Source: a virus (lineage: Duplodnaviria; Caudoviricetes). Taken from it: a DNA stretch of 40,709 bases. The notes under the pieces were generated by a model, which was given only the letters and a program-made list of their open reading frames with translations, was not told the origin of the DNA and made no database searches. The stretch covers positions 1 through 40,709 of IMG/VR virus record IMGVR_UViG_3300037043_000392, one strand, 5' to 3'. Numbering within the stretch: position 1 is the stretch's first letter; each line of letters starts with the position of its first letter. Positions 1 to 40,709 of the stretch are shown piece by piece. The translations under genes were made by a program, and so were the position numbers.

Positions 1-543
1 AAAGGGAGCCGGAACCAGGAACACGCTGCGCCAGGAAAAGGTCTGGGTCAGCCATCCGCCGACCAGGGGCCCGCAGCTCAGGCCGGAATAGACCGCTGCC
101 ACCGTGATGCCCAGCACCCGGCCGCGCTCCTCCAGGGGGAAGACCGATGTCACGATCGCGATCCCCGTGGCGAAGATCATGGCGATGCCGACCCCCTGGA
201 TCACCCGGAAGACGATCAGGGCCGCCATCGACCAGGCCAGGCCCGAAAGCAGGGAGGCCAGCGTGAAGAGCAGCGTGCCGGCCATGAACACCTTCTTGCG
301 GCCGTGAATGTCGGCCAGCTTGCCGACCGGCACCAGCGCCACGGCGGCCGCGACGAGGTAGGAGGTCGCCACCCAGCTCAGCATGACGGCATCCGCCTGG
401 AAGTGGGCCCCCACGGCCGGCAGGGCGATGTTGACGGAAGAGAGCATGAAGGGGGTCAGAAAGGAGCTCAGCGAAGCGACCAGCAGCGCCGACCACCGCT
501 GGGCCTTATCCTCCGCGGTTGGTTGTGAAGAAGCGGGATTCAT
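1..543 (-). CDS. Host MFS drug:H+ antiporter (EmrB/QacA-like), N-terminal part; runs off the window edge
   Basis: Manual translation from ATG at 543: MNPASSQ...SSVNIALPAVGAHF...VPVGKLADIHGRKKVF (MFS motif A)...FRVIQGVG...EERGRVLG...GPLVGGWL. Confidence 0.9.
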   Translation of the reverse strand, partial: MNPASSQPTAEDKAQRWSALLVASLSSFLTPFMLSSVNIALPAVGAHFQADAVMLSWVATSYLVAAAVALVPVGKLADIHGRKKVFMAGTLLFTLASLLSGLAWSMAALIVFRVIQGVGIAMIFATGIAIVTSVFPLEERGRVLGITVAAVYSGLSCGPLVGGWLTQTFSWRSVFLVPAPF

Positions 544-756
544 ACGCAGCGACCCACACGGCATTAGTGTTTCGAGAAATTGAATGCACCGGCCCCGGTT
601 CGGGGTCAGGCGCAACCCGCACCCCGCGTCATCTGTGCGTGAGTCAACGAAACATAGCATATTATTGATCCGGCGACTGAAATAAATATGCCGAACCCCC
701 GCATCTCCCGCACAGGCGGAGCGGGGCGCCCGCCGCTCCACCCGGCATCGGTTCAG

Positions 757-898
757 TGTAAATTGACACACTATTTGAGTTTTTTTGACACACTAATTGA
801 GTTGAAGCAAGGGGACGGATTTTGGGAACACGAAACCTGTCCGAGATGGGTGGGAAAACTCGGGCAGGGCTATGTTTTGCGTGGCACGCTATTTGCTT
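757..898 (+). repeat. Prophage terminus with transposase-binding-like direct repeats
   Basis: TGT at 757; TTGACACACTATTTGAGT (763-780) and TTGACACACTAATTGAGT (785-802) 22 bp apart; degenerate third copy GTGGCACGCTATTTGCTT (881-898, 13/18). Flanking TTCAG (752-756) fits the Mu NYSRN target preference. Confidence 0.85.
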
Positions 899-937
899 TG
901 TAGTTTATCGAGGTTTTTCTTCTGTTTTCTCCTATTT

Positions 938-2053
938 TTAAATTTTCATCGCCTCGGACACCGGCGCTACCGCGGTCTTTGTCAACCCAAGCTTCGCCTT
1001 CTCCCGCCTGCCCCACTCCAGGCACTGCTCGACGTAATCGTTCCAGGCCGCGGCCTCTGGCGCCGGCGCGATCCGCAGCATCTTGATCTCATCGTCAACC
1101 GAGTAGCGCTCGCGGATTTTGGCGACCACCTGGGCGTTGATGGTGGCCGTCTGCGGCAGCGCCTGATCGATCTTGGCCAGAACCGGAACAAGCTGTTCTT
1201 TCAGTGCCGCGCCGTCAACCGGCGTGAACTTGATCGCGGCCGGCTGTTTGGCGAAAACCACCGTTTCAGTCGCCGCCACATAGGTCACTCCGTCGATGGT
1301 GCAAAGCTCCTTTATTTCCTCATCCTTCGACAAAACCGGAGAAACGAGCGAGAGCGTGGCAAGGGCCGCGTACTGGAAGCGGCTGCCGACGTGGAAAATA
1401 CTGTTGGCATTGACCGCCCCGTTCACTCCGTCCCTGGCGTGGGCTGCGTCGATTGCGCGATAGTAGGCGTTCGTCCCGCCGGATGCGGTCAGATCGGCGA
1501 TCGGGTTGTGTGCGGAGGAGGTCGAGATCGGGTTGCCGTTTGCAATCGACGAGGCGATCCAGCCGGTGCCGGAGGCGGCCTTCGAGGCCTTGTATTTGTC
1601 AAAGAAAAACCCCGCCTTTTCAACGCCGCCATCGATGAACGCCCGGTGCAGCGCGTAGCCCGCTGCGTTCGCGGCGGCCGTCGTGGCGAAATAATCCGTG
1701 CCCCGGATCTCGATCGTGTTGACCGGCAACACGTCGCCGTTGTGCACGAGGTAATAAAATTTCGGAACCCAAACCATCACCGACCCGTCGGCATACTGAT
1801 AGTTTCCGTAGTTGGGCGAGTATGGGTCGTCGTGGCCGGAGAGGGCGGTGAAACCTGGCGGGACAACTGGGCTTTTGCTAACCCCGAACCCCATCGTCCC
1901 GGGAGCGCCTATAACCCCGACCCCGGTGGTGATCCGCTGCGTCCGCAAATGCTTAAACGAGCTCTTGGGTGGTGGCCCTCCGAAAGCGAGGCCCGAAATT
2001 GCCAAGCACGCCGCGGCTACGAAAAACCCGATGAAAAAATTTTTCGGTCTCAT
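938..2053 (-). CDS. Signal-peptide protein resembling the N-terminal part of Mtd/C-type-lectin-fold tail adhesins, apparently fused to a small downstream-type protein
   Basis: Motifs VMVWVPKFYY, GYALHRAFIDGG, GFFFDKY; abrupt change after ...YAALATLSL to ELCTIDGVTYV...IRERYSVDDEIKMLR...WGRREKAKLGL. Confidence 0.6.
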   Translation of the reverse strand: MRPKNFFIGFFVAAACLAISGLAFGGPPPKSSFKHLRTQRITTGVGVIGAPGTMGFGVSKSPVVPPGFTALSGHDDPYSPNYGNYQYADGSVMVWVPKFYYLVHNGDVLPVNTIEIRGTDYFATTAAANAAGYALHRAFIDGGVEKAGFFFDKYKASKAASGTGWIASSIANGNPISTSSAHNPIADLTASGGTNAYYRAIDAAHARDGVNGAVNANSIFHVGSRFQYAALATLSLVSPVLSKDEEIKELCTIDGVTYVAATETVVFAKQPAAIKFTPVDGAALKEQLVPVLAKIDQALPQTATINAQVVAKIRERYSVDDEIKMLRIAPAPEAAAWNDYVEQCLEWGRREKAKLGLTKTAVAPVSEAMKI

Positions 2054-2061
2054 ATCGCCTC

Positions 2062-2529
2062 CTACCAGACCCTCATTTTGATGACGCCTTTTTTATTTGC
2101 TCCCGCGCCGGTGATGTAGGGGGAGATCGATTCGCCAAAAAGGCGGATGTAGTCTCCGTCCGAATTCAGCGGTTGGCGGCGGCGGCCGGGATCGGATTTC
2201 GCGACCGGGATGTCAGCCCCGTAGTTGATGCCGCCGGCGGCGATGACGTTCTCGCCGGAGTCCGTCCGCAGCTGGACATCATATAGATTGGTGGGCGTGG
2301 CGTCGTTGTCGGAGTCGAAAAAGAGGCTGTCCACGATTCCGTAGACGATGACCGCCCCCACTCCGGAGACGTTGCCGGAAGCATCGCTTTGCCAGGTCCA
2401 CACGATGTCCCGGTAGTCGCCCCGCGCCTCGATGACCCCCGTGCACGAGCCGGCGGCCAGGGCCGGGCGGTGATCGGTAATGCCGACGGCCAGGGCCAGG
2501 ATCGCCAGGATGATGATTCGCAGCTTCAT
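2062..2529 (-). CDS. Secreted hypothetical protein (155 aa)
   Basis: AAGGAG RBS before ATG 2529; MKLRIIILAILALAVG...PALA signal peptide; beta-rich body. Confidence 0.75.
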   Translation of the reverse strand: MKLRIIILAILALAVGITDHRPALAAGSCTGVIEARGDYRDIVWTWQSDASGNVSGVGAVIVYGIVDSLFFDSDNDATPTNLYDVQLRTDSGENVIAAGGINYGADIPVAKSDPGRRRQPLNSDGDYIRLFGESISPYITGAGANKKGVIKMRVW

Positions 2530-2543
2530 ATTGCACGCTCCTT

Positions 2544-4454
2544 TCATTTTGACACGGCGCCCGAGAATTTCAGGCCGGAGATATTTGCGCCCGTGGCCGG
2601 CACGCCGCCGCCCACCAGGTAGATCAAGTACAGGGTGTCCGCCGCGCTGTTGCTGGCGGCGTCGCTTGCCGTGGCCGTAAAACTGTTCACGCCGGTTATT
2701 TTTCTCAGGGAAACGTCGTCGAAATAGGCTGGGCTCGCGTTGGCTCCGTACAGTCGCAGGTTGACGGTGGTCCCGGTCGTCAGCTGGAACACCGTCGAAA
2801 TGGTGACCCACTGCCCCGCGAGCGCCTGGTCCTGGGCGCGGGCGTCGCCGATCGTGTTCGTGCGGGCGGCGGCGAAATCGATGAAAATCGACCCGTCCGA
2901 ATCGGTCATGTCCGAAACGTAGACCAGCGCCGATGCCCGATAATATGCGTTGGTTTCAAGGCCCGTGACGATCTGGTAGGCCTCGGACCACAAACCGTTG
3001 TCGGCGACCGAAAGCGTTTGCGCGCGACCGGCGTTGGTCCCTTGGGTCAGAATCGAGTTGTAGGGTGCCCATCCGGTCGTGGCCGAGTCGAATGTCGGGT
3101 TGGCAATCAGCTCCGGGCCGAGCGATGACGGCGCGATCACGAGGTTGGCAACCGACCACGACGCTGTTCCGGAGGCGGTGCCCGACGACGGCGTGCAGCT
3201 CGGGCAGGCCCATGTCACGGCGGCCACGCCGATGTCGTCCGCGGCCGTTCCGGCGATGGAGACGGTCCCGCCGGCGGACTCGTAGTGCGCGAGTGCGGTC
3301 GGTGAGGTGATCGCAATCGTGGGCGCGGTGGTGTCGGACCACGGGGTCGAGTCGTAGGTGATGCTGATCGTGTCGGTGGAAGTGTTGCCGGCCGAGTCGT
3401 GCGCCGTGACGACGACCGGGTTTGGGACCGTTTCGCTCTCGGTCAGCGCGATCCCGGAGATCGACCAGGAGGTCGTTCCGGAGGCGGTACCGGAGGACGG
3501 CGTGCAGGTCGTGCATGACCAGGTGACGGAGGTCACGCCCACGTTGTCCGATCCGCCGCCCGAGACGGTGATCGGAGAGGTGGCGGTCGTGTATGCCGCC
3601 GCCGATGTCGGACCCGTGATCGTGACCGTCGGGGGCGTGGTGTCCGATCCGCCGCCCGACCATCCGATCGGGCCGATCATGCGGTTTCCGGAGGCGTCGG
3701 TGGCCGAGGGGGTTTCGTTGGTGATGACGATCGAGTCGACATAGGCGGACTGGTTCTGCGGGCTGCCGCCGTTCCAGGCCGAAAACACCAGGACTTCCTT
3801 GATCGAACCGCCGGAGGCGATCGTGGTGACGCCGCTGCGCGAGTAGATCAGGACCCCGTTTTTCCAGATGCGATGGATCCCGTTACCGCCGCTGTCCGCC
3901 TTGACGTACTGCTCGTAGCACACCCAGGTCCCGCGCTCGCTGAAGAACTGGCCGGTCTGATCCATGACCCAGTCGATCTCTTCGATCGAGGCCGTAATCT
4001 CGCCGTTGCCGGTTCCGTTGCAGTTGTCCCATGAGTAGGGCGATGAGTCACAGAAGGCCAGGATATCCTTGCAGTGGGCGCCGCCGTCATTGTCGCGGAA
4101 ACGCAGGATCTTTTTATGGTAGCCCTCGGAGGCGGAAGAAAAGTCGAACCCGGACGGGAAATAGTAATAGGCGCGCACCCACAGCTCGCCGCCCTGCGTG
4201 ATGTATTGGCTGAGGGTGTATCCGCCGGTAAATGTAAAATAGTCTCCGTTGTCCCCCTGAGGGAACGTGAACTTTGCCGAGTACGAACCCTCCCGGACCT
4301 GCTCGGAGCTCTGGGTCACGGTGCTCCCTGGCCACGAGAATCCGTTCGTCCCGCTCACGCCGGATTCGAATGTGCCGTAGCGGGTGAAGGCATGCGCGCC
4401 GCTCGCGGCCAGAATGCAGGCGGCGGCTATCAATATTTTCATTTTCATTTTCAT
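2544..4454 (-). CDS. Secreted modular carbohydrate-active/adhesin protein: polysaccharide-lyase-like jelly-roll, two Ig-like repeats, CBM4/9-like domain
   Basis: Signal peptide ending AHA; ELWVRAYYYFPSGF, WVCYEQYVK, GIHRIWKNG, YVDSIVI; repeated DTT.PT..IT.PT...D.VGV..VTW; ELIANPTFDS...YFDDVSLR. Confidence 0.7.
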   Translation of the reverse strand: MKMKMKILIAAACILAASGAHAFTRYGTFESGVSGTNGFSWPGSTVTQSSEQVREGSYSAKFTFPQGDNGDYFTFTGGYTLSQYITQGGELWVRAYYYFPSGFDFSSASEGYHKKILRFRDNDGGAHCKDILAFCDSSPYSWDNCNGTGNGEITASIEEIDWVMDQTGQFFSERGTWVCYEQYVKADSGGNGIHRIWKNGVLIYSRSGVTTIASGGSIKEVLVFSAWNGGSPQNQSAYVDSIVITNETPSATDASGNRMIGPIGWSGGGSDTTPPTVTITGPTSAAAYTTATSPITVSGGGSDNVGVTSVTWSCTTCTPSSGTASGTTSWSISGIALTESETVPNPVVVTAHDSAGNTSTDTISITYDSTPWSDTTAPTIAITSPTALAHYESAGGTVSIAGTAADDIGVAAVTWACPSCTPSSGTASGTASWSVANLVIAPSSLGPELIANPTFDSATTGWAPYNSILTQGTNAGRAQTLSVADNGLWSEAYQIVTGLETNAYYRASALVYVSDMTDSDGSIFIDFAAARTNTIGDARAQDQALAGQWVTISTVFQLTTGTTVNLRLYGANASPAYFDDVSLRKITGVNSFTATASDAASNSAADTLYLIYLVGGGVPATGANISGLKFSGAVSK

Positions 4455-5167
4455 TGGTCCACCGCCTCGATGCTGGTGATGCTGGCGTTGCCCTGGTAGA
4501 TGTGCACGCCGGCCTTTCCGGTGCGTGTCTCTACCGTATGGCTCACGGCCGTGTCGGAGTCCTTCAGCGTCGCGCCCTCGTACACCTCGCAGGAGATATC
4601 GCCGTAGGAGTCTCCAGCCATAATCAGCTTTGTGGTATATTCGGCAGAGGCCGAGAACCAGGATGTGATGTCCTTGCCGGAGGCCCCGTTCAAATCGACC
4701 AGCGTGCCGCTTTCGTATGCACGCAGCACGAGATAACCGTTACCCTTGAGCTTGCACTGATACCCGTCGATGCCAGAGGAGTTGTCCCAGCGTCCGATAG
4801 CCCCAAACTCATCAGTTGAAGCCGTACCGCCCCCACAGGTCCCCGTGACCGAGACGGAGTAGGTGTTCCCCGCCGGTGCGGCGGAGTTGAATGCGACGTA
4901 TCTCGCATTGTTGTCTTCAACCTGCAGGGTGCCGTTGCTCTCAACCACTAAATAGGTAGCATCACCGCCCCAAGTACCACCGGTTTCAGGCGTATGATTT
5001 TCCAGCGGCGTGCTGGACGCTTCGGTAAACGAGTCGGACAAAAAGGTCGATCCGCCGCCCCCGCCGCTTCCCGACGATCCCGCGCCCCCCATCATGACGA
5101 CGGCCGCGAAGCCGACGACGTAAAGAAGCTGGAACAATACCGTCAGTAGACAAATTTGCTTTTTCAT
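4451..5167 (-). CDS. Secreted lectin-like/beta-sandwich protein
   Basis: Hydrophobic N-terminus, Gly/Ser linker, then FLSDSFTE...HTPETGGTW; visibly lower GC than neighbours. Confidence 0.65.
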   Translation of the reverse strand: MKKQICLLTVLFQLLYVVGFAAVVMMGGAGSSGSGGGGGSTFLSDSFTEASSTPLENHTPETGGTWGGDATYLVVESNGTLQVEDNNARYVAFNSAAPAGNTYSVSVTGTCGGGTASTDEFGAIGRWDNSSGIDGYQCKLKGNGYLVLRAYESGTLVDLNGASGKDITSWFSASAEYTTKLIMAGDSYGDISCEVYEGATLKDSDTAVSHTVETRTGKAGVHIYQGNASITSIEAVDQ

Positions 5168-5171
5168 ATCT

Positions 5172-6314
5172 TTAATTTCCGTCGGTCCAGGTGCCGCTCA
5201 ATCCGAGCGTGTACCAGGTGTTCGCCGCGCCGCAGACGAAGCAGGCGAAGTTTCCGGCTCCGGACGCGGACGTGATCTTGTCGCCGTTGGACAGCGCCGT
5301 GCCGTTCAGCACCCAATGGTCGCTCGCATTGACATCAATCGACACCGCGTTTGCTCCGGTCGAAAAGACGCAGCCGCTCATGCCGAGCGCGGCGGCCGGC
5401 AGGGTGACGGTCGCCGCGGATGTAACCAGTGTCAGGTATCCATAGGGTTCGCGGGCGCTGTCTGTCCCGAGTGTGTAGCTCGCCGATTTCGAGATCACCT
5501 TGATGATCCCGGCCGGCTCGAAGGACACGGGCTGCACGTAGGGAGTTGCCGGGGCACCGGATCCGGTCGATGCGGTCGAGTCCCAAACCATGACCGACCC
5601 CGGAACCGTCGGCCGGGCGCTCGGGAATTGCCCCCGGTAGCTCGTGTCGGTGGTGAGGGATGCGGGACCCCTCCAGCCGGCGGCGTCAAGGTCGGTCGAG
5701 TTGGCCTCATACAAACCGAGGTCCCCGGCCTGGCCGGAGACTTTGTTCTGGCTGATGGACCCGGCGCCCGTGATGTTGCCGGAGTCGTCGACGGCCACGG
5801 TCGAGCCCTGGATCGTCGCACCGCCGGTGCCGTCCGCGCGCAGCAGAATGTTGTCCACGTTGCCGGTGGTGCCGCCGATCGTCCCGGCCCCGCCGCCGGC
5901 GGCCGACAAGTCCCTCCATACCGCCGCGCCCAGCGTGGCGTCGACGCACTGGTAGACCGCGTCGTTGGTGGTGTCGATCCAGAGGCTGCCGATCGCGTAA
6001 CCGTCGCCGGTGTCCTCGTTGGCCGTCGGTGCCGCGGTGGCCGACAGGTTGGCCTTCACGACCGCAAGGATCCCGCCGCTGGTTATCTGCACAAACCCCA
6101 GCCCCGTGAGCCCGTGCGCCTTCTGAATGGCGTTCTGCAGCTGCACCTTGCGGCTGTTGGGAGACGAGGCCGGGCTGTTCTCGGTCTCGATCAGGTCGTC
6201 GCCGGTGGGGCTCGTGTCCTCGATCGGGATCGAGCCGATGTACTGTGCCGGCACGCCGATCGGTGACGCGAGCAGCAGTGCCAGGGTTAGCAAAATCAGG
6301 ATCCTGTTTTTCAT
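5172..6314 (-). CDS. Tail-fibre-like protein with an N-terminal signal peptide
   Basis: MKNRILILLTLALLLASPIGVPA; fibre-type motifs APTANEDTGDGYAIGSLWIDTT, DNILLRADGTGG, SKSASYTL...ATVTLPAA. Confidence 0.7.
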   Translation of the reverse strand: MKNRILILLTLALLLASPIGVPAQYIGSIPIEDTSPTGDDLIETENSPASSPNSRKVQLQNAIQKAHGLTGLGFVQITSGGILAVVKANLSATAAPTANEDTGDGYAIGSLWIDTTNDAVYQCVDATLGAAVWRDLSAAGGGAGTIGGTTGNVDNILLRADGTGGATIQGSTVAVDDSGNITGAGSISQNKVSGQAGDLGLYEANSTDLDAAGWRGPASLTTDTSYRGQFPSARPTVPGSVMVWDSTASTGSGAPATPYVQPVSFEPAGIIKVISKSASYTLGTDSAREPYGYLTLVTSAATVTLPAAALGMSGCVFSTGANAVSIDVNASDHWVLNGTALSNGDKITSASGAGNFACFVCGAANTWYTLGLSGTWTDGN

Positions 6315-6325
6315 GGGTTTCTCCT

Positions 6326-6667
6326 TTACGCCCGCGTGCGGCGGATTCTGGTGTCGTCCTCGACGATTTCCGTTTCGGGCCCGGCGAGCGCATTGATGGC
6401 CTGGGCCACGACGACCGCCGCCATGACGGGCCGGTCAAGCGCCGTTTTGAGTAGCGCGACGTCGGCCGCGTCGACTTCGATCGCACCCAGCGCCTCGGAG
6501 ATCCGGCTGCCGAGCGACCACAGCTTTACCGCCTGCGATCCGCTTTCGGCGCGGTACATGCCGACGTGCTCCGTCAGGACGCTTCGCAGAGTGAGCGCCT
6601 CGCCGTCCTGGTCGACAAACGGGATTTTGTTGAAATTGAGCATTTCCTGTTCCAGGTTTATCTGCAT
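6326..6667 (-). CDS. Small tail-cassette protein (possible fibre chaperone)
   Basis: 113 aa, AGGAG RBS, sits between the tail tip and fibre genes; no signal peptide. Confidence 0.65.
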   Translation of the reverse strand: MQINLEQEMLNFNKIPFVDQDGEALTLRSVLTEHVGMYRAESGSQAVKLWSLGSRISEALGAIEVDAADVALLKTALDRPVMAAVVVAQAINALAGPETEIVEDDTRIRRTRA

Positions 6668-6681
6668 GACGAATTCTCCTT

Positions 6682-7038
6682 TTAAAAACCGACCCTGATG
6701 CCGATCAGTTGATTGTGCGCCACCACGCCCAGCTCGATGCCGATGAGCCCGTACTGAAACGCCTCGCGCCAGAACCCGCGCGGCAGCACCGCCGCCACGG
6801 CCCAGCTTGCCGCCGCGCTGGCGGCGAAGTAGGCGTCGACTTCCCCCGGCGCCGGGTGGCTTCCGAGAATCGGGTTGCGCTCGTGGAATCTCTCCGGCTG
6901 CGCTGCGATCTCCCGGGTCTGCATCCAGTCCGCGGCAAGCAGAGCCGTAGCCGCGGCCTGGCGGTAGGTGTCCGCCCGGGTCCAGCCCTGGCAGCCCAGG
7001 CAGGCGATCGCTATCGCAATGAGCGCCCAGCGTCTCAC
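6682..7038 (-). CDS. Predicted lipoprotein/membrane protein
   Basis: GTG start overlapping the upstream TGA; RRWALIAIAIACLGC lipobox; ERNPILG motif; C-terminal Phe. Confidence 0.7.
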   Translation of the reverse strand: MRRWALIAIAIACLGCQGWTRADTYRQAAATALLAADWMQTREIAAQPERFHERNPILGSHPAPGEVDAYFAASAAASWAVAAVLPRGFWREAFQYGLIGIELGVVAHNQLIGIRVGF

Positions 7039-10000
7039 GCGGCCCCCTTTTCCTTCGAAAGCGTGGCGATCTTGGCGTCGAGCTGGCGGCAGGCGCCCAT
7101 TAGCAGGCTCAGCAGCACCCTGCTGGAAATGTATGGCTTGCCGTCCTCGGTGAGCGCGCGTCGCTGGTCCGTGCCCTTGGTGAGCATCCACTCCGGGACC
7201 GTGTCGTCGTCGATTATTTCAAGACCGGTCTGCGGATGGATTACTCCGCTGCTCTTGATCTTTGCGATCTCTGCCAGGTCGTCCCTATCGTCCAGGTGGT
7301 AGAGATCGGCAACATTCTGGAACTCGTCCGACCAGACATTTCGCATCGCGAGCGAATCGGACCCCAAGTCGTTCGCCTTGTGCGCGTGGTTCGTCAGCGC
7401 GCCGACGTAGGACCCCGAGATGCTGACGACCGAGAAATAAAATGCCCGCCAGCCCGCCGAGCTGTGCGTCAGTGAGATTGACATCGTCGGCGTCGAGGTC
7501 TCGGCGCTGACGAGCAGACCGACGATGTTCGAGTTGTATTCGGCGCCGGCATAGACGGAGTAATAGGAGTTGAGATAGATTCGCCGCCACAGGTAACTCG
7601 ACTCCCCGATAAAAATGCTCTTCGTTTGGTTTGCCGACGGGCGCACGTTGAAATAGAGCGCAGCGGCCGACAGGAGCTCGACGGCCCGCAGAGCGTTCGG
7701 ATCGTAGAAGTTAAGCCTGCTCGGGTTGCCCGCGGCGGAGTAGAGCCCGATGTCGCCCCCGTAATTCACTGTGATTCCACCGCCGCCGGCGATATGTAAA
7801 TTTCCACCGGAGTTTACGGTGATGCTGCCGCCGCCCGAGACCGTCAAATCTCCGCCGGATTCGATGAGCATGCCCCCGCCGTTGCGCAGCACCAGCGCGT
7901 TGGCTTTCGACGTTGACAGCTCCATCTGCGATCCGTTGAACAAGACGTAGTCAAGCGCACCGTTGCCGGCGTAAAATCTCGGGCTGCCGGCGTTGTATTC
8001 GAGTTGGATGCCGGCGGCGCCGAATGTGCGAGAGCCGATCGCTATCTGCGTCGTGGCCGAGATCTTGACCCCGGAGATGTCCGAGACGTGCAGGTCGTTG
8101 ATCGCGGCCGTCATGATGTAGGCCGAGCCGATCACCTGGTTGGCGATCGCGTTCCAGGCCTCCTGGGCCACCCCGCCAATGTTGACCGCGATGATAAAGT
8201 CCTCCTGGGGCCTCCAGTCGGAAAGCGCGCTCGGCGGGTGCGCGTCCATCGAGGAGAGCGTCGAGCCCAGGTCCTTCCAGTACACGAACCGGTTAGCGGT
8301 GCTTCCGCCCGGGATCGTGTAGCCGGCGCCGTTGTAGTAGATGATGAACGATGACCAGGAGATATATCCGGTCGAGGGCGAGTTGTTGGAGAGCGCGAGC
8401 CCCTCGGGGATGGGGATCCTGGTGAAAAGCTTGCTCGCGTTGACGGCAAAATCAGCGATGTCGGTTGCGGCGATGTTCAGGCTGCCGACGGCCCGGTCAA
8501 TGGCGGTCGCGCCGGATTCCTGGTTGAAGACGTCGACGCACACCACTTCGAAATAGATCGTGGCGTCGGCCCCGTACAACTCTTTTTGCTCTTGCGAAAT
8601 AATAAAACTGACCACATTGGTCATGGTCCGCTGCCAAGCGCCCCAGGTGCCCGACCCAACCTTGATTCGATATTGATAATGCGACAGGTCGCTGAGCGTT
8701 CCGACGCCCTCAGCCGTGTCCCTGGTTTTTCGGGCAGTTCCGTCGCGCGTGAGGCGCGCGGTGTCCGCGCGGTCCACGCGCGCGGCGTCGACCATGCCGG
8801 CCGCAGCCGTCCAATAGAATTCCACCCCGCCCATGAAAGCACGGGCTCCCAGGCCGGAGGGGTTCGAGGGGACGGGGTTCGTGAATACGGCGCTCGCGGC
8901 CGTCTCCGATACCGCAAGCTGCCGGTTGCGAGCCTTCACCTTGATCTGCACCGATGGGCGCGGACCGCCATCCACAAGGTTTTTGTCGAAATCGTACGTA
9001 TAGCGCGCCTGGGTGGGGTACTCGGTTCGCAGCAGCGTGTTGCCGTCAGCCGTGCGGACCTCGACCACGTAGTCCCTCAGCAGGATCCCGGCCGCGCCGC
9101 CGGCGGCCACCGGGGTCCACTCGACCTCCAGGTCGAACCCGGTGAACGAGGTGCCGCCACCCACCGCCTGCAGGCCGGTCACGTCTGCGGGTTTATCCGG
9201 CACGTAGTTGGTGGCCACGTTCGAAAGCTCGTACCAGTCGCTCACGGTGCCGATCGCCGAGAAGCTGCGAATCCGAATGTCGTAGGTGACGTCGTTTTGC
9301 GCCGGGAACTCGAAACTGCGGGCGCTCGCTCCCATCGCCGGCACCTCTATCCAGTTGCCGTCGTCCTCGCGGAACTGCGCCTGGAAGCCAGCGATCACAT
9401 CCGGCGGGGTCTCGTTCAGCCCCACGCTGGTCGCGACATAGGCGGTCTGCTGCGCGTCGAAGCCGACCTGCATGAAGAGCTCGAGCATGCCGTCGTCGGC
9501 CTGGCTGACCGGGTGGTACACGTAAACCGCGCTGATGATCTTCGGCACCGGCGGGGTGCGGTTTATGACCGGCGGCAGCGTGATGTTGGATTCCCACGCG
9601 GGGATCGCGCCCGAGTCGGCCGTCAGTATCGCCGGGTTGTATGGAACGCAGGTGAGGCGCGCGGTCAGGTCCGGGCCCGGCTTGATGCGCGAGACCAGGC
9701 AGTCGATGCTGATCTTGCCCGTCTCCCCGAAAAAGCAAAGATCGCCCGCCGTCGGAAGATCGACCGGGTTCATGGCGGGGGAGAAAGCGAGCGTCGTCGG
9801 CTCGCCTGCGACCGTCGTCACCGTGGCGGTCGTGAAGCTGCCGTCCGCCCTGCGGAACTGGAACCCGTAGGATTTGCCGGCCTCCATCTGGCAGACGTCG
9901 TCCACCGTGATCTGGGTGGTGGAGACGCTCTTGATGCGCATGGAGCCCAGGCCCACCATTAGTACATCGTGCGTGAGCCGGACCAGGTCCCCGCGGGTGC

Positions 10001-12110
10001 ACACGAAGTGCTCGGGGTCGGCCACGAACTCGTAAGTCTCGGGACGCAGGCGCATCACCGCCAGGTAGTAGCGTCCGAGCTTCCACAGGTGGTTGTAGTT
10101 GGTGATGCCGAAGAGCTCGAGCGTCTCGTAGAGGGTGGCATTGCCCTCGTTGTAGCCGTCGTCGTAGACGACGCAGTGGTCCTCCTCGTAGGATTTGGCC
10201 TCGTTCGGGAAGCGGATGCGCAGGGCGTGGGGAACGTCCGGGAAAACCCGCGAACCCTTGAAGCCCCAGCTGTTGCGCGGCCCGAACTGCTGCACGGGCG
10301 CGGTCCGGACCAGGTCCTCGATGACCGTGTACCGGTTGTCCACCAGCCCCGGCGCCGCCCGCCCGGCCGCGCAGATCTGCCTCAAGAGCTCCCAGACGGT
10401 GGTGCGATAGTCGATCACCGCGTCGAAGTTGAACCCGGCCGCCTCGCAGCGGTCCGCGAACCCCTTCCAGGCCGCCAGGTCGAGCTTCGCGGTCGAAACC
10501 GGCCGCAGGTTGGAAGTGCCGCACAGGACCTCAACGCCCGCCCAGGCCGGGTTGCGGGTCTTCGAGAGCACCCACTGCGTTCCGGTCCACACGTTCAGCA
10601 GCGACTCGGCCAGGCAGTTGAAGTTCTGCAAAACGCCGTTGAGCTGGCCGCTCGCCTTCATCCGCAAACCGACCAGCGTGCACCCGGTGAGGTTGACGGG
10701 AGTTGCGAACGTGGTCGAGCGCAGGCATGTCCAGTAGGAGGCGTCCCAGGTGTCGGCGGCGCCGTCGGCGGTCAGCCGGCGCACGCGCACGTCGTACTGG
10801 CCGGACGGGACCGACCACACGAGCCCCTCGCGCGCCGGGTCGCGGTGCTCCTTGTCGATCGTGTAGGGCAGGTGCGCAACCGTTGCCGCCGTGCCCTGGT
10901 GGGCCCCGCCGATGGTGACCGTCTGGCCGGGCGAGAAGCTGCCGCTGGCGAGGTCGATGTCGACGTAGTCGACGAAGTAGAGGTTCTCCCAGGTGCTGAC
11001 GCCCTCCTGCGCCCCGGTCATGACGGCCTGGCTGTTGTGGTGGGCGTAGCCGACCGTGCCGCTGCCCGTGGCGCTCGTGATCGTCATACCGGCGGCGACC
11101 GAATCCGAGATCCAGGGGTTGGCGAAGGAGATCCGCCAGCGGGTCTCGGTGACGCTCTTCCACTGGCTGAGCCCGGCCGGCGAGTACTCGACCTCGAAAG
11201 CGACCGAGGCCGCGCGCCGGCGGCCGGTCGATCCGATCTGGAAAAGCCCCTCGGGAAAGGTGAACTCGACCGCGATCTGCTGGGTGCCGACCGCGGTGGT
11301 GCGCGTGTTCCAGACGTTTTGCAGCAGCTCGACGGAAAGCGCCTGCTCGGCCGTGTCGTTCGGGAAAAGGGCGTAGTGCGTGGAGTCGCCCGTGAAATAC
11401 TGCTCGAGCTCCACGCCCTGGAAGTTCGCGAGCGGGGTGTCGCCGATCTTGTAGTCCGACAGGGCGTACTTGCCCTTGCCGATCAAAAACAGGCAGCGCA
11501 GATATTGATCGTCGCTCGATACGAGCTCGGTGTACGGCACGGCGGCGTACTTCGGGAAGACCCGGTTCCGGCCGAGCACCCGCGTGACCGGCCCGTGCGG
11601 ATCCATCCGGTTCTGCATGCCGCTCAGGTAGTTCTTGCCCTGCGGCTGGTCGTTTTTCAGCTGGGGCAGCGGTATCAGCGAGTTGACCAGCATCGTGCCG
11701 GAGAGACTGACGGCGGCGCCGGCCACGGCGCCCATCATGGAGGCCCCAGTTGTCCCGGCCGCCACCACCCCGGGTATCCCGTAGGCGGCGATGCCATAGG
11801 TCGCCACCATAGCGACGACCATCACCGCGATCATGGCGACCGTGCGCGTGGGGTCCTTGCCACCACCGGTCTGGCCGGGCGTGACGCCCACCGACACGAC
11901 GGTCCCCCGGACGAGCCTGACGTCGTCCCAGCGCTCGCGGCCGATCAGCTCGTCGCCCACGTACACGAAAACCCCGTCGTGCACCTCGACCAGCGGCCGC
12001 AGCCCGATCTCGTCGATCATCTGGGAGACGGATCTTCCCTCCGGAACCTGGCAGTCGACGCGGCCGGAGCTAAAAGGGTTCGGGCGGTATGCGACAGGAA
12101 CGTAGTTCAT
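7035..12110 (-). CDS. Tail tip / central fibre protein (lambda gpI+gpJ-like), with FN3 repeats and a probable C-terminal chaperone-like domain
   Basis: 1691 aa; GQYDVRVRRLT, TRNPAW, FGPRNSWGF, FN3-like segments; follows NlpC/P60 in lambdoid tail order. Confidence 0.88.
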   Translation of the reverse strand: MNYVPVAYRPNPFSSGRVDCQVPEGRSVSQMIDEIGLRPLVEVHDGVFVYVGDELIGRERWDDVRLVRGTVVSVGVTPGQTGGGKDPTRTVAMIAVMVVAMVATYGIAAYGIPGVVAAGTTGASMMGAVAGAAVSLSGTMLVNSLIPLPQLKNDQPQGKNYLSGMQNRMDPHGPVTRVLGRNRVFPKYAAVPYTELVSSDDQYLRCLFLIGKGKYALSDYKIGDTPLANFQGVELEQYFTGDSTHYALFPNDTAEQALSVELLQNVWNTRTTAVGTQQIAVEFTFPEGLFQIGSTGRRRAASVAFEVEYSPAGLSQWKSVTETRWRISFANPWISDSVAAGMTITSATGSGTVGYAHHNSQAVMTGAQEGVSTWENLYFVDYVDIDLASGSFSPGQTVTIGGAHQGTAATVAHLPYTIDKEHRDPAREGLVWSVPSGQYDVRVRRLTADGAADTWDASYWTCLRSTTFATPVNLTGCTLVGLRMKASGQLNGVLQNFNCLAESLLNVWTGTQWVLSKTRNPAWAGVEVLCGTSNLRPVSTAKLDLAAWKGFADRCEAAGFNFDAVIDYRTTVWELLRQICAAGRAAPGLVDNRYTVIEDLVRTAPVQQFGPRNSWGFKGSRVFPDVPHALRIRFPNEAKSYEEDHCVVYDDGYNEGNATLYETLELFGITNYNHLWKLGRYYLAVMRLRPETYEFVADPEHFVCTRGDLVRLTHDVLMVGLGSMRIKSVSTTQITVDDVCQMEAGKSYGFQFRRADGSFTTATVTTVAGEPTTLAFSPAMNPVDLPTAGDLCFFGETGKISIDCLVSRIKPGPDLTARLTCVPYNPAILTADSGAIPAWESNITLPPVINRTPPVPKIISAVYVYHPVSQADDGMLELFMQVGFDAQQTAYVATSVGLNETPPDVIAGFQAQFREDDGNWIEVPAMGASARSFEFPAQNDVTYDIRIRSFSAIGTVSDWYELSNVATNYVPDKPADVTGLQAVGGGTSFTGFDLEVEWTPVAAGGAAGILLRDYVVEVRTADGNTLLRTEYPTQARYTYDFDKNLVDGGPRPSVQIKVKARNRQLAVSETAASAVFTNPVPSNPSGLGARAFMGGVEFYWTAAAGMVDAARVDRADTARLTRDGTARKTRDTAEGVGTLSDLSHYQYRIKVGSGTWGAWQRTMTNVVSFIISQEQKELYGADATIYFEVVCVDVFNQESGATAIDRAVGSLNIAATDIADFAVNASKLFTRIPIPEGLALSNNSPSTGYISWSSFIIYYNGAGYTIPGGSTANRFVYWKDLGSTLSSMDAHPPSALSDWRPQEDFIIAVNIGGVAQEAWNAIANQVIGSAYIMTAAINDLHVSDISGVKISATTQIAIGSRTFGAAGIQLEYNAGSPRFYAGNGALDYVLFNGSQMELSTSKANALVLRNGGGMLIESGGDLTVSGGGSITVNSGGNLHIAGGGGITVNYGGDIGLYSAAGNPSRLNFYDPNALRAVELLSAAALYFNVRPSANQTKSIFIGESSYLWRRIYLNSYYSVYAGAEYNSNIVGLLVSAETSTPTMSISLTHSSAGWRAFYFSVVSISGSYVGALTNHAHKANDLGSDSLAMRNVWSDEFQNVADLYHLDDRDDLAEIAKIKSSGVIHPQTGLEIIDDDTVPEWMLTKGTDQRRALTEDGKPYISSRVLLSLLMGACRQLDAKIATLSKEKGAA

Positions 12111-12529
12111 GCGGCCCGCTTCCGCCCGGCTTCAGGCTCACTCTCAGGCAGCCGATAAAACCCCTCCACCCTTTTCTCCCACACCAGGCCGTCGAACCGC
12201 TCGATGACCGCCTGCAGGCCGCGCTCGACGTGCAGCATGCGGCAGCCGTCCACGGCTACTCCCACGTGGATGGGGAACTTCCGGACCAGCAGGCACACCG
12301 CATCCCCGGGCAGCGGGCGCGGCACCCTCTGCCACCGGCCGCGTTCGGCCATGCGCACCCCGATGGTCCCCGCCAGGTCCCTGCTGCTGGCGTACAGCTC
12401 CTCGTGCGCCGGCAGATCGATCCCCAGCTCGTTCCGGTAGAAAAGGCACAGGAGCCCCCAGCAGTCGCACCCGTCGAAATCGCGGCCGCGCTCGACAAAC
12501 GGGATCCCGACGTAGCGCGCGAAGTCCAT
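12107..12529 (-). CDS. NlpC/P60 tail tip protein (gpK-like)
   Basis: MDFARYVGIPF...GRDFDGCDCWGL...HVGV...MLH; ATG at 12529 overlaps the upstream stop. Confidence 0.88.
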   Translation of the reverse strand: MDFARYVGIPFVERGRDFDGCDCWGLLCLFYRNELGIDLPAHEELYASSRDLAGTIGVRMAERGRWQRVPRPLPGDAVCLLVRKFPIHVGVAVDGCRMLHVERGLQAVIERFDGLVWEKRVEGFYRLPESEPEAGRKRAA

Positions 12530-13002
12530 CAGAAGAGCCCCGGGAAGTTGGCCGGGGACATCGAGTCCCCGGGATAGCCTTCGTTCAGCATGTCCTCGGA
12601 CTGAACCGATCCCGACACCGCCATCGAATCGTAGTCCGCCCCGCGCATCGTCATTACGAACGGCCCGACCTGCACGGCGTTCGGGTCGTCGGCGAGCACG
12701 ACCGAGACCGAGATGGTGGGAGGGCCGGTCAGCGTGCGGATCATCTGGACGATCTGCCGGTCGACGTTGCAGACGGAGAGTCTTATCTCCGGCAGCGCCT
12801 CCTCGAAGTCCTCCGGCAGCTCGAGGTCGAAGGGGAACCCGATGTACTCCTGCCCGTTGGAGGTGATGTTGGTGTAGTTGTTCACGATCCTGATGGGCAC
12901 CGAGAGGCTCGGGTGCGCGAACTCGAGCAGCGCCAAAAAGATCTGGTCGGTCTGCTGCGCGTAGGAGGCCCCCCTGAAGGCACTGGTGATCGACGGGCGC
13001 AT
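12529..13002 (-). CDS. Minor tail protein (DUF1833 / gpL-like)
   Basis: LLEFAHPSL...PIRIVNN...FPFDLELP...PANFPGLF; synteny. Confidence 0.8.
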   Translation of the reverse strand: MRPSITSAFRGASYAQQTDQIFLALLEFAHPSLSVPIRIVNNYTNITSNGQEYIGFPFDLELPEDFEEALPEIRLSVCNVDRQIVQMIRTLTGPPTISVSVVLADDPNAVQVGPFVMTMRGADYDSMAVSGSVQSEDMLNEGYPGDSMSPANFPGLF

Positions 13003-13014
13003 CTGCTCCTCCGG

Positions 13015-13365
13015 TCATGGCAATATCTCGACGGTGACGGTGACGTCCCAGTAGATCCCGTACGGAACCCACGAGGGCACGCCGACGAACTGCATGTCGC
13101 ACGCGGCGCGGCTGACCGGGTCCTTCCAGGCGAACGGCAGGGTCCAGCCGGCCAGCGTGCTCTTGCCGAACGTCTTGAACGTGCCGAACTGGGTCGCGGT
13201 CATCCTGATTTTTCCCGTGTACCGATCCGGCGCCGCGGTGGTGCGCCGGCGCTGCTTGGCCGGGCCGACGTCCGGGGTCGAGCGGATCTTCGGGTCCCCG
13301 AAGGCGCCGCCCAGTCCGCCCTTCAAAAAGTAGTCCGGAAGCGTTGACGGCCAGGGGGTCGCCAT
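13015..13365 (-). CDS. Distal tail protein (gpM-like)
   Basis: WPSTLP...GPAKQRRR...FAWKDP; directly after the tape measure gene. Confidence 0.75.
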   Translation of the reverse strand: MATPWPSTLPDYFLKGGLGGAFGDPKIRSTPDVGPAKQRRRTTAAPDRYTGKIRMTATQFGTFKTFGKSTLAGWTLPFAWKDPVSRAACDMQFVGVPSWVPYGIYWDVTVTVEILP

Positions 13366-13366
13366 G

Positions 13367-15472
13367 TCAGTTCCTCACGATCGGCTTGCGGGTCATGGCC
13401 GGCATCGTGCCCTGCACCATGCGCGAGGCGGTCCCGCCGCTGGTCAGCGCGCGGCCGATCATAAACTCCAGGTTGCGCGAGCCGTCCGGGTTGCGGGTCT
13501 CGCGCACGTCCTCGACCTGGACGGGCTCGCTGCCCTGGTTGTAGACCTTGACGGTCAGCCCGCTGCCGCCCCGGCGATCCTCGGCCACCTGGCGGCGGCT
13601 CCGGACCTCTTCCCCGAGCTGCAACACCGCTGGGTATTCGTCCGGGCGCAGGCCGTTGTGCAGCCGCGGGGCGGCGGCGATCATCCAGGCGGGGATCGTG
13701 CGCTGCAGGCCGCGATCCGCGCCGATGGTTCCGCCGCCGTGATGCTCCCAGGCCGATGCCCAGCCGGCGGGAGCGCTTGCGCCGCCGTCACCGCCCAGCT
13801 TGAGTCCCTGGAACCACTTGCCCAGATCCGAAAGCGCGCCGCCGCCCTTGAAGTCCTGCCCGAACAGACCCTGGGTCATCATCTGCCCGGCCACGTCGCT
13901 GAACGCGCGCTGGATCGAGCGGAAGATGGCGGTCGCGTAATCCCCGAAGGATTTTAGCTCGCCCGTGAGGGCATCGAAAAATAGGTTGGAGAAGTTCTGC
14001 TGCATGCTCCGGGCGGTCTGCTCGGAGAGCGCGATCATGCCGTCGAACTGCTTCTTCGTTTTCTCGTGCCACTCCTCCCAGGTCTTCTGGTCGGCCAGCA
14101 TCGCCTCGGACTGCTGGCTCTCGGCCAGACGCGGCTTGTAGTCGGACCAGTACTTCTTCCACTCCTCGTAGGCCTTCTGGTCGGCCAGGACCGCCTCCGA
14201 TTCCTGGCTCGCGCGCGGCTTGTAGCCGGCCCAGAGCTTTTTCCGGGCGTCCTCGGCCTTCTTCGCGGCGGCAAGGGCGGCGGCCGGGTTCGCGGTGAAG
14301 TCCCCGGGACCGGCCGCGGGGAGATTGATTTCGCCGGGCCTGGACCTGAGCACCCCGAAACCGTCGGCGGCAGCTCGCTCTCCTTCCGCCATCTCGCGCA
14401 TCAGATGCGAGCGGCGCTGCAGCTCGCGCCAGGTGCGCTCGGCCTCGGCCGCGCTGACCCTGGGCATCCCGGGAGCGGCGCCGGCCATCTGGGGGTACTT
14501 GGCATAGGTTTCGGCGATCAGCTTCCAGCGGTCGGCGTCGGCGGCCGTGTCGGAGGCGATCCGATCGTACATCTCCGACTTGGTGGGCACGACGAACCGC
14601 CGCGCGGCCTCGGCGATCGCGTTCAGCGTCCGGAGCACCTCGAGGGCCACCGGCAGAAAGCTCGTGCCCAGGGTCTTGGTCAGAGAGTTCCAGCGGTTTT
14701 CGAACTCGATCAGCTGCCTGGCGTAATTGTCCTTCAGGCCCTCGCCGATCGCGTTCTTGCTGCGCTCGACGACAAGAGTGAAGGCGGCATAGGCCTTGTG
14801 GGCGGAGGTGAGTTCCTCCTTGGTGGAGGCCAGCCCCAGGCGCAGGGCCTGCTGGCTCACGGTCTGCTCGTTGATGACGATGCCGTATTTCTTCAGGCCG
14901 CCGTAGCTGCCCTCGAGAGCCGCCTCGATGTCCCGCATGGTCTGGGCCGTGGGGACACGGTTGAAATTGGCGAGATCGGCGGAGAGCTTGTTGACCTCCA
15001 GCGCAAACGACGAAGCCTTGCCCGCCGCCATGCCCATGCCGGTCATCAGCGTCTGCACCCCGGCCATAGACTCGACCGCTTCCGATCTGCTCATGCGGTA
15101 GTATTTTTCGAGCATGTCCGCCGCGTAAGCCGCCATTTGGGCCTGGCCCTGGAAGGCGAGATCGAAGCGCTTTTGGGAAGCCGCGGCCTGGTCGGCGGCC
15201 TTGGCCAGAGCGAAGGCGGCGGCGATGCCGGACTTTGTCACCAGTCCGAGGGCGATGCCCGCAAGTCCTCCGGCGCTGGTGAGACCGCTCAGCGCCGAGG
15301 CGAGCCGGCCGGTTCCGGCGGCCGCCGATCCCATTGCGGCCGCGCCCTGGCCGGCGGTGGCGGAGGTCTGCTTGACGGCCTTGTCCACCTCGCCCGCGAA
15401 CTGCTTGACCTTCAACGATCCCTTGTCGTCGACTTCGATGGTGAGCGTCAGAGTGTTGGAATTCGCAGGCAT
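13367..15472 (-). CDS. Tape measure protein
   Basis: 701 aa, Ala-rich helical; LKKYGIVIN; C-terminal HHGGG...PRLHNGLRPDEYPAVLQLGEEV. Confidence 0.9.
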   Translation of the reverse strand: MPANSNTLTLTIEVDDKGSLKVKQFAGEVDKAVKQTSATAGQGAAAMGSAAAGTGRLASALSGLTSAGGLAGIALGLVTKSGIAAAFALAKAADQAAASQKRFDLAFQGQAQMAAYAADMLEKYYRMSRSEAVESMAGVQTLMTGMGMAAGKASSFALEVNKLSADLANFNRVPTAQTMRDIEAALEGSYGGLKKYGIVINEQTVSQQALRLGLASTKEELTSAHKAYAAFTLVVERSKNAIGEGLKDNYARQLIEFENRWNSLTKTLGTSFLPVALEVLRTLNAIAEAARRFVVPTKSEMYDRIASDTAADADRWKLIAETYAKYPQMAGAAPGMPRVSAAEAERTWRELQRRSHLMREMAEGERAAADGFGVLRSRPGEINLPAAGPGDFTANPAAALAAAKKAEDARKKLWAGYKPRASQESEAVLADQKAYEEWKKYWSDYKPRLAESQQSEAMLADQKTWEEWHEKTKKQFDGMIALSEQTARSMQQNFSNLFFDALTGELKSFGDYATAIFRSIQRAFSDVAGQMMTQGLFGQDFKGGGALSDLGKWFQGLKLGGDGGASAPAGWASAWEHHGGGTIGADRGLQRTIPAWMIAAAPRLHNGLRPDEYPAVLQLGEEVRSRRQVAEDRRGGSGLTVKVYNQGSEPVQVEDVRETRNPDGSRNLEFMIGRALTSGGTASRMVQGTMPAMTRKPIVRN

Positions 15473-15730
15473 TCGTCAATCCGTCCCAGGTCGATCCACT
15501 CTTCGAGCGTCAGGTCGTTCTTGCCGAAGGGGTAGCCGCCGTTTTTCATCTGCCGCAGGCGCAGGAGCTTCGCTGTGTAGGGGGTCAGGTCGGCGGGGCG
15601 CTTCGTCTTGCATTCCGTGCAGGCCCAATCCTGCGCCTCCTCCGCGCCGATCTCCTCCAGGCCCTTGGCCTCCTCCTCCGCCGTGCACAGGCCCTCGCGC
15701 AGCGCCGCGAGGTCCCTGGTCAGTTTTTTT
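15448..15730 (-). CDS. -1 frameshift extension of the tail assembly chaperone (gpGT-like)
   Basis: Slippery A AAA AAC (15723-15730) just before the chaperone stop; the -1 frame is open (KKLTRDLAALREGLC...GGYPF...LEEWIDLG) up to the TMP start. Confidence 0.8.
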
Positions 15731-16145
15731 CCAGGTCCCCGTCCGCGTCGTCGTCTTGGGCGGCGGCGGCCGCAATCGAGGCCGAGCCGTCGAACACCTG
15801 GGCCGCGAGCAGCTCCAGCAGATCGCCGGCGTGGGCCGCGACCAGCTCTTTCCAGTCGGCTGCGTAATTCGGCGATCCGGGGGTGCTGGCGATCGGCTGG
15901 CTGCGATCGCCCAGCTTGCATTCGAAGTCCCCCTCGCGGATCCCGGCGAGAATCAGCTTGCCGTACTTCTGGCGGGTCTCGACGACCCTGGTCTCGATCT
16001 TGTTGCCCTTGCGCCGGAAGCTCTCGTTGGCGTAGGCCGCGCGCTCGGCGGTGGCCGGCATGCGGTAGAAGAGCAGGATCTCGGAGCCGGAGATGTTGTC
16101 CCGGATCCGCAGCTCGTTCAGTTCGTCGGTCAGTCTGCGAGGCAT
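15720..16145 (-). CDS. Tail assembly chaperone (gpG-like)
   Basis: Between tail tube and TMP; ends DLEKN at the slippery site. Confidence 0.82.
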   Translation of the reverse strand: MPRRLTDELNELRIRDNISGSEILLFYRMPATAERAAYANESFRRKGNKIETRVVETRQKYGKLILAGIREGDFECKLGDRSQPIASTPGSPNYAADWKELVAAHAGDLLELLAAQVFDGSASIAAAAAQDDDADGDLEKN

Positions 16146-16157
16146 GGGGTTTCTCCT

Positions 16158-17435
16158 TTACGCGGCGTAGCCGGATACGAGGTTTTTGACCTTGGCGATG
16201 ACGCTGCCGTAGGTGTCGTCCTGGAGCACGATCAGGTCTCCCGCCTCGGCGTTTTTCTTGCCGTCGACCGAGATCGGTGCCTTGATGACGCCGAGCTTCG
16301 GGAAGATCAGCTCCACCTGGTACTTGTTCGAGCCGTCGTAGAGCGCGCCCTCGGCCAGCACGTACAGGCCGAAGGTCTCGTTCTGCTCGATGTAGTTTTG
16401 CAGGATGTAGTCCCGGAACTCGCGGGAAAGCGCGATGCTCTGGCTGCGCGAGGGCCGGAAGGCGCGGGAGGCGTAGGCGTCGCCCGCCCCCGGCAGGAAC
16501 TCGATCTCCAGGTTGTTGGCGAAATTCCAGGCCAGGCTGGAAAGCTCGGCCCGCACCGCGCGGCCGCCGACAAACGCCGTGCCGTTCCACTTGCCCCCGA
16601 GGGTGAGCGTGAGCTGGGAGACCCGTAGCGGGGTCTCCACCACGCGGGCGGGGAAGGAGGGCCAGGCGGGCTCGGTCGGGGAATAGAGCACCTTGTAGGT
16701 GCGGCTGGTGGCAACCCCGCCGGGGGCGGAGATGGTGATAACCGCGGGGGTCGCGGCGGAAACCGCCGAGTAGGTCACCTCGGTCCAGACGCCGGCGGTC
16801 AGCTCGACCCGGATCCGGTGCACGCTGTCCAGGCGCGCGGCGGCGTCACCGCCGGCCACCGCGTTCGCGGCGAGCGTCAACTGGGTGGCATTCTCGGCCG
16901 CGGTGAGCGTCTCCTCGACGATCGTGCTCGCCATCTTGCCGGTGCCCTTGCACTGGGCGGAGACCTTGCACCAGTCGTCCTTCGCGAAGGTGGCGACGAG
17001 GCTGTCCACGAACATGGAGGCGAAGCGGCGCTTGGCGACCGTGAGCCCGTAACGCATGGCGGCGGTGAAGCTGGGGTTGGAGCGGTAGGCGTCCAGGTCG
17101 TTTGCGATCGGGGTGATGGTGTGCTGGTAGCCGGTGCCCGCCGCGGCCGTCGCGATCGCCCCCAGGCCGTAGGCGAGCAGGAAGGCGAAGTGCTGGGGCT
17201 GGGCCTTGTTGAAGGTCATGGGCATGACCGAAAGCCGCCCGAGGTCGTAGACGGTGTCGGGCTCTTCTTTCCCGGTCAGCTCGTTGGCGTTGTTCTCGCG
17301 GCGCGGATCGACGTCGGCGACGTCGGTCATCTCGACCAGCATGGAGGTCGAAAGCGTCTGCTCGGTGTTGATGGCGCTCTCGCGCAGCGCGGCCGAGACG
17401 GCGACCAGGTTCTGGGTGGCTCTGAAGCTTCGCAT
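16158..17435 (-). CDS. Major tail tube protein
   Basis: 425 aa, strong RBS, position before chaperone/TMP; no sheath gene present. Confidence 0.75.
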   Translation of the reverse strand: MRSFRATQNLVAVSAALRESAINTEQTLSTSMLVEMTDVADVDPRRENNANELTGKEEPDTVYDLGRLSVMPMTFNKAQPQHFAFLLAYGLGAIATAAAGTGYQHTITPIANDLDAYRSNPSFTAAMRYGLTVAKRRFASMFVDSLVATFAKDDWCKVSAQCKGTGKMASTIVEETLTAAENATQLTLAANAVAGGDAAARLDSVHRIRVELTAGVWTEVTYSAVSAATPAVITISAPGGVATSRTYKVLYSPTEPAWPSFPARVVETPLRVSQLTLTLGGKWNGTAFVGGRAVRAELSSLAWNFANNLEIEFLPGAGDAYASRAFRPSRSQSIALSREFRDYILQNYIEQNETFGLYVLAEGALYDGSNKYQVELIFPKLGVIKAPISVDGKKNAEAGDLIVLQDDTYGSVIAKVKNLVSGYAA

Positions 17436-17451
17436 GTGGTCCTCCTCGCTC

Positions 17452-17501
17452 TTCCTCGCTACCGCTCGGAATTTGGGATTTGAAATTTCAAATTTGAGAT
17501 T
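17452..17501 (-). repeat. Intergenic AATTTGA/TTTCAAA heptamer run plus TTCC-GA-GC-GGTA-GC-GA-GGAA hairpin (before tail tube)
   Basis: Read directly from the sequence; related copies at 18586, 19689 and 20153. Confidence 0.7.
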
Positions 17502-17711
17502 CTACGCGCTCTCGTCCTCGATGCGGCCCTTCGCGGCGGCCCGCTCGCGCTTGGGCATCGGCACCACCGGGGCCTTGTCCGTGCGCTCGAAGCGCTCCGC
17601 CTCGGACGGCGGGATCTCGTCGTAGACCTGGTCCGGGTGATATTTGCGGCCGGCGAAGGGTCCGTCCACCACTTCCATGCCCGGCTGGCCGGGCTTGAGT
17701 CTGTAGGTCAT
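17502..17711 (-). CDS. Small hypothetical virion-module protein
   Basis: 69 aa; GGAGG RBS; ATGA overlap with the upstream gene. Confidence 0.7.
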   Translation of the reverse strand: MTYRLKPGQPGMEVVDGPFAGRKYHPDQVYDEIPPSEAERFERTDKAPVVPMPKRERAAAKGRIEDESA

Positions 17712-18151
17712 CGCGCCTCCTGTTTCGTGTAGACGTAGGTGATGATTTTGCGCTGGAACATCTCGGTTTCGTCGCCCACCGTTTCGGAGGCGGACTCCGC
17801 GGCCGAGAACGCGCTGAGCATGCCGGCGACGCCCAGGAGGTTTTCGTCAAGCACCCCGTGGACATCGCCCGCAAGCTCGAGCACGCCTTTCGCGCCGGTG
17901 GCCGCGTCGCCCATGACCGAGGCCTCGGGCTTGTAAACCTGGGCGAAGACGGCGACCTGCACCGCGAGCGAGAGCTCGATCATGCCGCCGGCCAGCTCGC
18001 TGCGGGAGACCGGGCCGTCCTTCAGCGCGATCGCCGGGGGCCGCACCCCGTTCGGGATCAGCTCGAGCGAGGGCGTGACGTAAACGTCCTGCGGCCGGAC
18101 GTAGGAGAGCCCCTGCAGGGCGGTCTTCATGGCGGCAAGCAGTGTTTTCAT
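17708..18151 (-). CDS. Head-tail joining / tail terminator protein
   Basis: 147 aa; position after the gp36-like gene. Confidence 0.65.
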   Translation of the reverse strand: MKTLLAAMKTALQGLSYVRPQDVYVTPSLELIPNGVRPPAIALKDGPVSRSELAGGMIELSLAVQVAVFAQVYKPEASVMGDAATGAKGVLELAGDVHGVLDENLLGVAGMLSAFSAAESASETVGDETEMFQRKIITYVYTKQEAR

Positions 18152-18155
18152 CGGC

Positions 18156-18581
18156 TTAGAACCCGCTCATCTTGTCGGGGGTGAAGATCTTGTCGTCCGC
18201 GAGAGTGCTGGCCTCGATGCCGTCGGCGGCGCTTTCCGCGGGGGCGTCCGATCCGATGCTGACCTCGCCCTTGGCGACCGACCGCAGGAACCGGATCGCG
18301 TTGTCGTAGCGCTCCTTGCGGGCGGGCGTAGCGCCCCGGCGGCGGGCGAAAATATTGTAGACGGCCATCTCGACGGAGGTCTTGCGGATCATGGCCGGAA
18401 CGGGCGCAAACGGCACCGGGTAGCGGACGGCGGCGTAGGAATCGATCTCGGCGTCGGCGTCGGCGATCGCGCGCTCGACCACCGAGGCGTCCACGGCCCC
18501 CAGGCCGGAATCGTCGGTAAACTGGATCAGCTCGCTCAGGCTGATCTGCTCCAGGATGTCGGCCTGGGTGCAATAAGGCAT
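18156..18581 (-). CDS. Mu gp36-like head-tail adaptor (DUF1320)
   Basis: MPYCTQADI...AIADADAEIDSY..RY.VP...RYDNAIRFLRSVAKG. Confidence 0.88.
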   Translation of the reverse strand: MPYCTQADILEQISLSELIQFTDDSGLGAVDASVVERAIADADAEIDSYAAVRYPVPFAPVPAMIRKTSVEMAVYNIFARRRGATPARKERYDNAIRFLRSVAKGEVSIGSDAPAESAADGIEASTLADDKIFTPDKMSGF

Positions 18582-18585
18582 CTCG

Positions 18586-18615
18586 TCCTCGCTTCGCTCG
18601 GAATTTCAAATTCAA
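18586..18615 (-). repeat. Intergenic heptamer plus TCC-GA-GC-GAA-GC-GA-GGA hairpin (before gp36)
   Basis: Read directly from the sequence. Confidence 0.65.
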
Positions 18616-18691
18616 GGTGGCGCGGGAACCGGGGTCTGCCTCGCGTTCTGGCCCTCACCAGGTTACGAACCCCGGCCCCCGCGCGCATCGG

Positions 18692-19672
18692 TTACGTGAC
18701 GATGGTGTCGTACCAGAGGAAGCCGAGATCGCTTCCGGTCTGGACGATGTCGGTCTCCTCGGCCACTTCGTAAACGTCCTGGTGCTCGGCCGGCTCGCGC
18801 CAGGTGGTGGTGCGCCGGGACTGGCCGTTTTCGTAGGCCACCCGCGCCTGCAGGCCGGCGGTGGGCACCTTGAGGCCCGGGGAGGACGGCCGGTAGAAGA
18901 GGAAGGCCGAGCCTTTGCCGGCGTTCTTCTCCCAGATGTTGCTCGCAGTGAAATCCGTGCCGGCCTTGGTCTCCTTGGCGGTCGAGTAGATCGCCTCGCC
19001 CACCAGGACCTCATCCAGCCCGAGCAGGGCCGCGATCATCTCGGCGCTGACGATGCCGCGCTGGACGTACTTGATGCGGTCGATGACGGCCGGAATTTCC
19101 TTCACGATCTGGTAGGTGCCGTGATCCAGCATGAGCACGTTGGGCTTGAGGCCCGTGTTGGAGCGGATGGTCTCGATCCTGGCGTTCACGTCGACCAAAA
19201 ACGTGTTGGTGGCGTCGACCGGCGCCCAGAGCCCGGCCGCGTCCTCGCCGGCGACTCCGCTCCAGGTGCCGCCGATGATCATGGAGGCCACCCGGCGCTC
19301 TTTTTTCATGTCCACCTTGTCGGTGGCGAACTCGATGGCGTCCTGGTCGGGCTTGAGGGGCGGGGCGCCCTGGACGTTCGCGAACTTGCGGTCCTCGTCG
19401 GTAACCTCCTTGGCGAAGGCGAATTCCTTGGTGGAGATCGGGAGAAAGTCCACCGGGTAGCCGCCGCGCTTGGCGCGCGCGCCGGGGCCGCGGATGTCGG
19501 CCTCGTCGCGGAACCAGGCGCCCTTGAGGTAGCGGGCGATCTTGGCTTCGGGGGGGATGCGGTCGATGATCGGGAAGACCCGATCGGCGATGTAGCTCTT
19601 GTTCCGGTAGGCGATGCTGACGTTCGCAAGCGGCCCTGCGACGATCAGATCCCTGGTGTTCGGCTGGGGCAT
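18692..19672 (-). CDS. Major capsid protein
   Basis: 326 aa; LANVSIAYRNKSYIADRVFP; AAGGAGG RBS; follows the protease and decoration genes. Confidence 0.9.
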   Translation of the reverse strand: MPQPNTRDLIVAGPLANVSIAYRNKSYIADRVFPIIDRIPPEAKIARYLKGAWFRDEADIRGPGARAKRGGYPVDFLPISTKEFAFAKEVTDEDRKFANVQGAPPLKPDQDAIEFATDKVDMKKERRVASMIIGGTWSGVAGEDAAGLWAPVDATNTFLVDVNARIETIRSNTGLKPNVLMLDHGTYQIVKEIPAVIDRIKYVQRGIVSAEMIAALLGLDEVLVGEAIYSTAKETKAGTDFTASNIWEKNAGKGSAFLFYRPSSPGLKVPTAGLQARVAYENGQSRRTTTWREPAEHQDVYEVAEETDIVQTGSDLGFLWYDTIVT

Positions 19673-19688
19673 GACAACCTCCTTTGTG

Positions 19689-19735
19689 TCCGGCCGGGGG
19701 CCGGAATTTGAAATCTCAAATTTGAAATTTGAAAT
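19689..19735 (-). repeat. Intergenic heptamer run plus TCCGGCC-CCC-GGCCGGA hairpin (before capsid)
   Basis: ATTTCAAATTTCAAATTTGAGATTTCAAATTCCGG on the minus strand. Confidence 0.7.
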
Positions 19736-19750
19736 CGGCCGCCTTGCGGC

Positions 19751-20146
19751 CTACGCCTTGACGGTCAGCGGGGTCAGCAGCACGGTGCCCAGCCCGTCCT
19801 CGGCGCCGCCCTCGAGCAGCACGCCGGCGGGGTAGCCCGTGGCGACCGCCGCGATCGCCTTGCCGGCGTCGTCGGCGTCGACGTACTCGCACTGCACGAC
19901 GGCGCCGATGGCGAGCGTGGCGCCGAGCTGGATCTTGGAGATCCCGCCCCCGAGCGGCATGACCACGGCCGGCTTGTCGGCCGCGGCGGGCGCGTTCTGC
20001 AGCACCCCGAGCGGGATGTCGGTGGCGGCGTTCGGGCGCCGGACTTTGCCGGAGGTGGCGTCCAGCACCACCAGGCGGAACTGGTCGTTGCTCAGGTCCT
20101 CGTCGGCCGGCAGCGTGATGGTCAATACTCTGTTTTCCCAGGCCAT
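19751..20146 (-). CDS. Capsid decoration/cement protein
   Basis: 131 aa, Gly/Ala-rich, PLGVLQN; between scaffold and capsid genes. Confidence 0.78.
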   Translation of the reverse strand: MAWENRVLTITLPADEDLSNDQFRLVVLDATSGKVRRPNAATDIPLGVLQNAPAAADKPAVVMPLGGGISKIQLGATLAIGAVVQCEYVDADDAGKAIAAVATGYPAGVLLEGGAEDGLGTVLLTPLTVKA

Positions 20147-20152
20147 TGTCTT

Positions 20153-20199
20153 TTCCTCCCTTCGGTCGGAATTAAAAAATTGAGATTCGAAATTTGAAA
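20153..20199 (-). repeat. Intergenic heptamer run plus TTCC-GA-CC-GAA-GG-GA-GGAA hairpin (before decoration gene)
   Basis: Read directly from the sequence. Confidence 0.7.
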
Positions 20200-20203
20200 C
20201 CGC

Positions 20204-20809
20204 CTACCGGATGCCGGCGGCGTATTCCCTGGCCAGTTCCGGATTCTCCAGCTGGACGGCCGTGAGCGCCTCTGAGAAGGTGAGCGTCGGCTCCTTCTCG
20301 CGCCGGGCCTTGACCAGGGCATCGAGCTTGCCGCCAGCGTCTCCCGAGACGTCCTTGTCGCGGCTGGCGATCTCTTTGAACTCGATCACCTTGGGCAGCT
20401 CGGAGACGAACTTCTTCATGAACTCGGCGGGCGAGCACTTGGTCCCCTCGGCGAACTGGACCTCGGCCCCGGCGTCGAGCCCCTGCATGAACTCCAAAAG
20501 CCCCAGCTTGCCCCAGGCCGGCGCGATTTTGCCGGCCGCGAGCTGCGCGTCGTACCAGGCCTTGAGCGCTGATCTGCGGGACTCGTCCTCGGCCTTCCGG
20601 CTCTTCTCGGCGAACTCGGCCTCGACCGCCTTGCGGGCGTCGGCCTCGGCCTGCTTCTTGGCGGCCTCGACCTGGGCGGCCAGCTCGGACTCCGAGAAGG
20701 TCTTGCCCGCGTCGGCCGGCTTCACCGCCGGCTTCGGCAGCTCCAGGTCCGGGTCCTGCTCCACCTGCTTCCAGAACTTGAAAATCTCCATGAATTCGGA
20801 AAACTTCAT
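20204..20809 (-). CDS. Nested in-frame scaffold protein (Mu gpZ-like)
   Basis: Internal AAGGAGG-N5-ATG (MKFSEF...) in frame; coiled-coil product. Mu I/Z has the same arrangement. Confidence 0.65.
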   Translation of the reverse strand: MKFSEFMEIFKFWKQVEQDPDLELPKPAVKPADAGKTFSESELAAQVEAAKKQAEADARKAVEAEFAEKSRKAEDESRRSALKAWYDAQLAAGKIAPAWGKLGLLEFMQGLDAGAEVQFAEGTKCSPAEFMKKFVSELPKVIEFKEIASRDKDVSGDAGGKLDALVKARREKEPTLTFSEALTAVQLENPELAREYAAGIR

Positions 20810-21271
20810 CTTTGCCTCCTTTCGATCGCGTTGTTGGTTCTCGTTGAACTCGAAAACGGACTCCGCCGCTCCGGCGAAGCCGATGTCGGCCAGGGCCTTC
20901 ACCGCCGGCGGCATGCCTCCCAGAAAACCCACGTGCCTCAGCCGCCCGTCCGGGTAGAAGGCGGCCGAGCGCTTCTTGTAGACGCCCTGCCGGACCGCGG
21001 CCTCGAACTCGGGCACCACCTGCTTACACTTGGCGAGCATCACCTTCGCGCCGTCCCGGACGGCGGTTTTAAGTCCCTCCACCCACCCGAAGGCGGGCGA
21101 GTTGTCCCGCGGGTGCCCCACCACGAGCGGCGGCTCGTGCGCGGCCGCGTTGAACTGCGACACGGCGCGCTCGATCAGGGCGTCGCCGTCGTGCTCGCGG
21201 CCGTTGGAATCGACCTGTCTGCCGCCGCGGAAGATCTCGATCCAGTCGTTGAAGCCTGCGAATTCCGGCAT
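20204..21271 (-). CDS. Capsid maturation protease / scaffold (Mu gpI-like)
   Basis: WIEIFRGG...PLVVGHP...PAFGWV...YKKRSAAFY...LRHVGFLGGMPPAVKAL; start at 21271 with GGAGG RBS. Confidence 0.9.
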   Translation of the reverse strand: MPEFAGFNDWIEIFRGGRQVDSNGREHDGDALIERAVSQFNAAAHEPPLVVGHPRDNSPAFGWVEGLKTAVRDGAKVMLAKCKQVVPEFEAAVRQGVYKKRSAAFYPDGRLRHVGFLGGMPPAVKALADIGFAGAAESVFEFNENQQRDRKEAKMKFSEFMEIFKFWKQVEQDPDLELPKPAVKPADAGKTFSESELAAQVEAAKKQAEADARKAVEAEFAEKSRKAEDESRRSALKAWYDAQLAAGKIAPAWGKLGLLEFMQGLDAGAEVQFAEGTKCSPAEFMKKFVSELPKVIEFKEIASRDKDVSGDAGGKLDALVKARREKEPTLTFSEALTAVQLENPELAREYAAGIR

Positions 21272-21318
21272 CACTTGCCTCCCATGATGTGTTTGGCCAG
21301 GGCCGCCCGGATCTCGGC

Positions 21319-21555
21319 CCAGTCCTCGTCCTGGACGAGCAGGAATGGACGCGCCGGGATGGTCGCGCCGGGCCAGTTGACCTTTTTCACCGGGTGCCGC
21401 GCCCCCGGATATGTTCATGCACGCCCACCAAGAAATAATTCAGATATTCGTTCGTTGATCTTCTTCCAGTCCTCGTCCTGAACGACCAAAAAGGGCCGCG
21501 CCGGGATGGTCGCGCCGGGCCAGTTGACCTTTTTCACCGGGTGCCGCGCCCCCGG
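21319..21555 (-). repeat. 90-bp direct repeat (21319-21408 / 21466-21555) duplicating the 3' end of the gpG gene
   Basis: 59 bp identical, the rest mostly synonymous changes; offset 147 bp. Confidence 0.9.
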
Positions 21556-21921
21556 CCAGGAAAGGGCCTTGCCCTTGACCGGCAGGATCACCCGCGCGCC
21601 GATCCGGCCCCCGAGCTGGTGGATGGCGGCGTAAATTTTGTTGGTGCCGACCAGCACGCGATGGCCCTCGACCTGGTAGTTGATCGAGCCGACCAGGCCG
21701 CCCCGGTAGCCCTGGTCGACCAGCGTCGGCCGGCCCGCGCGCTGCGCAGCCTTAGAAGGCTTCCACTTCACCGGGCGGCCGCCCTCTTCGAAGTTGCGCT
21801 GCACGGAGGAGACCACCGTCGAGCCGACAACCTCCAGGGCCGGCTTGATGTCGGCCATGCGCCGAAGGGCCGCCCTGATGCCCGTATCGTCGAGTTTTAC
21901 CGTGATCCGCACGCCTTCCAC
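21415..21921 (-). CDS. Virion morphogenesis protein (Mu gpG-like)
   Basis: NFEEGGRP..W...VGTNKIYAAIHQLGG...IPARPFL. Confidence 0.9.
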   Translation of the reverse strand: MEGVRITVKLDDTGIRAALRRMADIKPALEVVGSTVVSSVQRNFEEGGRPVKWKPSKAAQRAGRPTLVDQGYRGGLVGSINYQVEGHRVLVGTNKIYAAIHQLGGRIGARVILPVKGKALSWPGARHPVKKVNWPGATIPARPFLVVQDEDWKKINERISELFLGGRA

Positions 21922-21950
21922 TTGACTTCAGCCTCCGACTGCCCTATGCT
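21922..21950 (+). promoter_or_regulatory. sigma70-type promoter antisense to the late operon
   Basis: TTGACT (21922-27), 17 bp spacer, TATGCT (21945-50). Confidence 0.65.
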
Positions 21951-21954
21951 TTTA

Positions 21955-22030
21955 TCCAGCGACGGACCGGGTTGAGCTGACGCCTCGACAACCTGGTCCC
22001 GGCGGACAGATGGCGCAGCGTCTGAGCCCC
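21955..22030 (+). ncRNA. Candidate structured small RNA (11-bp stem plus potential pseudoknot)
   Basis: GGACCGGGUUG (21964-74) pairs with CAACCUGGUCC (21989-99), with a G-U that works only on this strand; loop GACGC pairs with GCGUC (22018-22). Confidence 0.5.
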
Positions 22031-23268
22031 TATCTTGTCCACAACAACTTCCCCCTGCGCTGATCGTTCAAATAATCCAAGTTTCTCGTCAGAAGCATCG
22101 TCCATGCCTCCAGCATCCCCTTGCGCGCCTGGGCCACCAGGAGAAGCCCCCGCTCCTTTTCGAGTTGCACGGCCTTGATCACCCGCGTCCTGAGCTCGAT
22201 CTTGCCGGTGCCCCTGTGGCGTTCGAACGCGAGCCACACCTCGAAGGGGTCTTCCAGCAGCTCCGCCAGAAACGGCAGAAACGGGCTGCGGTCCGCCGGG
22301 ATGTGCTCGGCGAGCGTCTCGGCGTTGGCCAGGATGTCGTAGCGGAACCCTGGGCGCTCGAAGGAGAACACTCTCTCGGGGCCGCCGAACTGCTCCGCGA
22401 TCGCCGCCGCCACCTGCGCCGCATCCGTCAACCTCTCCCCGAGCGTTGCCCGCGGGGCGTCGACCGGAATCATTTCCGGCCGGGCGTACGTCCGCCAGTC
22501 TCCGGGGGTGAGCGTCTCCCAGGCCTTGGCGCCCTGGGCCTGCCACTCGGCCATCGCCTGCTCCGAGAGCCTGCGCCCCCAGGCGGCCTCGCCCACGTTG
22601 TAATTCCAGCCCGGGCCCACGCCGACCGGAATGGTCTCGACCTCGCCGGTCCGCGGGTTTTTCCACTCGTAGGTGCCGTCCTTCGGGGCCTCGGTTTTGA
22701 TGTCAACGCCTTCGGCCTTCAGTTGCTCGACCTCGCGGGCCGAGTGGTTGGTGACACCGCATTTGCACCCCCAGGCCGAGGGCGGCCAGTGCGTGTCCCA
22801 CCAGGGGTCGTCGGCCGGCAGCACCAGGTTGTACCAGGCCATGTGCTCGACCCGTTTTTCGCGCGAGGAGCTGGCGATATAGCGCCAGAAGGGCCGGGCC
22901 CGGAGCACGGCCGGGGTGGTCATCTGCGCGTAGCGGCCGGCCGAGTAGGCGGTGGCCAGATTCGTCTGGTAGATCACCTTCGAGCGCCAGTCCCGCCCGC
23001 CCTTGTAGTCCCAGCCGTGTTTCGCCACGATGGAATCGAAGTCCTTGCGGAACTCGGCCAGCGTCGTGCCCTTTTCGATCCCCTTGCGGACCGCCGCGTT
23101 GAAGTCGGCGAGCAGCTCGGCCTTCGTCGCCCCGGCCACCACGAAGGCCCGCGCGTGCTGGCCCTTCCGGATGTCGAGCCAGGTCCGCGTCGGCAGGTTG
23201 ACCTTGCCCCGGAAGTGCTCGATGGCCTGCCCGAACGGCAGGGCCAGGGCTTCAACGGCGTCCGGCAT
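22030..23268 (-). CDS. MuF minor head protein with a C-terminal PBECR2-like nuclease domain
   Basis: MuF motifs IYQTNLATAYSAGRY, R.EH..W, DDPWW..HWPP..WGCKC; extension LLEDPFEVW...RVIK...WT...YLNDQRRGKLLW. Confidence 0.82.
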   Translation of the reverse strand: MPDAVEALALPFGQAIEHFRGKVNLPTRTWLDIRKGQHARAFVVAGATKAELLADFNAAVRKGIEKGTTLAEFRKDFDSIVAKHGWDYKGGRDWRSKVIYQTNLATAYSAGRYAQMTTPAVLRARPFWRYIASSSREKRVEHMAWYNLVLPADDPWWDTHWPPSAWGCKCGVTNHSAREVEQLKAEGVDIKTEAPKDGTYEWKNPRTGEVETIPVGVGPGWNYNVGEAAWGRRLSEQAMAEWQAQGAKAWETLTPGDWRTYARPEMIPVDAPRATLGERLTDAAQVAAAIAEQFGGPERVFSFERPGFRYDILANAETLAEHIPADRSPFLPFLAELLEDPFEVWLAFERHRGTGKIELRTRVIKAVQLEKERGLLLVAQARKGMLEAWTMLLTRNLDYLNDQRRGKLLWTR

Positions 23269-24826
23269 CGAACCTCCCGGCGAGCTCGGCAAGCGTGAAG
23301 GCCTGCTCCATCAGGTCGGCCAGCGCCGAGGCGTCCATGTCCCCGTACACGTCGAGCAGCCGGTCCTGGAACTCCTCCAGGCTTTCGACCTGGTCGAGCA
23401 GGCGCCGGATCGGTTCGACCAGGACGCCCATGTCGGCCGCCTGCCGGGTTTTTTCGACCAGGGCGTCCAACCGCGCCCCCGGAATATCGTCCGACTGCAT
23501 TAGAGGCGATTTAAGTCCCCTGTTTTCGTTGACGGCTATCCTTGCACCCGCAAACTCGCGATCGCCCCGTTTTCCGCCCTGCCCGTTCGTTTTTTTGGCA
23601 TTTTCGGGGGCGGCTTCGGGGGGTTTTCCGCCCAAGGTCTCCTCCGCGCCCTCCGGCTCGGGGATCCCGTAGGTCTCGAAGAAGTATCTTTTGGGGATCG
23701 GAAGGCCGATGTCGACCGCGAGGATCTTGTCGCGCTCGGCGAGCGGCTGGAGGTCTTCCTCGTCCTCGCAGCGGATCCAAAGCTTCGGATATTCGCTCAC
23801 GCCGGGGAAGTTCAGGTCTACCAGCCAGCGCACGAGCGTGTTGTTCAGACATTCGCAGAGCAGGTCCGCGTCGGCCTTGACGATGTCCGCCCGCACCTCA
23901 TCGTGGGTCTGGCTGGCGGCATACGACCCCTCGCCCTTGACCTCGGTGGTGAGCGTCTGGCCGAGGACCGCCTTGCTGATCTGCCGGTCCATGAAGTCGC
24001 AAAGGCCCTCGTAGGAGGCCTGGCCGGTACGGGAGGCCTCCAGCAGGTCCACCTCCATCGTGTTCGGGAACTTGATGGCCGTGTCGGTCTGGATCGCCCG
24101 CAGCGCCTCCAGGAGCTTCTGCTGCTGGTCCGGTTCGGTGCCCGGCGGGTACTTGCCGAAGACCGTGGGCATGCCGAACTTTTCAAGAAACGTCATCCAG
24201 AACTTGATCCCGTGCTTCTTGAACCAGACCGGCCACCAGAGTTTCTGGCCCAGGCCGCAGCCGTAGGGGTTGTCCGAGCTGCCGAAGGTGGCGACGACGA
24301 ACTTGCGCTCCGGCACCGGCTCGCCCTCGACCATGTTGCCGGGGGTCAGCAGCCGCAGCTCGCGCTCCGGGGTGAAGACGAAGCGGCGCGGGTGTTTGGC
24401 GATGAGCCGTCCCGGCACGAAACGCCCGCGATTCTCGGCCCAGATCACCTCGGCCGCGTAAAACCCGTAGAGGACCCCCTGCAGGATCTCCTGGCGCGCC
24501 TGGTCGAAGTTGGCCGCGGCGAACGCCTCGCGCACGAAATCGGCGATCTCCTGGTTCTTTTTGTCCACCCGCTTGGCCCCGGTCTCGGGGGGCAGCACCT
24601 CCCACTCCCGGCCGATCACGGCGAGGTAGCGGGTCTGGAGCACGGCCGCGGCGTGGGCGTCCCGGGCGATTTCGTCGTAGAGCTTGAGGCCCTTGCCGGC
24701 GGCCTCGCTGCGCAGCACCGGGTCCGGGTTCTCCAGCCGCCCGAACCAGCCGGAGAAGATGTCGATATCCTTCGCGGCGGTCGCGATCTCGTCTTTGACG
24801 GGCAGAGCGGGTTTTTGATCGGCCAT
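23252..24826 (-). CDS. Portal protein (Mu gp29 / DUF935)
   Basis: NPYG.GL...W..FLEKFGMP..GKY...QISKAVLGQTLTT...GSYAASQTH. Confidence 0.93.
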   Translation of the reverse strand: MADQKPALPVKDEIATAAKDIDIFSGWFGRLENPDPVLRSEAAGKGLKLYDEIARDAHAAAVLQTRYLAVIGREWEVLPPETGAKRVDKKNQEIADFVREAFAAANFDQARQEILQGVLYGFYAAEVIWAENRGRFVPGRLIAKHPRRFVFTPERELRLLTPGNMVEGEPVPERKFVVATFGSSDNPYGCGLGQKLWWPVWFKKHGIKFWMTFLEKFGMPTVFGKYPPGTEPDQQQKLLEALRAIQTDTAIKFPNTMEVDLLEASRTGQASYEGLCDFMDRQISKAVLGQTLTTEVKGEGSYAASQTHDEVRADIVKADADLLCECLNNTLVRWLVDLNFPGVSEYPKLWIRCEDEEDLQPLAERDKILAVDIGLPIPKRYFFETYGIPEPEGAEETLGGKPPEAAPENAKKTNGQGGKRGDREFAGARIAVNENRGLKSPLMQSDDIPGARLDALVEKTRQAADMGVLVEPIRRLLDQVESLEEFQDRLLDVYGDMDASALADLMEQAFTLAELAGRFDAGRR

Positions 24827-24828
24827 GC

Positions 24829-26259
24829 TTACGCCCCCGTGTAGTTGCCGATGCGGTTATAGGCCCGGCCGTGGCCCGCGGCCTCGAACTCGATCACGCC
24901 GGAGGGCTGGCCGGCCGCGTGCTCGGCCAGGGCAAGTGCCCAAAATCTGTCCTGGTGTCCTTGGCTGCGGTCACCGTCGAACCGGATGTTCCCCGCGGCC
25001 GTCGTGGTCTTCTTGATCCCGCGTAAATCGGCCCGGACCTGGTCGTCGCGCGGGATCCGGACGGCCTTGTCCTCAAAGGCGGCCCGGACCGGGTAGGCGA
25101 GCGCCTCCTTGACCTGGGCCGTGAAGCGCACGGCCTCGACCTTGTACTCGCCGAACTTCTCCTGGGCGCGCTCGGCGAACTGCATGCCGAGGCCCGTATC
25201 GTCGATGCAGCAGCGGCGCACGGCGGGCAGCGACAAGAGCGCGTAAAGCACGGCCTCCTGGGCCGAAAAGGGCATGTTGTGCAGCGTCACGACCTTGCGG
25301 GTGAATTTCATGGACCCGATGCGCTCAAGCACCCAGAACACCGTGAGATCCCGCGCGCGGCCGACGTCCACCCCGACGTAAAGCTCGGTGGGCTTGCGGC
25401 CGTCCGGCATGTGACCCGTATCGTCCATCTCCCAGGCCTCGTCGCCCCGGTACTCGCAGGAGGCGATGAGATCGTAGGAGAGGAAGGCGCCCTCGTCGTC
25501 GGCCGGCACGCACATGTACTCCTGCAGGAAGATCTCCTCGGAGGCGCAGCCGGACCGGATGAAGTCGAAATAGGCGGCTTCGTCCATCGCCATGCGCTCG
25601 TCGCCCGGCGGCAGGACCTGCTGGAGCTTATAGAGAAACCCGTCGTCGAGGGCGGTCTGAAGCGATACCGTATGCAGCGAGAATCCCTTGGGGTTGCCCT
25701 TGTGTTTGACATCCTCGACCAGCTCGTTGAAGAAGTTGGCGGAGCCGCGGTGGGTGGAGACGATCTCCAGGAGCCCGCCCCAGGTGATGCCGGGGTAGGC
25801 GATGGAATAGAGTTTGCGGGGGTCCGGGTGCAGGGCGAATTCGTCCAGCACCCGGCCCCCGCGCTTCCCCGCCTGGGCGTCCGGATTCGAAGACATGCTG
25901 TGGATGCGCTTGCCGTTCGCGAACTGAAGGACGTAGGCCGAAATGCGCTTCTCCTCGTCGATCACCACCGCCCCCAGGTCGCGCGCGGCCGCGTCGAGCA
26001 GCTGGGCGAAGCGCTTGCAGTCCTCCAGAAAAAGCCGGGCCTGGATGTCGTCGCGGCTCGACACCCACTGGTCGTTTCTGTTCTCACGCGGCGCGGTGCG
26101 CTCGCAACAGGCGTAGGCCGAGGACCAGGAAAGACCGATCTGGCGGCCCTTCTCCATGAGCTTCAGCCGGCTCCGGTCGTCGATCCACTTCTGCTGGTAG
26201 GGCAGAAATATCCGGTTCGGCTCGGAGGGGATGATTTTGGCGTTGCCGCGCTTTTTCAC
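24829..26259 (-). CDS. Terminase large subunit (Mu gp28-like)
   Basis: LPYQQKW, KGRQIGLSW, VLDEFA, GVDVGR..D, H.DRFWALALA. Confidence 0.95.
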   Translation of the reverse strand: MKKRGNAKIIPSEPNRIFLPYQQKWIDDRSRLKLMEKGRQIGLSWSSAYACCERTAPRENRNDQWVSSRDDIQARLFLEDCKRFAQLLDAAARDLGAVVIDEEKRISAYVLQFANGKRIHSMSSNPDAQAGKRGGRVLDEFALHPDPRKLYSIAYPGITWGGLLEIVSTHRGSANFFNELVEDVKHKGNPKGFSLHTVSLQTALDDGFLYKLQQVLPPGDERMAMDEAAYFDFIRSGCASEEIFLQEYMCVPADDEGAFLSYDLIASCEYRGDEAWEMDDTGHMPDGRKPTELYVGVDVGRARDLTVFWVLERIGSMKFTRKVVTLHNMPFSAQEAVLYALLSLPAVRRCCIDDTGLGMQFAERAQEKFGEYKVEAVRFTAQVKEALAYPVRAAFEDKAVRIPRDDQVRADLRGIKKTTTAAGNIRFDGDRSQGHQDRFWALALAEHAAGQPSGVIEFEAAGHGRAYNRIGNYTGA

Positions 26260-26846
26260 AGGTTGAGCATCTCCCTAAGCTCCCGGATCCGCTCCTCGCT
26301 CATGGGCTGCTTCTCGTCGGTCGCGGCACCGTCGGGCGCGGCCTTGTCCTGCATCTTGTCGAGAAGCTCCAGACACTGCTTCACGTCCTTGACGGCCGCC
26401 AGGTTGACCGAATCCGGCTGCAGGAGCATGCGCGAGAGCTTGTTCTCGACGATGCCCTTCAGCACCGCCACCGCCTCGGCTTGCGTCCGGAAGACCGGCT
26501 CGCCGCCGGCCGCGGGAGGCTCGGGCGCCGGGGCGCCGGCGGCCGACTTCTCGGCGGCCATCGCGAGCTTTTCGAGCGCCGAAATGGCGAAGGCGTCCAT
26601 CGGGTTCAGGGAGCCGAGCGCCTTCTCCACGAACCGGCGCCGCAATTCGACCGTGTTGCGCCGGATGTCGGCGAAGGCCTGGCGGTACTCCCGGCGCTTC
26701 TCCTGCCAGCCCTCGGTAGCGGCCCAGTGCCGCAGCTGGCTCGAGGAAATCCCGGACGCGGCCGCGAGCTGCTCGAAGGTGACGGAGCCGGTGATGTAGG
26801 CCTCCTCGGCCGAAAACCTGCGCTCCAGGTCGATCTCGGCGCCCAT
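26256..26846 (-). CDS. Terminase small subunit
   Basis: N-terminal HTH (TFEQLAAASGISSSQLRHW...W); directly upstream of TerL. Confidence 0.72.
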   Translation of the reverse strand: MGAEIDLERRFSAEEAYITGSVTFEQLAAASGISSSQLRHWAATEGWQEKRREYRQAFADIRRNTVELRRRFVEKALGSLNPMDAFAISALEKLAMAAEKSAAGAPAPEPPAAGGEPVFRTQAEAVAVLKGIVENKLSRMLLQPDSVNLAAVKDVKQCLELLDKMQDKAAPDGAATDEKQPMSEERIRELREMLNL

Positions 26847-26849
26847 CGA

Positions 26850-27101
26850 TCACCTGCCCAGGGCTTTTCGGATGGCCGCGACCTCGGACTGTTTCTCGCG
26901 GTGCTGCGCCAGGAGGTTGCCCAGCCGCAGGGCCTGATCCACGATCATGTCGGGGGAAAGGTTCTCCAGCTCCTCGAAGGGGTCGATCAGGTTGCGAAGG
27001 CTGTTGATCAGACCCTTGGCGGCGATCGCCGCCCGCTTGGCCTCAAGCTCCGCCTCGGCCAGGCGCCCCTGGTGCTTCAGGCGCTCGTCGTTGAACGACA
27101 T
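26850..27101 (-). CDS. Hypothetical coiled-coil protein
   Basis: 83 aa, GAGGGG RBS, in operon. Confidence 0.7.
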   Translation of the reverse strand: MSFNDERLKHQGRLAEAELEAKRAAIAAKGLINSLRNLIDPFEELENLSPDMIVDQALRLGNLLAQHREKQSEVAAIRKALGR

Positions 27102-27102
27102 C

Positions 27103-27468
27103 TCAATCCCCTCCTCGCTTGTCCGTGTCGTACTGGATGCTCTGGTGGGTGGTGCGCCGGCCGCGGATCACCGGGCAGAACTCGTTGCGGTCGATCGCGT
27201 CGCGCACCCCTATCCAGGCCTGGGTGTTCAGCGTGATGATGTCCTTCTGGTCGTCGGCGAGGCGCTCGTAGTTCTTGACCAGCACGACGTTGGTCTCGTA
27301 CATGGCGATCTGACGCTCCAACGCCTTGCGGACTTGAAAATTCGAAATGAGCTGGATGACGTACGGCCCGATCACGAGCACCAGAAACAGCGACGCGAAC
27401 GGCCAGTTGGCCATCCGCTCCATCACCCCTATGAGCGCGGTCAGGGCCGCGATCTGCTCCGGGCTCAT
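27103..27468 (-). CDS. Membrane-anchored coiled-coil protein (holin/lysis-associated?)
   Basis: N-terminal TM segment then coiled coil; start of the late operon. Confidence 0.6.
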   Translation of the reverse strand: MSPEQIAALTALIGVMERMANWPFASLFLVLVIGPYVIQLISNFQVRKALERQIAMYETNVVLVKNYERLADDQKDIITLNTQAWIGVRDAIDRNEFCPVIRGRRTTHQSIQYDTDKRGGD

Positions 27469-27644
27469 TTGCCGCCGCCCGTCGAGGTGATGAGGCCCTG
27501 GCGCAGGAAGATGCCGACCAGGCCGGTCGTGATGGTCTGGATCGTCGTGCCAAGATCCACCTCGCCCGTGGCGAAGCCGCCCAGGGCGACGACCATGCCG
27601 GCCACCGCGGACCAGAAGGTCTTTGTCCTGAAAATCGCTAGCAT
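27465..27644 (-). CDS. Small two-TM holin-like protein (59 aa)
   Basis: GGAGG RBS; MLAIFRTKTFWSAVAGMVVALGGF...GLVGIFLRQG. Confidence 0.65.
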   Translation of the reverse strand: MLAIFRTKTFWSAVAGMVVALGGFATGEVDLGTTIQTITTGLVGIFLRQGLITSTGGGK

Positions 27645-28039
27645 ATGGCCACCTCCATCTCTTCGCCGGACTTGTTCTTGCCGCGCCAGAAGGCGGGGCC
27701 GCCGAACGCCCGGACGAAAAAGTAGTAGGTCCGCGCCCGACGCAGACGCAGGCGCAGCAAGAGTTTGCTGACAGAACCGGCCGTGATGATGCGCACGCAG
27801 TTGTTGAGCAGGACCCGGTCGGCGAGCTCGCGGTCGAACTCGACCTCGCCGACCCGGTACATGTAGTCGTGCACGGAGCAGGCGGATTTTACGCTGAGGA
27901 GCCACATGGTGTCGGGGACGATCAAATCCCCCAGATACCCCGGCCCGCAGCCCATGCGGGCGCGCTCGGATTCCGGCAGGCGCCAATAGGCCGCGGGGGC
28001 GAAAAGGGTGGCGGTGGCTTTTGGTGAGGGGCTCGGCAT
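27638..28039 (-). CDS. DUF1353-like phage protein
   Basis: GCGP...VPDT...ACSVHDYMY...DRELADRV...YYFFVRAFG. Confidence 0.7.
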   Translation of the reverse strand: MPSPSPKATATLFAPAAYWRLPESERARMGCGPGYLGDLIVPDTMWLLSVKSACSVHDYMYRVGEVEFDRELADRVLLNNCVRIITAGSVSKLLLRLRLRRARTYYFFVRAFGGPAFWRGKNKSGEEMEVAIC

Positions 28040-28060
28040 TATCCGCGTCCGGTAAGGGCC

Positions 28061-28101
28061 AAAAAAAACACCTCGACTGTCCCTGGATGACAGCCGAGGC
28101 G
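28061..28101 (-). terminator. Intrinsic terminator in the late-operon leader
   Basis: CCUCGGCUGUC, 7-nt loop, GACAGUCGAGG (11 bp, one G-U), then UG and U8. Confidence 0.8.
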
Positions 28102-28191
28102 GATTTAATGACCCCACCGATCACAAGTGGCCAGCTTTTCGCTGCGCCGATCGGCCCGGTCGGATAGGTTGTGGTGGTGCTACGGCTTACA

Positions 28192-28220
28192 ATTAAAGCA
28201 AAAACACAACCGGTTGTCAA
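28192..28220 (-). promoter_or_regulatory. Near-consensus sigma70 promoter facing the late operon
   Basis: TTGACA, 17 bp spacer, TTTAAT on the minus strand. Confidence 0.75.
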
Positions 28221-28400
28221 GAAATTTTAAGGCTAACCCTCCCCCCCAGAGGAAGCACCGGGATGGCGCGCATCCGAAAAGGGGGTGCCCAAAAGGTGGT
28301 ATTGCTTCAATATTTACTAATTAGAAATTGATTAATAGGTGTGAATCAAGATGTAAGAAATGCGCGGGTGCTTATGCTGCGTAGATTCGGAGTGCTTTTA

Positions 28401-28904
28401 CTATAAACCATCAATCTCCTTGAGTCTTTCTTTGCAGAAATGTGCATACTCGCTGGCCGGGTATTCCTCAAGCAACTCCCGGGCGTGTTTTCGGCATGCC
28501 GCCCAGTCCTTTTTTACATAAGTTTTTTGAATCAGCCCTATCACCCTGCTTTCAAACTCGATCTGCTTTTTGGCCCGCTCATCCGCCTTTTCCGTCGCCT
28601 CGCGCTGTTTTCTTTCGGCCGCCACGATGTCCGACAGGTCGGTCTGGCAATAACGGCACTTGATCGCTTCCTGTTTTATAATTTCAGCGCAGGATGGGCA
28701 TTTTTTCATCTCCCCGCTTTGCAGCGCCTGCCTCTCCACGCCCTGAACCCGCTTTGAAACTACCAGGGCCAGGATCAGCCCCAACGGTCCGATGAGAAAT
28801 CCGCACAGAAACCAGGCAAATCCGCTGCGTCCCTTATTGGATCCAACGATGCCGGTAATGATCCCGAACAGCAGAAACGCGGCGAAGCCCCAAAAAAAAT
28901 TCAT
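28401..28904 (-). CDS. Membrane zinc-ribbon protein (lysogeny accessory gene)
   Basis: Two TM segments (KGRSGFAWF...GPLG), KKCPSCAEIIKQEAIKCRYC; lower GC; downstream of the repressor. Confidence 0.8.
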   Translation of the reverse strand: MNFFWGFAAFLLFGIITGIVGSNKGRSGFAWFLCGFLIGPLGLILALVVSKRVQGVERQALQSGEMKKCPSCAEIIKQEAIKCRYCQTDLSDIVAAERKQREATEKADERAKKQIEFESRVIGLIQKTYVKKDWAACRKHARELLEEYPASEYAHFCKERLKEIDGL

Positions 28905-28939
28905 TGGCGCACACCTCCAGTCTTAAGTCCGCCAGAACC

Positions 28940-29464
28940 TTACCCGGATGAGATTGCCCTCTTTTGTAACAATTCGTCCTTTTTTTCGGGTGGGTCTCCC
29001 TCGCGGGTTCTTCCCGCAGTCAGCCGGATCGCTTTCTTGATCTCCGCGATCTCTCCCCTCATCACCCCCAGCTCGCGGGCCGTGGTTATCGCCTCGTGGA
29101 ATGAGCGTATGTTCGCGGTCAGCGAGGCGGCATAGCTTTCGTCGGAGTCCAAAACCTCGGAAACCATACGGAGCAGATCGGCTCGCTCGGGGTCCGCCGG
29201 CGGCTCAGTCGGATGTTCGATCGGCTCGCCTTCGCCGGTGAGGAGCCAGTGAAGATTCACCTGCGGGAAGTTTGACGTTATTCCGCGAATAATATGGTAA
29301 GAAGGTCCGCTTCGCAAGCTAAAAATATCACCCAGATAGCCTGATGATATCCCTATTTTACGTGAAAATTCGGACTTTTTCCTATTGTCGAACCCAAGCA
29401 ATTCCATAACACGTGCCAGGCGGTCAGGAAAGTCTCGCGAAATAGCGTCTTTTTTTCTTGACAT
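28940..29464 (-). CDS. Phage repressor (CI-like HTH)
   Basis: KSEFSRKIGISSGYL, VNLHWLLTGEG; divergent from the early operon. Confidence 0.85.
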   Translation of the reverse strand: MSRKKDAISRDFPDRLARVMELLGFDNRKKSEFSRKIGISSGYLGDIFSLRSGPSYHIIRGITSNFPQVNLHWLLTGEGEPIEHPTEPPADPERADLLRMVSEVLDSDESYAASLTANIRSFHEAITTARELGVMRGEIAEIKKAIRLTAGRTREGDPPEKKDELLQKRAISSG

Positions 29465-29487
29465 TTTACGATAGTTCGTAATAATAT
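29458..29487 (+). promoter_or_regulatory. Early promoter with a palindromic operator
   Basis: TTGACA (29458-63) with AATAAT/TAATAT 16-18 bp downstream; inverted repeat TTACGA-TAGT-TCGTAA (29466-81) in the spacer. Confidence 0.7.
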
Positions 29488-29528
29488 TGGTCTAAATGCC
29501 ACCCGCAAATTTCCAAAGGGAGGTCGAA

Positions 29529-29828
29529 ATGCCCGTAACCGAGTACCTGCTGATCATTGTGGCTCTTCTGGCGTTACCGCTTTCAGCTCTGCCATTTTTA
29601 GCTCTTGTATCTGCTCGAACTCCTTGCTCCGAGTTTTTACGATGGTTCGCATTAGCTCGTGCTGATCTATTAGCAACTTCCATGCTTCTTTTTCTTTCTC
29701 AACCGCCAGCCGCGAACTCTCAATCACCACAAGAAACCCAACGGCTGCGAGAGCTACGATCTGAAATCCGACAACTGGAAGAACGGCTGCTATCCCAACT
29801 CGAAGCAGCAGCGCGGTCGAGCAGATGA
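29529..29828 (+). CDS. Hypothetical membrane/coiled-coil protein (overlaps an antisense ORF)
   Basis: GGGAGGT RBS; first ORF after the early promoter. Confidence 0.45.
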   Translation: MPVTEYLLIIVALLALPLSALPFLALVSARTPCSEFLRWFALARADLLATSMLLFLSQPPAANSQSPQETQRLRELRSEIRQLEERLLSQLEAAARSSR

Positions 29829-29904
29829 AGTCCACCACCACGACAGCGGCCACGGCCGTGTATAGGCCCTTGATCTTATGCAGCCACCCAGGGATCGGAA
29901 TCAT
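29554..29904 (-). CDS. Two-TM membrane protein with a charged coiled-coil tail
   Basis: GAGG RBS; protein-like composition. Confidence 0.55.
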   Translation of the reverse strand: MIPIPGWLHKIKGLYTAVAAVVVVDFICSTALLLRVGIAAVLPVVGFQIVALAAVGFLVVIESSRLAVEKEKEAWKLLIDQHELMRTIVKTRSKEFEQIQELKMAELKAVTPEEPQ

Positions 29905-29936
29905 CGATCCTCGCGATATCTAATAAGGAGGTCGCT

Positions 29937-30461
29937 ATGCCAGCCAAAATGCCGCAACCCGAATCCCCCAAGCCCACCCTGTTAGAGCGCATCGAAGCGC
30001 TGGAAGCCCAGTGCAAGAAAGCCATCGAGCGCCACAACCAATTCAACAAGTCCCAGCCCGTGAAGGTCGTGGTCGATGTCCGCCACACGCCTGAGCCGGT
30101 GCCCACAATGCTCGCACGCGGCGAGGCCCCCCGCTCGGCGCGCCAGAAGGACAGCTGCCCCGACCTCGGTAAATGCAAGGCCGAGGTCGACGAGAACATC
30201 GGCTGGACATGCACCAACTGCCCCCGCCGGCCGGACCTGGTGGAACTCACCGACAAGCAGGAAAACGAAATCGCCTTCCGGATCATCGAGCTGCTCGACG
30301 GCGCGCCTATGGGCCGCGCGCTGCACACTCTAGAGGAAGCCCGGAGTCTGATGCTCAACTGTCACACGGTCCAAACCAGTGGGCGCCGGTATGTTGCCCA
30401 CAAGGCCGCGTGCGAAGAGCATTTCAGCCACGCGCTTGGCCCAATGGGATTCCCGCTGTGA
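29937..30461 (+). CDS. Hypothetical early protein
   Basis: TAAGGAGGT RBS; 174 aa; several Cys. Confidence 0.7.
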   Translation: MPAKMPQPESPKPTLLERIEALEAQCKKAIERHNQFNKSQPVKVVVDVRHTPEPVPTMLARGEAPRSARQKDSCPDLGKCKAEVDENIGWTCTNCPRRPDLVELTDKQENEIAFRIIELLDGAPMGRALHTLEEARSLMLNCHTVQTSGRRYVAHKAACEEHFSHALGPMGFPL

Positions 30462-30477
30462 ACCCACCCACAAAAGA

Positions 30478-30672
30478 TCAGCGCGGGTCTTTCAGGTAAC
30501 CAAGAACCCGCTCGCGAAAGGCGAACGTCGTTTGGACAGCGAGCTTCAAAAAATCTTCACCGTCTATCTTCTTGTTTTCTGCTTCCCACTGTTCGCGGAG
30601 CTGAGTGGCAAGCATGACCATTTGCGAAACATAGATACCGGTCAAAAGCTCTTTCTCGTTGGGATCCAGCAT
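30478..30672 (-). CDS. Small hypothetical protein antisense to the early operon
   Basis: AAGGAGGT RBS; 64 aa helical. Confidence 0.65.
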   Translation of the reverse strand: MLDPNEKELLTGIYVSQMVMLATQLREQWEAENKKIDGEDFLKLAVQTTFAFRERVLGYLKDPR

Positions 30673-30701
30673 TCAAACACCTCCTTCGAAAGAGGTTGAA
30701 C

Positions 30702-30911
30702 ATGCCCCGCGACGAACGGTGCCGCAAATTCAAGGAGTGCCTGGCCGGCCTCGGCGAGTCCGAGATCGACTGGCACTGCGAGCACTGCGACGGACCCGAC
30801 TTCGACGACCGTCCGTCCGAAGAGGCCGCAATCGTGCTGCGCGCCCTGGAATCGCCAAAGGTCCGGGAACGTCTGCGCGAAATCCTGCGGCCGCCTATTA
30901 ATAAGGAGTAG
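30702..30911 (+). CDS. Small Cys-containing early protein
   Basis: GAGGT RBS; CEHC motif. Confidence 0.6.
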   Translation: MPRDERCRKFKECLAGLGESEIDWHCEHCDGPDFDDRPSEEAAIVLRALESPKVRERLREILRPPINKE

Positions 30912-30915
30912 ACCC

Positions 30916-31167
30916 ATGACGCCGAAAAAAATCATCGCGAAAATCAAGGCCAGTGGATCCACACAATCGAAAATAGCCGTGGAACTGGGGGTCTCACCGT
31001 CCACCGTTTTCCGAGTGATCAACCGCCTGGGTGTCTCCGACCGTATCATGCGAGCGGTCGCAGACGTTGTTGGCGAACCTGTTCATGACGTTTTTCCAGA
31101 GTACTACCTTGCCGCGCCAAAGACGAAGCGCAGCAAGGCCTTCGGTTCGAAGCCGAAGTCAAAGTGA
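30916..31167 (+). CDS. ner: Ner/Cro-like HTH regulator
   Basis: MTPKKIIAKIKASGSTQSKIAVELGVSPSTV...VFPEYY; upstream of the transposase. Confidence 0.82.
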   Translation: MTPKKIIAKIKASGSTQSKIAVELGVSPSTVFRVINRLGVSDRIMRAVADVVGEPVHDVFPEYYLAAPKTKRSKAFGSKPKSK

Positions 31168-31216
31168 TGAATGGTCGCCCGACTGTATTTTTAGACCAAT
31201 TCTAACGGTCAAGTCA

Positions 31217-31690
31217 ATGTCGATCTCCAAGCAAAAAATAGACACCCGCCAGATCACGATCTTCGACTACCTGGAGCGCCGCCAGGCCGAGCGCGAGCAG
31301 GCCGTCCCGCGGGCCGGGGCCCTCGACATCGACCGGCGCTTCCGCGAGACGGTTTCGGACGCCCTCAAGCACTGCAAGCTTTCCCGGTTCGGCGTGGCCG
31401 CCCGCATGAGCGAACTTTGCGGGGTGGAGATCACCAAGAGCCAGCTGGATTCCTGGACGGCCGAATCCAAGGAGAGCCACCGCTTTCCCGCGATCTACCT
31501 GCCCGCCTTCTGCGAGGCCGTCGGATCGACCGAGCCGCTCGTGCTGCTCTCCGAGCTGATGGGGGTATTCGTGCTGCCGGGGCCGACGGCGCTCAGGGCC
31601 GAGATCAGGAAGATCGAGGAGGAGATTTCGGTGAAGCAGAAGGAAAAGCGCAAGCGAATGATGTTCCTGTCCGAGATGGAGCGGAGCTGA
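31217..31690 (+). CDS. Phage regulatory protein typical of the ner-A interval
   Basis: SRFGVAARMSEL.G.EITKSQLDSWTAESKE.HRFP...LPAFC. Confidence 0.75.
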   Translation: MSISKQKIDTRQITIFDYLERRQAEREQAVPRAGALDIDRRFRETVSDALKHCKLSRFGVAARMSELCGVEITKSQLDSWTAESKESHRFPAIYLPAFCEAVGSTEPLVLLSELMGVFVLPGPTALRAEIRKIEEEISVKQKEKRKRMMFLSEMERS

Positions 31691-31694
31691 CCTT

Positions 31695-33809
31695 ATGCAG
31701 GCACCGTGCGCGTCCAGTGCAAACGAGATCGTCGCGACCGAAAACATCCCGGCCATCACCGCGCCGGCGCCCTCCCGCACGGCGCTTGCCAAGGCCGATC
31801 TGCTGGCCCACTACGCCGCCGCCCTTGCGGCCGCGGGCCGGGGCAACCGCAGCCGGGCGCGCGAGGAGTTCGTGGCCGGGTACAACAGCGGCATTGCCTA
31901 TCCATTGATATTCGACATCCTGGGGACGGTCTCCTGGCAGACGCTCGATCGCTGGCATTCGCGCCTGCAGGCGGCGCCGGCGGAAGCGGATCTGTCCGAC
32001 CGCCGTGGCGCCTGGAAGCGCGGACTGCGGGGGCTGACCAAGGACCAGCGCGACATCCTGGTCTGCTGCTCCCTGCACCCGAACGCGCTGCACATCTCCG
32101 AGGCGATCCGGATGGCGCACGGGGTGATGGCCGCCCAGGGGATAAAAAACGGCCACTCCGAGCGCACCTACCGCCGGTTCCTCGAACACTGGCGCAGCAG
32201 GAACTTCGGCAAGTGGGTCTTCAGCCGCGAGGGCAAGGCCTCCTGGAACGACCAGTGCGCGCTCTACCTCGAACGCGACCCGGAGAAGATCGAGGTGGGC
32301 GATATCCTGGTGGCCGACGGGCATCGCCTTAATTTCGAGATCATAAACCCCTACACCGGCAAGCCCAAGCGCATGACCCTGATCGGCTGGTTCGACATGC
32401 GCTCCTCCTTTCTGCTCGGCTGGGACATCACGCCGAACGAGGACACGGCCTCGATCGCCGCCGCCCTGCGCCGCGCCATCCTGCGCCTGGGGAAGATACC
32501 GAAGCTCGCCTATATGGACAACGGCAAGGCGTTCGCCAGCCGCTTCTTCAACGGCGCGGACCTTTCCCAGTGCGGGTTCACCGGGCTTTTCGGCCGGCTC
32601 GGGATCGAGACCGTTTTCGCCTGGCCCTACCACGGGCAGTCAAAAACCATCGAGCGCTTCTTCGGGACCTTCTCCGAGCTGGAGCGCCTGGCGCCCTCCT
32701 ACACCGGAACCTCCATCGAGAAAAAGCCCGCCTACCTCAAGCGCGGCGAGCCGGTCCACGCCCGCCAGCACGAGGCGCTGACCGGAGGCGCCGTGCCGAC
32801 GCTCGAGCAGGCGCACCTGGCGATAGGCGCGTGGCTCGACCAGTACCACACCCGGCCGCAGTCCGGCGCCTACCTTCCCGGCAAGACCCCGATGGAGGTC
32901 TTCGAGGCCGGCCGCGGCCCCGGAATAGACCGGCTGGCGCTGCTCTACCTGATGATGGCCGACGGCACGCGCACGATCGGGCGGAACGGGATCTCTCTGA
33001 ACGGATGCCACTACTGGCACGAGGCGCTTTCCGAGCGGCGGCACGCGGTGACCATCCGCTACGACCTGCAGGACCGGTCGGCCATCTACGTCTTCGACGA
33101 GCGCGGGGAGTACATCTGCGAGGCCCGGCCGCGGGGGAAGCTGCACCCGGCCGCCTGGCACTTGGGAAGCGATGAGGACCGGGACCAGCTCGACCGGCAC
33201 ATCCGGATGAAAAAGGACCAGGAGCGGCGGGACTCCTCCTGGTCGCGGCAGTTCGTGCAGGAGACGGTTCTGCCCGAGACCCGGCGGCAGCTGCAGCGGA
33301 TCGGGTTCGACCCGGCCGCGGCCGGCGCCGTGGACGTTGCGGCCGAACCCGTCTCCGGCAAGGTCCGTAGGCTGCCGCCGCCGCTATCGAAGGAGGAGTG
33401 GGAGGCGAAGGAGCAGCTTGACGCCGGGATAGCTGCGGCGCGCGAGGCCGAGCGGCGGGAGGATCTTGCGCAGGCGGAGGCGGCCGAGGAGGCCATGCGC
33501 CAGATGCGCGAGAAGATGGGAATCGGTATCCGCCGGCAAGACGCCGCGCCCGATCTGCCGATCGCGCCCGAGACGATCCTTGACGACGGCCCGGAGATGT
33601 GGCGCGCGCTGCCGCTGCTTTCCGAGGAGCTGCGCTACGAGAAGCTGACCGAGCTGGAGGGCCGCGACATATTGATTCCCCAGCAGTGGCGGGCCTTCAT
33701 GCGCTACTTCGAGCAGACCGAGCAGTGGAAGCGCCGCGAGGACCACTACGACGAGATCCGGTTCAAGGCCCGCGCGGCCGCGATGGACAACCGTGGGGCC
33801 GCGACATGA
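31695..33809 (+). CDS. MuA-like DDE transposase
   Basis: VADGH / YMDNGKAF / SKTIERFF catalytic triad; C-terminal RNGI...VTIRYDLQD...IYVFD..G.YICEA. Confidence 0.95.
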   Translation: MQAPCASSANEIVATENIPAITAPAPSRTALAKADLLAHYAAALAAAGRGNRSRAREEFVAGYNSGIAYPLIFDILGTVSWQTLDRWHSRLQAAPAEADLSDRRGAWKRGLRGLTKDQRDILVCCSLHPNALHISEAIRMAHGVMAAQGIKNGHSERTYRRFLEHWRSRNFGKWVFSREGKASWNDQCALYLERDPEKIEVGDILVADGHRLNFEIINPYTGKPKRMTLIGWFDMRSSFLLGWDITPNEDTASIAAALRRAILRLGKIPKLAYMDNGKAFASRFFNGADLSQCGFTGLFGRLGIETVFAWPYHGQSKTIERFFGTFSELERLAPSYTGTSIEKKPAYLKRGEPVHARQHEALTGGAVPTLEQAHLAIGAWLDQYHTRPQSGAYLPGKTPMEVFEAGRGPGIDRLALLYLMMADGTRTIGRNGISLNGCHYWHEALSERRHAVTIRYDLQDRSAIYVFDERGEYICEARPRGKLHPAAWHLGSDEDRDQLDRHIRMKKDQERRDSSWSRQFVQETVLPETRRQLQRIGFDPAAAGAVDVAAEPVSGKVRRLPPPLSKEEWEAKEQLDAGIAAAREAERREDLAQAEAAEEAMRQMREKMGIGIRRQDAAPDLPIAPETILDDGPEMWRALPLLSEELRYEKLTELEGRDILIPQQWRAFMRYFEQTEQWKRREDHYDEIRFKARAAAMDNRGAAT

Positions 33810-34030
33810 AGACGCTCACCGCCTTGACGCTGCTGTCGTGCCTTTGCATTTCCGTGTTTTCGGCCTGGATCGCCTGGGACTCCAGGAACGCGCTCGATGC
33901 GCTCTGCGCCGAGATCGTTTCGCGCTGGAAGTCCCACGAGGCGCAGAAGGCCAGGGGCGACATCGCCCTGGACGAATTGGAAAAGGCGCTCAAGCGCCTG
34001 AACAGGAAAATGGGAGGTGTGCCCAGATGA
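33806..34030 (+). CDS. Small membrane-anchored protein
   Basis: ATGA coupling to the transposase stop; hydrophobic N-terminus. Confidence 0.6.
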   Translation: MKTLTALTLLSCLCISVFSAWIAWDSRNALDALCAEIVSRWKSHEAQKARGDIALDELEKALKRLNRKMGGVPR

Positions 34031-34212
34031 AGACGTTGTGCGCCTGGTGCGGGTACGTGATGGCGGAAGGATCGTCCGCCGGGCCGGTCAGTCACGGGAT
34101 TTGCGGCCCCTGTGCCGCGATCGTGCTGGGAGAAATGGAGGGGGCGGATGCTGCGAGCACCCGCCCCGGAGAGATGAACCTGAAACACACGGAGAGATTG
34201 GAGGTTCGATGA
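34027..34212 (+). CDS. Small zinc-finger protein
   Basis: MKTLCAWCG...SHGICGPC; ATGA coupling; GGAGG RBS. Confidence 0.7.
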   Translation: MKTLCAWCGYVMAEGSSAGPVSHGICGPCAAIVLGEMEGADAASTRPGEMNLKHTERLEVR

Positions 34213-34937
34213 AGAGAATACAGATCAAGGAAACCTTTGTCAATACCCGGAACGTCCGGAACTTCCAGTTGATGATGGGCGGGCTGGCCCTGGGCGATGG
34301 CAAGGGGCGCTTCGGGGTGGTCTTCGGCCAGGCGGGCCTGGGCAAAACCACGGCCGTGGACAACTGGTACGGCAACAACCCGAGCCACTACCTGCGCCTG
34401 GCCAAGGTGTGGTCCCCCACGGATTTTCTGTTCGCGCTCGCCCGCGAGCTGAAGGTGGTTGACCCGGTGCGCCGGCGCGGGGTGCTCTTCACCGAGATCG
34501 TGGACAAGCTGATCGCGGCCCCGGCGCCGCTTTTCATTGACGAGATCGACAAGATGCCGGCCGAGTTTCTGGAGATCCTGCGGGATCTGGCCGACATGAC
34601 CGGCGCGGCCGTGGTGCTGGTGGGCGAGGAGAGCCTGGTGCGCAAGGTCCAGATGAACCGCCGGGTGTGGAGCCGGGTCTATCAGCAGCTCGCCTTCGGG
34701 CCGATCGCGGTGGACGACGTGGCGAAGCTCTTCGCCGATTCCTGCGGGCTGAAGATGGGGCTGCCGGTCGCGAAGTTCGTGCACGAGCGCAGCCAGGGCA
34801 ACTGGCGCGACGTGTACCGCTTCATGCTGGTGGCCAGCCAGTACTGCGAGCACAAGGAGACCTTCGAGCTTTCCGACGAGATCGCCCGGATCGTGGACCG
34901 CGAGATGCTGAGAAGCCGCGGCCAGGCGAAGGAGTAG
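34209..34937 (+). CDS. MuB-like AAA+ transposition ATPase
   Basis: Walker A GQAGLGKT, Walker B LFIDEID, VVLVGE, WSRV, GNWR. Confidence 0.93.
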   Translation: MKRIQIKETFVNTRNVRNFQLMMGGLALGDGKGRFGVVFGQAGLGKTTAVDNWYGNNPSHYLRLAKVWSPTDFLFALARELKVVDPVRRRGVLFTEIVDKLIAAPAPLFIDEIDKMPAEFLEILRDLADMTGAAVVLVGEESLVRKVQMNRRVWSRVYQQLAFGPIAVDDVAKLFADSCGLKMGLPVAKFVHERSQGNWRDVYRFMLVASQYCEHKETFELSDEIARIVDREMLRSRGQAKE

Positions 34938-34940
34938 CCC

Positions 34941-35519
34941 ATGAGGCGCAACGAGAGCTTCGCCGAGCGGGCGCGGGCGGTCATAAAGGAGCTTGGCGCC
35001 GGCGGCGCGGAGGTTACCACCCAGGCGGTGGCGGACCGCATGGACCTGATCTTCGACCGCGAGAAGCGCATCCTGTACCAGGCGATCTCCGACATGGTGG
35101 AACGCGGGGAGCTGAAGAAGGCCCGGCCCGGCGTCTACCATTACGAAGGGGTGCCGGAACGGGCCTTCGAGAAGCGCGAGGTGATGTGGCGGGTGCTGCG
35201 GGCAAGGAAGAAGGTGACGGCCCGCTACCTCGCCATGCACTCCGGGGCCAAGATCGAGTACGTGCGCGAGTGGCTGGCGGCGCTCGCCCGCCAGGAGATC
35301 GTGCGGCGCACTACGAAGGCCGGCATCGAGGGCGAGTACCAGCTGATTTCAGACCGGGTGGAGATGCCCGGAGACGATGCCAAGGCCGACCGCCTGCGCA
35401 ATATGCGCGAGCTTAAGAAAGCCGCCAACGCGGCCATCGACCGGGCGCTCAAGGCCCACATGGAGGCCTACCAGGCGCTCGTGGACGCCCGGATCGCCGT
35501 GGGCGGAATGGAGGAGTGA
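34941..35519 (+). CDS. Winged-helix DNA-binding protein
   Basis: Two wHTH-like repeats; follows MuB. Confidence 0.7.
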   Translation: MRRNESFAERARAVIKELGAGGAEVTTQAVADRMDLIFDREKRILYQAISDMVERGELKKARPGVYHYEGVPERAFEKREVMWRVLRARKKVTARYLAMHSGAKIEYVREWLAALARQEIVRRTTKAGIEGEYQLISDRVEMPGDDAKADRLRNMRELKKAANAAIDRALKAHMEAYQALVDARIAVGGMEE

Positions 35520-35749
35520 CGATGGACCAGATCCCTCTCGAAGAGGCTTTGATGTGCGTCAACTGCAACACGATCGTGCGGATGCCCAGGCAATACTGCC
35601 CGCACTGCGCGGGCGAGCACCTGGTGGCGATCGGCATATGGTTGAACCCGAGGCCGAGGCTCCATTCTGGAGACGCGGCGAGTTTCATTTGTCACGACCG
35701 GAAGCTCGCTGACCTTGAATCATCAAACAGCTACAAGGTTCCGACGTGA
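35516..35749 (+). CDS. Small zinc-ribbon protein
   Basis: CVNC...CPHC; overlap-coupled. Confidence 0.65.
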   Translation: MTMDQIPLEEALMCVNCNTIVRMPRQYCPHCAGEHLVAIGIWLNPRPRLHSGDAASFICHDRKLADLESSNSYKVPT

Positions 35750-36141
35750 TCACCAACCGCCAGAAAGCCTTGATCCACGTGGCCCGGCAGAAGACCGGCA
35801 TGACCGAAGACGAGTACCGTGCGCTTCTTTCGGGCTTCGGCGTGCAGAGCTCGACCCAGCTCAGCCAGGTCAAGTTCGAATCGGTCATGGCGCATTTCGC
35901 GAAGATGGGGTTCCGGCGGCTCGCGGGGGCCTCGGCCAAGCACAAGACCTCCCGCGAGCTCTTGCGCGGCAAGGTGCGCAAGCTGCTCATCGAGCTGCAC
36001 CTGACCGACTCCTACGTGGACGGCATCGCCAAGAGCCGCTTCGGCGTGGACACGTGGGCGTGGCTGGACGCGAAAAACCTTCACAAACTGGTGGCCATGC
36101 TGGTCTACCACCAGCAGCGGCAGCGGAAAAAGGCGGGATGA
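35746..36141 (+). CDS. GemA / gp16-like (DUF1018) protein
   Basis: QKALIHVARQKTGMTEDEYRALL...SSTQLS...F.KMGF. Confidence 0.85.
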   Translation: MITNRQKALIHVARQKTGMTEDEYRALLSGFGVQSSTQLSQVKFESVMAHFAKMGFRRLAGASAKHKTSRELLRGKVRKLLIELHLTDSYVDGIAKSRFGVDTWAWLDAKNLHKLVAMLVYHQQRQRKKAG

Positions 36142-36431
36142 GGCGGCGGCTGGAGGAGCTTTCACCGCATTTCGTGGAACGCTGGGAAGAGCGCGTGGGT
36201 GGCGTTCCGGGGATCGAAATGGTCCGGACCATCATGAACGATTCGGCGCCGATCATCGACTGCATTGAGTTCCGCGACCGCTGCGGCACCTGGCGCTGCC
36301 AACCGGCCATCTACTGGCACCCGGACCTGCAGCTGGTCCTTAAGATAGACCACACCAACGGAAGGGCCATCTCGGTGATGAGCCGGGATGAATGGCTGAA
36401 GCGCGTAAGGAGAAGGCCATGCAGGAACTGA
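36138..36431 (+). CDS. Hypothetical protein
   Basis: ATGA coupling; LSPHFVERWEERV. Confidence 0.6.
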   Translation: MRRRLEELSPHFVERWEERVGGVPGIEMVRTIMNDSAPIIDCIEFRDRCGTWRCQPAIYWHPDLQLVLKIDHTNGRAISVMSRDEWLKRVRRRPCRN

Positions 36432-36553
36432 TCGCAATCCTTAATGCTTTGAGCGGACCGTCCCTGGTGGTTATCGGGTTGTTGGTCGTGGTGACGCTGG
36501 TCGCCGAAATCTACGCCCAGGTGCGCGAAACGATCGATGATTTTAGACGCTGA
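36419..36553 (+). CDS. Small single-TM protein (44 aa)
   Basis: AAGGAG RBS; MQELIAIL...LVVIGLLVVVTLV. Confidence 0.5.
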   Translation: MQELIAILNALSGPSLVVIGLLVVVTLVAEIYAQVRETIDDFRR

Positions 36554-37112
36554 CCATGCGCTGAAAAATCCGTGCCGCGCGTGCGCTCTGGCCGGCGCCG
36601 ACAAGAACGGCCCCGCGTGCCTGCACTGCGGACTGCGCCTTGATTACGTTCGCGCCCTCGGCGGGCATTTCCCCAGCTCCGAGGCGGCGGGTCCCGCTTT
36701 GGTCGAGTCGGGGACGGCCTCGGCGCGGAAGCATGTTTCGCCGCTGAGGCCCATGACCAGGGGGATTTATACCGGCCGGGAGATCGGCTTTATCAGGCAA
36801 AACGCGCGGGCCATGACGGACGAGCAGCTGGCGCTGGCGATGGGACGGACCGCCGCTTCGATACAAAGGCAGCGCGTCGTCCACGGAATCAGACGCCATA
36901 AAGGAGGCAAGATGCCGTTCAAGATTTGCAAGCGTTGTGGAGCCAATAAGGAGCGGAGCGAGTTCTACGGCACCGACACGACGTGCAAACCCTGCCGCAA
37001 CAAGTACAATGCCGAGCGCCAGCGCCGGAAGCGGATGGCAGACGATCCGCCGCAGAGAGAGAGAGAGAGAGAGAATTCCGGATCCCGGTGGGCCGTCAGT
37101 TCCAGCTGCTGA
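36537..37112 (+). CDS. Cys-rich/HTH protein; contains an internal start at 36912 (zinc-finger gene interrupted by a GA tract)
   Basis: CRAC, CLHC, MTDEQLALAMGRT; AAGGAGG-N4-ATG at 36912, CKRC...CKPC. Confidence 0.6.
   Translation: MILDADHALKNPCRACALAGADKNGPACLHCGLRLDYVRALGGHFPSSEAAGPALVESGTASARKHVSPLRPMTRGIYTGREIGFIRQNARAMTDEQLALAMGRTAASIQRQRVVHGIRRHKGGKMPFKICKRCGANKERSEFYGTDTTCKPCRNKYNAERQRRKRMADDPPQRERERENSGSRWAVSSSC
37055..37074 (+). repeat. (GA)10 simple sequence repeat within coding sequence
   Basis: Read directly from the sequence. Confidence 0.95.
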
Positions 37113-37241
37113 TCCGGTTCGAATTTCAGGAGATATCGAATCGAAAATCGTCATCACCATCGACTGCGCCGGGATTGTAGATGCTTTGATCATCAAGGCC
37201 CTGCGCGAACTCATAGCCACCAACAACAAGGAGGTAGACCC

Positions 37242-37757
37242 ATGTCCAGATTGATCAGTCACCTGCGCGAGCACAAGGACGACCTGCTTTTCATTTTCGC
37301 CTGCCTGGCCGGCATCGTCGCCGCCACGCTGGCCGTGGGCGGCTGCCTATACCAGAAGCCGGCCGCGCCGATCTGCGCGAAGCCCGAGTACGCGGGATCG
37401 GTCATCTGCGCGATCGGGGAGCAGGTGGGTGTGGCCCCGGAGCAGATGGACGACATGCTGCTCGATGCCAGCCTGCTTACGGTCGCCACGAAGCGGGCCA
37501 AGGCGCAAGACATGAAAAAGGCCATCGCGAAGGTGCGCAAGTGGGTGGTCGATAAGGATGTCCTGACCATGCAGGGCATCCAGGCGTATCTCGCCGAGCA
37601 GGCCAAGGTGGATCCGGCGCTGGCCCTTCTACTGTCGCGACGGATGCCCATGTTCGCCAATCTGCCGGGCCTTAGCGACAAGGCCTTTTTGCCGATCGAC
37701 AAGCAGATGGTGATCTCCCAGCTCGACCACCAGGATGAGCAGTTCGAGTTTCTGTGA
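37242..37757 (+). CDS. Membrane-anchored / possible lipoprotein
   Basis: AAGGAGGT RBS; hydrophobic stretch ending LAVGGC. Confidence 0.7.
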   Translation: MSRLISHLREHKDDLLFIFACLAGIVAATLAVGGCLYQKPAAPICAKPEYAGSVICAIGEQVGVAPEQMDDMLLDASLLTVATKRAKAQDMKKAIAKVRKWVVDKDVLTMQGIQAYLAEQAKVDPALALLLSRRMPMFANLPGLSDKAFLPIDKQMVISQLDHQDEQFEFL

Positions 37758-37770
37758 GGTTTGCCGGCTG

Positions 37771-37853
37771 CGCTTTCCCCGCGCTGGGGTGTGGATTGAA
37801 ACGGGAATGGAGCTTCAAAGTAATCTCAGCCCGGCGTCTCACCCCGCGCGGGG
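37771..37853 (+). CRISPR. Single-spacer type I-C-like mini-array (degenerate repeat, 33-nt spacer, truncated repeat); no cas genes
   Basis: Repeat 1 CGCTTTCCCCGCGCTGGGGTGTGGATTGAAAC (37771-37802); spacer 37803-37835; repeat 2 GTCTCACCCCGCGCGGGG (37836-37853). Confidence 0.72.
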
Positions 37854-37862
37854 AACACGGAG

Positions 37863-38009
37863 GTGATCGATCAACGTTCTCCCGAGGACCGCGACAAGAT
37901 CGCACAGTGTCTCCGCAAGATCAGCGCGGCGGTAGAGGAGCATGGCGAGCTCGGAATCATCGCCCTGGCCCTGGCCGGGATCGTAACCCAACTTCAAAAC
38001 GGAGAGTGA
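37863..38009 (+). CDS. Possible 48-aa protein
   Basis: GTG-started frame IDQRSPEDRDKIAQCLRKISAAVEEHGELGIIALALAGIVTQLQNGE; start uncertain. Confidence 0.4.
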   Translation: MIDQRSPEDRDKIAQCLRKISAAVEEHGELGIIALALAGIVTQLQNGE

Positions 38010-38019
38010 CGGAGGCGAG

Positions 38020-38421
38020 ATGGCTGACGACCGGGACAAGATGAGCGACGAGCAGAAGCGTTTCCTGAAGGGCCGCCTGCTGGAGATCCTGATCGGCCAC
38101 GTCGGCAAGAGCCAGATCATCGGCATGGGCGAGCTCTACGAGTCCGTTTTCGGCGAGCCCTGGAACCACCGCATCAACGACACCCGCCGGTTGAGAAAGC
38201 TCATCGAGGAGCTGCGCCGCGACGGAAAGCAGATCTGCTCCGATCCCGCGCGGGTCGGCGGCGGCTATTACATTGCGAGCACCACCAGCGAGCTCGCCGA
38301 CTACTGCGGAAAGCTTCGCCACCGCGCCCTTAAAATTCTGTCGGTCGAGGCGCGGATCCGCAAGGTGAGCCTGCCCGAGCTCGTGGGCCAGCTGCGGCTC
38401 GACCTGGAGGCGATGGAATGA
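38020..38421 (+). CDS. Winged-helix protein
   Basis: GGAGG RBS; RRLRKLIEELRRDG..ICS....GGYY.A....E. Confidence 0.75.
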   Translation: MADDRDKMSDEQKRFLKGRLLEILIGHVGKSQIIGMGELYESVFGEPWNHRINDTRRLRKLIEELRRDGKQICSDPARVGGGYYIASTTSELADYCGKLRHRALKILSVEARIRKVSLPELVGQLRLDLEAME

Positions 38422-38882
38422 AAAAAGAAACCGACCCTGTGCGCAAACAGCTGAACAACTTGCTGGCCGAAATCGGCGCCAAGAAAAACGCGATCGCGGT
38501 AATGGGGAAGTGCCGGGCGGCCGCGATCGAGCGCGCGGCGGCGCAGTTCGACCCGGAGATCGCTCGCGCCGAGGAGGACCTGAAGGCGATCGAGGCCGAG
38601 CTGATCGGCATCGCCAGATATAATAAGGCGCAGCTGTTCACCGACACCGAGCGCGTTGATCTCAAGAACGGCGCGGTACTGCGGACGATCCAGAAGCGCG
38701 TGGTCAAAGTGAAGACCATGCTGGCGAGTCTGAAGGCCGCTGGCTTGCGGCACCTGATCAAGGTGGCCGAGGCGCCGGATTGGGATTCGATCGACCAGTT
38801 TACGGATTCTGAGTTGGAGAGCCTTGGCGCGCGGCGGAAAAAGAAGGAAATCTTCGCCTATGAGATCAAGGGGGCGCGATGA
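38418..38882 (+). CDS. gam: Gam-like host-nuclease inhibitor
   Basis: Coiled coil then NKAQLF...VDLKNG...L...GL..LIKV.E.PDW...LESLGARRKKKEIFAYE. Confidence 0.75.
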   Translation: MKKETDPVRKQLNNLLAEIGAKKNAIAVMGKCRAAAIERAAAQFDPEIARAEEDLKAIEAELIGIARYNKAQLFTDTERVDLKNGAVLRTIQKRVVKVKTMLASLKAAGLRHLIKVAEAPDWDSIDQFTDSELESLGARRKKKEIFAYEIKGAR

Positions 38883-39031
38883 GGACCCGCGACGGTCTTG
38901 GGTATGCCCGGCTTTTTTGGATGATAGTTTTCGGGGTCATCTTGTTGTTTGGAATTTTTCGTGTGCTCACCTACAACCCGGCGGTCGAGCCGAAATATGG
39001 AGGCATTTCATGGATTTCTGGATGGGCTTGA
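38879..39031 (+). CDS. Small single-TM protein (50 aa)
   Basis: ATGA coupling; LFWMIVFGVILLFGIF. Confidence 0.5.
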   Translation: MRTRDGLGYARLFWMIVFGVILLFGIFRVLTYNPAVEPKYGGISWISGWA

Positions 39032-39189
39032 TTGTCGGCCTTTTCATCGGCGCGACCTTGGGGGTCCTTGTGGTCGGCCTGCTGTTCGGATCGAAGCAGC
39101 GCTCAAGGATTGAGGATGTCTTCGAAAACGACATCGGCAGCAATGAATTCCTGCGATGGGTTATTGAGGAAAGGAGCCGCCCGCAATGA
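39010..39189 (+). CDS. Small single-TM protein (59 aa)
   Basis: GGAGG RBS; MDFWMGLIVGLFIGATLGVLVVGLL. Confidence 0.65.
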   Translation: MDFWMGLIVGLFIGATLGVLVVGLLFGSKQRSRIEDVFENDIGSNEFLRWVIEERSRPQ

Positions 39190-39773
39190 AGCAGCTCTTG
39201 ACCGAACGTGATTTCCGCGACGCCGCCCGCTTCCTCGGCTGCGAGGTGGCGGCCGTCAAGGCTGTGGCCGAAGTAGAGGCGCCCAGGGGCGGCTTTTGCC
39301 CGGACGGATTCCCAGTCACCCTCTTCGAAGGCCATATATTTTTCCGCTATACGAAGGGACGGTTCGCCGAGTCGCATCCGCGGCTGTGCTACCCAAAATG
39401 GACGACTGAATTCTATGGCCGATCGTGGGTGGCTGAGCGCGAGCGCCTCGATGCTGCGATTGCTCTCGACCGCCGGGCGGCGCTGATGTCCGCCAGCTGG
39501 GGACGGTTCCAGATCATGGGTTTCAATTTCCCGGTGGTTGGATGCGCTTCGGTCCAGCAGTTCGTAAACCGGATGTGTGAGAGTGAGCGCAGGCAGGGCG
39601 AGCTCTTTGTCCAGTACATCATCCATGAGGGCCTCGCCGATGAGCTGCGCGATCGGCGCTGGGACGATTTCGCGCGTTTTTACAACGGCCCGCTATATAA
39701 AAAGAACCGCTACGCCGAGCGCCTCGAAAAGGCTTATCGCAAGTTCTGCGAGTTGGAGGTGGTGAATCCATGA
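39186..39773 (+). CDS. N-acetylmuramidase (DUF3380-type) endolysin
   Basis: AVAEVE, LFEGHIF, SASWGRFQIMGFN, FARFYNGP.Y.KN.Y. Confidence 0.92.
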   Translation: MKQLLTERDFRDAARFLGCEVAAVKAVAEVEAPRGGFCPDGFPVTLFEGHIFFRYTKGRFAESHPRLCYPKWTTEFYGRSWVAERERLDAAIALDRRAALMSASWGRFQIMGFNFPVVGCASVQQFVNRMCESERRQGELFVQYIIHEGLADELRDRRWDDFARFYNGPLYKKNRYAERLEKAYRKFCELEVVNP

Positions 39774-40282
39774 AGCTGGTCTGCCCATCCTGTGGCGCCG
39801 CCTGCTCGGCTGACGCCTGGTCTAACGACGCCGAGGCACGCCAGGCGCTCCGGATCGTGGCGGAACTGCCTGAGTCTGTCAGCCGGCGGTCGCTTCCATA
39901 TTTGGCGCTGTTTAGGCCGCCGTCCGGGCGCGGCTTGAAATGGTCGACCGCCCTGCGCCACCTGGCCGAGCTCCAGGGCCTGGTTAAAGAGAGCCACATC
40001 CAGTGGGAGGGGCGCCCGTCCAGACCGAACGATTCGCGTTTCTGGGGGCAGGCGATGGACCGCCTGGTGGAGCAGCCGCCCAAAAAGCTCCCGTTGAAAT
40101 CCCACGGATACCTGCGGGCGATGGTCTACGACATCGCGGATGAGTCCGACCGCCAGGTCGAAAAAAAGCGCAATTCTACCGAGGCTTGTGGAGGCGCTGC
40201 TTTTCGAAAAATAGATCATGACAAATTCGAGCGGGTCGACGCCGACGCGATGCGCCGGATCCGTGAAGCGAAAGGGTTGTGA
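39770..40282 (+). CDS. Conserved Mu-like prophage protein
   Basis: MKLVCPSCGA...YLALFRP...LPLKSHGYL. Confidence 0.78.
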   Translation: MKLVCPSCGAACSADAWSNDAEARQALRIVAELPESVSRRSLPYLALFRPPSGRGLKWSTALRHLAELQGLVKESHIQWEGRPSRPNDSRFWGQAMDRLVEQPPKKLPLKSHGYLRAMVYDIADESDRQVEKKRNSTEACGGAAFRKIDHDKFERVDADAMRRIREAKGL

Positions 40283-40482
40283 CTATGCGCCAGGGTGGAT
40301 TGTTTGAAGTTGAATTTTATGCTGAGTTGAAGCGCGAAACAGAAAAGGCCTACTGTTTTTTTGACGGAGTCAATGACATCTGGATCCCGAAAAGCCAGGT
40401 GTTGAAGTTAAATAAGTTGAAGGGTGTTGATTGCGAGGTCGCTATACCAGAGTGGTTGGCCAAGGAAAAAGGTGTGATCTGA
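40279..40482 (+). CDS. Small phage protein
   Basis: ETEKAY...WIPKSQ...IPEWLAKEKG. Confidence 0.75.
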   Translation: MTMRQGGLFEVEFYAELKRETEKAYCFFDGVNDIWIPKSQVLKLNKLKGVDCEVAIPEWLAKEKGVI

Positions 40483-40709
40483 TGAATCCACGCGCTGCCG
40501 TCTGGAAGATTAGCCGCGAGGTCATGGAGGCCATGCTGCGCGCCTGGTTTAAGAAAACGCGCTGCCAGGACGATCCTGTTGATATCAGCCTGCTCGATGT
40601 TGGCCACGACGGTCGCAACGTCGTCGCCCTGGTGGAGTTGGTTGATGGAAAATTTGAGTCGGACGACCAGGTCAAAAAATTTATCGACCGGTTGGTGATA
40701 GGGTCATGA
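40482..40709 (+). CDS. Hypothetical protein (75 aa)
   Basis: TGATG coupling; stop at the window end. Confidence 0.6.
   Translation: MNPRAAVWKISREVMEAMLRAWFKKTRCQDDPVDISLLDVGHDGRNVVALVELVDGKFESDDQVKKFIDRLVIGS

Follow-up and report, generated by a model that had tools for sequence, protein, structure and literature searches.

Can a phage without cas genes make use of a single repeat-spacer unit taken from a CRISPR array, and if so, against whom would the resulting RNA be directed? This question is raised by a short intergenic region of the provirus record IMGVR_UViG_3300037043_000392, which is estimated to be 69% complete. The window analysed here comprises all 40,709 nucleotides of this record. 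The region contains one genuine type I-C repeat-spacer unit, which is set inside a hairpin that belongs to the phage. The explanation that we tentatively prefer, while holding it to be somewhat less than probable, is that the unit is a candidate RNA anti-CRISPR of the Cracr kind, a name given to viral crRNA-like RNAs that repress Cas or CreT (Liu et al., 10.1101/2024.10.29.618823, main text). The product of host Cas5c would occupy Cascade and would probably steer it to a host promoter.

The window carries a Mu-like transposable phage, with genes for a ner-like regulator, MuA, MuB, GemA, Gam and an endolysin on the plus strand and with a Mu-type portal and head genes on the minus strand. The unit lies in the ner-MuA-MuB-GemA-Gam operon, consistent with the early-operon location given in the original prediction. 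The features of the region are listed in Table 1.

Table 1. Features of the repeat-spacer unit and of its neighbours (positions are those of the window).
Feature	Position	Strand	Basis or remark
Upstream accessory gene, 171 aa, lipoprotein-like	37242..37757	+	Hydrophobic N-terminus followed by GGC, by eye
5' arm of phage hairpin	37760..37776	+	Starts 3 nt after the stop codon; judged phage-derived rather than repeat-derived from matches to L001 and L063
Hairpin-like stretch CCCC/loop/GGGG	CCCC 37777-80, loop GCGCT, GGGG 37786-89, single T 37790	+	Sequence
8-mer CCCCGCGC, copy 1	37777..37784	+	Left junction of phage arm and repeat; copy 2 at 37842-37849
Stem strand of repeat back half	37786..37791	+	Predicted to pair with 37840-37845 (pair probabilities 1.00)
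Type I-C handle motif GTGGATTGAAAC	37791-37802	+	Sequence
11-nt type I-C 5' handle, exact	37792..37802	+	Sequence and repeat comparison
33-nt spacer	37803..37835	+	Sequence; 55% GC versus 64% for the window
Repeat front half	37836..37853	+	16/18 versus the commonest array repeat fetched
3' arm of phage hairpin	37851..37867	+	GGAGG ribosome-site-like motif and start of next reading frame; 12/17 to L001 3952-3968
48-aa reading frame, possibly a gene	37863..38009	+	Other sequence in its place in the X6 relative
Conserved 133-aa early gene, phrog_2113	38020..38421	+	PHROG match; synteny anchor
Mu Gam-like gene, following the 133-aa gene	38418-38882	+	Family match

The evidence that the unit is real begins with the handle motif, which occurs once in the window. 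The handle by itself is modest evidence, because 9 of 100 shuffled sequences reach one match when a single mismatch is allowed (average of 0.10 matches). The whole unit was scored using the last 16 and first 18 letters of a viral array repeat (L041) placed 32-37 letters apart. It scores 31/34 by this measure, compared with 21-25 for 200 dinucleotide shuffles. The back-half repeat (R1) ends in 17 letters identical to the end of one viral I-C repeat (L045, 17/17), and the first 17 letters of the front-half repeat (R2) match another at 16 positions (L048). Neither repeat is whole, as R1 matches at 25/32 across the full repeat length and R2 has no handle. The best blastn match in plasmids is a I-C array adjoining the annotated cas3-cas5c-cas8c-cas7c operon of Nitratidesulfovibrio vulgaris DP4 pDVUL01. 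In the array of this locus, 43 of the 44 gaps between repeats are 33-36 nt, a range that includes the spacer in the window. The two copies of the 8-mer are 65 bp apart (32+33), equal to one repeat plus one spacer. The unit is composed of two half-repeats at spacer distance and is not a solitary repeat. Its exact handle and array-length spacer both count in favor of a guide function.

These results support most of what was first claimed from the sequence. The hairpin, handle, 33-nt spacer and repeat front half are located where they had been placed, and the type I-C origin is borne out by the handle, the unit score and the plasmid match. The description of the phage as Cas-less agrees with a scan of 47 ORFs of the window (from a record estimated to be 69% complete), which yielded no cas family, and the proposal of one crRNA-sized unit is also supported. 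The four matches from a scan against Rfam are each far below the gathering score.

The sequences outside the unit are best understood by comparison with related phages. The closest relative fetched (L001; MuA 65%, MuB 82%, 133-aa gene 61%) has at the same position a long hairpin with neither handle nor spacer, located after a different lipoprotein-like gene that is unrelated to the one in the window (hhalign probability 2%). The 5' arm at 37761-37779 matches L001 3915-3933 at 18/19 positions, and among the loci compared only L001 exceeds 15/19. A second relative (L063, 5493-5508) matches 37758-37773 at 13/16 positions. Of the basal pairs of the L001 hairpin, 13 of 16 can still form in the window. 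Judged by these alignments, the outer letters are the arms of a phage hairpin and not a worn repeat, and the unit is a single 65-bp stretch of repeat plus spacer within that intergenic hairpin. The original prediction held that the parts of the repeat discarded from a crRNA had decayed, a view that the matches to the L001 hairpin (18/19 and 12/17) argue against. Its related claim that similarity ends at the borders of the unit needs to be divided. The likeness to I-C repeats does stop where it was said to stop, but the letters beyond are homologous to the hairpin of related phages and pair with each other.

The simplest history would be that a single array unit was captured through recombination at the 8-mer CCCCGCGC. 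None of 83 related loci, many of which are redundant, has the unit, and 26 whole related records lack the handle. For this reason, gain of the unit is favored over its loss in L001, in a comparison of two sequences. Integration by Cas1-Cas2 into a pseudo-repeat was rejected as an alternative route since it should duplicate the whole site, and the shared letters are restricted to the 8-mer core and a few adjacent G nucleotides.

Several other features of these hairpins were observed. A long stem follows homologues of the 171-aa lipoprotein-like gene in two relatives (L062 5712-5783 and L063 5496-5570), and in both a 7-nt bulge inside the stem contains the motif GATGAGGGG. These stems match no Rfam family and are possibly an undescribed phage RNA motif. 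On the minus strand, positions 37842-37858 of the window read like what we take to be the start of a type I-E repeat. A type I-E reading was rejected since no second repeat is present at spacer distance, and these letters are probably a by-product of the hairpin arm. Similarly, a 12-letter motif near position 3286 of another locus (L013, minus strand) is one letter off what is presumably a type I-E repeat end, and no second repeat is seen in the interval from GemA to the 133-aa gene around it.

The neighboring genes provide information on when the unit might be expressed. No sigma-70-like promoter is found in 36900-38100, which together with the early-operon position agrees better with expression during infection or upon induction than with expression in the lysogen. 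The 171-aa upstream gene has no Pfam or PHROG family and the 48-aa frame has no known family. The best PDB sequence matches of the 48-aa and 133-aa neighbors (E 0.072 and 0.037) include none that is an Acr by name. Further upstream, about 10 AG units are located at 37055-37074, where the overlapping frames 36537-37112 and 36937-37254 meet. L001 has a single 233-aa ORF whose end resembles, by eye, the window frame 36937-37254, and the AG run is a possible slippage switch or frameshift.

The probable host was examined using the DNA that flanks the phage. Two 19-nt direct repeats at 763-803, near a likely Mu end, look like putative transposase end sites, and to their left lies a host gene for an EmrB/QacA-type MFS transporter (1-543, minus strand). 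At 91% identity this gene matches a cluster in which one member is named 'Desulfobacterales bacterium', and the names found in more distant clusters are Desulfobacterales, Desulfobacteraceae or Deltaproteobacteria. The flanking host DNA therefore points to Desulfobacterales by sequence grouping. A type I-C operon is described for Desulfotignum phosphitoxidans in the text available from PMC4046663. Because of these two lines of evidence, the host lineage plausibly has a type I-C system. A host lineage devoid of I-C, which would have spoken against the original prediction, is not what this evidence indicates.

The predicted fold bears directly on how the RNA could be processed. The region folds as a single long stem (-53.1 kcal/mol, z -3.07, with 0 of 200 shuffles as stable), in which 16 pairs between 37775-37791 and 37840-37855, interrupted by one bulge, have predicted probabilities of 0.92-1.00. 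A whole I-C repeat carries its own 7-bp stem, as given in the available part of PMC8524198, and processing at the hairpin of each repeat had been assumed for the unit. The predictions do not support this assumption, with a probability of 0.00 for the hairpin of R1 and 1.00 for cross-pairing of the two halves. The hairpins of the individual repeats have 4 bp and stabilities of -6.4 and -6.9 kcal/mol, versus about -14.5 kcal/mol in common repeats. The preference for cross-pairing over these hairpins (-28.8 kcal/mol) is more extreme than that of any of 262 comparison units, which come from fetched loci with arrays or mini-arrays and average -10.6, the closest value being -26.6. Because 109 of these 262 ordinary units also cross-fold at equilibrium, cross-pairing is not special in itself, and in these models it is the weakness of its own hairpins that sets the window unit apart.

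In the predicted structure, G37791 forms a pair with C37840, and U-G-G and the handle come after it, the same arrangement as at the foot of an ordinary repeat stem. The paired halves are thus predicted to restore a stem resembling that of a repeat above the site of the Cas5c cut, with the loop replaced by more helix. According to the portion of PMC8524198 available, cleavage by Cas5c falls after G21, and the enzyme recognizes the stem base and U22-G23-G24 but neither the loop nor the 5' overhang. A single Cas5c cut between 37791 and 37792 is plausible because the cross-paired fold would retain those parts that Cas5c reads. Handle positions 37793-96 (G23-U26) are predicted to pair with 37836-39, the first four letters of R2 (unpaired probability 0.01-0.20), and this pairing could hide G23-G24 from Cas5c. 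The same handle pairing is predicted for a natural viral repeat (L153). Taken as a whole, the model would describe a working I-C guide made from a permuted repeat, whose halves are clamped by the phage hairpin and whose stem, made from two repeat copies, is cut by Cas5c. We regard this as possible but doubtful. A part of the same reading, given the same guarded credence, is that L001, set beside the window, shows how such a guide gene originates, through capture of an array unit into an existing phage hairpin.

Conservation was assessed using contigs from other sources, with X1-X4 left out of the count because this DNA may itself derive from them. No contig of X8 aligned, and X9 aligned only outside the unit. 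A contig from a freshwater sequencing run (X6; depth of 4.4, so that errors are possible) covers 37712-37866 with 3/155 letters different, including 37787 G>T and 37835 C>A. The contig keeps the handle and 32/33 spacer letters, the changed letter being the last, PAM-distal base, and continues after 37866 with a different sequence that has its own ATG. A second X6 contig, possibly from a different strain, has 10/151 differences in the upstream gene (Fisher p = 0.05 versus 3/155). This difference is a weak indication that the handle and spacer may be under selection. The change at 37787 disrupts a pair in the rebuilt stem, which counts against such selection. A contig from coal (X5) is identical over 37697-37848, which documents presence without divergence. 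Conserved repeats combined with a variable spacer, as had been anticipated for homologues, are not seen, as the sole independent relative (X6) keeps the spacer. A 19-codon ORF (37807-37866) was considered as the conserved element in place of the repeat halves and was rejected. Inspection by eye reveals no clear ribosome site for this ORF, and the spacer change in X6 converts its codon 10 from Ala to Glu.

These data are most relevant to the strongest rival, according to which the unit is inert, having entered the hairpin by microhomology recombination and being carried without function while the long stem blocks processing. Duplication of the 8-mer accounts for the shape of the unit with no need for selection, and an inert passenger agrees with the single narrow lineage (absent from 83 related loci, with the handle absent from 26 records), with the weak hairpins of the individual repeats (-6.4 and -6.9 versus about -14.5 kcal/mol), with a handle that is predicted to be partly paired and with the change in X6 that weakens the stem. 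The exactness of the handle argues otherwise, as does the retention of handle and spacer in X6 despite a drifted neighboring gene and replaced downstream sequence (p = 0.05, weak). We judge inert capture to be unlikely.

Searches for the target of the spacer gave no match above chance level. Within the window, the best spacer match is 21 of 33 and no TTY-plus-seed site is present, in agreement with the earlier statement that the window holds no convincing target. It had also been proposed that phage and plasmid databases be searched with partial matches and a TTC PAM, and this route likewise led to no target. A blastn search of INPHARED phages and PLSDB plasmids yielded E values of 0.3-6 in unrelated hosts. 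The first 18 letters of the spacer match once in IMG/VR (L025), at a site that lacks TTC and whose distal letters do not match, where about one match is expected by estimate. A 26-letter spacer pattern has 0 matches in GTDB genomes and 0 in JGI metagenomes, and PAM plus seed gives 18 matches in IMG/VR that reach only 17-21 of 33. The collection scans used exact patterns, which would miss a partial regulatory match, and the collections cover groundwater viruses thinly, making the blank result a weak one. Among loci fetched for this analysis, the spacer has 0 matches in 26 related records (mostly fragments), a best match of 21-22 of 33 in 843 kb of sequence and no match in the N. vulgaris DP4 locus (L051). 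In the reverse direction, 271 fetched I-C spacers produce only 12-19-letter matches to the window and related loci. A scan of viral contigs for the handle plus seed gives 10 matches, none in a repeat context.

The absence of a target from the searched collections fits a pure decoy similar to a Racr, which would soak up Cas5c and Cas7c and for which the spacer sequence is irrelevant. The early-operon position would suit this role, and there is a precedent in RacrIC1, which inhibits type I-C in the account available from PMC10651486. Two features make such a decoy rather unlikely. Racrs are solitary repeats, whereas the unit has a handle, a full spacer and a 3' half that should together build a complete Cascade, and its spacer is conserved in X6.

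If the spacer does matter, its target could be another phage or plasmid that host Cascade-Cas3 is programmed to destroy, as occurs with virus-borne mini-arrays. An array-length spacer whose GC content is unlike that of the phage (55% versus 64%) agrees with this role, and spacers of viral mini-arrays mostly target related viruses (PMC11656645, available portion). However, 0 of 26 related records match, the 26-letter pattern is found in neither GTDB genomes nor JGI metagenomes, the 18 PAM-plus-seed matches in IMG/VR reach only 17-21 of 33 in a collection that covers groundwater viruses thinly, and no promoter for expression in the lysogen is found. A guide against competitors is, in our estimation, slightly less credible than the decoy. 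A Cas-sensing switch, in which the ribosome site of the following gene is sequestered in the stem and is released when Cas5c cuts or Cascade loads, so that downstream early genes respond to the CRISPR state of the host, is highly improbable: GGAGG and the beginning of the following frame do lie in the 3' arm in both the window and X6, and the ribosome site of L001 lies outside the stem, but the stem base in the window is weak (pair probabilities of 0.45-0.87), the cut product is predicted to refold over the same ribosome site and the 48-aa frame may not be a gene.

A host target is favored over a rival virus because of the early-operon position, the lack of a detectable promoter and the stable spacer. 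The candidate RNA anti-CRISPR of the Cracr kind would accordingly arise and act as follows. The unit would have been captured when the phage recombined with a host array at the 8-mer CCCCGCGC, and it would lack a dedicated promoter, being transcribed within the early mRNA. Cas5c would make a single cut between 37791 and 37792, and another nuclease would form the 3' end in or after 37846-37853 to give an RNA of roughly 60-65 nt. This RNA would load into Cascade in competition with host crRNAs. A partial match next to a PAM would then silence a cas promoter or the promoter of a linked defence without cleavage, as Cracr RNAs do. Apart from the missing target match, the frequency of cross-pairing in ordinary units, the predicted pairing of the handle, the X6 change at 37787 and the lack of the unit in related loci, two more observations count against this interpretation. 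The spacer is a full 33 nt, compared with reported I-C regulatory crlRNAs of 48-57 nt in total, and no acr-like neighbor is identified.

The implications depend on which of these readings is correct. If the permuted-guide reading is true, there is a general route from ordinary phage hairpins to CRISPR guides. If the RNA is processed, Cas5c would need only a stem base and a handle, even in a permuted and loop-less context. Processing would also provide a compact guide design for I-C Cascade in which a single cut suffices, and phages of Desulfobacterota would join those with RNA counter-defence. The empty-site relative L001 makes the origin of viral guide mimics testable, as it indicates that the flanks derive from a phage hairpin and not from a worn repeat. 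An inert unit would still be a clear record of array-to-phage recombination, with small consequence.

Viral mimics of I-C guides are already in print in the form of RacrIC1, the I-C Cracr arrays and viral mini-arrays. No description of a viral I-C unit with permuted or cross-paired repeats turned up in the literature searched, which was mostly open-access papers and the main texts of preprints. A second split I-C unit was also not detected in viral contigs among the 26 matches of one strict pattern or the 25 matches of another. The 26 matches consist of array ends and variants, a few chance matches and two single-handle I-C units on the minus strands of other viral contigs (L151 and L166). In these two units the first hairpin is intact and the second repeat is worn, making them candidates for ordinary crlRNAs or Racrs. 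Four viral contigs (L030, L031, L041 and L045) carry I-C mini-arrays of two whole repeats and one spacer.

Like the window unit, Racrs and solitary repeat units, including RacrIC1, are viral I-C repeat mimics without cas (Camara-Wilpert et al., PMC10651486). In the available account, a Racr is one solitary repeat that often lies beside an acr gene, whereas the window unit has two half-repeats, a full spacer and no identified acr neighbor. Virus-borne mini-arrays (PMC11656645; Shmakov et al., PMC10120712; also the subject of PMC6858448) likewise hold one spacer between repeats and borrow host Cas proteins. As far as the portions available describe them, their repeats are identical to those of the host and their spacers mostly hit related viruses, in contrast to a unit in which neither repeat is whole and the spacer matches none of 26 related records.

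The host I-C crlRNAs that control Nezha, Gabija and CRISIS (10.1101/2024.12.27.630466) share with the unit the 11-nt handle and degenerate repeats, and the non-canonical formation of their 3' end in a short hairpin can be likened to that proposed here. These regulatory crlRNAs use TTC or TTA PAMs. In the text available, they are unlike the window unit in being chromosomal, located in cas loci and 48-57 nt long, with a 5' repeat that keeps its own hairpin and a target next door. Further background is provided by available text on CreR (10.1101/2023.03.10.532045) and on viral sgRNAs (10.64898/2026.06.01.729453).

The comparison with Cracrs is the closest to our preferred interpretation. A Cracr is defined by at least 9 PAM-proximal letters matching a host CreR or CreA spacer. 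In the main text of the Cracr report, which describes nine two-spacer I-C arrays, the hosts are Pseudomonadota, Bacillota and Actinomycetota with no mention of 'Desulfo', whereas the flanking DNA of the window points to Desulfobacterales. The cross-paired split repeat of the window has no counterpart in the parts of the main text of that report consulted here. The window unit shares with Cracrs a Cas-less mobile element as its carrier, a degenerate repeat-spacer-repeat unit located outside a cas locus and a CRISPR type, I-C, that is among the Cracr targets.
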